The translations under genes were made by a program, and so were the position numbers. From an uncultured Alphaproteobacteria bacterium (GTDB taxonomy: Bacteria > Pseudomonadota > Alphaproteobacteria > Rhizobiales > Rhodomicrobiaceae), in NCBI GenBank assembly GCA_963767435.1, contig CAVYEY010000029.1, positions 3,857-67,856 of the forward strand: a stretch of 64,000 nt of DNA, written 5' to 3'. Shown here one piece after another: positions 1-64,000 of this stretch (the stretch's first letter is position 1; the number at the start of each line of letters is the position of its first letter). The notes under the pieces are model-generated. The model searched no databases and was not told the origin of the DNA. It saw only the letters and a program-made list of their open reading frames with translations.

Positions 1-331
1 GCACCTTCTTCTCGTAGAAGGTGTCCCTGAGGGCGCGGAGCTTGTAATAGGCAAGGCGCTCTTCGAAGTCCTTGCCGGAGCCCAACTGGGTCTTCGCAGC
101 CGCATCCGCAAAAAGATGTGCCTCGACGAGGTATTCAAGAAGGACGCGGCGGCGGGCCTCGACGGGGAGGCCCGCGATTTCCGCACCGACCTCGGCTTCC
201 GCAAACGCGATCTCGGCCTCCGTAACGTCATTGCCGTTCACGCGGGCAACGGGTCCGGCGGCATGAGCGAATTGCGTGCAAAGTGCAAGCGAAAGCGCAA
301 TCGCGCCACTGCATAAGGTTTTCAGACTCAC
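1..331 (-). CDS. Parvulin/PpiC-type peptidyl-prolyl isomerase (PrsA-like), N-terminal part, runs off the window edge
   Basis: Manual translation from GTG at 331 gives MSLKTLCSGAIALSLALCTQFAHAAGPVARVNGNDVTEAEIAFAE...RRRVLLEYLVEAHLFADAA. It has a signal peptide and the VARVNG motif of SurA/PrsA-like N-domains, and this family is usually divergent from secA in alphaproteobacteria. Not in the ORF track. Confidence 0.75.
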   Translation of the reverse strand, partial: MSLKTLCSGAIALSLALCTQFAHAAGPVARVNGNDVTEAEIAFAEAEVGAEIAGLPVEARRRVLLEYLVEAHLFADAAAKTQLGSGKDFEERLAYYKLRALRDTFYEKKV

Positions 332-537
332 GGCTGGAAACTCCTCGATGCTCGAAAACGGCCTAATCCAATGCCCCAGGAAGGAGCGAAATCGCATGGA
401 ATCCGCTTTTAGGACGGACCTTCTCTGTTGGGAAGAAGGATCTTGGGAATATTATGGCTTTTGAACTTAATGCGTGCGGGAGTTTGCGCCCTGTTCCGGG
501 GACAGGCTACCAGGACGTTTCGCGAGGCCACGCTTTG

Positions 538-1332
538 CTAGAACGGTATTTCCAGCTCCAGCCGCGTCCTCAAGGTGCCTTGTTCGGTTGCGGTTGTTGC
601 CCCGAAAAGGTAGCCCACTTCGTATTTGAGTTTTCCCCTGCCCAGTATCTCGCCCAGCCGGTAGCTTCCGGCAAACATGGGGCCCGCGCGGAATTGCTGC
701 TCGTTGAAGGGACCGGGATGGCTTAGATCGTCAATCTGACCGTAGGCTTCGATTCCGGGCTGGAATAGCGGGTCAAGCAGGTAGCGGGTCTGCCAGGCGT
801 ACAGGAAGGTGTCCGCGGTTCCTGCATTGGGGCCAACTTCCTTCTCCCAATAAAGATTAAGCGTGTGCAGCCATTTCATGTCCTGCTTCTGGAACAGGCC
901 GCCGATGGTGGCGCTGTCGGCGGCCGAACCGTGCGGCGCGGCGGAATATTCGGCGAAAATGGAAAAATCGAGCCAGTATTTGCCGGGTTCGGTGAGCATG
1001 AAATAGTTTTCGAAGGTGGTGGCGTCGAAGCTCCACTTGCCGGCGCTACCGCCCTCTGGGCTACTTGAGCGCAAGTTGTTGCCGGGCTCCTTGGAAAACT
1101 CGCCCTCCAGTTCGACGGACCAGAACGGAAGCACGGCCATGCCGATCTCGGTAGGCGAGCTTTGCCTGCCATTGTCTTGCCGGCGGCCGTCGAAGGTGGC
1201 GGAATAGTTGTGCTCGATCTCCACCTCGCCTTCGTCGATATCGGGATACCGGAGCTTGAATTCGGCGTTGGCTGCAAACGGCACGGTCATGACTGCCGCG
1301 AGCGCGACTCCCTTTGCTGCCCAGTAGCGCAT
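538..1332 (-). CDS. Putative outer-membrane beta-barrel protein linked to cupredoxin/Ftr-type metal uptake
   Basis: Signal peptide (ANA-E), alternating aromatic beta-strands, C-terminal Phe (LELEIPF); lies directly downstream of the cupredoxin gene. Confidence 0.6.
   Translation of the reverse strand: MRYWAAKGVALAAVMTVPFAANAEFKLRYPDIDEGEVEIEHNYSATFDGRRQDNGRQSSPTEIGMAVLPFWSVELEGEFSKEPGNNLRSSSPEGGSAGKWSFDATTFENYFMLTEPGKYWLDFSIFAEYSAAPHGSAADSATIGGLFQKQDMKWLHTLNLYWEKEVGPNAGTADTFLYAWQTRYLLDPLFQPGIEAYGQIDDLSHPGPFNEQQFRAGPMFAGSYRLGEILGRGKLKYEVGYLFGATTATEQGTLRTRLELEIPF
1042..1072. repeat. 31-bp hairpin repeat, copy 1, inserted in-frame in a CDS
   Basis: GGCGCTACCGCCCTCTGGGCTACTTGAGCGC, near-identical to 18555-18585 and 18594-18624. 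Confidence 0.85.
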
Positions 1333-1349
1333 TTGCTAATTCTCCAGTT

Positions 1350-1685
1350 CTATTTCGCTACGATCTGGCCGCGATTTTTCTCATCGTAATCGTCGAAGAA
1401 CGGATAGGTGCCGGGCGCCAGCGGACCAACGTAAATCTCGACGCTCGCACCGGGTCGCACAACCTTCTCGCGGTGCAGTTCCTCGCTCTCGAATTCCGCC
1501 ACCTCCGCTCCCTTGTTGGAAACGGCGAGCTTGATTTTCACGCCTGCTTTGACGGTCAAGGTGGCGGGCTCGAATTTCCCGTTCTGGATGGCCAGCGAGT
1601 AAGTTGTCTCTTGCGCACGCGCTGGGTGCCCCGCCAGCAGCGCCAAAGCGAAACCGGCCAGTAGTGTGCTCCACATTTTATGCAT
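1350..1685 (-). CDS. Periplasmic cupredoxin-domain protein (EfeO/FtrB-like)
   Basis: Signal peptide followed by FEPATLTVKAG...EFES..L.REKVV.PG...PL.PGTYPFFDDY, typical of Cupredoxin_1 iron-uptake proteins. Confidence 0.8.
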   Translation of the reverse strand: MHKMWSTLLAGFALALLAGHPARAQETTYSLAIQNGKFEPATLTVKAGVKIKLAVSNKGAEVAEFESEELHREKVVRPGASVEIYVGPLAPGTYPFFDDYDEKNRGQIVAK

Positions 1686-1812
1686 AATCGCCCCCATTGC
1701 ACCGCCCCGAGCGGCAATTGATGCACATATCGGGCAGATGCCGTTCATGTGCACGCTTTCGATAAATATACCTTGGGCTTTACTTGGTCAAAGGTTTTGA
1801 TTTTGAATAATA

Positions 1813-1829
1813 ATAAGAACGTTTCTAAA
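1813..1829. promoter_or_regulatory. Probable Irr-binding iron control element (ICE box)
   Basis: ATAAGAACGTTTCTAAA matches TTTAGAA-N3-TTCTAAA at 12 of 14 positions, in the divergent intergenic region upstream of the cupredoxin gene. Confidence 0.6.
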
Positions 1830-1988
1830 CTGGCCTCCGCCGGAAGATAACGAAGATTGCCTTGTTTCATTTGCCCGCCGCTGTACAGAACACTTCAAAC
1901 GTCCGTGCATCGGCATGAAAGCGCCGCCGCGCAGCCATGGGATGGTCATGAACGCCGGCGCTCATAGAAGTCCCTGTTGGAGGCTGTC

Positions 1989-3518
1989 ATGCGTATCCTG
2001 CTGATCAACGCAGCCCATCCTGCCATCGGCAGCCGGATTCCCAGCGATCACCTGCCGCCGCTAGGCCTTCTCGCCATCGGCGGGCCGCTGATCGACGCCG
2101 GGCACGATGTGCAGCTGATCGACGGCGACCGCGATGCTACTCCTGTGGCGGAAATCATCCGGGAAGCGGCGCGGCTGAAGCCGGATGCGGTGCTTTTCGG
2201 CCATTCCGGCTCGACCTCCGGCCATCCGGTCATTGCGCAAATCGCTCGCGGCGTGGCGGCGGCGCTGCCGGAGGCGCACATCATTTATGGCGGCGTGTAT
2301 CCCACCTACCACTGGTGCGAGATCCTCGAAGCGGAACCGTACGTCACCGCCATCGTGCGCGGCGAAGGGGAGGAGACCGCGTGCAGCCTGATTGCCGCGC
2401 TTGCCGGCGGGCACTTTCTTGGTACCGTGCCGGGGATTGCCTTTCGCGCAGGCGCCGGTCCGCGCTCAACCCCGCCCGCGGCGCCTATCCGCGACCTGGA
2501 TGCTTGCCGCATCGGCTGGGAGCTGATCGATCACACGCGTTACAGCTATTGGGGCGGCCTTCGCGCCGTCGTAGTGCAATTCTCACGCGGCTGCCCGCAT
2601 GTCTGCACCTATTGCGGACAGCGCGGTTTCTGGGGCCGCTGGCGGCACCGCGATCCGGTGCTGTTCGCCAGGGAAATCGCGCGACTCTACCGTGAGCACG
2701 GTGTCAAGGTGTTCAATTTCGCGGACGAAAACCCGCTCGCTTCCAAGAAGGCGTGGAAAGCCTTCCTCGAAGCGTTGATCGCGGAAAATATCGATCCGGT
2801 CCTGGTGGCGTCGGCGCGCGCGGGAGACATCGTGCGCGATGCGGACATTCTGCATCTTTATAAGAAAGCAGGTATTGCGCGCTTCCTGCTCGGCATCGAG
2901 AGCACCAGCGAGGCGACGCTTGCCAGCATCCGCAAGGGGGCCGCAGCCTCGACCGACCGCGAGGCCATCCGGCTCTTGCGCCGCCATGGCATCATTTCGC
3001 TCGCAACCTGGGCCGCAGGGTTCGAGGAAGAGACAGACGGCGACCATTGGCGCGGCTTGCGGCAGCTTCTGGAATACGACCCCGACCAGGTTCAACTGAT
3101 CTACGCCACGCCGCACCGCTGGACGCCGTTCGGCCGGCAAACAGCGGGGCGGCGCGTGATCCAGACGGACCTGCGCCTTTGGGACTACAAGCATCAAGTG
3201 CTTGCCAATCGCCACCTGCCGCCGTGGCGCGTACTGCTCTGGGTGAAGTTCACGGAGATGGTGCTGCAGTCCAGGCCCAGGGCTCTGTACCGCCTGCTGT
3301 TCCATCCAGACCGGGCCTTCAGGCACGGCATGCGCTGGTACACGCAAATCGGGCGCCGCGTGTGGTTCCATGAGATCTGGCGTTTCCTGCGAGGCGGCTC
3401 TGTGAAGGATGGACCAACTGTTGCGGAATTCCTGGGAGAAGCGCAGGATGAGGCCCAGGATGCGCTGACGGTGGCCTTGCCTGAGCGTCAAGCCTTGGGC
3501 GAAAATGTTTCGGCATAA
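1989..3518 (+). CDS. B12-binding radical SAM enzyme, BchE (anaerobic Mg-protoporphyrin IX monomethyl ester cyclase)-like
   Basis: N-terminal cobalamin-binding domain (PPLGLL), CxxxCxxC motif (RGCPHVCTYC), FADENP and WDYKHQVL; GGAGG RBS before ATG 1989. Confidence 0.8.
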   Translation: MRILLINAAHPAIGSRIPSDHLPPLGLLAIGGPLIDAGHDVQLIDGDRDATPVAEIIREAARLKPDAVLFGHSGSTSGHPVIAQIARGVAAALPEAHIIYGGVYPTYHWCEILEAEPYVTAIVRGEGEETACSLIAALAGGHFLGTVPGIAFRAGAGPRSTPPAAPIRDLDACRIGWELIDHTRYSYWGGLRAVVVQFSRGCPHVCTYCGQRGFWGRWRHRDPVLFAREIARLYREHGVKVFNFADENPLASKKAWKAFLEALIAENIDPVLVASARAGDIVRDADILHLYKKAGIARFLLGIESTSEATLASIRKGAAASTDREAIRLLRRHGIISLATWAAGFEEETDGDHWRGLRQLLEYDPDQVQLIYATPHRWTPFGRQTAGRRVIQTDLRLWDYKHQVLANRHLPPWRVLLWVKFTEMVLQSRPRALYRLLFHPDRAFRHGMRWYTQIGRRVWFHEIWRFLRGGSVKDGPTVAEFLGEAQDEAQDALTVALPERQALGENVSA

Positions 3519-3774
3519 ATGGGGCAGAACGCAATTATTCTGCCCAATATGCTGCCGGCAAGCCTTTTGGATTAACCTGGGGCGCGAGCCTCGCGTTGAC
3601 ACGGCAGACGCGTCTCATTATTTCTCCTTTCGTATGAGGAGAAGAACGCTTCCCTTCAGGTGATTTCGAAAAATAGTCCGCTTGAAAAGCCACCGCCGGC
3701 GCAAAAGGCGAATTGGCATGGGGCCCATTATTCATGGGCCGCGCTTTTAAGGCAGACAGTGAGGCTTGGCTATC

Positions 3775-6633
3775 ATGGTTTCTCTTGGCGCGATCGCAAC
3801 CAAGATTTTCGGCAGTTCGAATGACAGGCGCTTGAAAAGCTTCAACGCGAGGATCGCTCCGATCAACGCACTTGAGCCAGAATTCGAGGCGCTTTCCGAC
3901 GATGAGCTTCGGGCCAAGACGGCGGAGTTCCGCGAGCGGCTCGGCAACGGCGAAAGCCTCGACGATCTTTTGCCGGAGGCCTTCGCGACGGTGCGCGAGG
4001 CGGCCAAGCGAACGCTCGGCCAGCGGCATTTCGATATGCAGCTCGTGGGCGGCATGGTGCTGCACTCGGGCAAAATTTCCGAAATGAAGACGGGCGAGGG
4101 CAAAACGCTCGTCTCGACGCTTCCTTCCTACCTGAATGCACTCACCGGCCGCGGCGTGCACATCGTCACGGTGAACGACTACCTGGCCAAGCGCAACTCC
4201 GAATGGATGGGGCAGATCCACCGGTTCCTGGGGCTGACCGTCGGCTGCATTCTGCACGATCTGGACGACAGTCAGCGCCTGCAAGCCTATGGCTGCGACA
4301 TCACCTACGGGACGAACAACGAGTTCGGCTTCGATTATCTGCGCGATAATATGAAGTACTCCATCGAGGAGATGGTGCAGTTCGGCGGGCGGGCGGAAGA
4401 GCTGCAAGGGCACAATTTCGCGATCGTCGACGAGGTGGACTCGATCCTGATCGACGAGGCACGCACGCCGCTCATCATTTCGGGCGCTATCGAGGATAAG
4501 TCCGGCCTTTATCAAACCGTCGACAAGTTCATCCCGAGGCTCGGGCCGGAGCATTTCGAGCTGGACGAGAAGATGCGCACCTGCGTCTTCACGGACGACG
4601 GCAACGAGCTGATGGAGCAGATGCTGGAGGAAGCCGGGCTTCTGAAGCCGGAAACTTCGCTCTACGACGTCGAGAACGTGACGATGGTCCATCACGCCAA
4701 CTGTGCGCTTAAGGCGCACAAGCTCTTCCTGCGCGATAAAGACTACATCGTGAAGAACGGCCAGGTCGTCATCATCGACGAGTTCACCGGCCGCATGATG
4801 GAAGGCCGCCGTTATTCGGAAGGGCTGCACCAGGCGCTTGAGGCAAAGGAAGACGTGCAGGTCCAGCCCGAAAACCAGACGCTCGCCTCCATCACCTTCC
4901 AGAACTACTTCCGCCTCTACAGCAAGCTCGCGGGCATGACCGGCACAGCGCTGACCGAGGCGGCCGAGTTCCAGGACATCTACAAGCTCGAAACCCTGGA
5001 GATCCCGACACATCGCCCGATGGTCCGCATCGACGGCGACGACGAGGTCTACCGGACGGCGAAGGAGAAGTACAAGGCGATCATCGCCCTGATCCAGGAG
5101 TGCCACCAAAGGAACCAGCCCATCCTGGTCGGCACCACGTCCATCGAGAAATCCGAGACGCTGTCGGAGATGCTGAAGCCGCTCAAGGTCCCGCACAAGG
5201 TCTTGAACGCGCGCTATCACGAGCAGGAAGCGTTTATCGTCGCGCAAGCGGGCGTGCCGGGCGGGGTGACCATCGCCACCAACATGGCGGGCCGCGGCAC
5301 CGACATTCAGCTCGGCGGCAACGCGGCCATGAGGCTCACGGATTGGCTCGAAGCGCGCAGAGCGGCGGGCGAGGAGCCCACGGACGAGGAGATCGCGGCC
5401 GAGCGCGAGAAGATCAACGCCGATGTCGAGGAGAAAAAGCAGATCGCGCTGGCGGCTGGCGGGCTCTATGTGCTCGGCACGGAACGGCATGAAAGCCGGC
5501 GCATCGACAACCAGCTGCGCGGCCGCTCGGGCCGCCAGGGGGACCCTGGCGCCTCCAAATTCTACCTCTCGCTCGAAGACGACCTGATGCGCATCTTCGG
5601 GTCCGAGCGCATGGACTACATGCTCCGCAAGCTCGGCATCCAGGAAGACGAGGCCATCGCGCACCCCTGGATCAACCGGGCGCTCGAAAAAGCGCAGCAG
5701 AAGGTCGAGGCGCGCAACTTCGATACCCGCAAGAACCTGCTCAAGTTCGACGACGTGATGAACGATCAGCGCAAGGTGATCTTCGAGCAGCGCATCGACC
5801 TCATGCACGACGAAACGGTCCAGGAGACCGTGGAGGACATGCGCCGCGAGGTCGTGGAAGACATGGTCGCCACGTATATCCCGGAGAAGGCTTTCGCCGA
5901 GCAATGGGATACCGGGGGCCTGCACAAGGAATTTCTGGAAGTCTTCGACATGGACGTGCCCGTCGCCGGATGGGCCGCCGAGGAAGGCATTGCCGACGAG
6001 GAAATCCGCCAGCGTCTGCAAGGCAAGGCAGACGCGGCAGCCGCGCGCAAGGTCGCGGATGTCGGCCCGGCCAATATGCGCTACATCGAAAAGGCCGTGC
6101 TGCTGCAGTCGCTCGATTTCCTCTGGCGCGAGCACCTAGTGATGCTGGAGCATCTGCGGCAGGCGGTGAGCCTGCGCGGCTATGCGCAGCGCGATCCGCT
6201 CAACGAATATAAGAGCGAGTCGTTCGCGCTCTTTTCGCAGATGCTTTCGCGCCTGCGCCGCGACGTGATCGCCCAGCTCATGCATGTGACCTTGGCCCCG
6301 GCGGCGGACATACCGCAGGAACTCCAGGATTTCGGCGAATTGCCCGAGATGCAGGCCCATCATTTGGATGCCAGCACCGGCGAGGACGAATTCCTGGCGA
6401 ACCAGCCGTCCGCACAGTTGTCCAGGCAGGAACGCAGGGTCGCGGCCAAACAGGGCAATGGAGCACAGCCTCGCAAGCCAGTCCTGGCTGCGGCAAAGGG
6501 CCAGCGCAACGCGGCCAATCCGAACGACCCTTCGACCTGGGGGAAAGTCTCGCGCAACGCGCTCTGCCCCTGCGGCTCAGGCAAGAAGTTCAAGCATTGC
6601 CACGGCGCCATCGCTTCCGCTGCCGCGGAATAG
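3775..6633 (+). CDS. secA: Preprotein translocase ATPase SecA
   Basis: [58 protein letters not shown] and the C-terminal [14 protein letters not shown]. Confidence 0.99.
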
Positions 6634-6769
6634 CGGGCGCCGCTTGGCCCGGCAAAGCTGTACTTACGGCTCCGCGCACGCGGGACGCGAGCGAAATCAG
6701 CGCGCGGTTATGTTGCCGGCGCAGGCAAAAACCGCTACACCTTTGCCGGTTCACGTGATGGAGGGTAGC

Positions 6770-8119
6770 ATGAACGAGCAAGCGGTGGCCGGCCGGCAAT
6801 CTCCGCCGTCTTCATGGCCGGTGCAGACGGAAACGCCCACCGGTCTCGATGTTTCGCAGCCCCTCTCGTCGCTAGCTCCGGAAAAATATATTCCCGTCGA
6901 CCGCTCGACGGTCATCGACCGCGCGCTCAGCAAACTCTTCAATTCGAGGCAGCGTCCGCTCGCGGAACATGTCGTGCGCTATATGTGCGCATTGCGCCAA
7001 ACCGAAACTGCGCGGCAGCTCGACGAACTGGTATCGGCTTACGATCCCTTCAACCCGGACGACGAAACCGTCAATCTGACGGAAATTTCGGCGGCCGAAC
7101 GGAAGATTCAGCTTGAAGCGTTAAAGCAGCAGGTCATCGATCTCGTCGAAAGCGCAAACTACAACGAAATCAATCAAGCCGAGCTTGATAGAATTTTCAA
7201 GATGGAATCTCAAATCGGCTTTATCGCCGAGGTGGATCTTTCCGAATACGACTTCCATGTGCTTTACTACCGCGGCGCGGTCAAAGACAAAGTTTTGATG
7301 AAGTCGTGGAAGACGCTTTGGCTGTGGGGAAGACCCGTAGATGTCGATGCGTACCGGCGGCTTTTCATCGGCCTGAAGCTCAAGCCGTTCGAAACGCGGG
7401 TGGCCGAGCTCGTTCAAAAGGGCATGAAGAAGCGGAAGGCCCGCAAATACGTCAAGAGCATCCGCAGCAACCAGCTCCTGGAAGGCGTCTCGGAACAAAC
7501 GGTTCATTTCAAGATCTTCCGCCGCATCCCGCGCCATGAAGTGGATATCCTGTTTCCGAACGCTCGCATCAAGTTCACCCTGTTCGACCGGATTTGGCTG
7601 TGGGTCGGATCAGGCGGCAGCACTATTTTCGCGTTCGTCATGGCCGGTTTGAAATTCGTCGCCGCGGTCGCCATCAGTCTGGCGTTTGTGGCCATTACCA
7701 TCGCAGGCGCCCTCGGTGCGGTCATGCGGTCGGTCTCGAACTTCTTCAACACGCGCACGCGCTATATGGCCAAGCTCGCCCAGAGCCTTTACTTCCACAG
7801 CATCGCCAGCAATCAGAGTGTCCTAGGGCTTCTCGCCGACGACGCGGAAGAAGAGGACATGATGGAAGCGATCATCACCTATGCGGTGCTGCTGCGCCAT
7901 GGCCATCGTGGGCTCGACGGGGTGAAGGCCGAGGCGGAGCGGTTCCTGAAAGAAGAGTTCGACGTCACGGTCGCCTTCGATGTCGAGGACGGCTGCCAGC
8001 ATCTGCGCAAGCTGGGCCTGCTGGTCGAAGGCGAGAACCAACAATTGCACATCCGCGATCTCGAAGACGCGCGCGAGCATCTCGCCGCTGCTTGGCAGGC
8101 CGTGCCGCTGGCCAGGTAG
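6770..8119 (+). CDS. DUF3754/TMEM143-like membrane protein
   Basis: FKIFRRIPRHEVDILFPN, two hydrophobic helices, SLYFHSIASNQSVL and FDVEDG motifs; RBS before ATG 6770. Confidence 0.7.
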   Translation: MNEQAVAGRQSPPSSWPVQTETPTGLDVSQPLSSLAPEKYIPVDRSTVIDRALSKLFNSRQRPLAEHVVRYMCALRQTETARQLDELVSAYDPFNPDDETVNLTEISAAERKIQLEALKQQVIDLVESANYNEINQAELDRIFKMESQIGFIAEVDLSEYDFHVLYYRGAVKDKVLMKSWKTLWLWGRPVDVDAYRRLFIGLKLKPFETRVAELVQKGMKKRKARKYVKSIRSNQLLEGVSEQTVHFKIFRRIPRHEVDILFPNARIKFTLFDRIWLWVGSGGSTIFAFVMAGLKFVAAVAISLAFVAITIAGALGAVMRSVSNFFNTRTRYMAKLAQSLYFHSIASNQSVLGLLADDAEEEDMMEAIITYAVLLRHGHRGLDGVKAEAERFLKEEFDVTVAFDVEDGCQHLRKLGLLVEGENQQLHIRDLEDAREHLAAAWQAVPLAR

Positions 8120-8121
8120 TC

Positions 8122-8994
8122 ATGTCTCAGAAAACGGTCCTGGGCTTCGGCTCCGAAAACGAAGCCACGCAAGCTGCCGCGATCCTTGGCGAGATGCCCA
8201 GCTTCGATAGTTTCCCGCTGGTTGCGCTTGAGGAGGCCGGCGGCCGCTGGTTCCTCGAATGCTACGATAACGGGGAGCTGGAGGCGGGCGCGCTGACGGC
8301 GGCGCTTGCGGAGGCGGGCATGGTGGTGCAGTCGGAAGCTATCGCCGCCGTCCCGGATGCGGACTGGGTTTCGGAGACGCAAAAGGCGCTGCCGCCGGTG
8401 CGGGCGGGGCGCTTCGTTGTGCACGGCAGCCACGACCGCGCCCGCGCATTTTCGCAATGGGCCATCGAGATCGACGCGGGCCGGGCGTTCGGCACCGCCC
8501 ATCATGGCACGACGAAGGGGTGTTTGCTGGCCATCGGCGGGCTGCCTGCGGCCGTGAAGCCGCGCAGCATGCTCGACCTCGGCACGGGATCGGGCGTTCT
8601 CGCCATCGCAGCGGCCAAGACCTTCGTGCATCGCGTGACAGCAATTGCCGCCGACATCGATCCTATCGCAATCGAGGTTGCGCGGGAGAATTGCCGCAAG
8701 AACGGCGCGGCGGGAAGCGTCAGCCTCTATGTGGGCGATGGCCGCAAGCCTGCGGGGGCTTACGCGCAGGCGCCGTTCGATATCGTGGTGGCGAACATCC
8801 TGGCCCGGCCGCTGCTCAAGCTCGCCCCCCGCATGCGGGAGCTGACACGGCGCGGCGGGGTTCTCATCCTGTCGGGGCTGCTTTCCGGGCAGGCGCGCGA
8901 AATCCTGGCCCGTTACGGCGCGACCGGCTTCCGCCTGATCCAGCGCCGCGACCTCGAAGGCTGGGCCACGCTGACGCTGAGACGCGTGCTCTAA
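8122..8994 (+). CDS. prmA: Ribosomal protein L11 methyltransferase
   Basis: AFGTAHHGTTKGCL, LDLGTGSGVLAI, ANILARPL and LILSGLL motifs. Confidence 0.93.
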   Translation: MSQKTVLGFGSENEATQAAAILGEMPSFDSFPLVALEEAGGRWFLECYDNGELEAGALTAALAEAGMVVQSEAIAAVPDADWVSETQKALPPVRAGRFVVHGSHDRARAFSQWAIEIDAGRAFGTAHHGTTKGCLLAIGGLPAAVKPRSMLDLGTGSGVLAIAAAKTFVHRVTAIAADIDPIAIEVARENCRKNGAAGSVSLYVGDGRKPAGAYAQAPFDIVVANILARPLLKLAPRMRELTRRGGVLILSGLLSGQAREILARYGATGFRLIQRRDLEGWATLTLRRVL

Positions 8995-9100
8995 TCCTCG
9001 TCCAATACCTGCCGCCATAGGTTTCGACCTCTCTCGCGCCGCACCTGTCATCGCGCGGCTTCAGCCGCCGTGGCGATCCAGAATCGAGCCTCTTGGCGTC

Positions 9101-9128
9101 TGCACGGATTGCTCGTACAATACGTGCA
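9101..9128 (+). promoter_or_regulatory. TA operator and -10 element of a probably leaderless transcript
   Basis: Inverted repeat TGCACG...CGTGCA surrounds TACAAT (9116-9121), 6 nt before the ATG, with no Shine-Dalgarno sequence. Confidence 0.45.
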
Positions 9129-9397
9129 TGACAACACGTATCTCAGCCCGTGAATTCCACCGCTCCATTGGAGAAGTGAGCAAGCACGCGCGCCGCGAAC
9201 CCGTATTTATCACCAATCAGGGCGATGACGATCTAGTGCTCCTTTCGGCAGCCGAATATGCGCGGCTCCAGCGCTCCGAGCGCCGTGTGCACCTGACCTC
9301 GGAGTTCCCGGACGATCTGCTGGAACTCGTGAAGCAGTCCCAGATGGACCCGTCCCATGCCCATTTTGACGATGAGCTTGCGGGCTGGGTGCCGTGA
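9128..9397 (+). CDS. Phd/YefM family antitoxin
   Basis: ISAREF...AR REPVFITNQG...LVLLSAAEY is a Phd-type N-terminus; overlaps the next gene (GTGA). Confidence 0.85.
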   Translation: MTTRISAREFHRSIGEVSKHARREPVFITNQGDDDLVLLSAAEYARLQRSERRVHLTSEFPDDLLELVKQSQMDPSHAHFDDELAGWVP

Positions 9398-9834
9398 GCC
9401 TGCCAAAGCCGGAGCCTGGCCTGGTCATCCGCTACAGCTATCTTTGGCACGCGGAACACCGCGAGGGACGCGAGGAAGGCGTCAAGGACCGTCCGTGTGC
9501 CATAGTTCTCGCAATCGAAAATCAAGACCACGGCCAGCCCCGCGTGGTTGTTCTGCCGGTCACTCATACACCGCCCAAAGACCCTGCTTTGGCCATCGAG
9601 GTGCCGTCCGTCACCAAAAGCCGCCTTGGCCTCGATGCGGATCGCTCGTGGGTCGTCCTCAGCGAAAGCAACGAATTTTTCTGGCCTGGCCCCGATCTCC
9701 GGCGCAACAAGGGCAAGGGTGACAGTTCCGTCGCATACGGTCTATTGCCGCCCGCTTTTTATGCGGAGATAAAACGGCGCTTCGTTGCGCTCGCCGAGGC
9801 CAGCAAAAGCGTGACCGTGAAACGGACAGAGTAG
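9394..9834 (+). CDS. PemK/MazF-like toxin
   Basis: GREEGVKDRPCAIV...VVVLPVTH fits the PemK-like SH3 fold; translationally coupled to the antitoxin. Confidence 0.7.
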   Translation: MSLPKPEPGLVIRYSYLWHAEHREGREEGVKDRPCAIVLAIENQDHGQPRVVVLPVTHTPPKDPALAIEVPSVTKSRLGLDADRSWVVLSESNEFFWPGPDLRRNKGKGDSSVAYGLLPPAFYAEIKRRFVALAEASKSVTVKRTE

Positions 9835-10239
9835 GCCGGACCATCGCGGCGGTGAAGAACGCGTCTCCAACTAGAGGTCTTGCTGAAGTGAAAACTTCTG
9901 CCTAATCCGGTGCCCTCGGACCGGCTCGCTTGCCACCTCGAACCCGGCACCGGGCCGACTCCAGAAATTTACAAGCTTCCTCCGGATTAAGGTGCGAGAC
10001 AGCAACGGGCTCGAATTCAATTGCTCACGGATGATATCGGATGCTAAAATTTTCGAAAGGTACCGCCCCTTAGCAGGGAAAGAGCTTTTTGGGCTTCAGG
10101 GAAACAGCTTCAAACACCCCGGCTTGCTCTTTCGTGCCCGCCAGATCTGCTTGGTGGCCTGAACACCCTCATGTTGAAGGGGGCAAAAAATTAACGGCGC
10201 CTCCAGAGTAGTAAAATTGATCGCTAAGGAGTCATCATT

Positions 10240-10791
10240 ATGCGGCCAAGAATAAACTACAGGAATATCCTATGGTTTTCTCTGTATGTCTTCGTTGCTA
10301 TAGGCTTAATATTTGGTCTCGTTTTACTGCTATCATTAGCATCAAACATCCTGTCGATGACGTCCTGGCTTTTGTCTCTCTTGGTAGGTATCAATGCGAA
10401 AACTACGTATTACTTCGCCTTGCTTATAGTTGTAATTGGTCTAGTCGGTGTATGGGTTGGTATAAATATACCGCTCGACTGGCAATCACCCTTGAGTGTA
10501 GCTTCGTGGCTATTCTCATTTTTTGTCTTTGTTGTTGGAGGAATACTTGCCTCTGCAACACTATTTGAAATTGCATCCACTATTGTGTCTTGGATAACCG
10601 GGCAGGGCCTTTTCTATTGGCTAACTGGCATCGGTGGCGGCGAATACCGTCTTGAGCTGCTTGTGATAGTATTTGCAGTAGTAGTTGGGGGTGGCGCCTT
10701 CTTGGGAGGGCGACAGTTCTTGCGCGACGAGACAATGACGTTCTGGCACAAGGGTGCCCTTAAGCGGCGAGAGACAAACAAGGCCGAATAA
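10240..10791 (+). CDS. Hypothetical multi-pass membrane protein, AT-rich (foreign)
   Basis: About five hydrophobic segments, AAGGAG RBS, visibly AT-rich compared with the flanks. Confidence 0.6.
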   Translation: MRPRINYRNILWFSLYVFVAIGLIFGLVLLLSLASNILSMTSWLLSLLVGINAKTTYYFALLIVVIGLVGVWVGINIPLDWQSPLSVASWLFSFFVFVVGGILASATLFEIASTIVSWITGQGLFYWLTGIGGGEYRLELLVIVFAVVVGGGAFLGGRQFLRDETMTFWHKGALKRRETNKAE

Positions 10792-10960
10792 TGCGGATAT
10801 GCTTGGTATTGCCCGCCGGACGCATTGCCGCCCTTGCCTTTTACCGTAACGCCCGGAGGTATAAACTGAGCGAGCGCTGGTTTGTCGCTTATTTCGACTG
10901 TGTCAGGTTGTGTAGCGTCCTGCGAGTATTGGAGACCCAATAGCTGTCCCTTCCGCAAGT

Positions 10961-11014
10961 CAGAACGAGTATGTGCCGGCTTATGCGGACCGGCTCGCCT
11001 GGCTCACGGGCTTC
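10961..11014 (+). repeat. Duplicated fragment of the pepP 5' coding region
   Basis: 54 bp matching 11560-11613 with 2 mismatches, both at synonymous third positions. Confidence 0.9.
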
Positions 11015-11096
11015 GATCGCGTAAGCTTTGCGCGGCTTCTTGTGCTAGAATTGACGCTTATCTATATCCAGTAACCGTCAATCCGAGGGCTTCGCG

Positions 11097-11399
11097 ATGC
11101 GTAAAGGGCTTCTTTGCTATGCCGAGGGACACGGCGAAGCGTGGGAAGCATTCTGCCTCGACCTCGACCTCGCCGTGCAAGGCCGCTCGTTCGAGGAGGT
11201 TTACCGCTCGCTCAGCGCGGCGATCCGGGACTATGTCGAAGCCGCCTTGAAGGAGGATCGCGCCACGGCGGAGCGGCTCTTGAACAGGAAGGCTCCGCTG
11301 CTGGATCGCCTGCGCTTCTACCGGTACTATTTGGGCTCTATCCTCAGATCGCACAAAGACGAAGAGACCCATGGCTTTACAATTTCGTGCCCGGCCTGA
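11097..11399 (+). CDS. HicB-like antitoxin-fold protein (orphan)
   Basis: WEAFCLDLDLAVQGRSFEEV...L..AI..Y fits the HicB N-terminal fold; no hicA found next to it. Confidence 0.6.
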   Translation: MRKGLLCYAEGHGEAWEAFCLDLDLAVQGRSFEEVYRSLSAAIRDYVEAALKEDRATAERLLNRKAPLLDRLRFYRYYLGSILRSHKDEETHGFTISCPA

Positions 11400-11454
11400 G
11401 TTTCCGCGAAACAATCAAGCGGATTTAGTGTAAGAACCCGCCTGGGAATACACC

Positions 11455-13245
11455 ATGCAGAAACGCGATTCCGAAGCGGCGGGGCGGCTTAGCGCGCTCA
11501 GGGCCGTGCTCAAGTCTCAGGGGCTCGACGGCTTTATCGTGCCCAAGGCGGACGAGTTCCAGAACGAATATGTGCCGGCTTATGCGGACCGGCTTGCCTG
11601 GCTCACGGGCTTCACCGGCTCGGCGGGGAATGCGGTGGTGCTGGCGGACAAGGCAGCGCTGATCGTCGACAGCCGCTATACGCTGCAGGCGAAGGCCGAG
11701 GTGAGCCAAGCGCTTTATGCGGTCGAGCTGTTCCCGCAGACGAAGGTTTCGAGCTGGCTTGCCGCCAATGCCGCGAAAGGCGCCGTCATCGGCTACGATC
11801 CGGGTCTGTTCACGCTCGCGGGCCTCAAGCCCCTCCAGGAGCAGGCGAAGCTGAAAGGCTTCAAGCTCAGGCCCCGGCGGCGCAATCCGGTGGACTTCAT
11901 CTGGACGAACCGGCCCGTCAAGCTGCTTGAGCCGCTGTTCCTGCACGATGAGCGGTACGCGGGCGAAAGCGCGGCTTCCAAGCTCGAACGGGTGCAAAAG
12001 CATATCCAGGAGAAGGGCGCGGCGGGCCTCATGGTCTGCGCTCCCGATGCGGTCGCGTGGCTGTTCAACATTCGCGGCCGTGACGTGCTTCATACGCCGC
12101 TGCCGCTGGTCCGGGCCTATGTGCCGGCTGCGGGCAAGCCCTTCCTTTTCGTACAGCCCGGCCACATTACCCCGGAGAACCGCGAAGCCATCGGCGCGCT
12201 GGCGGAAATTGCCCCCCTGGCCGCCATCGCAAAAAGGCTGCCCGCGCTGATCGCCGCCGGCTCCAAAGTGATTGCCGATAACGTGCGGACGCCGCTTACC
12301 GTCAGGCAGGCGGCTTGCGGGGCCAAGATCGCGGACGCGAGCGATCCTTGCATGCTGTTCAAAGCCAAGAAGAACGCCACGGAGCTTGAAGGCGCGCGCA
12401 AGGCCCACCTCCGCGATGGCGCAGCACTTTGCCGGTTCCTGGCGTGGCTCGATGCGGAAGCGCCCGCCGGCGCCATCGACGAACTGACGGCCTCGGACAA
12501 GCTGGAGGCGTTCCGGCGCGAGACCGGCGAGCTTCAGGATCTGAGCTTCGACACGATTTCCGGTGCGGGCTCGAACGGCGCCATCGTGCACTATCGCGCG
12601 ACGCCTGCGACCAACAAGAAGCTCCTGCCGGGCACGCTCTACCTGATCGATTCCGGCGCGCAGTATCTGGACGGAACGACCGATGTCACGCGCACCGTTG
12701 CCATCGGCGAGCCAGAGGAGGAGATGCGCCGGCATTTTACGCTGGTGCTCAAGGGGCACATCGGCATCGCCGCGGCGCGTTTCCCCAAGGATACGCGCGG
12801 GGTGGATATTGACGGCTTCGCGCGCCGCGCGCTCTGGGAGGCCGGCCTAAACTACGGCCATGGCACCGGGCACGGGATCGGCAGCTTCCTGTCCGTGCAT
12901 GAGGGGCCGCAATCGATTTCGCCCAACGGCACAGTGGCGCTGGAGCCGGGGATGATCGTCTCGAACGAGCCCGGCTATTACCGCGAGGGCCATTACGGCA
13001 TCCGGCTGGAAAATCTCTGCGCGGTGACGGAGCCGGCCGCCATCGAAGGCGGAGAAACGCCCATGCTCGCCTTCGAAACGCTGACGCTCGCCCCGTTCGA
13101 CCGGCGGCTGGTTGTGCCGGGGCTGCTTACGGCCGGGGAGCTGGAGTGGCTCAACACCTATCACGCGCGCGTGCTGAAGGCGCTTTCGCCGCAGCTCAAG
13201 GGGAGCGCGCTCAAATGGCTCAAGGCTGCCTGCGCACCGCTCTGA
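11455..13245 (+). CDS. pepP: Xaa-Pro aminopeptidase (aminopeptidase P, M24B)
   Basis: LAWLTGFTGSAG, DSGAQYLDGTTDVTRT, HGTGHGIGSFLSVHEGP and SNEPGYY motifs. Confidence 0.95.
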   Translation: MQKRDSEAAGRLSALRAVLKSQGLDGFIVPKADEFQNEYVPAYADRLAWLTGFTGSAGNAVVLADKAALIVDSRYTLQAKAEVSQALYAVELFPQTKVSSWLAANAAKGAVIGYDPGLFTLAGLKPLQEQAKLKGFKLRPRRRNPVDFIWTNRPVKLLEPLFLHDERYAGESAASKLERVQKHIQEKGAAGLMVCAPDAVAWLFNIRGRDVLHTPLPLVRAYVPAAGKPFLFVQPGHITPENREAIGALAEIAPLAAIAKRLPALIAAGSKVIADNVRTPLTVRQAACGAKIADASDPCMLFKAKKNATELEGARKAHLRDGAALCRFLAWLDAEAPAGAIDELTASDKLEAFRRETGELQDLSFDTISGAGSNGAIVHYRATPATNKKLLPGTLYLIDSGAQYLDGTTDVTRTVAIGEPEEEMRRHFTLVLKGHIGIAAARFPKDTRGVDIDGFARRALWEAGLNYGHGTGHGIGSFLSVHEGPQSISPNGTVALEPGMIVSNEPGYYREGHYGIRLENLCAVTEPAAIEGGETPMLAFETLTLAPFDRRLVVPGLLTAGELEWLNTYHARVLKALSPQLKGSALKWLKAACAPL

Positions 13246-13289
13246 CCCGCATTTCTCGCAGGATCGCGCAATGCCCGGAAGCGCTTCAC

Positions 13290-15194
13290 TTAGAAATTGT
13301 ACCGGAAGGACAGTTGCCCGCTGACGCCCGTGCTTTTCGCGCCATCGCCAGTAACAGCATTGCCCTTGGCGTCGATCATGAAAGCGTCATGCTGGGCCGA
13401 GATACCCAAACCGGCTTTAACGAGATCGCGGCTGTCATAGGCCGAAACCTGGCTCACAGTGTAACCGTAGAGCGTTCCGGTGCTCTCCGCCTGGGGATCG
13501 CCGAGCGCACGCTCGTAGGCGAGGGTGACGGAAGGCACGATGGTCCACGCATCCAGTTGCCGCCGGTCCAAGGCCACATCGAGCCCGGCCAATAGGCTGG
13601 ATGACGTATTGCTGGCGCCGTCGACGGCCAAGGCCAGTTCGCTGCCGGTTTCCCCGAAGCTGTCCAGGGTAACGCCGGTTATGCGGAGCCCCGTTTGCGC
13701 TGTGACCGTAAAGGGGGCGGTGCGCATCGCATAGCCCACGCCGGCCAAACCGCTGTAAATGCCGCCGATGGTGTTGCCAAGCGCTGTCCCCAGGCCGCTG
13801 CCCAGCGGGCGCGTGCTTCGATAGTCGACAAAGCCGGCATCCGCGCGCGCCACCGCGTAAGGACCGGCCTCAAGCGACGGAATTCCAAAACGTCCGCCAA
13901 TCGTAACCAAGGCCATATCGATATTCGCGCTGGCGCCGGCGCTTCCAACCGTCCCCGAATTATAATCGAAGGCGGCATAGGCGGATGTCTGCCTGCCGAT
14001 GCGGACCGTGGAACCGATGATCGTTCCCGCGCTGTGCTCCGAACTGCCGGCGATACCCGCTCCGCCTTCCGAACTGAAACTGTTCGCGCCTCCCGCCAGC
14101 CAAAGACGGCCCTGACCCGCACGGAGATCCTGGCCTGCCGCGTAGGCCGGAATCGCATCGTCGATCCATAGAGGCTGGCGCATGAGATAGGAGACAACAT
14201 CCGCATGGATCTGACCGCCAGCCCGGGTCTCGACGCCGGAGAGCGTGCCCGCATCGATGGCCTGCTGCAGATAGTAATTGTAGGCGGTGTAGTGGCCCGA
14301 CAGCGGAGAGTTCTGCAACCCGTTCAGGAACGCGGCACCGGCGGCGGCATTGCCGGAAAAGCCCGCCTGCCCAGGCAGCTCCGCGTAATAGACCATCTTG
14401 GCCCGCAGCACGTAGATGTCTGCCTGGGTGAGCCCAAGCCCTTGCATCAAATAGGCATTCATCGACCCATATGTCGTGCCGATTTGGGCGATCCCGTTTA
14501 TCAGCCATTGCTCGTGAACCACCGTTTGGCCGAAATAGAGGTTGCTGGCCAGATAATCCTGCACGATGGTTGCCTGCGGCACACCGGCGATGGTCTCCAA
14601 CAGCATGGAGGTCCAGCCGGTGCGGTCCTTGCCCTCCGAGCAATGATACAAAGCAGGGCCGGACGCGTGGGCCAAGTCCAGCAAGACCGTGCCAAACGCT
14701 CCCGCCATGCCCTGATTGGTCACGAAGCTTTGGTAAGGATTACTAGGATCGGGGACCGAAGTGGGCGGATAAGTGGTGCCAAAGATATTGACGTTAACAT
14801 GGGTGGCTCCAGCCGGCCCAAGGTCGGGTCCGTTCCATTGGGACGCGGGAACGCCCGGGTAATTGTAAATCTCCGCGGGCGTCCGCAGATCGATGTCGAG
14901 GACGATATGCGCCGATGCGAGCGTCTGGGAATCCGCGGGACTGAGCTGGGACAGCGCATTGGAGCGATAAAAGACCCCGGTCCGCATCACGCCGCCGTTG
15001 GCGGTGGTATCGGCGTATCCAGTGCCGCCATATATCGCCGCGATTCCGGCAAGGTCTCTGAAATTCGGGGCGAATTTCAGGAGCGGCGTATCGATCGGCT
15101 CCTGGGCGAATGCAGGGCCTAGCGGCAAGCAGAACGCCGCCACGGCGCCGCAGAGCAAAGCGCTCCTCGCCAAATGCGTCTTGAGAGCGGACAT
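13290..15194 (-). CDS. Autotransporter with an N-terminal tyrosine/dual-specificity phosphatase (IphP/PtpB family) passenger domain
   Basis: Signal peptide, NFRDLAG, FYRSNAL, IDLRT..E, P-loop HCSEGKDRTG (CX5R), DYLASN, and a C-terminal beta-barrel ending SFRYNF. Confidence 0.85.
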   Translation of the reverse strand: MSALKTHLARSALLCGAVAAFCLPLGPAFAQEPIDTPLLKFAPNFRDLAGIAAIYGGTGYADTTANGGVMRTGVFYRSNALSQLSPADSQTLASAHIVLDIDLRTPAEIYNYPGVPASQWNGPDLGPAGATHVNVNIFGTTYPPTSVPDPSNPYQSFVTNQGMAGAFGTVLLDLAHASGPALYHCSEGKDRTGWTSMLLETIAGVPQATIVQDYLASNLYFGQTVVHEQWLINGIAQIGTTYGSMNAYLMQGLGLTQADIYVLRAKMVYYAELPGQAGFSGNAAAGAAFLNGLQNSPLSGHYTAYNYYLQQAIDAGTLSGVETRAGGQIHADVVSYLMRQPLWIDDAIPAYAAGQDLRAGQGRLWLAGGANSFSSEGGAGIAGSSEHSAGTIIGSTVRIGRQTSAYAAFDYNSGTVGSAGASANIDMALVTIGGRFGIPSLEAGPYAVARADAGFVDYRSTRPLGSGLGTALGNTIGGIYSGLAGVGYAMRTAPFTVTAQTGLRITGVTLDSFGETGSELALAVDGASNTSSSLLAGLDVALDRRQLDAWTIVPSVTLAYERALGDPQAESTGTLYGYTVSQVSAYDSRDLVKAGLGISAQHDAFMIDAKGNAVTGDGAKSTGVSGQLSFRYNF

Positions 15195-15283
15195 GTACGG
15201 AGCCTTTCGTTTCGCTCCACCGTGGTGGCGAGCGGCGGGAATATGATTTTGGATAGCTACATCGCCCCTGTCAGGAGCCACTT

Positions 15284-16351
15284 CTAGAACGAATACTCGA
15301 ATCCAGCAGTAACACCTTGAAAGAAGACGGACGATCCGCAGTTTATGCCAAGTGTACGCACATTCGACGGCAGAGGAAGTTCCGTCGCAATAGTTTCCTT
15401 GAGCTGCCCAGGCGCCAAGGCAACGCCATCGAGCCATAGCGCTTCGTAGCCAGCCTTCAGCGCTAGCCCTTTGCTAAGTTGATATTTCAACTGCACATCG
15501 GCTTCGCTGACGAAGGCGGCGCTGTCAGCCGAGGCTTTCGACGGGAACACCACCTTATGCAGGCTGACCCCCGTCGACTGCACCGCAGCGTCGTCGAAGA
15601 CACCGAGCTTTATCAGCCCGTCGAGCGAAAAGCGGCCAAGCTCCAGAATTTTTGCGTCCACACCGGTTTGAACGCCATAAAGGTTGTTCGCGACGCTTGT
15701 ATTCCAGAAGGGCGGGATAATCTTTACGGGTTTCAACGTGCCCAGAAGATTGTCATTCAATTGGAGCCAGCGGAAACCGGCCAGCATGGTCACCCGGCTG
15801 GAGAGTTCCAACCGGCCGTTGGCCTCGGCACTATAAAGATTTGTGGTGGCGCTCCATGCCAAGCCCTGGGTCGCGCGGTCGTCTTGAGCTTGGACGAAGG
15901 GAGCAGGAGCCCTCATCACCATCCAGTCTCCGGAACTGTCGGGACCGATGGTTTTGGCGGCGCTCTGGTTGGCGACACTAAAATACGACAACTCCGCGCT
16001 GTAGCCGGCATCGCCATGATAAATCAGGCCAATTTTCGGCCCGGCGGAAAACCCTTGGTCAAACTGGCTGCTATTGAAAAGTTCGGCGCCAGGGGGAGTG
16101 TTCACGTCTGGGTATTGCGGGCTGCCCGGCACCCGTTCAACGAGCGTCCGGCTGACGCCGCCTACGCGTTCCAAGGCGATAGCCTCGGCTGAGACCGTCC
16201 AGCGCGGCATGCTCTCCGGCGATTGGCCGGTTGGATTCTCTTGGTCTCCAGCGGAGGCGCTTACCGGCAGGAATAGCGTGGCGAGCAAAGTGCTGAGGAA
16301 ACAGCTTGCCGCAAACCTTGCAAAAGCCTGCGCAGGCTCAAGATAATTCAT
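15284..16351 (-). CDS. Putative outer-membrane beta-barrel protein (BBP7-like)
   Basis: Signal peptide, LAGFRWLQL, NNLYGVQTG, GYEALWLDGVALA and a C-terminal GFEYSF. Confidence 0.65.
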   Translation of the reverse strand: MNYLEPAQAFARFAASCFLSTLLATLFLPVSASAGDQENPTGQSPESMPRWTVSAEAIALERVGGVSRTLVERVPGSPQYPDVNTPPGAELFNSSQFDQGFSAGPKIGLIYHGDAGYSAELSYFSVANQSAAKTIGPDSSGDWMVMRAPAPFVQAQDDRATQGLAWSATTNLYSAEANGRLELSSRVTMLAGFRWLQLNDNLLGTLKPVKIIPPFWNTSVANNLYGVQTGVDAKILELGRFSLDGLIKLGVFDDAAVQSTGVSLHKVVFPSKASADSAAFVSEADVQLKYQLSKGLALKAGYEALWLDGVALAPGQLKETIATELPLPSNVRTLGINCGSSVFFQGVTAGFEYSF

Positions 16352-16659
16352 CGATTTGTGGCCCCGTGAGGCGAAGCCTACGCGGGACGAGCGCTTCTGC
16401 GTTTGCGAACAATGCGCAATCTAAGATAGCAGTGTTGCGATTACACCCGCAATGGAAGTTTGCCGGCCAGCACAACCGCAAGGAAATGAGTTGCCGAAGT
16501 ACAACGATGGGCCGCGCCAGCTCATATGGCGGATTTGAAGCTGGCGCACAGGACTGCAACACACAGAAGCATGAAGGGCTGGCTGGCTGCGCCCGGCCAC
16601 GTCCAAATATGTCAGAATTGCCGGCCGAACCTATCGGGCTGTGCGCACGGCCGCATTCC

Positions 16660-16928
16660 TTAAGAAAACAAGGTTAACGCGGAATCGCGGATGCTCAAAA
16701 CTAGCGAAAACTGCTCGAATTTCAGCTCAAATTGCTCGAATTCGAGCATTGAAAAATACAGTTAAATATTGTGTCTTTACCATAATTTGGACGCCAGGCG
16801 GCATTTTTTCATTATAAATCAATATGTTACAGCTTAACCCTTCGGCAAGACATATCTGCTATAATTAGTTCAAATTCGAAAAGCGCTTCTTGCTTATCAA
16901 AATGTGTACTTTAGCGTGCATGGAATTC
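16660..16928 (+). repeat. ~270-bp AT-rich dispersed repeat, copy A, with an IHF consensus site
   Basis: 16660-16786 aligns without gaps to 57463-57589 (113 of 127 identical by hand count); similarity continues to GGAATTC. WATCAANNNNTTR at 16817-16829. Confidence 0.9.
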
Positions 16929-17029
16929 TTATGACGGTCTGCTTGAATGCCTTCGAAGGGGCCGGCGAAACCGCCGCCGCGCACGGCCAAAATCCTGCGC
17001 AATCCGGCGCGCTCAATTCGCGTCGCCCC

Positions 17030-17854
17030 CTAAGAGCCGCTCCACTGCGGTTTGCGCTTCTCCAGAAATGCGCCGATGCCTTCCTCCGCGTCACGGGCGA
17101 GCATGTTCTCGACCATCACGTTTGCGGTGTACTCGTAAGCCTCGGCAAGGGGCAAATCGATCTGCCGGTAGAAGGCCTTCTTGCCAATCGCGAGCGTGAG
17201 CGGGGACTTGGAGGCGATTGTCAGCGCCAATTCCATCGCGACCGCAAAGACTTGCCCGTCCGGGGCAACGCGGTTGACGAGGCCCAGTTCCAGGGCTTTG
17301 GCGGCCGGGGCCATCTCGCCCAGCAGCAGCATTTCCATCGCGGCCTTGCGCGATATGTTGCGCGTGAGGGCGACCATCGGTGTCGAGCAAAAGAGGCCGA
17401 TGTTCACGCCAGGGGTGGCGAATTGCGAGCTTTCGCCGGCCACGGCCAGGTCGCAGGTTGCCACGAGCTGGCAGCCCGCCGCGGTCGCGATGCCGTTCAC
17501 CGCGGCGATAACGGGCTTCGGGCAGGCAACGATGGCCTGCATCATGCCGGCACACGCGCGCATGGTCTCTTCGAAGAAGGCGCGGCCCCGGTCCGCATCC
17601 GCCCGCCGCGCGGTCAGTTCGCGCAGGTCGTGGCCCGCGCAGAAGGCAGGCGGAGCGCCGCGGAGGACGATGGCGGCCACCTCCATTGCGGCCCCTTCGC
17701 GCTCCATGGCGGCGTGCAGTGCCGCGATGAGGTCCAGGGACAGACTATTGCGCGCGGCTGGCCGGTTGAGCGTGAGGATCGCGACGGCACCTTGGCGCTC
17801 GCTCAGCAGTATGCCCGGGTTGTTGCCGGTATCCTCCTGCGCAAACGCGTTCAT
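17030..17854 (-). CDS. Enoyl-CoA hydratase/isomerase family protein
   Basis: AFCAGHDL, PKPVIAAVNGIATAAGCQLVATCDLAVA and FATPGVNIGLFCSTP motifs. Confidence 0.92.
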   Translation of the reverse strand: MNAFAQEDTGNNPGILLSERQGAVAILTLNRPAARNSLSLDLIAALHAAMEREGAAMEVAAIVLRGAPPAFCAGHDLRELTARRADADRGRAFFEETMRACAGMMQAIVACPKPVIAAVNGIATAAGCQLVATCDLAVAGESSQFATPGVNIGLFCSTPMVALTRNISRKAAMEMLLLGEMAPAAKALELGLVNRVAPDGQVFAVAMELALTIASKSPLTLAIGKKAFYRQIDLPLAEAYEYTANVMVENMLARDAEEGIGAFLEKRKPQWSGS

Positions 17855-17956
17855 CCCGTCCTCCCTTCAACTTGCGAGAACTCTCCAAACCCCGCCGTCG
17901 GCGGTCCCGTCAGAGCTGGTCCGGTGCTCTCACTCTCCATTGCGGAGGAGCATAGC

Positions 17957-18535
17957 TCATTCGGCGCCGAGTTTCACCGCTGCGTCGATATCGGCCTTCA
18001 TCTTCTTCACGATCGCGACGTTTCCGGCCGGGGGCTCGCGCGAAATCCCGTCCGCGATGCTATCGGCCAGCTCCGTGGCCTTTTTCTTGTTGCCCGCGTT
18101 CACGAGCCCGTACTTTTCGGCCATCTTGAGGGCGTCGGCTTTGTTCTTCTCCAGCGTGTCCCTCGACATGCCGTGCCCCGCGCCTACGTTGATAAAGAGG
18201 TAGGACTCCACCAGTGCTTTGCCTGTCCCGGCCCAGTCTTTCAGGTCCGCAAAGCCGTGTGCCTTGGCGCTCTTTTCGGCCTGTTCCTTGAGCTTGCTGT
18301 TCTTGATCGCCTTCAGAACCGCGCCCAGCGGGTTCTTGGCGGCTTCCGTATCCATGCCGGTCTTGAGCCCTTCCACGATGGCGATGTCGCGCATCTCGCC
18401 GAAGGAAGCCAGAAAGCGCGTAACGCCGTCTTCGGTCAAAATCGTTTCCTTGGCGGTGGCGGGGCTGCCCGCCAGGACTACGGCCAAGGCAAGCGCCGCG
18501 AAAATTCCGCCTACGAGGTTTCTAAGCCGGGCCAT
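17957..18535 (-). CDS. Hypothetical exported protein
   Basis: Signal peptide (ATA-K) and host-like codon usage. Confidence 0.6.
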   Translation of the reverse strand: MARLRNLVGGIFAALALAVVLAGSPATAKETILTEDGVTRFLASFGEMRDIAIVEGLKTGMDTEAAKNPLGAVLKAIKNSKLKEQAEKSAKAHGFADLKDWAGTGKALVESYLFINVGAGHGMSRDTLEKNKADALKMAEKYGLVNAGNKKKATELADSIADGISREPPAGNVAIVKKMKADIDAAVKLGAE

Positions 18536-18554
18536 GCGTTGTGCTCCATTTGTT

Positions 18555-18624
18555 GGCGCTACCGCCCTTCGGGCTACTTGAGCGCGTGTTGCTGGCGCTT
18601 TCGCCCTCCGGGCTTCTTGAGCGC
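18555..18624. repeat. Two tandem copies of the 31-bp hairpin repeat (39-bp period)
   Basis: GGCGCTACCGCCCTTCGGGCTACTTGAGCGC and GGCGCTTTCGCCCTCCGGGCTTCTTGAGCGC. Confidence 0.85.
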
Positions 18625-18787
18625 ATGTGTCAATGCCTGGTTCCAATTACATGCCACCCTTTTTGCGTGCAATCTTGGTGAAATAACGGAGATGCGTTCG
18701 CAGGTGCCGCGATTCGACCAATTTCAGACACTCGGACTCGGGATTAGCCACGCCCGCATTAAGTGTGCCACGAGGGAGAGACCGCGG

Positions 18788-20681
18788 TTATTCCGCGGCC
18801 TCGTATCCGTCGTAATGGTCGCGCTCCACAAGCGGGTCCGAGGACTTGTGGCTCTCGAACAGGAAGCCGCCGGATTGCCGCGCCCAGAGGCTTGCGTAGA
18901 GGCCGCCCTGTTGCAGCAGTTCCTCGTGGCCGCCGTCTTCCACGATCCGGCCCTTGTCCATGATGATGAGCCGGTCCATGGCCGAGATGGTCGAGAGCCG
19001 GTGCGCGATGGCGATCACGGTTTTGTTGGCCATCAGGTTATAGAGCTGCTCCTGGATGGCCGCCTCCACCTCGGAGTTCGAGCGCCGAGGTAGCTTCGTC
19101 GAGGATCAGCACCGGCGCATCCTTGAGCAGCACCCGCGCAATCGCGATGCGCTGCCGCTGGCCGCCCGAGAGCTTCACTCCGCGCTCGCCAACCTGCGCC
19201 TCGTAGCCGCGCCGCCCCTTATGATCCTGGAGTTCCAGGATAAAATCGTGGGCATGCGCCTTCTTGGCGGCGGCGATCACATCCTCCTCGCTCGCATCCG
19301 GCTTGCCGTAGCGGATGTTGTCCAGAACCGAGCGGTGCAGCAGGGAGGTATCCTGCGTCACCAGTCCGATCTGGGCGCGCAGGCTGTCCTGGGTGACCTT
19401 GGCAATGTCCTGCCCATCGACCAGGATGCGCCCGCCTTCGAGGTCGTGGAAGCGCAGCAGGATGCTGATGAGCGTGGACTTGCCCGCACCCGACGGTCCC
19501 ACAAGCCCCAGCTTCTCACCCGGTTCGATGTTGAGCGAGAGGTTCTCGATCAGCCCGCTGTTCCGCCCATAATGGAAGTGGGCCGCATCGAAGCAGATCC
19601 CGCCCTTCGTAACGCGCAGCTCTTTCGCATCCTGCGTATCGACGACGGTCCAAGGCTTCGACAGCGCTTCCATGCCTTCCTGCACCGTTCCGGCGTTCTC
19701 GAAGATCGAGGTGACAACCCACATGGCCCAGCCAGACAGGTTGTTGATGCGGATCGCAAGCCCCGCCGTGACCGCGATGGCGCCGAGCGAGATGGCGCCC
19801 TGGCTCCAGAGCCAGAGTGCCGTGCCGGTCGTGCCGGCGATCAGCGTGCCGGTCAAAATCAGCTGCGTCACCTCGAACCTGGTGATGATCCGGAGCTGCG
19901 ACCTGTGCTTCATGAGGTGATCGGAGATCGCCTCCTTCGCGTAGGCATCCTCGCCTTCCGTATGCGCGAACAGCTTCACCGTCAGGATGTTGGTGTAGCT
20001 ATCCACGATGCGGCCGGTGAGCAGCGAGCGCGCCTCCGAGACGACCGTGGCGCGGTCAATCAACTTCGGCACGAAGTACCAGATCATGGCGATGAAGCCC
20101 GCGAGAAAGCCCACAAGCGGCACAAGCAGGCGCGAATCGAGCTGGAAGAAGATCACCGCGGCGCTCGTCCAATAGATGCCGATGTACCAGAGCGCATCCA
20201 CCGTCTCGACCACGCTTTGCCGCATGGCGCCACCAGTCTGCATAAGCTTGTTGGCGATGCGGCCCGCGAAATCGTTCTGAAAGAACGTGAGGCTTTGCCG
20301 GAGGATGTACCGGTGCTGCTGCCAGCGCACCATGTTCATGACGTTGGAGTTGGCGGTCTGGTTGATCAGCATGCCGTGCAAGCTGAACGCCACCGGCCGC
20401 GCGATCAGCGCAACGAACGCCATCCAGAACAGCATTGTGCCATGCTGCTCGAAAAACTCGGCCGGGTTCGCCGCGGACTTGGCCAGGTCCACGATCTTGC
20501 CGAGGAACGCGTAGAGCGCGACTTCGATCAGCGAGCCAACGAGGCCGAACAGCATAATGAACGCGTAGACCCACCAGATCGGACGCAGGTAATGCCGGTA
20601 GAAGGCGCCGAGCGTGTCCGGCGGCTGGACTATGGGGGCGTCTTTGTAGGGGTCGATAAGGTTTTCGAACCAGGAAAGCAT
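18788..20681 (-). pseudogene. ABC exporter (fused TMD-NBD, MsbA/MdlB-like) with a +1 frameshift
   Basis: Walker A GPSGAGKS, LSGGQRQRIAIAR and LILDEATSAL. An extra base at 19077/19078 breaks SALDSEVE, and the remainder (EAAIQEQL...IAHRLST) continues in another frame to 18788. Could be a sequencing error. Confidence 0.85.
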
Positions 20682-21483
20682 GGCTTCGCTCGCGGCTTAA
20701 GGGTTGGAATCGCGCGGCGAAGCGAAGCGGATGACTTCGCGATGTGTGCTCGCGCCGTTAAATCACGAATACGGTGATTGTCATCTGCGTTGAAATTCCC
20801 TTTCAAGCTGGGGGGCGCTTATACGATAAACGCGCGTGCGCTGGAAGAGGCCATTTGAAGCCGGCGAAATTGCGGCCTAGACCGGAAGGACAATGCCGGG
20901 AAGCGCCGCCTGCCGGAATTAGAAATGAAGTGCGATCAAGTTTCGCTGGATCGATGATATGGGCGTTCCATAGGTGTGGCTAAGCATTGCTCTAGCCGTT
21001 GTTCGCGGTACTGGATGCCGCGCTGCTCAATTTTGCGCTATCGGATCGTGTGCGAGAGACAATTCCGCAGGCGGGATTCATCGCAAGCCGCTACCGCATT
21101 GGTCTGCCATGAGTTTCCTGCTGCCTCGCAACGCAACCGAAGCTAGAGAAGATCGAACCCGCCCCGCTTGGGTGTGGATAAAGGTTAATACTTTGATCCT
21201 TCGCTGTTGCAAAAATATCAGGCAGCATATTGATAAAACGCAGAAAATTGCGATGTTTGTTTAGGTTGTGACCAAAAAGCTAGAACGCAGCCATAGGAAA
21301 TGTGATACAAGAACATCCTCCGTAAGGGTTGGCAGTGGCGCCGGTGTTGAAAAGCCGTTATCATTGCTGTTTCTTAGTCAGTCTGTTGCCTAAAAACCGC
21401 AGATTGTGCAGCGCTACCCTGTTAAGCTTTACGGTGAGTTGATTGGAAACCATGAACCGCGTAGAAGCATCGACGAAAGTCAA

Positions 21484-22305
21484 ATGCTAGCAAGAACTGT
21501 CATCCCTCTTGAGCAATCACCCGTCCTCCGGGTGCCTGAAGTTGGATGCGAGGTTGAGCTACGCCGGTCGTCGCGTGCAAAGCGGTTTTCACTCAAGGTC
21601 AGCCACACCGAGCGCTCCGCCATCCTGACATTGCCATTCCGCGGCCGCATCGAGGATGCCAACGCGTTTCTGGCCCGCCACGCGGACTGGCTCAAAAGGC
21701 AGCTTGAGCGCTTGCCGGAGCCCATTCCCTTCGCCGATGGCGCCGTCGTTCCTTTAAGAGGTACGTTCCACCGGCTCAAATTCGTAGGCGCGCAACGCAA
21801 CTGCGGCGTTGTATCGATCCAGCAATGCGGTTTTCAGCTGGCCGACATCCCAGGTTTCTCCGTGCTGCCCGGTTTCCCTGCCTCTTATTCCGTAGCTCCG
21901 GGCACCGTGCTACCGCAAATTCAAGTAAGCGGAGAACTGGATCACGCGGCGCGGCGCTTCTCGGATTGGCTTCGCAACGAAGTACGGAAAGACATCGCAG
22001 CCAGCGTAGCCAAACATGCCAAAGCGCTCGGCTGTAACCCCAAACGGATCGCGGTACGCGACCAAGCTACTCGATGGGGTTCCTGCTCGACAAGCGGTAC
22101 ACTTTCTTTCTCATGGCGGCTCATCTTTGCGCCGCCATTTGTTTTGGATTATGTCGCAGCGCATGAAGTTGCGCATATGCGCGAGATGAATCACAGTCCG
22201 CGTTTCTGGCGGCTCGTGAAAGATGCCGCCCCCATCACGCCGAAGGCCCGCACGTGGCTCAAGTCCCACGGCGCCGAACTTCACCGCTTCGGTAGCGATA
22301 ATTAA
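21484..22305 (+). CDS. M48-like/YgjP (DUF45) metal-dependent hydrolase
   Basis: RDQATRWGSCS, SFSWRLI and HEVAH (HExxH) followed by NHSPRFW. Confidence 0.88.
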   Translation: MLARTVIPLEQSPVLRVPEVGCEVELRRSSRAKRFSLKVSHTERSAILTLPFRGRIEDANAFLARHADWLKRQLERLPEPIPFADGAVVPLRGTFHRLKFVGAQRNCGVVSIQQCGFQLADIPGFSVLPGFPASYSVAPGTVLPQIQVSGELDHAARRFSDWLRNEVRKDIAASVAKHAKALGCNPKRIAVRDQATRWGSCSTSGTLSFSWRLIFAPPFVLDYVAAHEVAHMREMNHSPRFWRLVKDAAPITPKARTWLKSHGAELHRFGSDN

Positions 22306-22444
22306 TTCCCCCGCGAACAGCCCGGCGAAGCGTTGCTGGCGGCGCATCCGCAGCGAAATTCTTCCTACCCACAACTGCGCTCTCGCATAATCGCAGATTT
22401 TTTGGCACAATACATTTTAGTTGTGTGTCATTCCCCGGGCTACT

Positions 22445-23182
22445 GTGGACCAGAAAAGACGCTTTCCTGAGTTTTACGTGACCTCGCCACAGCCGTGTCC
22501 CTACCTACCGGGCCGGCAAGAGCGGAAAATATTCACCCATCTATCGCCGGAGAGGCCGCGCGCGCTTGTCGACAACCTGTTGAGGGGCGGGTTCCGGCGC
22601 AGCCAGAATATCGCCTACATGCCCTATTGCGACCACTGCGCGGCCTGCGTGCCGGTGCGGATCGTGGTCAACGAGTTCGAGCCCAAGCGCAGCCTCGCAA
22701 AAATCAGGAAGATGAACGCGGGGCTGGAGGCACGGCGCACGTCCTGCAAGCCCACAATCGAGCAGTATTCCCTGTTCCGCGCTTATATCGAGGCTCGGCA
22801 CTCCGAGGGCGGCATGGCGGATATGTCGCTGCTCGATTACTCGATGATGATTCAAGACAGCACGGTCGACACGCATCTAACGGAATACCGGCTTCCTGCT
22901 GTAGAGGGAGAGGATGGCGACGGGCAGCTCGTCGCCGCGGTTCTGTGCGACCGGCTGAGCGACGGCATTTCGCTTGTCTATAGTTTCTACGAGCCCGAGA
23001 TGCCCGACAGGGGACTTGGCAGCTACATTATCATGGAGCAGGTGGACTATGCGCGGTCGCGCGGCTTGCCCTATGTTTATCTCGGCTATTGGATCTCCGG
23101 CTCGCACAAGATGGCCTACAAGGCGCGTTTTGTACCGCAGGAGCACCTCACTTCGGCAGGCTGGGTCCGCCGTACCCGTTAG
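22445..23182 (+). CDS. bpt: Aspartate/glutamate leucyltransferase (ATE1-like, Bpt)
   Basis: PCPYLPGRQERK, GFRRSQNIAY, CxxCxAC and YVYLGYWI...KMAYK motifs. Confidence 0.88.
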   Translation: MDQKRRFPEFYVTSPQPCPYLPGRQERKIFTHLSPERPRALVDNLLRGGFRRSQNIAYMPYCDHCAACVPVRIVVNEFEPKRSLAKIRKMNAGLEARRTSCKPTIEQYSLFRAYIEARHSEGGMADMSLLDYSMMIQDSTVDTHLTEYRLPAVEGEDGDGQLVAAVLCDRLSDGISLVYSFYEPEMPDRGLGSYIIMEQVDYARSRGLPYVYLGYWISGSHKMAYKARFVPQEHLTSAGWVRRTR

Positions 23183-23200
23183 GCTAGGCCAGACGGCGCA

Positions 23201-23231
23201 TCCCGGAACGGTGTTTGGCACCGTTCCGGGA
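23201..23231. terminator. Hairpin between convergent genes
   Basis: 13-bp perfect stem TCCCGGAACGGTG/CACCGTTCCGGGA. Confidence 0.6.
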
Positions 23232-23261
23232 TAGAGGCGAAGCAACTGTGAATAGGGGGTA

Positions 23262-23720
23262 TTAGCGTGTGAAGCCAGCCTGGATGGGCTGCATCGAGGC
23301 GCGGCCGACCTTGTCGAGCATGTGGTCCCATTTGGCCGCAGTATTCGCCACGACCTTTTCCATGGCACCCTTCAGTTCGACCAGCATGGCACAGCGGCCA
23401 GCCTCGGTGCTGGCGTTGGCAGCGTCGAGGGATCGCACCTTGTTGAGGAGTGCCTGATTCGCCGCGTCCAGAGAGGCCGTGGTTTCGTCCTGTACCAGGG
23501 GAGAGGCATTTGCGAGATATTCGGCTTCCTGCCAATTGTTCCGCACCCGCAGTTTCTGCAGGTTTTCCTGGAAGGCTCCGGCGTTCTTTTCGTGAAGCCC
23601 GCTGATGGTGGCACTCGCCGAGGCTACAGCCTCGCGAAAAGCCGCGGGGTCGCATTGCTGAGCGAAAGCTGCCGGACAGGCAGCGAGCAGGACAAGGATA
23701 GCGAGAGCTCTCAGCACCAT
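23262..23720 (-). CDS. Hypothetical exported helical protein
   Basis: Signal peptide (AFA-Q), GGAG RBS. Confidence 0.65.
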   Translation of the reverse strand: MVLRALAILVLLAACPAAFAQQCDPAAFREAVASASATISGLHEKNAGAFQENLQKLRVRNNWQEAEYLANASPLVQDETTASLDAANQALLNKVRSLDAANASTEAGRCAMLVELKGAMEKVVANTAAKWDHMLDKVGRASMQPIQAGFTR

Positions 23721-23920
23721 AAGCCGCTAGAAATCTCCGTTTGAAAATTAACGCCAGTTAATATGGCCGTCCTGGTGCAAAATTATGGCAACCAGCCCGG
23801 GTGTGGAAATGGGCTGTTCAACTAATATTACAGCACACGCGAAACGTAAACTCTGCTGTGCCGCCAACAAGAAAATGGCCGGAACGAGCCCGGCCATCGC
23901 ATTCGATCCGCTGTACTCAG

Positions 23921-24751
23921 CTACCAGGAGAAATTGAACTTATAGGCGGCGCCCAAGCCGGCCTGGAACTGATCCGCCGAGCCCTTCTGCTGAACGAGCG
24001 GGCTGTTCGAAGCATCGCCCAGGAGCCGGTCCCATTCCGCGAAGGCGCGAAGCGAGAAGTTCTCCGTCAGGTAGTAACGGGCGGTCGCATCGACGCCGGC
24101 GTAATTGAGGCCGCCTCCCGCATTGTAAACGTTCAGGCCGGACACCCCAAACTCGGCTGTGTTGATCGAATAGAACGCGGAAGCAAATTTGTTGTCCACG
24201 ATCTGCAACCTCGGTCCGGCCGTGAACATCCACTGCGGAGCGGGCTTGTAGATGAAGTCGGCCATGAGGTTCGCTTCGAAGCCTTCCGCGCCGGTCACGC
24301 CTTGCAGCACTTCAACGCGCGTCCTCAGGAACGGCGCGGGGTAGTATTCTGCAAACGCGCCAAGTTCGAGCGTGTAATTGATATCGTGCATGCCCTTGAG
24401 CGCGTCCGGGGCATCGCTCTGCTGGCGATGGTTCAAATAGTCGCCAGCAGCGCCGATACGGAAGTTGTTCGTGCTGTAAAGCGAAACGCTGAAGGCGTCG
24501 TTGGGAAGGGCCAGCCATTCCTTGTCGCCCGCCCGATGGATGTCGATGATCGGCCGGCCGGTAAAGACGTCGTCCTTGGAGCCCGGGAATGCCGGCTCAA
24601 CCACGCCATAGCCGCCTATCGTGACGACCCAATAGTTGCCCGGCGCGTCCTTATAGGATACGGGGCCGCCCGAAAGGTCGGCAGCGAACGCGCTTCCCGC
24701 GCCAAAACCAAGAACCGCCGCAACACACGCAACTCTGTTTAAACCAAGCAT
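23921..24751 (-). CDS. MipA/OmpV family outer-membrane protein
   Basis: P.FPGS, ELGAFAEYY, RLLGDASNSPLV and QFQAGLGAAYKF motifs. Confidence 0.85.
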   Translation of the reverse strand: MLGLNRVACVAAVLGFGAGSAFAADLSGGPVSYKDAPGNYWVVTIGGYGVVEPAFPGSKDDVFTGRPIIDIHRAGDKEWLALPNDAFSVSLYSTNNFRIGAAGDYLNHRQQSDAPDALKGMHDINYTLELGAFAEYYPAPFLRTRVEVLQGVTGAEGFEANLMADFIYKPAPQWMFTAGPRLQIVDNKFASAFYSINTAEFGVSGLNVYNAGGGLNYAGVDATARYYLTENFSLRAFAEWDRLLGDASNSPLVQQKGSADQFQAGLGAAYKFNFSW

Positions 24752-24905
24752 CGGTGTGCCCCCTGCTCGAAAATTCATTCCGCCAGATGTATTCTCGGGC
24801 ACATTGCCCCAAACCCCCTAATCTGGCGTGTCTTTTTTTGCTTGGCTGTGCAGAAATGCGGCAGAAGTTGCACTTCGGCACCGTGGCAGGCGGGCGCCAA
24901 ACAAC

Positions 24906-25724
24906 CTATGGTTGAACAGCAAACTTGTAGGCGCCGCCGATGCCCGCTACGAACTGCTCCGTCGCGCCCCTCTGGCTTACGCGCGGGTTGTCAGCCGCAT
25001 CGCCCGCAAGTTCGTTGACGTCGAAAAAGAACTTCGAGGAGAGGCGGCGGGTCCAGTCGTATTTGGCCGTCAGTTCCGCACCGGCGGACAAAATCCCACC
25101 TTCCGCGCTGAACGGGACATAAACCCCGGTCTTCTTGGCATTCTCCGTGGCGAAGTAATTGGAGGCATATTCGGCATTGGCGATCTGAAGCCTGGGGCCT
25201 GCCGTCAGCGTCCAGGCGCGGTCAGGGTGCCAGATGTAGTCGGCGGACAGGTTCGCGGCCAAGCCGGTATTGCCAGTAACCCCTTGCAGCACCTCGGCGC
25301 GCGTCCGTATGAAGGAAGCGGGGTAAAACTCGGCGAACGCTCCCCCGGCCAGATCGACTTCGGCTTTCCCGAGACGCAAATCGATATCCTGGCCGTGATA
25401 GGCGCTTTGCAGCGACAAGGCGCCAGCCGGGCCGGCGCGGAAGTTGGGCGTCTCGTAAACGGCGTAGCCCATGGCATCGTTCGGGAAGGTGAGCCACTCC
25501 TTGCTGCCAGCCTGCCAGATGTCGATCTGCGGCTTGAAACCCAGCGTATAATGTTTCGAGCCCTCGTAGATTGGCTCCAGCACGCCATAGCCGCCGAAGT
25601 CCACGATCCAGGCCGATGGCGGTGCATTCTCCACTGAGGTGACGTCAAGCGCGCGCGCACCGCTTGCCGCGCAGACTACTGCGCCAAGCAGGACTACAAC
25701 CTTGGTGGGCGACACGCAAAGCAT
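24906..25724 (-). CDS. MipA/OmpV family outer-membrane protein (paralog)
   Basis: EPIYEGSK, GAFAEFYP, EVLQGVTG, LAGDAADNP and GGAYKF; visibly paralogous to its neighbour. Confidence 0.85.
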   Translation of the reverse strand: MLCVSPTKVVVLLGAVVCAASGARALDVTSVENAPPSAWIVDFGGYGVLEPIYEGSKHYTLGFKPQIDIWQAGSKEWLTFPNDAMGYAVYETPNFRAGPAGALSLQSAYHGQDIDLRLGKAEVDLAGGAFAEFYPASFIRTRAEVLQGVTGNTGLAANLSADYIWHPDRAWTLTAGPRLQIANAEYASNYFATENAKKTGVYVPFSAEGGILSAGAELTAKYDWTRRLSSKFFFDVNELAGDAADNPRVSQRGATEQFVAGIGGAYKFAVQP

Positions 25725-25840
25725 ACAATCAACTTCCTCTTGCGGTTCATAAACTTAACCGCAACGAACGGCGAGACCTACCCCAATCTTGTATTTTTGC
25801 GTGTCATTTTCAAGCGTGGCAATTCTTCCATAGCCTGGGC

Positions 25841-28090
25841 TCAGGTTTCCTCGAAGCCGGTAAGGCCGAAGCGGTTATTCTTGGGCAACCCTTTGGCGGC
25901 GCTGCCGGCCTGCGCACGCGAGCCCTTGTATTCGCCGATATCGCTCAAGGTCCAGACGCGGCTCGACGGATCGCCTACGCGCAGGCCGTTGGCGCTGTCG
26001 AATACCTGCACGTCCGCGAGCCCGCCGTCCCGGTACTTCTGGAGCCGGACGCCGCGTCCGCGCGTCATCTCGTTCACTTCTGACAGCGGGAAGACAAGCA
26101 AGCGCCGGTTTTCGCCCAGCACGGCCACGCTATCGCCCGCCACGGGCCGGCATAGCACCGCACGCTCGCCTTCGGAGAGGTTCAGGATCTGCTTGCCCTT
26201 GCGGGTCTGGGCCACGACCTCGTCCTCGGTCACGATGAAGCCGTTGCCAGTGCTGGAGGCGACCAGCAGCTTGCGGCCGGGCTTATATACGAAGCCTTCG
26301 AGGATCTCGTCGGTCTCGTCGAGGTCGATCATCAGACGCACGGGCTCGCCCTGGCCGCGTCCGCCCGGCAGTTCGTTCACATCGAGGGTGTAGAATTTGC
26401 CGTTGGTGGCGAACAGCACAAGCTTGCCGGTGGTCTGGGCTTTGACCGCGTATTTGAGGCTGTCGTCAGTCTTGAAGGTGACTTTGGAGAGATCCGCGTC
26501 GTGGCCTTTCAGCGCGCGTATCCAGCCCTTCTCCGACAGCACGATGGTGACGGGCTCCTTCTCGATCAGCGCCTCCTCGATGGAAACGTCGATCTGGGGC
26601 AGCGCCGCCGTGTTGGTCTTGCGCTTGCCGAGCGGGGTGGACTTGCCGAACTGCTTCTTGATCTCCCTGATCTCGCTGGAGATTTTATCCCACTGCTTGG
26701 CGTCGTCGCCCAAGAGGTCGAGCAGGCCCTGGCGTTCCTGGCTGAGCTGACTGTGCTCGGTCTTGATCTCCATCTCCTCAAGCTTGCGCAGCGAACGCAG
26801 GCGCATGTTGAGGATCGCTTCGGCCTGCACATCCGTGAGGTTGAAGCGCGACATCAGCACGGCCTTGGGCTCGTCCTCGCTGCGGATGATGCGAATCACC
26901 TCGTCGAGGTTGAGGTAGGCGATCAGGAAGCCGTCCAGCACTTCCAGGCGGTGCTCGATCTGCTTGAGCCGGTGCTCGGAGCGGCGGCGCAGCACCACTT
27001 TGCGGTGGTCGAGCCATTCCAGCAGCACTTGGTTCAGGCCCATCACCAGCGGGATCTGCCCCTTGCTGAGCACCGTCATGTTGAGGGGAACGCGTACCTC
27101 TAGCTCGGACAGCTTGAAGAGCTGCTCCATCAGCAGTGCCGGATCGACGTTGCGCGATTTCGGCTCGATGACGATGCGGATGTCTTCGGCCGATTCGTCG
27201 TCCACGTCGTTGAGCAGCGGCAGCTTCTTGGCAGCCAGGAGTTCGGCGAGCTTTTCGATCAGCCGGGACTTCTGCACACCGTAGGGGATTTGGGTGACGA
27301 TGATCTGATAGGTGCCGCGGCCGGTTTCCTCGGTGTGCCAGCACGAGCGCAGGCGGAAGGAGCCGCGGCCCGTCTTGTACGCCTCCACGAACGCGGTCTG
27401 GTCGTCCACCAGCGTACCGCCTGTGGGGAAATCCGGGCCGGGCAGGTAGGAGAGTAGCGTTTCGACGCTTGCCTTGGGGGAGCGGATCAGGTGCAAGGCG
27501 GCGTCGCAGACTTCCTCGACGTTGTGCGGCGGGATGCTGGTCGCCATGCCGACCGCGATGCCCGACGAACCATTCGCGAGTAGGTTCGGGAAGGCTGCCG
27601 GCAGGACTACCGGCTCTTCTTCTTCGCCGTCGTAGGTTTCGCGGAAATCCACCGTGTCCTGGTCGATGCCGTCGAGCAGCGCCGCCGCGATGGCCGTCAT
27701 GCGCGCTTCGGTGTAGCGCATCGCCGCCGCGTTATCGCCGTCGATATTGCCGAAATTGCCCTGGCCGTCGACCAGCGGGTAGCGCTGGGCGAAGCTCTGC
27801 GCGAGGCGCACAAGGGCGTCGTAGACCGACTGGTCGCCATGCGGGTGGTATTTGCCGATGACGTCGCCGACCACGCGCGCGCATTTCTTGAAGCCCGTGC
27901 CGGGGTCGAGCTTGAGCTGGCGCATGGCGTAGAGCACGCGCCGGTGCACGGGCTTGAGGCCGTCGCGCACGTCGGGTAGTGCGCGCGCCGTGATGGTGGA
28001 AAGGGCGTAAGCGAGGTAGCGCTCTTCGAGCGCGTCCTTCAGCTTGATGGGCTCCACGGGCGGAGGGAGGAGAATCGTTTCGTCTGCCAT
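25841..28090 (-). CDS. parC: DNA topoisomerase IV subunit A
   Basis: [40 protein letters not shown]; 749 aa with a short C-terminal domain and no GyrA box. Confidence 0.96.
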
Positions 28091-28138
28091 GAGGTATGGG
28101 TAGCGCGGTGCGGGCGGCTCGCCAAGATGTAACCCGCG

Positions 28139-31100
28139 CTATTGAACATCTTCCTTCGGCAAGGACAGCAATTCGCGAACCCCCTCGTCAATCTGCTGGG
28201 AGATCCCAACTTCAGCAAGTGCCTCCCTCACAAGCTTGCGGGCGCGTTGAAATTTCACGCTCTCTTCAAATGCGACGGACGCCGCGACTACTTCGGCTCG
28301 TACCGCTAAGTCGGCAAGCCTTTCGTGAAGTTCGTCCGAAGTATCGAAGCGCGGAATGGGGAGAGTGAACATGACCTTGTCAAAGTGCCTTGGGCCAAAC
28401 TGCCCGACTGCCTGCAGTTTGGCAACAGCTTGCCGCCCCGCATCACTGTTCAAAATTGCAGCCAAATATCGAGCCTCCTCCAGACCTTCGGGCGCGAACC
28501 AGTAAAGTGCGTGCTCAACGACAGCCCTATCATCTTGGATTACGCAAGCAGCGGGCAATGTACCGGAGGCTGCATACAGAACACGAAGAGGCGAAATGGG
28601 GAATTGAGCGCCGAGTTCGTTATGGTAGTTCCAGCGCTGCACTAAAGTTAGATCGCTATAAGCAGATTCATTCCATAGCCTCTCAGCAGCCTGCATCCAG
28701 CCGATGATGCCGCGGAATCCCCTATCCGCCGCCTTTTTTGCGTCCAGTACCGAGCCATCACCATTCACGGGAATCACTCCCTCGAATGGCTTGAATACAC
28801 GGTACGGCACGATGCTCTCGCCAAGCAACACGGTGCGCAAGAACTCCGCCTCGACCCGATGCTCAATGGCCGCAAGCGAATTCCACGGCTCTTTCTCTTG
28901 AGCAGATCGTCTGCTTTGAACCATGGGCATCGAGGGATCGGCGCCAAGCTTCCCCATCGTTTTCCGCTCGACAAGGCACAGCATGCGCGGCACGAGCGTA
29001 GCGCCCTGCCTGAAGGCTTGCCTATAGGGAGAACCCGCGCCGAACTGTGCAGTTGAGGGCGCCGGGCCGCCTTCGCTCACGGCCAACTTCGAATCGGCCA
29101 CGTCTTCATGAGCGTCGCGAACGGGCAACATTCCAGTATAGGCGCGCACCGTTGACGGAACTGGCTCCGCCTTGCCGCGTTTCTTTGCGAAGACCACGCA
29201 AGATGGAACGGGGAACAATGGGAACAAGCGGTCATCCATCGTCCAGGCTTCGTCGAAAGCGATTTTGACGTTCTTGAACTCGCCGGTGCGGAATTTTTCG
29301 AATTGGCCGCGCGTCAGAGCGGCCATGGGCAGAACGAAAGCAATACGCCCGGCGGGCCTCGAATAGAGCGCGGCTGTTCTTATCGCAAAGAGCGCGCAAA
29401 GATCGTTCTGGGTGGCGAAGCGCCCGCCCACATACACATCCTCTGCTTTCGACAGTTCCTTGAACCGCGTTTGCAACGGATCGCTCATATGCCGCAAAGC
29501 GACCCAGGGCGGATTGCCGATTAGCACATTGACCCGGCCTCCGCGCGCGGAAAAGGCAAGCGGACGGGAAAGGTTTCGCGCCACGTAGGACCAGATCGAA
29601 TCGCGGCCAATTTTCCGCAGCTCGTCGTAAACAAGGTAGGTTTTGCCCAGGTCTTCGATTCCCAGGTTTTCTTCGTCCGTCGTAGGGCGGTGGTAATGCT
29701 GCGTCGTGACGCGATGAATTGTCTTTTCGACTTGCTGGCGCGACAACCCTTGTTGAGACGCCTCGTCGATAGCGAAAATCACCTTGTCGAATAGGGGCGG
29801 CTCTTTACAGAACACCTCTGGAAATTCCAGGGTGGCCGGCCCGAAGTCTGGCGGCAAAGGGGGAACGGTGACGGTCAGCTTCTTGCCGGTGAAGAACTGC
29901 GTCACTTCCAGTTGCAGCGCGTCGCCGAGGTAAACGGGGATGGAAATCGGTCCTCCCCGGTTCGAAAGCGCCGGGGCCAACGCAAGCAAATAGGTGACAC
30001 GCGCGATGATGACTGCGACGGGATGGATGTCCATGCCCTGAACGTGCTGTGTCGCTTCGTGGGCAACATCTCCCAGCGCCATCCCCGAACCATCAGCCTC
30101 GCTTAAGTGCAGGCGCACCGCGTGGAAAAGGAAACTTCCCGAGCCGCAGGCCGGATCGAGCACCAGTTCTTCCAGGGGGCGTTTGACCGAGTGCTTAACC
30201 ACTTTCGCGGCGAGCCAATCGGGTGTGTAATACTCGCCAAGATCGTGCCGTTCGCCGGGATCAATCAGGCTTTCATATAGCACCTTAAGAACGTCGGACT
30301 CGACCTCGCGCAGCCTGAACCGTCCCACATGCACAGCGATTCGCCTGATAAGGTCCTGCCCCTCTGGATCGGCGAGCGGCCAGTCGAAAAAATCGCTTTC
30401 CACGGCGCCCTGGATGTTCGCGTCCCGGAATGCGGCGCCAGAGAGAAGCCGCACAGGATCGTCATCTCTCAAGCCTAGAACGGCCTGCGCGATTGCCTTG
30501 GCGACAATGACCAGAAAAGTATGCTGAAACCAAAGGGTGTCCGCTTCGATAGAGCGTCCATACACGAGCGACAGCAATTGCTGCCACAACTGACGCTTCA
30601 GCGCCGTCGCGGGTTCGTCCTTGATGCGAAGCCAGATAGCGGAAAGCTTGTCATGGGCCCGGCGGTAGGCGACACTCTCCTTGCCAAGCTCAAGTTTGAC
30701 GGTGAGCGGGTCCGGCGGCAAAGAGGCCCGTAAAGCTATCGCGCCGTCAAGCCACGCAAGGAATTGCTCGGCCTTGGCGGGGTCTAGGGTTGTCTCCTTG
30801 ATCTTCTGCAGTTGGGCATTTTGCCGTTCGAAAACCACCCACTTAAGGCCGTCGCTTGCGATGCCAACGAAGCGCTCGCCCGTTTCGCGCTCGCGGTCTG
30901 CAAGGTAGTCCGGCATGCGCCGTTCAACATCGCCCCACTCTGTTGTCAGGTTGCGCTTAGCCTCCAGGACTGTGCGCCCAATGAGCGCGTCCAGTCTCCC
31001 GCTCACTTCAGGCACGCGTTGCTCAAAATGCAGGGAGTGTAGATCGGCCCCGAATTCCTCGATAAGGAGCTGACGGAAATCGGCCTTTACCTCGTCATGG

Positions 31101-31153
31101 CCCGGTCGCGTGGCGAGGTGCGCTAGAAGTTCCTGTATGCGTTGTTTCGTCAT
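28139..31153 (-). CDS. Fused type IIG/IIL-like restriction-modification enzyme (N6-adenine methyltransferase)
   Basis: N-terminal PD-(D/E)xK nuclease (RLDALIGRTVLEAKR), GEYYTPDW, LDPACGSGSF, motif IV GNPPW and a C-terminal target-recognition region; codon usage differs from the flanks. Confidence 0.85.
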   Translation of the reverse strand: MTKQRIQELLAHLATRPGHDEVKADFRQLLIEEFGADLHSLHFEQRVPEVSGRLDALIGRTVLEAKRNLTTEWGDVERRMPDYLADRERETGERFVGIASDGLKWVVFERQNAQLQKIKETTLDPAKAEQFLAWLDGAIALRASLPPDPLTVKLELGKESVAYRRAHDKLSAIWLRIKDEPATALKRQLWQQLLSLVYGRSIEADTLWFQHTFLVIVAKAIAQAVLGLRDDDPVRLLSGAAFRDANIQGAVESDFFDWPLADPEGQDLIRRIAVHVGRFRLREVESDVLKVLYESLIDPGERHDLGEYYTPDWLAAKVVKHSVKRPLEELVLDPACGSGSFLFHAVRLHLSEADGSGMALGDVAHEATQHVQGMDIHPVAVIIARVTYLLALAPALSNRGGPISIPVYLGDALQLEVTQFFTGKKLTVTVPPLPPDFGPATLEFPEVFCKEPPLFDKVIFAIDEASQQGLSRQQVEKTIHRVTTQHYHRPTTDEENLGIEDLGKTYLVYDELRKIGRDSIWSYVARNLSRPLAFSARGGRVNVLIGNPPWVALRHMSDPLQTRFKELSKAEDVYVGGRFATQNDLCALFAIRTAALYSRPAGRIAFVLPMAALTRGQFEKFRTGEFKNVKIAFDEAWTMDDRLFPLFPVPSCVVFAKKRGKAEPVPSTVRAYTGMLPVRDAHEDVADSKLAVSEGGPAPSTAQFGAGSPYRQAFRQGATLVPRMLCLVERKTMGKLGADPSMPMVQSRRSAQEKEPWNSLAAIEHRVEAEFLRTVLLGESIVPYRVFKPFEGVIPVNGDGSVLDAKKAADRGFRGIIGWMQAAERLWNESAYSDLTLVQRWNYHNELGAQFPISPLRVLYAASGTLPAACVIQDDRAVVEHALYWFAPEGLEEARYLAAILNSDAGRQAVAKLQAVGQFGPRHFDKVMFTLPIPRFDTSDELHERLADLAVRAEVVAASVAFEESVKFQRARKLVREALAEVGISQQIDEGVRELLSLPKEDVQ

Positions 31154-31272
31154 TGGCGCCTAGGGCTTGGGCGAATGATGGAATGGGTGTAAACGAGGTC
31201 GCGCCGTTCCAGCGCGTCCTTAAGCTTAACGGGCTTCGCAAACCTGGGAAGGAGAATCGTTTCGTCTGCCAT
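31150..31272 (-). pseudogene. Degenerate duplicate of the parC 5' end (40-codon ORF)
   Basis: Translates [28 protein letters not shown]... versus Par[29 protein letters not shown]; 23 bp identical (31250-31272 vs 28068-28090). Confidence 0.85.
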
Positions 31273-31590
31273 CCTCTATCGGTAGTGCGCCGCCGCCTGG
31301 ACCTCAAGAGGCATGGAGTTTTCATTGAGACCTCATGTGGGAAGATTCGGAGCGCCGCGAAAGACCGCTTCGCGCCGAAGCAGGGCATGCTTTCCTTCGA
31401 AAACGAATTCCGGGAGATGAAGCTGGTGTTCTTGGCCAGAGACGAGCTTGCGGAGACGGTTGCCGTCATGCGCGTGCTCCAATCCGCGGTCGAGGGCGGG
31501 AGGAAGGTTTCGCTGCGCAGCGGGGGTAGCTATTGGCCAAGCATAGCTTGTGTTAAAATAAGGTTTACGCCCATAGGCGGCGCGGCATGG

Positions 31591-31797
31591 TTAATGCAAA
31601 CGTGGTTAATGCCAAATCATGAGTCGCAAAACAGGCCGTATTCTGGCAAAAATTCCCTGTTTTAGGTCGATTTTTGGCTTTAAAAACTACGGTTAAATAT
31701 AATTGCAGATCGTTCGTTAACGGCGAAACGGTGCATTTTTCGGACTGCCGGCGCGCATGCGCACCGGAAAATGTCGCGCAGTATCAATCGCTTAACC
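31591..31797 (+). repeat. Divergent third member (copy C) of the IHF-site repeat family
   Basis: Shares GTGGTTAA and the 18-mer AAAACTACGGTTAAATAT (31683-31700 = 57555-57572) at the same ~80-bp spacing, and has an IHF consensus at 31782-31794. Confidence 0.55.
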
Positions 31798-31956
31798 TGC
31801 CGGGTAAGTTTCCGGAAAGGAGTCCGTGCTATACTTCTCTCCATAATTGATAGGGGACAATCGAGCCAAATTGCCCCAGAATGGAGTAAAGTATGGTTAG
31901 GAAAGCTTTAACAAGCGCGCCGATTTTCTTCAAATGCCGGGCGCGCATTCGCAAAG

Positions 31957-32691
31957 TTATAGCGGCAACCCTTGGATCGAAGGCAGGATCTTGATGGCGG
32001 CGAGGGGCGCGGCCAGTTTCTCGCGGCGTGTTTCCCCGGCGGGCGCCTCCCTGGTGGCGGAAGGCTCGCAGGCGCGGATGAACTCCAGCACCAGCTCCCG
32101 CGTATAGCATTCGCTGAACCATCTCATGCGGTTAAAGCTCAAGACGCTGGTTCCGGCCAGAATGACGCCCCAGATGCCGGGCTGTTCTGCCACGACGATG
32201 ATAAGCACCGCCGAGATGAAGAACACGCAGGAAAGGCCCTTGTTGAGACTGTATGAGCGGTTGAATGCGTCGATGCGGGTGGATTTTTCCGCCGCGGCGA
32301 CGATGCCGTACATTTCGGTGCGCGTCGTCCGCCACTCGCCCGGCGTCTGGTTTTCGAAAACCACCCCGAGGCGGTCCAGCAGCGAAAGCTTGAGTGCTGC
32401 GCGCTGCTTGGCGTTGACGATCGCGCACGCCGGGTCGAGCAGACGGTCCGACGCATTGCCGTCGGACAGTGCCTTGTCCAGCCAGCTCACGATATTTCCG
32501 AGCGATTGCACGATATGTCCAAGCACAAATGAAAGAATGAGGAAGATGCCGAGCGCTCCGAGCTGGATTCCTTCCCTGCCCGCAAGCTGAACTTTCGCGT
32601 CCGGAAAGAGGAACAGCAAGACCGTGAGCAGCACCACCCCTGGGGTAATGATGCCGACATATTCGTAGGTATCGAACGCCGTTTGTTTCAC
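31957..32691 (-). CDS. Hypothetical four-helix membrane protein
   Basis: GGGAGG RBS before GTG 32691; FDTYEYVGIITPG and LSFVLGHIVQSLG hydrophobic segments. Confidence 0.65.
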   Translation of the reverse strand: MKQTAFDTYEYVGIITPGVVLLTVLLFLFPDAKVQLAGREGIQLGALGIFLILSFVLGHIVQSLGNIVSWLDKALSDGNASDRLLDPACAIVNAKQRAALKLSLLDRLGVVFENQTPGEWRTTRTEMYGIVAAAEKSTRIDAFNRSYSLNKGLSCVFFISAVLIIVVAEQPGIWGVILAGTSVLSFNRMRWFSECYTRELVLEFIRACEPSATREAPAGETRREKLAAPLAAIKILPSIQGLPL

Positions 32692-33122
32692 CGCGAGCCT
32701 CCCGGACTGCTCCGTTCCTCTTGGCAGCCGCCGGCGTGGCCAAGAATAGCGCTGCTGGCGCGCATAAAGGCACGCCGCGGGGCGGGTTATAAAGGCCAAA
32801 TTATTTATAAATTGTTGAGTTTCCGGCTGTTTTTTAATTTCCGCTTAAGCACATAGCCAAGTGCGCCCTCGAATAGACGGCGCCGGTGCTGCTCAAGTCT
32901 ATGCGCGCGCCTCATATCGCGGAATGCGTGCAATGCGGCAGGCACACCACCGCAACAAGCGGATTTCATTGGGTAAATCCTGTGGAGTGGCCACAAATTA
33001 CTCGTTTTCGGCCCCTCCAAAATCTTGATCGGCACGGGCAATTTGTAAGGGGTGTGCGCCTGGCACGGCAGTAAGGGGCGTCTTTCCGGCGGAGTCCGGG
33101 CGCGTCTGGCTTGGGGGGAAGT

Positions 33123-33467
33123 ATGAAGTGGCGTTTTTGGGGGCTTGCAGCGGCGGTACTGCCGGTGCTCTGCGGCGGCTGTGCTTCTTCCGGCGGCGGG
33201 CAGATTGTCATGGAGAGGGTGGATTTGAACACCCTCAACTGCGCGCAGCTACAGGAGGGGACGACGAACTGGTATCTGGTTCTGTTTGTCGAGGACGAGA
33301 AGATAAAGAACGGCACCGCGTCTCAGCTCAAGGACACCGTCCCTAAGATCGTGAGCACCTATAAGAACTTCGAAAAAATGTTCGTGTCGAAATGCCCAGC
33401 TCAGTCGAAGACGGAGCTGGCGTCGCTGCACAAGCAGTATCCGATCAAGCGGATACAGAATATGTAG
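33123..33467 (+). CDS. Hypothetical lipoprotein
   Basis: Signal peptide ending LCGGC (lipobox-like). Confidence 0.6.
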   Translation: MKWRFWGLAAAVLPVLCGGCASSGGGQIVMERVDLNTLNCAQLQEGTTNWYLVLFVEDEKIKNGTASQLKDTVPKIVSTYKNFEKMFVSKCPAQSKTELASLHKQYPIKRIQNM

Positions 33468-33536
33468 GCGCGGCGAAGCGGCGCAGACTATCTGGCACAG
33501 ACGGGCGCACCGGAGCGCGCCCGCTACCCGTTCAAC

Positions 33537-35714
33537 CTACTCGCTCGCAAACGCCAGCTGGAACTCCACGCGCCGGTTGGCACTGTTTGGCCCTTGGTCG
33601 CTCGCGATGAGCCCCTCCTTGGCCCGGCCGGCCAGGATCAGGCGGCTGGCGGGAACGCCAAGCTTGCCCAACTCCTGGGCGATGGCCCGCGCGCGTTCGA
33701 GCGCCAGCCGGTTGTTGTTCTGAGGGTCGCCCAGCGGATCGGTATAGCCGATCAGCCGCAAGCGCACCGCCGTGCCCGCCAGCAGGTCCGTCAACTCGGC
33801 AAGCTGCCTGCGGGCTACAGCAGGATCGCGCAACTCGGTATCCTCGGCGAAAAAGACGGCATTCCGCGCGGCCCATGCGGTCAGCCCCTGCTCGGCGGAT
33901 GAGCCTTCCGCAGGCGCACCGGAACGCGCTGCCCGCTGCTCCGTCACCCCTGCGCTGAGAGCGGCAACCTCTTTGCTCAGGCTTTGGAGCCTGGCATCCG
34001 TTTCGCCGCCCTTGCGCTCTCCGCCAAGCCCGTCGATACGCGCTACGAGCTGCGCCCGGCCCTTATCCAAATCGTCGATCCGCGCGGCCGCCTGGCTCTG
34101 TGCCCGGTCCAGCCTATCCAGCCGGGCCAGCAGAAAGGTTTGCGGCTGGTCCGCATCGGCGGGCTGAGCGGCCGGCTGGCTTCGCACCTGATCGAGCTTT
34201 TCGAGCCGTGCAATGGTTTGGCTCTGCGCGCGGTCCAGGGTATCGAGCCGCACGGCGATCTGGCTCAATGCCAGATCGGGATTGGCCGGCTGTACCGCGG
34301 CCTGCGCACGCGTCTGATCCGTCTTGGCGAGCCGTGTCGCGGTCTGTCCCCGCGCCTGGTCGAGACTATCGAGCCGCGCGAGCATCTGTCCCTGGCTCCG
34401 GTCAAGATTGTCGAGGCGTGCAAGCGCTTGCACCAAGGCTGGATCTTGTGCAACGGACGGCCCCGCCGCCTGGGCGCGGCCAGCCGACAAATCGTCGAGC
34501 CTGGCCAGCACTTGCGACACCTGCCGCTGAAGTGCATCCACTTTGGCCGTATCGGGCAGGGCGACCAGCCTGCTTTCGAGAGGCACAGCCGGAACCTTGG
34601 CTTCGATGCCCTTTTCAAGCTCTTCCTTGAGCGCAACCGTAGGCACCAATCCGGATACGGTAAGAACGGGGCGCGCGGAATCGTAAACGACGTTTATGGG
34701 ATAGCCCGCAGCCCCCGGATTGCTTTGCACCACCGAGATGGCCGCCTGATAGATGCGATTGGCCTCGATCCGCTCCCATCCAACCCAGCAGGCCCCGCCA
34801 AACAGCGCCGCCAGCAGCAGAAAGGCCAGCGCATAGGCCAAAACCGGCGTCCCGCGCCTCTCCTCTTGCGGCTTCGGCAGCTTCTCCGCAAGGGCCAGAA
34901 GCGCCTGGTGCTGGGCGTGGGTAGCTTCATCCCGGCCGGCCGATTGGAGCGAAGGCTCGTAGGCTTCGAGCGTGTCGCGCATCGCGCCGTCGAGCGATTG
35001 CAGGAGCACGGGCGTCACGGGTCCCACCGCCCGCACCGCGAGCAGGAACCTGCCGGAAGAGCGCCAGTAAAGCTTCGAGGCGCCGGCACCTGTGACGCTT
35101 GCTGGCGCATCGGTGCCCGTGTTGTGGAAGGCCGCGAGCAGGAGCGAAAGCTCCGTGCCGTCTTCGTCCGCTAGCCCCTCTCCATAGGCTTCGGAAACCG
35201 GCAACCGGTCCAACACGGCGCCATTTTCAGTATCGATCAAAACAATGCCATGAACGCGGAACGGTCCCGTTTCCTGGAGCAGAAGCCCCCGGTAGGGGGT
35301 TCCCAAGAAAAGACTCTTAAGCCTGAGCCGCACATACCGGCCCGTAAGCAGGCTTTCGATCCGCCGGTTGGTGCCGTCGGCGAAATTCCTGAACGCGCTG
35401 GCCACATAGACCTTGGTAAGCCGCCCCATGATGGGATGGAGCGCATCCACCATCCCGCTCTGGGGCTGGCGTATTTCCAGGCGGATGCTCTGGGCGATGA
35501 CGGGGGCGAGGGCCGAAGCCAAACCCTGCCGGTCCTGTATGCCGGCTCGCTTCAATGCATCCGCGAGGATCGCCGCGATGGTTTCGATCAAGCGCTCTTG
35601 CGACCCGATACGCAAATCGTGACGGGCGACAACACGGCGCAGCTCTTGCAGTACTACGCTTTCGGGGCCGAAGAGGACGTTCTTCAGCGTGAGAAAATCT
35701 TCACGAGCCGTCAT
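33537..35714 (-). CDS. Membrane-anchored OmpA/MotB-domain protein with a BON-like region and repetitive coiled coil
   Basis: One TM segment, repeated L(A)RLDxLDxAQxQ blocks, C-terminal IGYTDPLG...NNRLALERA...ANRRVEF. Confidence 0.8.
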   Translation of the reverse strand: MTAREDFLTLKNVLFGPESVVLQELRRVVARHDLRIGSQERLIETIAAILADALKRAGIQDRQGLASALAPVIAQSIRLEIRQPQSGMVDALHPIMGRLTKVYVASAFRNFADGTNRRIESLLTGRYVRLRLKSLFLGTPYRGLLLQETGPFRVHGIVLIDTENGAVLDRLPVSEAYGEGLADEDGTELSLLLAAFHNTGTDAPASVTGAGASKLYWRSSGRFLLAVRAVGPVTPVLLQSLDGAMRDTLEAYEPSLQSAGRDEATHAQHQALLALAEKLPKPQEERRGTPVLAYALAFLLLAALFGGACWVGWERIEANRIYQAAISVVQSNPGAAGYPINVVYDSARPVLTVSGLVPTVALKEELEKGIEAKVPAVPLESRLVALPDTAKVDALQRQVSQVLARLDDLSAGRAQAAGPSVAQDPALVQALARLDNLDRSQGQMLARLDSLDQARGQTATRLAKTDQTRAQAAVQPANPDLALSQIAVRLDTLDRAQSQTIARLEKLDQVRSQPAAQPADADQPQTFLLARLDRLDRAQSQAAARIDDLDKGRAQLVARIDGLGGERKGGETDARLQSLSKEVAALSAGVTEQRAARSGAPAEGSSAEQGLTAWAARNAVFFAEDTELRDPAVARRQLAELTDLLAGTAVRLRLIGYTDPLGDPQNNNRLALERARAIAQELGKLGVPASRLILAGRAKEGLIASDQGPNSANRRVEFQLAFASE

Positions 35715-36207
35715 TGCTTGGCGCTCCTTCAACAGCCTTGCCGGCGCTGTCGTCCTCCGCGCTGCTTAGGTGCACGATGACGGCGCTATCGCCTTCCAGG
35801 CTGCCAGAGTGCGCGACGCCAGCGCTATCGTCCTCCAGGCTGCCGGAGTGCGCGACGCCAGCGCCATCGCCTTCCACGCTGCCTGAGTGCGCAACGCCGG
35901 CGCTATCGCCTTCCACGCTGCCAAAGTGCAGGCTCTTCCCGGAAGCGATCTGGGTGATGGCATGGGCGATTTGCAGCAGAGCCTGCTTGTGCGATTCCCC
36001 CGTCTCGGCTGCGGCCGCCTCGATGCGGGCGACGGCCGCGCTGAACTTGCTATCGATTGCGGCGGAAAGCACAGACAGCTGCTGTTCGAACCTTTCCATG
36101 CGGACATCGTGCGCCCGCTGCAGATCCTTGAGCAAAATGTCGCGAATGATTTCGATCTCGGGGACCGCACCCTTGTCTTGACCGCCAGCGCCGGACTCAT
36201 CGACCAT
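35701..36207 (-). CDS. Hypothetical coiled-coil protein, partner of the OmpA gene, with a C-terminal 13-aa repeat
   Basis: EIEIIRDIL N-terminus; overlaps the start of the OmpA gene. Confidence 0.6.
   Translation of the reverse strand: MVDESGAGGQDKGAVPEIEIIRDILLKDLQRAHDVRMERFEQQLSVLSAAIDSKFSAAVARIEAAAAETGESHKQALLQIAHAITQIASGKSLHFGSVEGDSAGVAHSGSVEGDGAGVAHSGSLEDDSAGVAHSGSLEGDSAVIVHLSSAEDDSAGKAVEGAPSNDGS
35742..35931. repeat. 39-bp coding tandem repeat, about 5 degenerate copies
   Basis: Encodes H(S/F/L)(G/S)S(V/L/A)E(G/D)D(S/G)A(G/V)(V/I)(A/V) units. Confidence 0.85.
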
Positions 36208-36612
36208 TTTCGGCTTCCTCGTAACACTTTGATGGATAACCAAATCAAAACCATCGCGAAGATCCGGTCAAGGCTGCAACAGCATATCGGTTAAAATCGT
36301 AGTTGGATTTGTTGCAATCTGGACAAATCACAACCGCCAAGACCGCCTTTGCGGTGATTTTCCGGGCGCGCTTCACCCATTTTAGGTCATACGAAGCACA
36401 GCAGCAGGCTTGATCCTAACCCTGGACCGGCGCGCGTTGCATCAATATTATCGTTTGAAATCAATAGCATAGCGAAGCTGCCGGGAGCGCAACGCTTCTC
36501 CGGGCGCATCCGCCAAAATAATTCAGGATCGCGGCAGCTGCCGCAAACTATCAAAATGCGCAGATTTGCCCGCGAATAGCGTTAACAGGGGGGGAACCCT
36601 GGGTAACCCTTC

Positions 36613-38463
36613 CTACCTGCGCACGCGGCTTACGTCGCGGACGGCGCCACGGGCGGCACTCGTCGCCATCGCGGCGTAGACCTGGAGCGCCTGGCTTACC
36701 GGACGCTCGCGCGCCGCAGGCTTCCATGCCGCCGCGCCCCGAGTTTCCATCGCCTTCTTCCGCGCGGCCAGTTCTTCGCCGCTCAACCGCACGTTCATCG
36801 TGCGGGCGGGGATGTCGATGTCGACGATGTCCCCCGCCTGAATGACGGCAATGGCCCCGCCTTCCGCGGCCTCCGGGGAGACGTGGCCGATGGACAGTCC
36901 GGAAGTGCCGCCCGAGAAGCGGCCGTCCGTGATGAGCGCGCAGGCCTTGCCGAGGTTCATGCTCTTCAAATAGCTGGTCGGATAGAGCATTTCCTGCATG
37001 CCCGGCCCGCCGATGGGGCCTTCGTAGCGGATCACCACCACGTCGCCCGCCTTCACGGCGCCGCCCAGGATTTTCTCGACCGCCTCTTCCTGGCTTTCGC
37101 AGATCACGGCGGGGCCGGAGAATTTGAGGACGCTTTCGTCCACGCCCGCAGTCTTCACGATGCAGCCGTCCAAGGCGATGTTTCCGTAGAGCGCGGCCAG
37201 TCCGCCATCCTTCGAGAAAGCGTTCGCCGCCGAGCGAATCACGCCCTTGGCGCGGTCGAGGTCCACCGTTTCCGAGCGCTTGGACTGGCTGAACGCCTCT
37301 GTTGTGCGCACGCCGCCCGGCGCGGCGAGGAAGAGGTTGCAGGCTTCCCGGCCCATGCCGCGGGCGATGTCCCAGCGGTCGAGCGCCTGCACCATGGTCG
37401 CCGCGTGGACGGTTGGGCATTCGCGATTGAGAAGCCCCGCGCGTTCCAGCTCGCCCAGGATGGCCATGATGCCGCCCGCGCGATGCACGTCTTCGAGGTG
37501 CACATCGGCCTTGCTGGGCGCGACCTTGCAGAGGCAGGGCGTGCGGCGCGACAGGCGGTCGATGTCCGCCATTGTAAAGGGAACGCCGCCTTCCTCAGCC
37601 GCCGCCAGCAGGTGCAGCACGGTGTTGGTTGAGCCGCCCATGGCGATGTCGAGAGTCATGGCATTTTCGAACGCCGCGAAGCTTGCGATGGAGCGGGGGA
37701 GGACGGTCACGTCGTCTTGCTCGTAGTAGCGTTTGGACATGTCCACGATGCGCCGGCCGGCTTCGAGGAACAGCTCCTTGCGGTCCGCGTGCGTGGCGAC
37801 CAGCGTGCCGTTGCCGGGCAAAGCGAGCCCCAGCGCTTCCACAAGGCAGTTCATGGAGTTGGCAGTGAACATGCCCGAGCAGGAGCCGCAGGTCGGGCAG
37901 CTTTCGCGTTCGTATGCGGCCACTTCCTCGTCGCTGACATTCTTGTCGGCGGCCTTGATCATCGCGTCGATCAGGTCCACGGCGTGCGTCTGGCCCTCGA
38001 TCGTGACCTTGCCCGCTTCCATCGGCCCGCCCGAGACGAAGATCGCCGGGATATTGAGCCGCAGCGACGCCATCAGCATGCCGGGGGTGATCTTGTCGCA
38101 GTTCGAGATGCAAACAAGCGCATCGGCACAATGCGCATTGGCCATGTACTCGACGGAGTCGGCGATCAACTCGCGGCTTGGCAGCGAATAGAGCATTCCG
38201 CCATGGCCCATGGCGATGCCGTCGTCGATGGCGATGGTGTTGAATTCCTTGGCGACACCGCCGGCCTTCTCGATCTCGCGCGCGACAAGCTGGCCCAGAT
38301 CCTTTAGATGCACATGCCCCGGCACGAACTGCGTGAACGAATTGACCACCGCGATAATCGGCTTGCCGAAATCCTCGTCCTTCATGCCGGTGGCGCGCCA
38401 AAGTCCACGGGCGCCGGCCATGTTGCGGCCATGGGTGGAAGTGCGGGAGCGATAGGCAGGCAT
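36613..38463 (-). CDS. ilvD: Dihydroxy-acid dehydratase
   Basis: [52 protein letters not shown] and TDGRFSGGT motifs. Confidence 0.98.
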
Positions 38464-39188
38464 GGCCAGAGTCCTTGAATGAGATTGCCAGCCGGAAAGC
38501 AATGCGGCTTGAGCTTAGCTGCGAAAACGGCTTTTGACGGTGTGGGCTAGATAGGCCCAAGCGGGGGCGGCGTCAATTCAGCCGGTGGTGCTTTCCCCGG
38601 TCTGGAAGGGTGTTCCACCCGTCTTGCGTTCGATTTGACAACCGGCGCCCGCTTAAGTCGCAAAGACGTTTCGTATTTTTTCAAATTGGCGCAACATTCG
38701 GAAAGCTGTCTAAATTTTGCGAATGCACAATGCGAGTGAGCACTTGCAGCAAAGTCCACTTCAGCTTACCATCCGGACCCGGGTGAAAGATTTCACCGGT
38801 TGCCAGGTGAACGGGTATGACTGCCCGCAAATTCACGGAAGCAACAAAGTATATTCCGCCAGGTGGACGTGGACAAATCGCCGCAGCGTAACGGGGATAC
38901 CGCCGCTGGGAGCGCTCATTCTGAGCCGGCAGCTAAGCATTGCCGCGCAGACGGGGCGACGATTTGACAATAGTCTTATCGATCCTCTGGCATTACAAGG
39001 TTGTTCGCAAGCCGGGCGCAAGGGACGCGGAACAAGGGTCTTTTCCGATCTGGCAAGAAGAACAAGACAAGGGTAGGAGCGCTGGTTTCCGCAAGTTTTG
39101 GCGGATGCGGGCATTTGCTACCCGCTTGGAACCAGGGCAGCCTAAGGCTTGCCCGGCAATTCAATCATACGCCGAACGGACGTAGTAG

Positions 39189-42100
39189 ATGAGCGCGAAA
39201 TATCCTGGAATTCCCTCAGTCATTAATGGCAACGGCGCCGTCGCTCATGTGATGAGCCACGTGTGCGGAGGCGTCATCGGCTACCCGATCACACCCTCCA
39301 CGGAGATCTCCGAGATCTACGAGGCCTTCAGGGCGGCCGGCGGCTGCAATGCCTGGGGCAAGCACCCATTCTTCTTCGAACCGGAAGGCGAGCACTCCGC
39401 GCAATCGGGCGCGCTTGGCGCGGCGTTGACCGGCGGCAAGTTCATTTCCAACGCCTCGTCGAGCCAGGGCATCCTCTACGGCCTTGAATCGCACTACGTG
39501 ACGGTTGGCAAGCGCGTTGGCGGCTTCGTGCTGCAGATTGCAGCCCGCGTCGTATCCAAGCACTCGCTGAACGTGATGGCGGGCCACGACGACGTGTACG
39601 CCCTGCTCCAGTCAGGCTATACGATCCTGTTCGGCTCGAACCCGCAGGAAGCGGCCGACCTCGCCGCGATCTCCTACCGGGCGAGCGCGCTTTCGCTGAT
39701 CCCCGTCGCCAATGCGATGGACGGCTTCGCCACCAGCCACATGATGAGCGAAGCAGCGATGCCGGAGCCTGAACTGCTGCGGGAATATCTTGGCGATCCG
39801 GCCGGGCGCATCAAGGCGCCGACGGTAGCGCAGGAAATCCTGTTCGGCGCCAAGGGCCGCGTCTTCCAGCTTGAGCAGTACCTGGCGAAAAACCATAGGG
39901 AGATCACGGACGCCAAGGTTGCCGCCGTTAAGGCGCATCTCGAAGCCAATGCCGATGCGGTCGAGCAGGACAATGCCGGCGCGCTCGTCGCGGCTACGCT
40001 CGCATGGATTCCCGAAAAGCTGCAGGGCCAATGGCGCCGGCAGTGGCTCAATGCCTACGAGAAAGGCACGCGCCAACTCGTTCCCGCACTCGTCGATATC
40101 AACAACCCGGGCCTTACGGGCGGCGTGCAGAACCAGCCCGACTTCCAGGCCGGCTCGGCCGATCACCGCACCCACTTCGTGGCCGATGTGCCGCGCCTTG
40201 TGCGTCAGGCGATGGCCGAGTACAGCGCACTTTCGGGCCGCGAGTACAAGCCGGTCCACACCTATATGTGCGACGACGCCGAACACGTCATGGTGGGACT
40301 TGGCTCCGTGACCGAGGACGCCGAGGCAGCCGCAGCCTATCTGCGCAAGCAGGGCAAGAAAGTCGGCGTGGTTTCGATCAAGCTTCTGCAACCGTTCCCG
40401 GAGGCGGAACTGGTTGCGGCGCTGGCGGGCAAGAAGTCCGTGACCGTGCTTGAGCGTTCCGACGTTACAGCACTTGCTTCGTTCGTTACCCAGGCGCTTT
40501 ACAAGGGCGTCGAGAACGCGTCCGGCGAGCGCCATCCCGGCATTCCGGCGATCACGAGCCTGCCCAAGATGACCACGGCCATTTTCGGCCTGGGCGCGCA
40601 CGACCTGCAGCCGCGGCACCTGATCGCCGCGTTCAAGAACATGGAGCAGGGCAACGCGCCCTTCGTGTATCTGGGTTCGCAGTTCTTCGCCAAGGACCCA
40701 GGCCCGAAGCTTGCGGCTCTGCAGGACCGGCTGAAGGCGGCGTATCCCGAAACCAAGCTGATGGCGCTTGAGACGGAGGCCAATCCGAACCTGCTGCCGG
40801 CATCCGCGTTCCGCATCCGCTTCCATTCGGTGGGCGGCTACGGCACGGTTGCGACCGGTAAGCTCTTGACGGACATCCTCTCCGGTGTGCTGAACCTCAA
40901 TTCGAAGGCCTCGCCGAAATACGGCTCTGAGAAGAGCGGCGCGCCGACCAACTATTACATCACTCTGAGCCCCGAGCCCATAAAGCTCACCAATGCCGAG
41001 CTGGAAGACGTAGAAATCGTCATCTCGCCGGACCACAAGGTATTCAGCCACGCCAATCCGCTGAAGGGCTTGGCCGAGGGCGGCACCTTCATGCTGCAAT
41101 CGAGCCTGCCGCCGCTTGAAGCGTGGCGCAGCCTGCCGGCCAACGCCCGCAAGACGATCCGCGACAAGCACGTGAACTTCTTTGTCATCGACGCCTTTGC
41201 CGTGGCCAAGAAGCATGCGCCGACGGAAGACCTCCAGGTTCGCATGATGGGCATCGCCTTTATCGGCGCGGTGTCCGGCCATGTGGAACGCGTGTCGGCT
41301 GGCACAGACAAAGACGCCATGCTCGAAAAAATCCGCCAGCAGATCGCCAAGAAGTTTGGCGCGAAGGGCGGCGAGATCGTTCAGGGCAACATGGCGGTGA
41401 TCCGCGATGGCCTGGAGGCCGTGCAGAAGGTCAACTACAGCGATCCGGCTTTTGTGGCTGCTGAAGCCGAGGCAGACGCCAAGGCGGCCAAGCGCAGCAT
41501 CGCTCTCTCCGCTGCCGTGGCAGGCGTCGGCAATATGGCGGCCAGCTCGCGCATCTTCGACCAGGAATATTACGACGAAACCGTTGCCTCGCATTTCCGC
41601 GACGGCACCATCGGCGAGGCGCCCATTCTGCCTGGTGCGGGCTACTTCATGCCGGGCGGCAGCGCGGCCTGGAAGGACAAGGGCCTGTTCCGGCGCACCG
41701 TGCCGGAGTTTCTGCCCGATCTCTGCGGCGGCTGTCTCGACTGCGCCGTAGTTTGCCCAGATGCGGCAATTCCGAACACGATCCACACCATCCCCGATCT
41801 CTTGGAGACCGGGCTGAAGATGCTCGATTTACCGGTGGCGCGCATCGACGCAGTGCGCGCGGCCATCCCGGCAATCGATGCGGCGGTCCGCGACGCCTAC
41901 AAGAAGGTCAAGAAGGGCGCCAAGACGTTCCACCTGCAAGTGGCCGAAGTTGCGCCCGGCGTGGCTGGAGGCAATGCCGAACTGGCGGCCGATCTGGCGA
42001 AACTGGCGGATGCGGTATCCGTGTTCCCGGTCTCGAAGACCAAGCCGTTCTTCGACAACGCAGAGAAGGCGAAGGCCGGCAGCGGTGCCATGTACGCGGT

Positions 42101-44159
42101 CACAATCGACCCGTGGAAGTGCAGCGGCTGCCTTGAGTGCATCGAGGTTTGTGGTCCGGGTTCGCTTGTCGAGCGCGAGCAGACGCCGGAACTCCTGGAC
42201 GCCATGCAAGCGGGCTTCGAGTTCCTGAACAAGGCACCCGGAACGCCCGCGAGCTTCTACGAGGGGGCGACAGGCGAAGGCGGCAAGACCGCGCGCCTGA
42301 TGCTCGATCCCGATAACTACTACTGCGTGACCGGCGGCCACGGCGCTTGCCGCGGCTGCGGCGAAGTAACCGCCATCCGCATGGTGCTGGCGGCCAACCG
42401 CGCCATTCACAGCGAGCGCAACAAGGAGCACACCGCCGAGCTTGAAGGCCTTATCGGGCGCTTGAATGCCAAGCGCGGCGAAGTCACCGATGCAGCCCGC
42501 GGGGCGCGCATTGCCAAGACGGTGGAAATGCTTGAACGCCGGCTGTACGAGCTGGAAAGCGGCCCCACCGGCAAAGGCTCCTCCACTGCCGTGATCGCGA
42601 ACTCGACCGGGTGTTCGAGCGTGTACGCCTCGACCTTCCCGTTCAACCCCTACACCGTTCCGTGGGTGAACAGCCTGTTCCAAGACGCCCAGCCGCTGGC
42701 CAAGGGTATCTTCGAGGGACTGAGCGCGACCGCGGAGGAAGAATTCGGCGCCATCCGCACCGCCAAGCTCGAACTGGAGGATGCGTATAAGCCCGAGGAA
42801 CACGACAAGTTCTTCCGCTACTTCAACTGGACGCAGTTCACGGGCGATGAACTGGCGCTTCTGCCCACCGTGTTCACCATCGGCGGCGACGGCGCGACCT
42901 ACGACATCGGCTTCGGCGCGCTCTCGCGCCTGCTGGCTTCCAATACGCCGGTCAAGGTGGTCGTGCTCAACACCGGCGCGTACTCGAACACCGGCGGCCA
43001 GGCGTCCACCGCGAGCCTTACCTCGCAGGACTTCGACCTGTCTCGCGTGGGCAGCATCCATCCCGGCAAGGAAGAAGACCGCAAGGAGCTTGGCCTTATC
43101 GCCTCGTTCCATCCGAATGTGTTCGTGGCGCAGTGCAATACCGCGGTGCAGGGCACGTTCTTCAACACGCTGCTTGAGTTCCTGAACTACAATGACGGCC
43201 CGGCGGTGCTCGACGTGTACACGCCCTGCCAGCCTGAGCACGGCATCAGCGACAACAGCAGCCGCCGTCAAGGCAAGGCCGCCTGCGACAGCCGCATGAG
43301 CCCGACCTTCCTGCGCGACCCGCGCCAGGGTGAATTCCTGGCGCTGGATGGCAACCCGTCCAAGGACAAGGACTGGACGAACGTCACCATCAACTACGTT
43401 GGCGAGGACGGGTCCAAGCAGCGCGTGCAGGTTCCGTTCACGCCGGCCGACTTCGCACTCAGCGAGGGCCGCTTCAAGAAGCACTTCAAGAAGCTTGCCG
43501 AGGGTGCAAACAACGGCGTGCCGATGCACGAGTATCTTGAACTGAGCCCCGCCGCGCGCGAGGGTAAGACGCCCTACGTCTTGACCACCGATGCGAACGA
43601 TAAGCTCGTCAAGATGGCCGTAGCCCCGGCGATGGTTCACCTGGCGGAGGAGCGGCGGCGGAACTGGCGCATGCTGCAATTCCTGTCCGGCCAGCAGATC
43701 GAGGCCATGGACGCGAGCCACAAGGCCGATATGGAAGCGATGCAGGCCAAGCTTGCCGAGGCGGCCGGGCAGCGCGAAGCCTCCCTCGACTCCATCGCCC
43801 AGGCGATGGCGGAGCTGGCGGCGTCTTCCGGCGCGCCGGTTTCGGCGGGCTTCGGCGGAGCGGCGGCGTTCGCCTCGAACGGCGCAGGTGCCGCTCCCGC
43901 AAAGGGTGCTGCGGCAGCCAATGGCTCCAAGCCGCTGGTCACCTTCGCGGAGGATCGCATCGGCGACTGCACGAACTGCAAGACCTGCTATCAGGAGTTG
44001 AGCGAACTGTTCGAGAAGACCTCCATCGTCGTGGACGGTGCCTCGAAAGATGTCGGCCACCTAATCCCCGGCATTCTCGGACGCATCACCATCACGGATG
44101 ACCTGCGCAAGCGCGTGGCCCGCGTTTCCGCCAACTGCGAGGCGGAGATCATTCAATGA
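39189..44159 (+). CDS. Pyruvate:ferredoxin/flavodoxin oxidoreductase (single-chain NifJ/PFOR type, long form)
   Basis: GYPITPS, GGYGTV...KYGSEKSG, two CxxCxxCxxxC ferredoxin motifs, GACRGCGE, TGCSSVY, TPP motif GGDGATYDIG...N, and an extra C-terminal CxxCxxC...C segment. Confidence 0.92.
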   Translation: MSAKYPGIPSVINGNGAVAHVMSHVCGGVIGYPITPSTEISEIYEAFRAAGGCNAWGKHPFFFEPEGEHSAQSGALGAALTGGKFISNASSSQGILYGLESHYVTVGKRVGGFVLQIAARVVSKHSLNVMAGHDDVYALLQSGYTILFGSNPQEAADLAAISYRASALSLIPVANAMDGFATSHMMSEAAMPEPELLREYLGDPAGRIKAPTVAQEILFGAKGRVFQLEQYLAKNHREITDAKVAAVKAHLEANADAVEQDNAGALVAATLAWIPEKLQGQWRRQWLNAYEKGTRQLVPALVDINNPGLTGGVQNQPDFQAGSADHRTHFVADVPRLVRQAMAEYSALSGREYKPVHTYMCDDAEHVMVGLGSVTEDAEAAAAYLRKQGKKVGVVSIKLLQPFPEAELVAALAGKKSVTVLERSDVTALASFVTQALYKGVENASGERHPGIPAITSLPKMTTAIFGLGAHDLQPRHLIAAFKNMEQGNAPFVYLGSQFFAKDPGPKLAALQDRLKAAYPETKLMALETEANPNLLPASAFRIRFHSVGGYGTVATGKLLTDILSGVLNLNSKASPKYGSEKSGAPTNYYITLSPEPIKLTNAELEDVEIVISPDHKVFSHANPLKGLAEGGTFMLQSSLPPLEAWRSLPANARKTIRDKHVNFFVIDAFAVAKKHAPTEDLQVRMMGIAFIGAVSGHVERVSAGTDKDAMLEKIRQQIAKKFGAKGGEIVQGNMAVIRDGLEAVQKVNYSDPAFVAAEAEADAKAAKRSIALSAAVAGVGNMAASSRIFDQEYYDETVASHFRDGTIGEAPILPGAGYFMPGGSAAWKDKGLFRRTVPEFLPDLCGGCLDCAVVCPDAAIPNTIHTIPDLLETGLKMLDLPVARIDAVRAAIPAIDAAVRDAYKKVKKGAKTFHLQVAEVAPGVAGGNAELAADLAKLADAVSVFPVSKTKPFFDNAEKAKAGSGAMYAVTIDPWKCSGCLECIEVCGPGSLVEREQTPELLDAMQAGFEFLNKAPGTPASFYEGATGEGGKTARLMLDPDNYYCVTGGHGACRGCGEVTAIRMVLAANRAIHSERNKEHTAELEGLIGRLNAKRGEVTDAARGARIAKTVEMLERRLYELESGPTGKGSSTAVIANSTGCSSVYASTFPFNPYTVPWVNSLFQDAQPLAKGIFEGLSATAEEEFGAIRTAKLELEDAYKPEEHDKFFRYFNWTQFTGDELALLPTVFTIGGDGATYDIGFGALSRLLASNTPVKVVVLNTGAYSNTGGQASTASLTSQDFDLSRVGSIHPGKEEDRKELGLIASFHPNVFVAQCNTAVQGTFFNTLLEFLNYNDGPAVLDVYTPCQPEHGISDNSSRRQGKAACDSRMSPTFLRDPRQGEFLALDGNPSKDKDWTNVTINYVGEDGSKQRVQVPFTPADFALSEGRFKKHFKKLAEGANNGVPMHEYLELSPAAREGKTPYVLTTDANDKLVKMAVAPAMVHLAEERRRNWRMLQFLSGQQIEAMDASHKADMEAMQAKLAEAAGQREASLDSIAQAMAELAASSGAPVSAGFGGAAAFASNGAGAAPAKGAAAANGSKPLVTFAEDRIGDCTNCKTCYQELSELFEKTSIVVDGASKDVGHLIPGILGRITITDDLRKRVARVSANCEAEIIQ

Positions 44160-46891
44160 ACGATATGACCGTCAACTCGATCGAGGTCCAGCTCGGCTAC
44201 CTCAAGAAGCGCATGCAAAGCGATCCCGCGGCCTTCCGTCAGATGTTCCTGACGGACGGCATGGGAGCTGCGGCGTGGGAATTCCAGCAGGACGAGCTGG
44301 GCGCGGAGTTCACCAAAACGCTCTGGGACATCATGGCCCGGGGCGGCGAGGCGGGCACGCTGTTCCAGCGCTTCGTCTGGGCGCTGACGCTCAAGGAGAA
44401 GCGCAAGTTCATCCGCGCCATCGACAAGCACCTGCCGGATCGCTACCCGATGTTCAAGGGGCTGTCCGATGGCTGGCCGGGCGAAAGCGGCATCCCGCCT
44501 TACATCCGCTCGCCCGAGGAGCGCTCGACCGACTTCGAACTGGTGAATACAGGCTATCTCGGCTACATGGCGCTCGGCTATACGCAGCGCGAGGTCGAGC
44601 TGTTCGTGTGGCTTGAGGTGTTGCGCGACAAGCAGTGCTCCGACAAGCCTTGCGAGCTTGGCGTGCTGCTTCAGGGCAAGAAGGAGCCTAAGGGCGGCTG
44701 CCCGGTTACGATCCACATCCCCGAGATGCTGAATCTGCTTGGGCAGGGCAAGTACCGGCAGGCGCTGGAGCTGATCGAGGGCTGCAATCCGCTGCCCGAC
44801 GTCACCGGCCGCGTCTGCCCGCAGGAGCTGCAGTGCCAGGGCGTGTGCACGCTCACCAAGCGGCCCATCGAAATCGGCCAGCTTGAGTGGTACCTGCCGC
44901 AGCGCGAGAAGCTTGTGGGGCCGAGCCCCGAAGTGCGGTTCGCGGGCGTCGTGAATCCCTGGACCGCCGCCGCCAAACCGCCAATCGCGGTAGTTGGCTC
45001 CGGCCCGTCCGGCCTGATCAACGCCTATCTGCTGGCGGTTGAAGGCTACCCCGTCACCGTGTTCGAGGCATTCCATGACCTGGGCGGCGTGCTGCGCTAC
45101 GGCATCCCCGAGTTCCGCCTGCCGAATGCGCTGATCGACGACGTGGTGCAGAAGATCGAGCTGCTCGGCGGCAAGTTCGTGAAGAACTTCGTGGTCGGAA
45201 AAACGGCGACGCTCGAAGACCTCAAGGCCGCGGGCTTCTGGAAGATCTTCGTAGGCACGGGCGCAGGCCTCCCAACCTTCATGAACGTGCCGGGCGAACA
45301 TCTGCTTGGCATCATGTCGGCGAACGAGTTCCTGACCCGCGTCAACCTGATGCAGGCGAACCACGAGGATCGCGAGACACCCCTGCCCGAAGTCAAGGGC
45401 AAGGAAGTGTTCGTCATCGGTGGCGGCAACACGGCGATGGACGCGGCCCGCACGTCGCGGCGGCTTGGCGCCAACGTGACCATCGTCTACCGGCGCACGC
45501 AGTCGGAGATGCCGGCCCGCGTCGAGGAACTGCACCACGCGCTTGAGGAAGGCATCAATCTCAAGCCGTTGCGTGCGCCAATCGAGTTCATCGGCGACGA
45601 CACCCACTTCGTCAGGCAGGCGCTGCTCTCGGTCAACGAACTCGGCCAGCCCGACAAGTCGGGACGGCGCAGCCCCGTCGCGACGGGCGAGACCGAGCGC
45701 ATGCCGGTGGACCTCGTCATCATGGCGCTGGGCAACACGGCAAACCCGATCATGAAGGATGCCGAGCCCACGCTCAAGGTGTCCAAGTGGGGCACCATCG
45801 AGCTTCCCGAAGGCTCGAAGCAAACCTCCATCGCCGATGTCTACTCGGGCGGCGACGCGGCCCGTGGTGGCTCGACAGCGATCAGGGCGGCGGGCGACGG
45901 GCAGGCGGCCGCGCGCGAAATCGCGGGCAAGATCCCATTCTCGGCGCCGGAAATTAAGGAGCGGGTCGCCAAAGCGGCGCGCTACACCGAGCTTGGCCAG
46001 ACCAAGCCCGTCATCGTCAAGAAGACCGTGCTTGCCGGCGGCATCGTCGAGTTCGACGTACGCGCGCCCGTAATTGCAAAGTCGGCCAGGGCCGGCCAGT
46101 TCGTCCGCGTGCTCGCATGGGACAAGGGCGAACTGATCCCGCTGACGCTCGCCGACTGGGACGCGGAAGCCGGCACCATCAACCTCGTCATCCAGGGCGT
46201 GGGCGCTTCCTCGATCCTGATGAACAAGATGGAGGCTGGAGAAACCTTCGCCGGCATCGCAGGCCCCCTCGGCCAGCCAAGCGACTTGCACAAATATGCT
46301 TCCAACCAGACCGTGGTCTTCACCGCGGGCGGCGTCGGCCTGCCCCCGGTCTACCCGATTGCACGCGAACACCTGCGGCTGGGCAACCACGTCACGCTGA
46401 TCTCGGGCTTCCGCTCCAAGGAGTTGCTGTTCTGGACCGCCGGGAACGAACGCGTCGGCAAGCTTCAGGCCGAATTCGGCGATCTGCTCGACGTGGTCTA
46501 CACCACGAACGACGGCACCTTCGGCACGCCGGGCTTTGTCACCGGGCCGCTTGAGGCGATGCTGAAGGACGGCAAGCGGAACAAGGGCCGCGACATCGCC
46601 GAGGTGGTCACTATCGGGCCGGCGTTGATGATGCGGGCTGTCAGCGACCTCACCAAGCCCTATGGCGTGAAGACCGTGGCGAGCCTCAACTCGATCATGG
46701 TGGACGCGACGGGCATGTGCGGCGCGTGCATGGTGCCGGTGGCAATCGACGGCAAGCTGGTGCGCAAGCACGCCTGCATCGATGGCCCGGAAATCGACGC
46801 GCATATGATCGACTGGGCGAAGTTCCTGCCGCGGTTCAATACGTTCCGGGCGCAGGAGCAGGAGAGCCGGAAGGCGCACGGGCTGGTTTAG
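44156..46891 (+). CDS. Fused NfnB/SudA (GltD-like) and NfnA/SudB (PyrK-like) ferredoxin:NAD(P)+ oxidoreductase
   Basis: GRVCPQELQCQGVC, VGSGPSG, IGGGNTAMDAAR, then RAGQFV..ELIPLT, AGGVGLPP and the Asp-ligated 2Fe-2S motif MVDATGMCGAC...CIDGP; ATGA overlap with PFOR. Confidence 0.88.
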   Translation: MNDMTVNSIEVQLGYLKKRMQSDPAAFRQMFLTDGMGAAAWEFQQDELGAEFTKTLWDIMARGGEAGTLFQRFVWALTLKEKRKFIRAIDKHLPDRYPMFKGLSDGWPGESGIPPYIRSPEERSTDFELVNTGYLGYMALGYTQREVELFVWLEVLRDKQCSDKPCELGVLLQGKKEPKGGCPVTIHIPEMLNLLGQGKYRQALELIEGCNPLPDVTGRVCPQELQCQGVCTLTKRPIEIGQLEWYLPQREKLVGPSPEVRFAGVVNPWTAAAKPPIAVVGSGPSGLINAYLLAVEGYPVTVFEAFHDLGGVLRYGIPEFRLPNALIDDVVQKIELLGGKFVKNFVVGKTATLEDLKAAGFWKIFVGTGAGLPTFMNVPGEHLLGIMSANEFLTRVNLMQANHEDRETPLPEVKGKEVFVIGGGNTAMDAARTSRRLGANVTIVYRRTQSEMPARVEELHHALEEGINLKPLRAPIEFIGDDTHFVRQALLSVNELGQPDKSGRRSPVATGETERMPVDLVIMALGNTANPIMKDAEPTLKVSKWGTIELPEGSKQTSIADVYSGGDAARGGSTAIRAAGDGQAAAREIAGKIPFSAPEIKERVAKAARYTELGQTKPVIVKKTVLAGGIVEFDVRAPVIAKSARAGQFVRVLAWDKGELIPLTLADWDAEAGTINLVIQGVGASSILMNKMEAGETFAGIAGPLGQPSDLHKYASNQTVVFTAGGVGLPPVYPIAREHLRLGNHVTLISGFRSKELLFWTAGNERVGKLQAEFGDLLDVVYTTNDGTFGTPGFVTGPLEAMLKDGKRNKGRDIAEVVTIGPALMMRAVSDLTKPYGVKTVASLNSIMVDATGMCGACMVPVAIDGKLVRKHACIDGPEIDAHMIDWAKFLPRFNTFRAQEQESRKAHGLV

Positions 46892-46919
46892 AACGTCTTC
46901 TCAACACGCACGGACTAAA

Positions 46920-46968
46920 CCCTCTCCCCTTGCGGGAGAGGGTGGCCGCGAAGCGGCCGGGTGAGGGG
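46920..46968. repeat. REP/RIME-like palindromic element
   Basis: CCCTCTCCC-CTTGC-GGGAGAGGG...GGGTGAGGGG, the common alphaproteobacterial REP pattern. Confidence 0.75.
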
Positions 46969-47023
46969 TGATCACATACGCCGGTCATGGCACCGGAGCC
47001 GTCAGCACTTTCGACGTTTGCTA

Positions 47024-47305
47024 TCAGATGCCAAGCTCGCTGTGCGATCCGATGCGCACGAGTTGCAACACCTCGTCATCCGGCTTCCGGTAGATCAACA
47101 CAAGATCGGGCCTGATGTGACAATCCCGATGATCTTTCCAGCAGCCGGTCAGCGCATGGTCGCGACACCGGGGCTCCAGCGGCCGGTCGCTGACCAGCGC
47201 ATCCAAAACAGGCTTCAAGCCGGCATCGAGCGTTGCGCGATGCGGTCCCTTAGCCTCGCGCTTGTAGTCGCGTCTGAATTGGCCGGTTGGCTCAATCCTC
47301 CGCAT
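47024..47305 (-). CDS. yafQ: YafQ-family (RelE-like) mRNA interferase toxin
   Basis: FRRDYKR, RDHALTG.WKDHRDCHIRPDLVLIY and LVRIGSHSEL motifs. Confidence 0.92.
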   Translation of the reverse strand: MRRIEPTGQFRRDYKREAKGPHRATLDAGLKPVLDALVSDRPLEPRCRDHALTGCWKDHRDCHIRPDLVLIYRKPDDEVLQLVRIGSHSELGI

Positions 47306-47555
47306 GCAAGCTTGCCATCAGCGCCTCAACGCTATCGAAGCTTTCGAGGTTGCCAGCGCGGGCCTCGCGCATGGCTGCGATGGTTTCTTCGTTCGGCACC
47401 AGCGGCTCGAATGGCAGCGCCTTTTCGCGGGCGACGCGGGTGAGCAGAATGCGGAAGGCGTCCGACACCGTGAGGCCCATCGCCGCCAGCACAACCGACG
47501 CCTCTTCCTTGATGCGCGCATCGATGCGGGCGCGAACGACAGCATTTCCGGACAT
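47292..47555 (-). CDS. dinJ: RelB/DinJ family antitoxin
   Basis: VVRARID..IKEEA..VL..MGLTVSDAFRILL...LPFEPLVPNEETIAAM. Confidence 0.92.
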   Translation of the reverse strand: MSGNAVVRARIDARIKEEASVVLAAMGLTVSDAFRILLTRVAREKALPFEPLVPNEETIAAMREARAGNLESFDSVEALMASLHAED

Positions 47556-47572
47556 GGCGGTACTCCCTGGGT

Positions 47573-47593
47573 TTGAGCCACATTGTAGCCCAA
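47573..47593 (-). promoter_or_regulatory. dinJ-yafQ operator palindrome overlapping the -10 element
   Basis: TTGGGCTACAATGTGGCTCAA is an imperfect palindrome containing TACAAT. Confidence 0.55.
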
Positions 47594-47770
47594 GCGGGGG
47601 AGCCCATCAAGTCTGACGGGGTCTCAGCGTTGACCGGTCCAGACTTCAGAAGGCGGCTGAATTCTTGCCGCACCAAGGATAAACCACTGCAGCCATTTTT
47701 AGGCGGCGACTCGAAGTTTCGGCGCTCATCGTATGATTTTTGCTGAAAAAGTGCATACGTATACACTTTT

Positions 47771-47841
47771 CTAGTTTGCATCCACAAACAGCGGAGCGGG
47801 TAAAAAGCCAGGAAAAACCGCCGCTTGTGGATGCAAACTAG
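47771..47841. mobile_element. 71-bp CTAG-bounded miniature inverted-repeat element
   Basis: Perfect 17-bp terminal inverted repeats CTAGTTTGCATCCACAA / TTGTGGATGCAAACTAG. Confidence 0.65.
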
Positions 47842-48136
47842 CTAGCTGGACCAGCGCGTGTAATGCGATGCGGGGTGCGTCAGGCTGTGGCAGGGATAAT
47901 AAGGCGGAAGCGGCCAGCTATCCCGGCTCCGAGGTTTGAGCCTGGAAATGCCTGGGCCGGGGACCTCCAACGCAATTTTGACAATCGCGCAAGCCCTGCC
48001 GGGCGGCGGGGTGTATTGGTTCTATACGCCACGCGTATTCAATGTATAGCTATAATACACATATTATTAATAATAACCATCTGGAGATAAGTGAGACAAC
48101 CACGCTGTAGTAAAAGTCTCGCAACCACGTAAGTTA

Positions 48137-48157
48137 CTGTTATTGCCAGTATAACAG
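48137..48157. promoter_or_regulatory. Palindromic operator upstream of the mmoX promoter
   Basis: Perfect inverted repeat CTGTTAT-N7-ATAACAG about 40 bp upstream of the -24 element. Confidence 0.4.
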
Positions 48158-48194
48158 ACGCACGCGCCACTTTGGCGTTGTCTACCCCGGCAGT

Positions 48195-48210
48195 TGGCAT
48201 GAAACCTGCT
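48195..48210 (+). promoter_or_regulatory. sigma54 (-24/-12) promoter of the mmo operon
   Basis: TGGCAT-GAAAC-CTGCT has the exact GG/GC spacing, 110 bp before mmoX; characterised mmo operons are sigma54-dependent. Confidence 0.8.
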
Positions 48211-48319
48211 CTTTACATTCTACTAAGCGCCGTCCAGAGAAAATTAAGCGCACGCAGGACTCGAGCGCACCCCCGTGGCGGCATAGGCGTGAATACCGCA
48301 AATGTAGGAGGAAATTCTT

Positions 48320-49894
48320 ATGCCCTTGAGTTCCGCAACCAAAGCGGCAACTGACGCCCACAAAGCGAACCGGGCGCCAACCAGCGTGAGTCCCCAGGAG
48401 GTTCACCGTTGGATGCAGAGCTTCAACTGGGACTTCGCTAACAACCGCACGAAATATCCCACCAAATACAAGATGGCGTTCGATACCAAGGAGCAGTTCA
48501 AGCTCATCGCCAAGGAATACGCTCGCATGGAAGCCGTGAAGGACGAACGCCAATTCGGTACGCTCCTTGACGGCATGACGCGTCTGGGCGCCGGCAACCG
48601 CATGCACCCCAGATGGGGCGAGACCATGAAGGTTGCGTCCAACTTCCTTGAAGTGGGTGAGTATAATGCCATCTCCGGTTCGGCCATGCTGTGGGATTCA
48701 GCGACCGCCGCCGAACAGAAGAACGGCTATCTCGCCCAGGTGCTGGACGAAATCCGCCACACCCATCAGTGCGGTTTCGTGAACTACTACTACTCCAAGC
48801 ACTATCACGACCCCGCCGGCCATAACGACGCGCGCCGCACGCGTACCATAGGCCCAATGTGGAAGGGCATGAAGCGCGTGTTCGCTGACGGCTTTATCTC
48901 AGGCGACGCGGTGGAATGCTCGATCAATCTGCAGCTCGTGGGTGAAGCGTGCTTCACCAATCCGCTGATCGTAGCCATTACCGAATGGGCTTCGGCCAAC
49001 GGCGACGAAATCACGCCTACGGTGTTCCTCTCTATCGAAACCGACGAACTGCGCCACATGGCAAACGGTTATCAGACCATTGTGTCGATCGCCAATGACC
49101 CGGCGTCGCAGAAGTACCTGAATTCCGACCTTAACAACGCCTTCTGGACGCAGCAGAAATACTTCACGCCGGTGCTTGGCTGGGCATTCGAATACGGCTC
49201 GAAGTTCAAGGTCGAACCGTGGGTCAAGACCTGGAACCGTTGGGTGTACGAGGACTGGGGCGGTATCTGGATCGGCCGTCTGTCCAAGTACGGCGTGAAG
49301 TCGCCGCCGTCCTTGCGCGACGCCAAGAAAGACGCCTACTGGGCGCATCACGACTTGGCACTGCTGGCCTACGCGTTCTGGCCGCTAGGCTTCTTCCGGG
49401 TGTCACTGCCGGACGAGGAAGACATGGCCTGGTTCGAAGCCAACTATCCGGGTTGGGATGCCCATTACGGCAAGATCTACCGCGAATGGAAGAAACTCGG
49501 CTGCGAAGATCCGAAGAGTGGCTTCGTCCCGCTGACTTGGCTTGCCCAGAATGGCCACAAAGTCTACGTCGACCGCGTGTCGCAAGTCCCGTTCTGCCCG
49601 TCGCTCGCCAAAGGCGCCAGCACGCTGCGCATCCACGAGTTCAACGGCAAGAAGCATTCGTTCAGCGACGATTGGGGCGAGCGCATGTGGCTCACTGAGC
49701 CGGAACGCTACGAGTGCCAGAACGTGTTCGAGCAGTATTCGGGCCGCGAGCTTTCGGAAATCGTCGTTGAAGGTCATGGCGTCCGGGCGGACGGCAAGAC
49801 AATGATCGCACAACCGCATGTCCGCGGCGAAAATCTGTGGACGGTCGCCGATCTGAAGCAGGCGGGGATCGTGTGCGGTGACCCGCTGGCCTAG
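48320..49894 (+). CDS. mmoX: Soluble methane monooxygenase hydroxylase alpha subunit
   Basis: Colinear with methanotroph MmoX: SNFLEVGEYNA (L110/E114), DEIRHTHQC (E144/H147/C151), RVFADGF (F188), GEACFTN (E209/T213/N214), TDELRH (E243/H246); AGGAGG RBS. Confidence 0.98.
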   Translation: MPLSSATKAATDAHKANRAPTSVSPQEVHRWMQSFNWDFANNRTKYPTKYKMAFDTKEQFKLIAKEYARMEAVKDERQFGTLLDGMTRLGAGNRMHPRWGETMKVASNFLEVGEYNAISGSAMLWDSATAAEQKNGYLAQVLDEIRHTHQCGFVNYYYSKHYHDPAGHNDARRTRTIGPMWKGMKRVFADGFISGDAVECSINLQLVGEACFTNPLIVAITEWASANGDEITPTVFLSIETDELRHMANGYQTIVSIANDPASQKYLNSDLNNAFWTQQKYFTPVLGWAFEYGSKFKVEPWVKTWNRWVYEDWGGIWIGRLSKYGVKSPPSLRDAKKDAYWAHHDLALLAYAFWPLGFFRVSLPDEEDMAWFEANYPGWDAHYGKIYREWKKLGCEDPKSGFVPLTWLAQNGHKVYVDRVSQVPFCPSLAKGASTLRIHEFNGKKHSFSDDWGERMWLTEPERYECQNVFEQYSGRELSEIVVEGHGVRADGKTMIAQPHVRGENLWTVADLKQAGIVCGDPLA

Positions 49895-49909
49895 CCGGCC
49901 ACGGCAGGA

Positions 49910-49936
49910 GGAGCGCCTTGCGGCATAGGGCGCTCC
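49910..49936 (+). other. mmoX-mmoY intergenic stem-loop
   Basis: GGAGCGCC...GGCGCTCC stem immediately after the mmoX stop codon. Confidence 0.45.
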
Positions 49937-50106
49937 GTCACCCCTCGCCGTAGCGGGCGGCCAAGCTGAGCTGGGCGAAGGGGCTTCTTATAACAAATGG
50001 CGGCGGAGCTTCCGCTTAGCCCAACGGTAGCAGGCGCCACAAGGGACGTCAGCCGCGTCTCCGGCGAGCACTAAAGCAGAAGAAACATTTGAGGAGGAGT
50101 TACGCC

Positions 50107-51279
50107 ATGGCCACAACCCAGGCCACCAGACGCGGTCTGACCGACCCAGAACGCGCGGCCGCAATCATTGCCGATATCCCCGAGCCTATCGATACACAGC
50201 GCAGGATGAACTACTTCGTGACGCCGCGCGGCAAGCGGCTCAGCGAATATGAAATCCTGTCTCTCTACACCCAGCCCAATCCGGACTGGATCTCGGGCGG
50301 CCTCGACTGGGGCGACTGGACTCAGAAGTTCCATGGCGGCCGTCCCTCGTGGGGCAATGAGTCCACCGAGTTGCGCACCACCGACTGGTACCGCCACCGC
50401 GACCCCTACCGCCGCTGGCACGCTCCCTATGTAAAGGACAAGGCCGAGGAGTGGCGCTACACCGAACGCTTCATTAATGCCTATTCCACCGAAGGCGCCG
50501 TCCGCTCGATAAACACGTTCTGGCGCGACGAAATGATCAACAAGTACTGGGGCGCCTTCCTGTTCAACGAGTATGGGCTGTTCAACGCTCATTCCTCGGT
50601 GATGCGCGACTGCCTGTCGGACGTAATCCGTCAGACCGCCGGTTGTGCCGGGTTCGACAAGATCGACATCGCTCAGATGATCCAGCTTGAACGCAACCTG
50701 CTGTCCAAACTCTCGCCGGGCTTCCCGGAGTCGACCGATGCGCCTAAAAATGTCTGGCTCACCGATCCGGTTTACAAAAACGCCCGCGCCACCGTGGAAG
50801 AGGTGTGGCAGGGCATCCAGGACTGGAACGAAATCCTCTGGGGTGTGCATGCCGTCTATGACTCCATCTTCGGGCAATTCGTCCGCCGGGAGTTCTTCGG
50901 CCGCATGTCCGCCCATTACGGCGACAACCTGACGCCGTTCTTCCTTGCCCAGTCGCAGACCTACTTCCAGATCAACCGCGCCGGTATTCAGGACCTGTAT
51001 CTGCATTGCTTGGCCAACGATCCTGAATTCGCCGATCACAACCGGCGGTGGCTCAGGGCCTGGACATCCAAGTGGCTGGCCAAGACGGTGGAAGCGCTGC
51101 GGGACTTCGTTGCCATCTACGCCAAGGTCGACAAGGTTCCCGGCCTCAGCGATCCGGCGTCCATCGCGGCAACCGTCCGGCGCGTGCTCGCCGACTGGGC
51201 CGAGGACTACGCCAACGCTATCGACTTCAAATTCGATATCGACAAGACCACAGCCGGGATCGTCAGCGGATTAAAATGA
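50107..51279 (+). CDS. mmoY: sMMO hydroxylase beta subunit
   Basis: RRGLTDPERAA, DWGDWTQKFHGGRPSWGNESTELRTTDWYRHRDP and GDNLTPFF motifs. Confidence 0.97.
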   Translation: MATTQATRRGLTDPERAAAIIADIPEPIDTQRRMNYFVTPRGKRLSEYEILSLYTQPNPDWISGGLDWGDWTQKFHGGRPSWGNESTELRTTDWYRHRDPYRRWHAPYVKDKAEEWRYTERFINAYSTEGAVRSINTFWRDEMINKYWGAFLFNEYGLFNAHSSVMRDCLSDVIRQTAGCAGFDKIDIAQMIQLERNLLSKLSPGFPESTDAPKNVWLTDPVYKNARATVEEVWQGIQDWNEILWGVHAVYDSIFGQFVRREFFGRMSAHYGDNLTPFFLAQSQTYFQINRAGIQDLYLHCLANDPEFADHNRRWLRAWTSKWLAKTVEALRDFVAIYAKVDKVPGLSDPASIAATVRRVLADWAEDYANAIDFKFDIDKTTAGIVSGLK

Positions 51280-51291
51280 GGAGCCAATACC

Positions 51292-51708
51292 ATGCCAGCA
51301 GGTAAAAACGCCTACAACGCAGGTATCATGCAGAAGAATGGCGCTGCCTTCGCAGCCGAATTCTTTGACGAGAAGAACCAAGTCGTCCACGAGTCCAACA
51401 CGGTGGTGCTGGTACTCATGAAGAGTGACGAAATCGACGCCATTGTCGAGGAGATCATTCTTGGGCCAGGAAAGAAGGAGAATCCCTCGATCACCGTAGA
51501 GGATCGTACCGGCTTTTGGTGGATCAAGGCGGATGGGAAGATCCAGGTCGATACCGAAGCCGCTGCCGACATGCTCGGCAAGAACTATTCAGTCTACGAC
51601 TTCCTTGTGAATGTGTCCTCGACAATCGGGCGCGCCTATACGCTCGGCAACACCTTCACGATCACGTCGGAGCTGATGGGGCTCGACCGTAAACTAGCCG
51701 ACGTCTGA
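51292..51708 (+). CDS. mmoB: sMMO regulatory protein B
   Basis: NAYNAGIM, NQVVHESNTVVLVLMKSDEID and VSSTIGRAYTLGNTFTITSELMGLDR motifs. Confidence 0.97.
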   Translation: MPAGKNAYNAGIMQKNGAAFAAEFFDEKNQVVHESNTVVLVLMKSDEIDAIVEEIILGPGKKENPSITVEDRTGFWWIKADGKIQVDTEAAADMLGKNYSVYDFLVNVSSTIGRAYTLGNTFTITSELMGLDRKLADV

Positions 51709-51720
51709 CGAATACCGGCG

Positions 51721-51766
51721 CCGCTTCCGTCATGGCCGGGTCATCGCCGTGCCATGACGGAAGCGG
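51721..51766. repeat. 16-bp perfect inverted repeat between mmoB and mmoZ
   Basis: CCGCTTCCGTCATGGC / GCCATGACGGAAGCGG; the GTCATGGCCGGG core resembles rhizobial REPs. Confidence 0.6.
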
Positions 51767-51807
51767 GCGGATGCCCAAGAGAGCACAAAAATAGTGAGGT
51801 AACCCCA

Positions 51808-52326
51808 ATGGCTAAATGCAACATCCATGACAATCCCCTGCGGGATGAGTGGCTGGCGAAGATCGGCGCCCTCGACAGCGTGGAGACGGCAACCGCCTTC
51901 ATTCAAGACTTCCGCAAGAACCACACGTCGCCGTTCCGGACGTCCTACGGCCTGGAACTCGATTATCTGTTTATCGAGGCCAAAATCGAGGAACGCCTGT
52001 CGGTCCTGAAGGCCAACAAGTTGAACGACGCCGGCCTTCTGAACCAAACCACGACTGGCGAGGACGCCGCCGCGGTTGCGGACATCTGGAAACGGCGCAT
52101 GGACGCCGAGACCAGCAAGTTCGGGGCGGAGAAAATACTCATCCAGTTCCGCCAGCTTTACAAACCTCCAGTGATGCCGGTGAACCACTTCCTGAAGGTG
52201 GACAGCTATCTGGGCTCGCGCCTCATGGAACTGCGCAACACCAACTACTACGAAACGCCCCTGGCGGAGCTGCGCAAACAACGCGGCGTGAAAGTGCTGT
52301 ATCTCGCGAACGGCGCGACACCGTAA
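51808..52326 (+). CDS. mmoZ: sMMO hydroxylase gamma subunit
   Basis: [42 protein letters not shown] and [10 protein letters not shown] motifs. Confidence 0.96.
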
Positions 52327-52438
52327 ACGGGCTGTAGCGGCGCAGAAGGGCGGGCGCGGTGTTTTAGGAGACCGGCCCCGCCGTTCGAAATTTCGCGGCC
52401 TGTCCGCGGTGCGCGAGGACAAACGCAAGGAGGAAGCC

Positions 52439-52711
52439 ATGTACACGCGGGACATACTGGCCGGGAACGAAACGCCGTCAGGCGTTGAGATGCCATTCAC
52501 CGATGCGGCCGTTCTCGAACGGCACGGCATTGAGGGCGATGGCCCTTACAGCGCGGTCATCGAGGATCTCGGCTTCATGTGGCGCTGGAGCCTATTTCGC
52601 GGACGCGAGATGTGCCAGCATGGCTGTTCGCTGAGCGAGCGTGCCTCGCGCGAGGCCGTCGGCCACGTGCTTGCCTTCTACGGAATCCGCGATAGCGACG
52701 GGAAAACTTGA
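52439..52711 (+). CDS. mmoD: sMMO MmoD (OrfY)
   Basis: DLGFMWRW...GCSLSERASREAVGHVL core; AGGAGG RBS; located after mmoZ. Confidence 0.9.
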   Translation: MYTRDILAGNETPSGVEMPFTDAAVLERHGIEGDGPYSAVIEDLGFMWRWSLFRGREMCQHGCSLSERASREAVGHVLAFYGIRDSDGKT

Positions 52712-52946
52712 CGGCCAGTCCCGGCAAGTCTTGGTGACCCTCCATCGTTGCAAGGGGCATGGCGCCGAAGCAATCCAGAAGCGGTAAACGCGACGCCAAT
52801 TTCTGGATCGCCACCGCCATCAAGGCGGCCTCGCGGCACCGGGACGATAACGCAATTGTACCAAATGGCCACCGCCCCCGCAGCCGCGGCCACGTCATGG
52901 CCGGGGAACGGGAGAGCTGTGCCCGGAAAACAGGGAGAGTAACGCC

Positions 52947-53489
52947 ATGAATTCACTACTCGCATTGTCAATCAGCATTGCTACGCTCGGAGGCGTATGG
53001 ACCTTCCTGGCGCTTGGTCCCCTGCACGGGTTCGTCCTGGTTTGGGCCGGATTTCTCGCTTGGGGAGCGTTCTTCCATAGCATCGGCGGCAAAAAGCCGC
53101 TCACGAAAACGGCCGCCGGGATGGCCTACGGCGCCTTCATCGCGTGGGTTTGTCTGCTGATCTTCACATCGGCGCCCATGCCCGCCCTCGGCGCGCTCTA
53201 TCCGGCTATCCTTGTCTCGGCAACGGTGTTCCTGCTCGTGATCGTCGCGGGGATCGAGCCCTTGTCGCCGGTGCCCGCCAACGTCTACGGCTACGCCGCA
53301 CTGGTTGCCTATAGCCTGCACCAGCCCGCTACGGCGCCCGGTACAGGCCCGCTGGAAAACCTGCTCACGCCGTCCTTCGCCAATCCGCTGGTGCTGATCG
53401 CCGTATCGGCGGCGGCTGGCGCGGTATTCGGCTGGTTCTCGTCCCAACTCGCGAAGGCCCTGGGCAAAGCCGTCCCGGCCTCGGCCTAA
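52947..53489 (+). CDS. DUF1097-like inner-membrane protein
   Basis: About five TM helices with VWAGFLAWGAFFHSIG and PANVYGYAA motifs. Confidence 0.65.
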   Translation: MNSLLALSISIATLGGVWTFLALGPLHGFVLVWAGFLAWGAFFHSIGGKKPLTKTAAGMAYGAFIAWVCLLIFTSAPMPALGALYPAILVSATVFLLVIVAGIEPLSPVPANVYGYAALVAYSLHQPATAPGTGPLENLLTPSFANPLVLIAVSAAAGAVFGWFSSQLAKALGKAVPASA

Positions 53490-53525
53490 GTCCGTAAACG
53501 CCAAGATCGCATAGGGGAAAACGGC

Positions 53526-54578
53526 ATGTATAAGATCACAGCATACACCGAGGATGGACATATCATCGAATTCGCGGGTTCGCCCAGCGAGGATATCGTC
53601 ACGAGCGCGCTGAAGCAGGACGTCATTCTCCTGACGTCTTGCCGCGAAGGCGGTTGCGCCACATGCAAGGCGGAATGTTCGGACGGCGATTACGAGCTGG
53701 CGAATGCCAGCGTGCAGGCGCTGCCGCCGGACGAAGAGGAGGAAGGTTTCGTCCTCCTGTGCTGCACCTATCCGCGCAGCAATCTTACGCTCAATCTCCC
53801 TTATACGTTCGATCGGGTTTCGTTTGAGAAGACCAACCAGGAATGGACCGGCGATATCGCCGTGGCGGAGCGTGTGTCGTCCAACGTCATGCGTCTGGTG
53901 ATCCGCCCGGGCGATCCCGAGACAGGCGAGCCGGTGAAGCTCAAGTTCACGCCAGGCCAATATATCGACATCGAGGTGCCCGGTACGGATGTCTGGCGCT
54001 CCTATTCCCTGGCCACCACAAGCGATAGCGGCGACCTGGAGTTCCTGATCCGCCTGCTGCCGGATGGGTTCTTCTCGAAGTTCCTGCTGACCGGGGCTGC
54101 TCCCGGCGTGCGGGTGAGGCTGCATGGCCCCTTGGGCGCGTTCGCCATGCGCGAGAATGGATTCCGGCCCCGTTACTTCATCGCGGGCGGCACCGGGCTA
54201 TCGCCAGTATTGTCGATGATCCGCCACATGCAGATCGAGGAGCATCCGCAGCAGGCGAAGTTGTTTTTCGGCGTCACTCACGAACACGAGCTGTTTTTCG
54301 CCGATACGTTGCGTGAGATCGAAAGCGCAATGTCGAATTTAGAAGTTCACATATCTGTTATAAATCCAGAGTTGTCTTCGCCATATCCGGCAGGCACAGT
54401 AGTTGACGAACTGAAGAAGGACTTCGAGCTGGGCGGAGCAAGTCCGGACATTTATGTCTGTGGCCCACCCGCGATGATCGACGCGACACTTGCCGCCGCA
54501 AGAAAGTATGGCATGCCGGCCGATCAGATATTCTACGAGAGGTTCCTGGCTTCAGGCCGGGCACAAGCAGCGGAATGA
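53526..54578 (+). CDS. mmoC: sMMO reductase
   Basis: SCREGGCATCK...LLCC 2Fe-2S domain, ALPPDEEE, RSYS, GFRPRYFIAGGTGLSP and YVCGPP motifs. Confidence 0.96.
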   Translation: MYKITAYTEDGHIIEFAGSPSEDIVTSALKQDVILLTSCREGGCATCKAECSDGDYELANASVQALPPDEEEEGFVLLCCTYPRSNLTLNLPYTFDRVSFEKTNQEWTGDIAVAERVSSNVMRLVIRPGDPETGEPVKLKFTPGQYIDIEVPGTDVWRSYSLATTSDSGDLEFLIRLLPDGFFSKFLLTGAAPGVRVRLHGPLGAFAMRENGFRPRYFIAGGTGLSPVLSMIRHMQIEEHPQQAKLFFGVTHEHELFFADTLREIESAMSNLEVHISVINPELSSPYPAGTVVDELKKDFELGGASPDIYVCGPPAMIDATLAAARKYGMPADQIFYERFLASGRAQAAE

Positions 54579-54654
54579 CTAGTACGCCCCGCGGGAAATC
54601 CTCACCCCTATGCGGCTGGCTCCGGCAGGATTTCCCGCGGATAAGGCGTACTAG
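54579..54654. mobile_element. CTAGTAC-ended miniature inverted-repeat element 1
   Basis: CTAGTACGCC-CCGCGGGAAATCCT ... AGGATTTCCCGCGG-ATAA-GGCGTACTAG, starting directly after the mmoC stop codon. Confidence 0.65.
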
Positions 54655-54667
54655 CAGACTCTTGTAT

Positions 54668-54744
54668 CTAGTACAGCTTATCCGCCGGAAGCTCGCTCGG
54701 CGGATAGCGGCAAGCGGGTGCGAACTTCCGGCGGGCTGTACTTG
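54668..54744. mobile_element. CTAGTAC-ended miniature inverted-repeat element 2 (related, opposite orientation)
   Basis: CTAGTACAGC-TTATC-CGCCGGAAG ... CTTCCGGCG-GGCTGTACTTG; its left end resembles the reverse complement of element 1's right end. Confidence 0.55.
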
Positions 54745-54770
54745 GCTGGCCAAGCAGAGGCGAGGCAATC

Positions 54771-55118
54771 GTGAGCGATGACGGCCCAGAGGAGTTCTGC
54801 GATCCGGCCTTCATCGCCGCGATGGCCAGGGAGCTTGACGCATCGGCGCGCAAACTGGAAGCGCGCGAAAAGGAACTGGTGGCACTGCTGGGCGCGGATC
54901 GCGTGGCCGAACTGGCCGGACTTTGGGCCAAGGAGATGGAGCCGCTCGATGAGGCCGAGCTGAAGCGCAATATGGACTGGTCCGACAAGGAACTCATCTG
55001 GGTCTGGTCGCGCCTGGAGCGCGCGCGGGCGCGGCGGGTACTCGCAGGCCGGCAGGCAATGCTGCACATTCAATATGGTCCCGAAACACGGCAGAGCGAA
55101 GAGGATACGGAGATGTAG
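54771..55118 (+). CDS. Hypothetical protein preceding mmoG
   Basis: GAGG RBS and host-like codons; small ORFs precede mmoG in several characterised mmo clusters. Confidence 0.65.
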   Translation: MSDDGPEEFCDPAFIAAMARELDASARKLEAREKELVALLGADRVAELAGLWAKEMEPLDEAELKRNMDWSDKELIWVWSRLERARARRVLAGRQAMLHIQYGPETRQSEEDTEM

Positions 55119-55180
55119 CAGCCGGCAAGCCAGCGCCCATCATAACAAGAATTAGAGCGCTAAAAGGGTAGGAGAACACC

Positions 55181-56863
55181 ATGGCCAAGGCATTTCATTT
55201 TGGCGGCGCGGGGCGCCTGCGCATGCTGGCGGGCGCGAACCTGCTGGCGGATGCGGTGCAAATCACACTCGGCCCGCACGGGCGCAACGTGCTTATAGAG
55301 CATCGCACGGGCGGCTTGGCACCGGTCCTGACCCGCGACGGCATCACGGTGGCGCGGTCCATCGAGGATGGCGACGCCGCGCGAAACGCAGGAGTCGCGA
55401 TGCTGCGCGAGGCGGCGCGCAATGTGTCGCGACTGGCTGGCGATGGCACTTCCACGACCATCGTGCTTGCCCGGTGCATCGCGGCCGGGGCGGTGAAGGC
55501 AATGGCGGCCGGAATGGATCCGAAGGGCTTGCGCGAGGGCATCGGCATGGCCACGGACGCCGTTATCGCCGATCTCGAACGGCGCGCCCGCAAATGCGCT
55601 TCAGGGCCCGCTCTCGTTGCCCTTGGTACCATTGCCGCGAACGGCGAAGACTGTATCGGCACAATGCTTGCGGAGGCATTCGAACGGGTGGGGGCCGATG
55701 GCATCGTCGCGTTGGAGCTAGGCGAAGGCCGCGAGGACAAATTGGAGTTTGTCGAAGGCGCCGCCTGGGACCAAGGCTATCCATCCCGCTATTTCGTCAC
55801 CAATAGGGATCTCGAAACGGCCGAACTGGACAATCCGTTCGTGCTGCTCACCGACCGCATTATCACCCGGTTCGACGAACTGATCCCAGCGCTCGACCTC
55901 GTGCGCGAGGAAAACGGCAGCCTCCTGATCGTGGCCGAAAATATCGAAGAGAAGGTTTTGCCGCCGCTGTTGCTCAACCACATTCGCGCCGTCGTCCGCG
56001 CGGTCCCGGTGAAACCGCCAGGATATGGCGAGACGCGTGCGCACGCGCTTGCCGATCTCGCGGTGCTGACCGGCGGACGCGCGTTCCTGGAATCGTGCGG
56101 CGACAGCCTGGAGCAGGTGCGTCTTGCCGATCTCGGAAGAGCGAGGCGCGCGGTGGTGACGGAAAACTCTATATCGCTCATGGGCGGTGGCGGCGCGCCC
56201 GGCGCCATCGCTGAGCGTACCGCCTCCATCGAGCAGCAGATCGGCTGGATTCGCAACGGCGATGCAAGCAAAGGCTCGGCCATCGGCAAATCCCATGATC
56301 AGGAGCAACTTGACGAGCGTTTGCGCCGTCTGAGCGGAGTTGCCGCGGTCATTCGCGTGGGCGGCGGCACGGATGTGGAGATCAAGGAACGCCTGCAACG
56401 GTTTGAGAATGCAAAGAACTCCATGCGCGGGGCGCTGCGCGAGGGCGTGCTGCCCGGCGGCGGCACGGCTCTGCTGCGCGCCCGCGAGGCATTGCGCGAT
56501 CTTCCGCGCGAACCGCTCGATGTGCGCTGCGGCATCGATATCGTCGCGCGGGCGATCGCCGAGCCTGCCCGGCTGATCGGCGCTAACATGGGCGAGGACC
56601 CCGCGCAGGTGCTGACGCGCATACTCGCCGGCGCCAACCCGTTCTTCGGCCTTGACGCAAGGCATGGGCGGTTTGGCGATCTGTATGAGCTGGGTGTGCT
56701 CGATCCGCTGATCGTGACGCGGCTCGCCTTGCAGGAGGCGGCAAGCACGGCTTCAATGCTGATGACGGCCGAATGCGTCATCACGCAGATACCGCCGGAA
56801 GACCCGCTCTATGGCTATACGCCTGAGTGGGCCGCCGCCACACGCGAAGACCCGCGCGTATAG
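55181..56863 (+). CDS. mmoG: sMMO-specific GroEL-like chaperonin MmoG
   Basis: Divergent GroEL (TLGPHGRNV, TRDGITVA, AGDGTST, PGGG) with no GGM tail and no groES, next to the mmo genes. Confidence 0.9.
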   Translation: MAKAFHFGGAGRLRMLAGANLLADAVQITLGPHGRNVLIEHRTGGLAPVLTRDGITVARSIEDGDAARNAGVAMLREAARNVSRLAGDGTSTTIVLARCIAAGAVKAMAAGMDPKGLREGIGMATDAVIADLERRARKCASGPALVALGTIAANGEDCIGTMLAEAFERVGADGIVALELGEGREDKLEFVEGAAWDQGYPSRYFVTNRDLETAELDNPFVLLTDRIITRFDELIPALDLVREENGSLLIVAENIEEKVLPPLLLNHIRAVVRAVPVKPPGYGETRAHALADLAVLTGGRAFLESCGDSLEQVRLADLGRARRAVVTENSISLMGGGGAPGAIAERTASIEQQIGWIRNGDASKGSAIGKSHDQEQLDERLRRLSGVAAVIRVGGGTDVEIKERLQRFENAKNSMRGALREGVLPGGGTALLRAREALRDLPREPLDVRCGIDIVARAIAEPARLIGANMGEDPAQVLTRILAGANPFFGLDARHGRFGDLYELGVLDPLIVTRLALQEAASTASMLMTAECVITQIPPEDPLYGYTPEWAAATREDPRV

Positions 56864-57173
56864 CCGGGTCCGGCAGTTATACCGGCGAGCCAAAGTTTTG
56901 ACTCTCCGGCCGCAGTTCCCGCCGGCACGCGGCGTTGATGGCCGCGAGCACGCCTTCGTGGATGAAGGCGTGCCGTTCATGCCGCTGCCGCCTTTGCCGC
57001 ATCGAAGGGGGCACCGCCGGCTGGCATACGGGGCATGGCCGCAACGCCAAGCCGGCTGCCCCTACACCACGGACGCGACCACGCTGCGCCGGTCTTGAGC
57101 TGGCTTGCGGCGCCAATGTCAAGGCAAGTACCTTGCGCCGCAAACCAGACTTCATGCCGAGGCCGGCGGGTGG

Positions 57174-57456
57174 TCAGAACTTCACGGTCACGCCGGCGTA
57201 GACCGAGCGGCCCATGCCGGCAAGGGGCTCGAACGATGCCGCGCCCATCCAGTTGGACATCATGCCCGCAAAGCCCGCAGCGGAGTTGCCGAGATAAGCG
57301 CCGCCGAGGGGCGAGTAGTATTGCTGGTTGAGCAGGTTCTCGACGCCGAGGTCGAAGCGGACGTTGCCCCATTGATAGCTGCTACGCAGGTTCATCAGCG
57401 CATAGCCCGGCGTTGTCAACTCGTTGCGGATTGTCTCGACATCGGTCTTGGCGCCA
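57174..57456 (-). pseudogene. C-terminal fragment of a TonB-dependent receptor
   Basis: AKTDVETIRNELTTPGYALMNLR...GVENLLNQQY...GRSVYAGVTVKF; the upstream gene body is replaced by repeat copy B. Confidence 0.85.
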
Positions 57457-57462
57457 CATCTA

Positions 57463-57742
57463 TTAAGAAAATGTGGTTAACGCGGAATCGCGGATGCTCA
57501 AAAATGGCAGAAATTGCTCGAATTTTAGCTCAAACTGCTGGTATTCGAGCATTGAAAACTACGGTTAAATATTGTGTCTTTACCATAATCATGACACCCA
57601 ATGGATATTTTTACGTGCAAAATCAATGCGTTACCAAAATCTCCCTTTTAACCCTTCAGTAAAGCACATCGATTACAATTAGTTCAAAGTCGAAAAACCC
57701 CCTTCGATTACCAAAATGGGCACTTTTGCGGGCCGGGAATTC
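57463..57742 (+). repeat. ~280-bp AT-rich dispersed repeat, copy B, with an IHF consensus site
   Basis: Aligns with 16660-16928; AATCAATGCGTTA at 57621-57633. Confidence 0.9.
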
Positions 57743-57902
57743 CAGTATGGCGTCAGTACGCAGCTTGCAGCAGTCTTCCAGATACGGTACCTGCCTGCCC
57801 CGCGAATCGCGGCACTTCTGCGCACCGCCAGGCCAGAGCATTTGCAGATCCTCGCCGTTCATTTTATGCTACTTAAATGAGCTCAAGCGCAGCGCCACCC
57901 CA

Positions 57903-59165
57903 ATGCTGAAACGAATGCCATGGCCCGTCATTCTCCAGGTCATCCCCGAGCTGTCGGCCGGAGGAGCGGAGCGTTCCGCCATCGAAATGGCGGAGGCCAT
58001 AACGCTGGCAGGCGGGCGGGCGCTTGTCGTAGCTGCGGGCGGCAGACTTGAGGACGAACTCGTGGCCGCGGGCGGCGAACTGATCCGCTTCCCCGCCAAG
58101 ACCAAAAACCCGCTTGCAATCCTGTACAACGCCTGGAGGCTCAAGCGCCTCATCAGGAGCCACGGCGTCAGCCTCGTTCACGCCAGGAGCCGTGCGCCCG
58201 CCTGGAGCGCGTATCTCGCCGCTAAACGCACCCGCCGCTGCTTCGTGACCACCTATCACGGCATCTACAACCAAAACAGCAAGCTCAAGGCTTATTACAA
58301 CGGCGTGATGTCGCGCGGCGACGCCGTCATCTGCAACTCGCAATACACGGCAAAGCTGGTGCGCGAGCGCCATCCCGAGGCCGCGGACCGGGTTGGCGTC
58401 ATCTATCGCGGCGTGGACCTCAAGGCATTCGATTCGGCCGCTGTGAGCGCGGAGCGCGTGCGCGCGATCCGCGAGCAGTGGGGCGTGCAGCAGGCCAAGC
58501 GCATCGTTCTCCTGCCTGCGCGGCTCACGCGCTGGAAGGGCCAAGCAGTGCTGATCGAGGCTGCGGCGCAACTGCTCGCGCACGGCGACTACGCGGACAC
58601 GGCATTTGTGCTGGCAGGCGATGAACAAACCCGCTCGTCCTTCAAGGCAGAGCTTGAAGCTTCCATTGAGGCGCATGGCCTTCGCGGCCGGGTTTTCGTT
58701 CCAGGTCACTGCGGCGACATGCCCGCTGCGTTCAAGGCTGCAAGCTTCACGGTGCTCCCCTCCATAGAAGCGGAGGCTTTCGGGCGCTCAGCCGTCGAAT
58801 CGCAAGCAATGGGCTGTCCCGTTATCGCCTCCAATATCGGAGCCTTCCCAGAAACCGTGACGCGCGAACCTGGCCTGCTTGCTCATGCTGCCGGCGGCCA
58901 GGACGGCGGCGCCACAAACACAGCCTGCACAGCGGGCCCTGGGCCCTGGCTTTTCGAGCCCGGCAACGCCACGGCCCTTTGCGAATCGCTGCGCCACGCC
59001 CTGGAAATGGACTGTTGCGCTCTGGAGGCATTGCGGCAGCGGGGTATCGAAAGGGTACGCCGGGAATTTTCTACACATTCCCTTCAATTGCAAAGCTTGA
59101 CAGTTTATGACCGTTTGCTAGGAACTCAACTCGCGGAGGCATTCAAAACTGCGACGCAAAAGTGA
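57903..59165 (+). CDS. Glycosyltransferase family 4
   Basis: GGAERS, VHARSRAPAWS, ARLTRWKGQ and EAFGRSAVE motifs. Confidence 0.9.
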   Translation: MLKRMPWPVILQVIPELSAGGAERSAIEMAEAITLAGGRALVVAAGGRLEDELVAAGGELIRFPAKTKNPLAILYNAWRLKRLIRSHGVSLVHARSRAPAWSAYLAAKRTRRCFVTTYHGIYNQNSKLKAYYNGVMSRGDAVICNSQYTAKLVRERHPEAADRVGVIYRGVDLKAFDSAAVSAERVRAIREQWGVQQAKRIVLLPARLTRWKGQAVLIEAAAQLLAHGDYADTAFVLAGDEQTRSSFKAELEASIEAHGLRGRVFVPGHCGDMPAAFKAASFTVLPSIEAEAFGRSAVESQAMGCPVIASNIGAFPETVTREPGLLAHAAGGQDGGATNTACTAGPGPWLFEPGNATALCESLRHALEMDCCALEALRQRGIERVRREFSTHSLQLQSLTVYDRLLGTQLAEAFKTATQK

Positions 59166-59322
59166 CGGATTGCAAAGCTTCGTGGATGTATGTTCCGCGG
59201 CGGCAAGTTCGTATGAGAAGTCACTTGACTTGCGGTGCGCCGTTTCTATCCTCATCGATAGTGAGCGTTGGTCTGGCGACAGTCCGGCGCATACATTCGT
59301 TCAACAGCTATAGGAGAGTCAC

Positions 59323-59859
59323 ATACGCCGTCCGGTTAAGGGCGCGCCCGCCAAGGAAGGTGGAGCACGCATCAACGACGCCATTATCGCCCGCGACGTC
59401 CAGCTCATCGATGAGAGCGGCGAAAACCATGGCACTGTCAATAAGCGCGAGGCGCTGTCGAGAGCCCAGGAAGCAGGTCTCGATCTTGTTGAAATTGCAG
59501 CCAACGGAGAAATACCGGTCTGCAAGATCATGGATTTCGGGAAGCATAAGTTCCAGCTTCAAAAGAAGGCTGCGGAAGCCCGGAAAAAGCAGAAGACCGT
59601 CGAGGTCAAGGAAATTAAGCTTCGCCCTAATATCGACACGCATGACTATCAAGTTAAGATGCGTTCGATGGTAAAGTTTTTTGAAGAGGGCGACAAGGTC
59701 AAGGTGACGCTACGTTTCCGCGGCCGCGAAATGGCCCATCAAGAACTCGGCATGCAACTCCTTGTTAAAGTCAAGGAAGAAACGGGCACGATTGCCAAGG
59801 TTGAATTGGAACCAAAGCTCGAAGGCCGTCAGATGATTATGGTTCTTGCTCCCCGCTAA
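59323..59859 (+). CDS. infC: Translation initiation factor IF-3 with a non-canonical ATA start
   Basis: AGGAGAG RBS, then ATA CGC CGT CCG...; in frame RINDAI..RDVQLID...GLDLVEI...[13 protein letters not shown]...FRGRE. Confidence 0.93.
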
Positions 59860-60085
59860 TTGCCTGAGAAGGGGAGCGTTAATAGTTGTGTTGCTTAATG
59901 AGCAGTCAAGGTGTTGACTGCCTCAAAGCATAAATGTCCCTTCTACTTCCGAAAGCCTGAAATTCAACAATGGCTTAAGGGTGTTTTGAGCCTTGCGCGA
60001 AGTATATGCCCCATGTACTATTGCAGTGGGGTTAGGGCGCGCGACACCTCCAAAAAAACTGAGCGCCAAACCGAACCATACCAAA

Positions 60086-60691
60086 ATGACGATTAAGATA
60101 ACTGGAAAAAACGTCGATCTTGGCGAGAGTTTGCGTAGTTATGCGCTAAATCGTATAGAATCATCTCTGGGTAAATTCTGGGATAGCCCGGTATCGGGCC
60201 AGATCAGCCTGGAGAAAAACAGCGACGGCTTCTCGACCCAGTGCGCGATACACTTGGCCTCCGGGCTCGATATGCAATCGGCAGGCACCGGTTCCGACGC
60301 CTATGGCAGCGTCGACTCCGCGATGGAGCGGCTCGAAAAGCGGTTGCGCCGTTATAAGCGCAGGCTTAAAAACCATGGCCAGAGCGCCGTTAACCCCGGG
60401 GTAATTTTGGACAGCGCCGGGATCGATTATGTGATAGACGTAGAGCGTACGGCCGAATCTCCCGCCGGCGAGGGAGACGGGGTTGGAGCTCCGGCTGTCA
60501 TCGCGGAAAAACCGGCACGTATAAGGGCTATGGCGGTGAGCGACGCGGTCATGCAGATGGACCTTGCCGATCAGCCTTTTCTGGTGTTCCGTAATGCCGC
60601 GCACGGCGGGGTCAACGTCGTGTACCGGCGTCCAGACGGAAACATCGGGTGGATCGACCCAAGCGGCGGCGCAGCAAACGCCAAGGCATAA
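60086..60691 (+). CDS. hpf: Ribosome hibernation promoting factor (long HPF/RaiA)
   Basis: ITGKNVDLGESLR, RLEKRLRRYKRRLK and NVVYRRPDGNIGWID motifs. Confidence 0.93.
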   Translation: MTIKITGKNVDLGESLRSYALNRIESSLGKFWDSPVSGQISLEKNSDGFSTQCAIHLASGLDMQSAGTGSDAYGSVDSAMERLEKRLRRYKRRLKNHGQSAVNPGVILDSAGIDYVIDVERTAESPAGEGDGVGAPAVIAEKPARIRAMAVSDAVMQMDLADQPFLVFRNAAHGGVNVVYRRPDGNIGWIDPSGGAANAKA

Positions 60692-60735
60692 GCTGTGCGG
60701 GCCGCAACAGAGGACGTTAGCGCGTGGGACAAGAT

Positions 60736-61200
60736 ATGGATTTGAGCGACCTCATAACGCCCTATGGCGTTATTCCGTCCCTTAAGGCTGCGAACAAAAA
60801 GCAAGTACTGCAAATCCTTTCGGACCGTGCTGCGGATCTGACTGGACTGAATAGCGTAGACATCTACAACATCCTGTTCCAGCGGGAGCGGCTGGGGTCC
60901 ACTGGCGTGGGCTCGGGCATCGCGATTCCGCACGGCAAGCTTCAGAATCTCCGGCACAGCGTTGGCGTATTCGCGCGCCTGGAGGAGCCCGTCGAATTCG
61001 ATTCCATCGACGAGGAACCCGTCGACGTCGTCATGCTGCTGCTGGCCCCCGAGAGCGCCGGCGCCGATCATTTGAAGGCTCTGGCGCGGGTGTCGCGCCT
61101 GCTTCGCGAGCCCAAGGCGGTAGAAAAGCTGCGTGCCTGCCGCGACCGCAACGCGATCTACGCAATCCTTACAGAAAAGGCCGCGTCTCACGCGGCCTAG
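60736..61200 (+). CDS. ptsN: PTS IIA-like nitrogen-regulatory protein
   Basis: RERLGSTGVGSGIAIPHGK and AGADHLKALARVSR motifs. Confidence 0.95.
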   Translation: MDLSDLITPYGVIPSLKAANKKQVLQILSDRAADLTGLNSVDIYNILFQRERLGSTGVGSGIAIPHGKLQNLRHSVGVFARLEEPVEFDSIDEEPVDVVMLLLAPESAGADHLKALARVSRLLREPKAVEKLRACRDRNAIYAILTEKAASHAA

Positions 61201-61219
61201 CCCGAAATCGACCCGAAAC

Positions 61220-61247
61220 AAAAAGCCCGCCAAATGGCGGGCTTTTT
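61220..61247. terminator. Bidirectional rho-independent terminator
   Basis: AAAAAGCCCGCC-AAAT-GGCGGGCTTTTT between convergent genes. Confidence 0.85.
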
Positions 61248-61252
61248 CGTTA

Positions 61253-61495
61253 TCAGTGGAGCGTTACAAGCTCCAATTCGCTTTCCTCGACATTCTCCAG
61301 CGCTGCCGACCGGCTGTCGGTCAGCACCATCGGCGTGCCATCCGCGGAAACTACGGCATAGAGATCAATGCCCTCCGGCAGGCCGCCGAGTTGTGGAAAC
61401 AGCTCAGCCACGTCCTTCGCCTTGAGCTGTTTGATGTAGGCCAGTTCACCCTCGCCCCAGGCCTCCAGCTCGAAATTCTTGAGGTATTCTTCCAC
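61253..61495 (-). CDS. DUF1150 family protein
   Basis: GEGELAYIK...LYAVVSADGTPMVLTDSR..A...LVTLH; GAGGAGG RBS before GTG 61495. Confidence 0.8.
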   Translation of the reverse strand: MEEYLKNFELEAWGEGELAYIKQLKAKDVAELFPQLGGLPEGIDLYAVVSADGTPMVLTDSRSAALENVEESELELVTLH

Positions 61496-61791
61496 GATAA
61501 GCACCTCCTCGTGCCAAATGCACACCCCGGCATGCCTGATTTCCACTGCTCCCAGGCGATAGGAGGACGTGTCCGATATGGACGTGTTCCTTGAGCATAT
61601 ATGGAACCCAGGTGGTCTTTCAAGAAAGACCTGCATCCATCCAGCCCGCATCCCCACCAGAGATTGGCGTCCTCATACCGGCGAACTTGGCCCAATACTC
61701 CTTTCCCGCCGGTTCGGCTTGCTAAAACGCCCAAACCGCTCGCAAGAAATGCGCCAAGGGCATGCCGGCCGGCCGATTGCGAGCCGGACTG

Positions 61792-62823
61792 CTACGGTGT
61801 CCCCTGGTTCACAACCTTGCCTTCGACCTGAAATGCGTTGTGCGAGGTGCCGGGATCGGCCAGTACGGCTATGGGAGATTTTGAAACGATCTGCCGGACA
61901 GAAGAATCGCGAACGGTGAACCCCTGCACCGTATTCGTGCGAAAGTGGATATCTCCGTCCCTGGCACCGGAATAGGAGCCGCCCTTTATATGCAGCTGCA
62001 CGGTATTTCCAACGTTGTTCTGGGCTGTCAAATTCCACTTGCAAGGCAAAGAGGGGTTTTTGGCTACAACATCCGTCACCGTTACATCCGTTGCCGCATC
62101 GATCCCGATGTTGCCGACGCCTCCCACCCGGCAATTGTCTTCGATGAGCCCGCCTTGGATCTTCATATGCGCTGTGCCTGGATTGTCGATTGTCAGCCCT
62201 TCATTGCCGTTGCGGCGGGACGACAGGCCAACGATTGTTGCGCCTACCGCTGTGGAGTTGGCGAACCCCACCTTGCGGTTATCCTCGGTACGGTTTTCAC
62301 TAGCAAAGGTTCGCGTGCCTATGTTGAGGATGCCGTGGCCGCCGTTGTGGTGAGCAAAAACATGCTCAATCCGCGTATCGGTAGCCGTTTTCTCAACGAT
62401 AAGGCCGCTGCCGCCCAGGCCCGCGCCGTCGATTTCGCACCGTCCGGAGATGCTGCCGGAAGCGCCCTTGAAGATGATCGCATTGGCCTGACCGGTCTTC
62501 CGGAACACCGCCCCCGGATCGCAAACGATTGTGACGCGGTTTGCTTCCACTGCAATAGTCCGGTTAACCAGATAAATGCCGGGTTTGACCTTGATGGGGC
62601 ATCCAGTTGCGGCGGCTTGTTCGATGGCCTTTTGCATCATCACTCTAGTCTGCTCCGGCGTAGCGGGCGGCGTAAGCTCTATGGAACGCGCAGCCGGAGA
62701 TGCGCATTCATGCGTTTCGCGCGCATCGCGTTTTCCTGCATCCCCGCCGCCAGAAGGCTGGGCCTGCACAGCGACGGGCATCAGAGGAAGAGCAAGTACG
62801 AGGAAATTCTTCAGGGATAACAT
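61792..62823 (-). CDS. Secreted right-handed parallel beta-helix protein
   Basis: Signal peptide, MQKAIEQA...PGIYLV, and repeated N/G-rich coils (HHNGGHGI, EDNRKVG, RRNGNEGL). Confidence 0.7.
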   Translation of the reverse strand: MLSLKNFLVLALPLMPVAVQAQPSGGGDAGKRDARETHECASPAARSIELTPPATPEQTRVMMQKAIEQAAATGCPIKVKPGIYLVNRTIAVEANRVTIVCDPGAVFRKTGQANAIIFKGASGSISGRCEIDGAGLGGSGLIVEKTATDTRIEHVFAHHNGGHGILNIGTRTFASENRTEDNRKVGFANSTAVGATIVGLSSRRNGNEGLTIDNPGTAHMKIQGGLIEDNCRVGGVGNIGIDAATDVTVTDVVAKNPSLPCKWNLTAQNNVGNTVQLHIKGGSYSGARDGDIHFRTNTVQGFTVRDSSVRQIVSKSPIAVLADPGTSHNAFQVEGKVVNQGTP

Positions 62824-63095
62824 CTTAACTCTCCAAGTCTCCAGGCAGTCATTCCGTAGACTGACACTCCTTGGCTTATTTTTCAATCAACCGCCCGCAG
62901 CGCGTGCAATGCCTGCTACTTGGCTATGGTGCCGGCTTGCGGGAACGTCGGGCGGCCTCGCGGTTTAGCAATCCGGCGGATTGACAATAACGGGAATTCG
63001 GTACGGTAATACCTATATGTAAGCGGCGCCTGACGGAAAGAAGCGCGGGACGGTCATCGAAGCGGAGGCGATACGCTCAAAAGGGGAAACGCCTA

Positions 63096-63566
63096 GTGAA
63101 GTCGATCCTTGTTGTGACGGTGAACGGCCGCAAGCGGGAAGACCTCGTTCCCGCAGGCATGCTGCTCATCGATTACCTGCGCGAGGTCGCATGCCTGACA
63201 GGCACCAAGCAGGGATGCGATGGCGGTGAATGCGGCGCCTGCACCGTGCTTGTGGACGATCTGCCGCGCCTGGCCTGCTCCACGCTTGCTGTTCAGGTGC
63301 AGGGACGCCGGATCGAAACGGTCGAAGGGCTGGCCAAAGGCGGGCGCATGAGCAGGCTGCAGCAGGCCTTCCATGAAAAGCTCGGCGCGCAATGCGGCTT
63401 CTGCACCCCCGGTATGATCAACGCCGCCGAGGCGCTCTTGCGCCGCAATCCCCACCCGGACCGGGAGGAAATCAAAGCGGCGCTGTCGGGCAATCTGTGC
63501 CGCTGCACCGGCTATGTCAAAATCGTCGAAGCAGTCGAGGCTGCCGCATCCGGAGCGGCGCAATGA
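63096..63566 (+). CDS. hcrC: 4-hydroxybenzoyl-CoA reductase gamma (2x[2Fe-2S]) subunit
   Basis: REDLVP..MLLIDYLRE..LTGTKQGCDGGECGACTVLVDD.PRLACSTLA and FHEKLG.QCGFCTPG; closely matches Thauera HcrC as I recall it. Confidence 0.8.
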   Translation: MKSILVVTVNGRKREDLVPAGMLLIDYLREVACLTGTKQGCDGGECGACTVLVDDLPRLACSTLAVQVQGRRIETVEGLAKGGRMSRLQQAFHEKLGAQCGFCTPGMINAAEALLRRNPHPDREEIKAALSGNLCRCTGYVKIVEAVEAAASGAAQ

Positions 63567-64000
63567 GCATCCGCAAGCTCGAAAAAGCGCGTACCGGCCA
63601 GGTGGGCGTGCGCACGCCCTTGATCGATGGCGTCGAAAAGGTAACTGGCAAGGCCAAGTACACCGCGGATTTCCTGGTTCCTGGCGCTTTTTGCGGCAGA
63701 ATATTGCGCTCCCCGGTGCCGCATGCACGGATTTTGTCCATCGACACCAGCGAAGCCGAAGCCCTGGAGGGCGTTGCCGCAGTCTGCACCGGCGCCGATT
63801 GCAAGGTACCGTTCGGCGTGCTCCCCATCGCGGAAAACGAGTTTCCTTTGGCACGGGACAAGGTGCGCTACCGGGGCGATCCTGTTGCGGCCGTAGCGGC
63901 CGTGGACGAGGCGACCGCGGCCAAGGCCCTCAAGCTGATCAAGGTCGAATACGAGCCGCTGCCCGCCTATTTCGACACCCGCAAGGCCATGGTGCCGGGG
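63563..64000 (+). CDS. hcrA: 4-hydroxybenzoyl-CoA reductase alpha (molybdopterin) subunit, partial
   Basis: Manual translation gives VGVRTPLIDGVEKVTGKAKYTAD...PFGVLPIAENEFPLARDKVRYRGDPVAAVAA, the HcrA/HbaC N-terminus; ATGA overlap with hcrC. Not in the ORF track. Confidence 0.8.
   Translation, partial: MSIRKLEKARTGQVGVRTPLIDGVEKVTGKAKYTADFLVPGAFCGRILRSPVPHARILSIDTSEAEALEGVAAVCTGADCKVPFGVLPIAENEFPLARDKVRYRGDPVAAVAAVDEATAAKALKLIKVEYEPLPAYFDTRKAMVPG

What the first reader, a model, noticed from the sequence alone, without database searches (positions are those of the whole stretch)
47770..57742. Complete methane-type sMMO cluster as an island in a host with anaerobic, non-methanotroph-type metabolism
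Seen: mmoX, Y, B, Z, D, C and G are all intact, with a sigma54 promoter, all six diiron ligands and the L110/C151/F188/T213/N214 pocket residues. The cluster is bounded by a TA pair, mini-elements, a broken TonB gene and a dispersed repeat. Known: mmoZ plus mmoD with this MmoX sequence points to group 3 soluble diiron monooxygenases of methanotrophs; I recall uncultured peat Hyphomicrobiaceae related to Rhodomicrobium being reported with MMO genes, but know of no characterised isolate. Inference: this is a horizontally acquired methane oxidation module in a Rhodomicrobium-like facultative anaerobe, i.e. a candidate new type of facultative methanotroph.
Basis: partly seen in the sequence, partly recalled or inferred. 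Interest (0 to 1): 0.9.

Follow-up and report, generated by a model that had tools for sequence, protein, structure and literature searches.

The report
Methane-oxidation operon with a borrowed activator

Summary
The sMMO genes are real and intact: mmoXYBZD-DUF1097-mmoC-orf2-mmoG, with all iron ligands and a sigma-54 motif. The host is a Rhodomicrobium. The lineage is not new: it matches HYP1 (Singleton 2018) and the MMO-bearing Rhodomicrobium MAGs of a 2026 preprint (R. methylothiovorans). The host is also not 'non-methanotroph-type': its genome carries pmoCAB, two XoxF, glutathione-linked formaldehyde genes, form II RuBisCO, dsr genes and haem-copper oxidases, and no reaction-centre genes were found. 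The site is a local insertion, but synonymous divergence equals that of host genes, so acquisition is old. The cluster is not complete: mmoR, present between mmoC and orf2 in all four sMMO-bearing relatives, is replaced by a 170-bp host repeat. An intact mmoR of a different paralogous lineage survives on another contig beside xoxF, behind a sigma-54 motif and a 30-codon mmoX stub, the scar of a second deleted operon. Best reading: the clade's ancestor had two sMMO operons; this genome kept the enzyme of one and the activator of the other, which likely acts in trans. No expression data exist, rpoN is missing from this 79% assembly, and RuBisCO reads E48K, probably a sequencing error.

The parts
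46915..46972 (.). short palindromic repeat after sudAB, left edge
   Evidence: 7 sites in the genome at >=70% length
47024..47305 (-). YafQ/RelE-family toxin of a type II toxin-antitoxin pair
   Evidence: PF15738, TIGR02385
47292..47555 (-). RelB/DinJ antitoxin
   Evidence: TIGR02384, PF04221
47770..47845 (.). CTAG-flanked hairpin element, single copy in this assembly
   Evidence: fold and blastn
48012..48028 (.). candidate activator site 1 (TGTA-N9-TACA, one mismatch); binding by MmoR is inferred
48043..48059 (.). candidate activator site 2 (perfect TGTA-N9-TACA); binding by MmoR is inferred
   Evidence: one of 12 perfect sites in the 4.1 Mb genome; tandem pair kept in G015, G019, G027
48195..48210 (+). 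sigma-54 -24/-12 motif (GG-N10-GC)
   Evidence: conserved in G002, G015, G019, G027
48320..49894 (+). mmoX, hydroxylase alpha, 524 aa, all six diiron ligands
50110..51279 (+). mmoY, hydroxylase beta
   Evidence: NF045802 713 bits, cut-off 700
51292..51708 (+). mmoB, regulatory component
   Evidence: NF045804 248.9, cut-off 245
51808..52326 (+). mmoZ, hydroxylase gamma
   Evidence: NF045805 257, cut-off 230; PF02964
52409..52711 (+). mmoD (an ATG behind a ribosome-binding site lies at 52439)
   Evidence: TIGR04550 80.4, cut-off 80; sequence
52947..53489 (+). DUF1097 membrane protein inserted between mmoD and mmoC
   Evidence: PF06496; same position only in G015 among the 4 relatives
53526..54578 (+). 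mmoC, FAD/2Fe-2S reductase
   Evidence: NF045803 501.4, cut-off 500; motifs
54579..54748 (.). two CTAG-flanked palindromic host repeats sitting exactly where mmoR (about 2.4 kb) lies in relatives
   Evidence: 30 sites genome-wide at >=70% length; homology to G015/G019/G027 stops at the mmoC stop and resumes just before orf2
54771..55118 (+). orf2, conserved small protein upstream of mmoG
   Evidence: 52% to the Methylocella silvestris locus L009; no Pfam or NCBIfam hit
55181..56863 (+). mmoG, GroEL-like chaperonin
   Evidence: 87-89% to G015/G019/G027, about 41% to the host's own GroEL copies
57174..57470 (-). C-terminal fragment of a probable TonB-dependent receptor
   Evidence: weak: PF00593 E 0.008, PDB 5nec E 0.56
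57472..57790 (.). dispersed repeat at the right breakpoint, before the GT4-infC-hpf-ptsN block
   Evidence: 32 sites; five relatives have an alpha/beta-hydrolase-like gene here instead

Best explanation
The cluster is an intact soluble methane monooxygenase operon that has lost its own activator gene mmoR and is likely switched on in trans by an intact, paralogous MmoR encoded on another contig, in a Rhodomicrobium predicted to be a microaerophilic methane and sulfur oxidiser. Shown in sequence: enzyme genes, sigma-54 motif, tandem palindromes, a repeat in place of mmoR, and on C22 a sigma-54 motif, a 30-codon mmoX stub and a 718-aa mmoR beside the xoxF-gfa-frmAB cluster. Inferred history: the clade's ancestor held two diverged sMMO operons (A and B). 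G015, G019 and G027 kept A, G002 kept B, G006 lost both, and this genome kept the enzyme genes of A and the activator of B; the A operon moved to the sudAB-GT4 site. Inferred working: MmoR(B), helped by MmoG from operon A, binds TGTA-N9-TACA sites and opens the sigma-54 promoter, probably at low copper since pmoCAB is also present. Methanol would go by XoxF to formaldehyde, by the glutathione route to formate and CO2, and carbon would be fixed by form II RuBisCO rather than the serine cycle.
For: mmoR lies between mmoC and orf2 in 4 of 4 sMMO-bearing relatives and not in the window; the only full-length MmoR-like protein in the genome is on C22. It has intact Walker A, GSFTGA, Walker B, sensor and HTH motifs, and its recognition helix differs little from A-type MmoR. 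It groups with G002 (100/99; 81% identity against 68-69% to A types), while the enzyme genes group with G015/G019/G027 (100/100) and a G000+G002 clade is rejected (AU p 0.0009). Hosts G002 and G015 are sisters (100/99) yet carry B and A. dS of A genes to A relatives is 0.41-0.65 and of mmoR(B) to G002 0.86, within the host range 0.40-1.07; A versus B is 0.9-1.7. The orphan mmoR shows dN/dS 0.15 and a branch no longer than G002's while the mmoX stub beside it has decayed. The palindrome is enriched before mmoX: perfect in 13 of 77 loci against 0.7 expected. Downstream genes. No fae in 39 of 39 genomes, no FTHFS and no serine-glyoxylate-type class V aminotransferase in G000. mmoR and mmoG mutants lose mmo transcription (PMC7994243, passage).
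Against: No expression or activity data; HYP1-group transcripts were minimal in Stordalen (PMC6155033, passage). rpoN is not in this assembly, although 5 of 5 relatives have it and its flanks are missing too. The assembly is 79% complete, so an A-type mmoR could be unassembled. Pairwise dN/dS cannot see a recent loss of function. The sole carboxylating RuBisCO reads K at the conserved Glu48 here and in G015, prk is split by a frameshift, and the one formate-dehydrogenase-like hit is below cut-off. The palindrome is absent before mmoX in Methylocella (L009), whose MmoR helix is similar, and the 77 loci are not independent. Binding of MmoR to it is untested.
Confidence: 0.6

Rival explanations
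1. The operon is silent and starting to decay. Losing mmoR was recent, the B-type MmoR does not drive the A promoter, and the cell oxidises methane with pMMO only or lives on sulfur, hydrogen or CO.
For: No cognate mmoR; no rpoN in the assembly; minimal 'novel smo' transcripts in Stordalen (PMC6155033); G006 in the same clade, 98% complete, has no mmoX, pmoA or mmoR, so loss happens here.
Against: All nine genes are open, MmoX branch is short (0.012), promoter motif and both palindromes are kept, and the orphan mmoR has outlived the rest of its operon by enough time for the mmoX stub to decay.
Confidence: 0.2
2. The split is an assembly effect: the A-type mmoR was collapsed out between two repeats or lies in the missing fifth of the genome, or contig C22 belongs to another population.
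For: A 30-site repeat sits at the junction; completeness 79%; several frameshifts point to an error-prone assembly; no public contig bridged the junction.
Against: Contamination 0.95%; the xoxF block on C22 is collinear with five relatives at 79-84% nucleotide identity, like other host genes; homology breaks at the mmoC stop and resumes at the orf2 ribosome site with no mmoR letters left on either side.
Confidence: 0.12
3. One reading: a recently acquired foreign methane module in an otherwise anaerobic, non-methanotrophic host, marking a new type of methanotroph.
For: The cluster has different neighbours in each relative; it replaces a hydrolase-containing stretch between sudAB and GT4 seen in G006 and G015; only 5 of 39 genus genomes have this MmoX; TA pair and repeats at the edges.
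Against: Composition is host-like; dS equals that of host genes; pMMO, XoxF, GSH route, RuBisCO and oxidases are present; the lineage is published.
Confidence: 0.05
4. The enzyme mainly serves another substrate (short alkanes) or detoxification, and the cell does not grow on methane.
For: sMMO is broad in substrate range (own knowledge); no isolate of this clade was found in searches; the carbon-fixation genes show defects as assembled.
Against: Equivalog-level hits for five methane monooxygenase components, tree position among methanotroph MmoX, and co-occurrence with pMMO in 4 of 5 carriers and XoxF in 5 of 5.
Confidence: 0.03

Closest known systems
HYP1 / 'novel smo' and 'novel pmo' Hyphomicrobiaceae of Stordalen Mire (Singleton et al. 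2018, PMC6155033; passages and a supplement search read)
   Same: Rhodomicrobium relative with sMMO and pMMO, xoxF next to gfa/frmA/frmB, form II plus form IV RuBisCO, oxidative dsrAB, nifH, cox genes.
   Different: The paper does not mention mmoR or mmoG (0 occurrences in text, 0 for mmoR in supplements). This genome's operon lacks mmoR and carries DUF1097.
MMO-bearing Rhodomicrobium MAGs, incl. Rhodomicrobium methylothiovorans (bioRxiv 10.64898/2026.02.02.703227; passages read, supplements not seen)
   Same: 15 MAGs in 6 species with HYP-like PmoA and MmoX, XoxF, GSH route, CBB cycle, reverse Dsr, clustered in the genome tree: the same gene set and clustering found here.
   Different: The main text has no occurrence of mmoR and does not describe two paralogous sMMO operons or a split one; the unseen supplements may.
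Methylocella silvestris / Methyloferula stellata sMMO operon mmoXYBZDC-mmoR-orf2-mmoG (PMC5874634, passages)
   Same: Same gene order, sigma-54 promoter, orf2 and mmoG; MmoX 88% identical to L009; long N-terminal MmoR.
   Different: mmoR is inside their operon; they have no pMMO; different host family.
Methylovirgula thiovorans HY1 (PMC9371685, passages)
   Same: Cultured proof that one cell can oxidise methane with sMMO and sulfur with rDsr, and holds a CBB cycle.
   Different: Beijerinckiaceae; form I RuBisCO, serine cycle and H4MPT route; this genome has form II RuBisCO, the GSH route and no fae.

Membership tests
soluble methane monooxygenase (group 3 SDIMO) | alpha, beta and gamma hydroxylase subunits (mmoX, Y, Z) | tested here: met
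soluble methane monooxygenase (group 3 SDIMO) | MmoB, FAD/2Fe-2S reductase MmoC and MmoD in order XYBZDC | tested here: met
   equivalog cut-offs passed; DUF1097 inserted between D and C
soluble methane monooxygenase (group 3 SDIMO) | diiron ligands E114, E144, H147, E209, E243, H246 and pocket residues L110, C151, F188, T213, N214 | tested here: met
soluble methane monooxygenase (group 3 SDIMO) | MmoX clusters with methanotroph MmoX | tested here: met
   (37 rows picked from 79 loci)
soluble methane monooxygenase (group 3 SDIMO) | methane oxidation activity | not testable with these tools
   no culture, no RNA run listed
Methylocella-type sMMO operon | mmoR inside the operon between mmoC and orf2 | tested here: not met
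   a paralogous mmoR lies on C22
Methylocella-type sMMO operon | sigma-54 motif before mmoX, orf2 and mmoG at the 3' end | tested here: met
Methylocella-type sMMO operon | rpoN in the genome | tested here: inconclusive
   not found in the 79% assembly, flanks also absent; present in 5 of 5 relatives
HYP1-clade putative methanotrophic Rhodomicrobium | host genes place it in Rhodomicrobium | tested here: met
   best named SecA hits are Rhodomicrobium sp. 91% and R. udaipurense 81%; tree
HYP1-clade putative methanotrophic Rhodomicrobium | pmoCAB, XoxF beside gfa/frmA/frmB, dsrAB with dsrEFH, nifH | tested here: met
   XoxF clade number not tested by a tree
HYP1-clade putative methanotrophic Rhodomicrobium | working CBB cycle with form II RuBisCO | tested here: inconclusive
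   cbbM, fbp, prk, tkt, rpe present; cbbM reads E48K and prk is frameshifted as assembled
HYP1-clade putative methanotrophic Rhodomicrobium | direct identity to the published HYP1 MmoX/PmoA sequences | not tested
   membership rests on host placement, gene set and clade pattern
recent horizontally acquired genomic island | composition or divergence unlike the host | tested here: not met
recent horizontally acquired genomic island | empty site in relatives | tested here: inconclusive
   G006 and G015 suggest sudAB-hydrolase-GT4 adjacency, but across contig ends

The most novel reading that the evidence does not exclude
A natural two-part sMMO regulon built by reciprocal deletion: enzyme and chaperone from one ancient operon, activator from another, joined in trans through a conserved tandem TGTA-N9-TACA site that is the MmoR enhancer of many sMMO operons, in an uncultured methane- and sulfur-oxidising Rhodomicrobium that fixes all its carbon with form II RuBisCO.
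Probability: 0.45. Interest if true: 0.5.

Novelty: new member of a known kind. Interest (0 to 1): 0.35.

Why it matters
The headline, methane monooxygenases in Rhodomicrobium, is published, so the genome adds a member, not a kind. It matters in two smaller ways. It shows that the clade once held two diverged sMMO operons and sorted them differently, which explains why MmoX and host trees disagree without repeated transfer and warns that an operon without mmoR need not be dead. And it offers a concrete, testable candidate for the MmoR binding site (tandem TGTA-N9-TACA about 150-190 bp before the sigma-54 motif), which two searches of the open literature did not find described (the key papers on MmoR binding are outside that library). 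Whether these organisms oxidise methane at all is still unproven; no isolate was found in searches.

Tried and rejected
Sequencing runs: 3 DNA runs of one study were listed, no RNA holder listed. Their contigs gave only short, shallow pieces; exact-match pieces lay inside the cluster and on both sides, but none bridged an edge or the mmoC-orf2 junction (386 pieces not shown), and no close piece covered RuBisCO codon 48 among those shown. These runs are no evidence either way. Photosynthesis: no reaction-centre genes in G000 or the other four carriers, present in 19 of 39 genus genomes; kin are not independent. Sigma-70 promoter and terminator scans of the region were at chance level. A GANAG asymmetry of 39:3 against G006 turned out to be one repeat family aligned many times and was dropped. 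The first GANTC tally over mixed relatives was not decisive. The Atlas look-up of DUF1097 gave no result. A paper search for RuBisCO Glu48 found nothing, so its catalytic role is recalled. Earlier scan notes on this genome or on this MmoX: none. Rejected: host among known methanotroph families; a second intact sMMO in the genome; serine cycle or H4MPT route (absence in a 79% assembly is not proof). No structure or complex prediction was run: MmoX aligns gap-free to solved structures.
Full report
Observation. The window holds nine open genes on the + strand from 48320 to 56863: mmoX, Y, B, Z, D, a DUF1097 gene, mmoC, orf2 and mmoG. MmoY, B, Z, D and C pass NCBIfam equivalog cut-offs for methane monooxygenase parts; MmoX has no NCBIfam hit but aligns without gaps to solved MMOH alpha chains. 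A sigma-54 motif lies at 48195-48210 and is conserved in relatives. The TA pair and repeats at the edges are real; the TonB fragment is only weakly supported.

Host. The window is contig C29 of a 4.1 Mb, 54-contig genome, 79% complete with 0.95% contamination. The best named SecA hits are Rhodomicrobium sp. (91%) and R. udaipurense (81%), and the R. udaipurense protein falls inside the 39-genome genus set. Of these 39, 5 carry this MmoX (93-100%), 4 carry pmoA, 19 carry reaction-centre genes, and none has both MMO and reaction centre. The five carriers form a starred clade with G006, which is 98% complete and has no MMO.

Metabolism. The genome is methanotroph-like. It has intact pmoCAB on C17, two XoxF-type dehydrogenases (lanthanide-type Asp motif, recalled), one of them with xoxG, xoxJ, frmA, frmB and gfa on C22, form II and form IV RuBisCO, an fbp-prk-tkt-rpe block, two dsr clusters (the C42 one with dsrEFH), nifH and three strong COX1-family loci. 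I found no fae (0 of 39 genomes), no FTHFS, and only cysteine desulfurases among three class V aminotransferases. A formate dehydrogenase was not confirmed (one hit below cut-off). The PFOR-SudAB neighbour occurs in 22 of 39 genus genomes and says little about lifestyle.

Prior art. This gene set is the one described for HYP1 in PMC6155033 (passages) and for 15 Rhodomicrobium MAGs of 6 species, including R. methylothiovorans, in bioRxiv 10.64898/2026.02.02.703227 (passages; its supplements and figures were not seen and may describe operon structure). PMC9371685 cites the same MAG (passages). Searches showed no isolate. HYP1-group transcripts were minimal in situ.

Island or not. The neighbours of the cluster differ among the four closest loci L001-L004. 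In five relatives a hydrolase-like gene precedes GT4, and G006 and G015 suggest an older order sudAB-hydrolase-GT4, read across contig ends. So the cluster was inserted here. But its GC is 61.2% and its tetranucleotide distance is less extreme than that of the PFOR block, and dS to G015, G019 and G027 (0.41-0.65) lies within that of secA, cbbM, xoxF and GT4 (0.40-1.07). The clade acquired it long ago; MmoX-MmoG concatenates place it sister to Methylocella plus Methyloceanibacter among 9 rows, while the MmoX-only tree leaves that fork open. No donor was tested.

The missing activator. All four sMMO-bearing relatives have mmoR between mmoC and orf2. Among 72 loci that hold mmoZ, C and G, 60 show an MmoR-like hit, 17 of them in that position; 12 show none, all of which end within about 4 kb of mmoG; 7 of 79 loci were set aside as incomplete. 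In the window, homology stops at the mmoC stop and resumes just before orf2, and the gap holds a 170-bp palindromic repeat with 30 sites in the genome. The only full-length MmoR-like gene is C22:96242-98398 (718 aa, motifs intact). Upstream of it lie a sigma-54 motif and the first 30 codons of an mmoX, the scar of a deleted operon. This MmoR is sister to that of G002 (100/99), whereas the window's enzyme genes group with G015, G019 and G027 and reject a G002 pairing. G002 and G015 are sister hosts with different operon types, and the two types are more diverged (dS 0.9-1.7) than the hosts. Two ancestral operons with differential loss is the simplest account; repeated transfer inside the clade is not excluded.

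How it likely works. mmoR, mmoG and rpoN are needed for mmo transcription in Methylosinus (PMC7994243 and PMC5874634, passages). The orphan MmoR has dN/dS 0.15, no longer branch than its orthologue, and a recognition helix close to A-type MmoR. The window promoter keeps two TGTA-N9-TACA palindromes, one perfect, as do G015, G019 and G027; only 12 perfect sites exist in the genome. The motif is perfect in 13 of 77 mmoX upstream regions against 0.7 in base shuffles, and doubled in 15 against 1.8; the loci are related and Methylocella lacks it. I infer activation in trans, with MmoG supplied by the operon. Copper switching is inferred from the presence of both enzymes.

Against. rpoN is absent from the assembly, together with its flanks, though 5 of 5 relatives have it. 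cbbM reads Lys at conserved Glu48 in G000 and G015, with Glu in the other 9 of 11 genomes; the catalytic role of Glu48 is recalled. In both genomes a G at that base would complete a GANTC site. Over 115 kb aligned to G006, G-to-A differences at GANTC ran 14 to 4 against G000, this site included, against 2440 to 2193 overall (Fisher p 0.035; the highest loss rate of 64 contexts). Methylation-linked G-to-A errors are reported for nanopore data (bioRxiv 10.64898/2026.01.14.699587, abstract). The platform of this assembly is not given; frameshifts in prk, one dsrA, one coxA and a PQQ dehydrogenase point to uncorrected long reads. An error is therefore likely but not shown. Public contigs were too shallow to test junctions or this codon.

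Verdict. A real, intact sMMO in a member of a published, uncultured clade of putative methane- and sulfur-oxidising Rhodomicrobium. The new detail is the split between enzyme operon and activator, with a candidate MmoR site. New member of a known kind; interest 0.35.

Noticed in passing
L102:6031-7413 (G000:C4:244030-245412) and L107: Form II RuBisCO reads Lys at conserved Glu48 in G000 and G015, with different Lys codons; both sit on what would be GANTC sites, so a methylation-linked sequencing error is likely. If real, it would be an unusual RuBisCO variant.
   Followed up: partly
L099:14243-17300 (G000:C22:96242-99300): Scar of a second sMMO operon: sigma-54 motif, 30-codon mmoX stub, intact mmoR, next to a TonB receptor and the xoxF-frmA-frmB-gfa cluster.
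   Followed up: yes
L003:200-11575 and L100: In L003 the pmoCAB block with its upstream copper-handling-like genes lies directly before mmoX; the same block is collinear (78-85% nt) on G000 contig C17, away from the sMMO genes. Both MMO systems may once have formed one supercluster.
   Followed up: partly
L178 and L179 (G000:C42 and C22): Two dsr clusters with apparently near-identical downstream genes; the C22 copy has a split dsrA and showed no dsrEFH ORFs in the listing.
   Followed up: no
L005, L006, L008, L010-L012, L020, L038, L039, L045, L054, L055, L059: Methane-type mmo clusters in records titled Skermanella, Acidiphilium, Nevskia, Rhodopila, Betaproteobacteria, Rhodocyclaceae, Glaciimonas, Methylotenera and Methylophilaceae; one Methylophilaceae contig has four mmoX copies, two in tandem. 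Titles may be wrong and bins mixed.
   Followed up: no
L006:15523-17697: The Acidiphilium-titled cluster also runs mmoC-orf2-mmoG with no mmoR hit within 10 kb upstream or 3.9 kb downstream.
   Followed up: no
L085, L086, L087 (G024, G009, G026): Distant diiron monooxygenase alpha subunits (23-24% to MmoX) in three other genus members.
   Followed up: no
window 59308-61200: infC-hpf-ptsN follow GT4 with no rpoN beside hpf; infC's listed ORF covers only model positions 60-168, so it probably has a non-standard start.
   Followed up: partly
window 52947-53489, L026, L029: DUF1097 genes occur near sMMO clusters in two Methylocystis loci too (32% identity), and a paralogue lies on G000 C19.
   Followed up: no
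genus-wide: Form II RuBisCO (11 of 39) and MMO fall in a mostly non-phototrophic branch of the genus; no genome with a reaction centre had this cbbM.
   Followed up: partly
L033, L060, L072: mmoC or mmoG appear interrupted in these Methylococcales loci.
   Followed up: no
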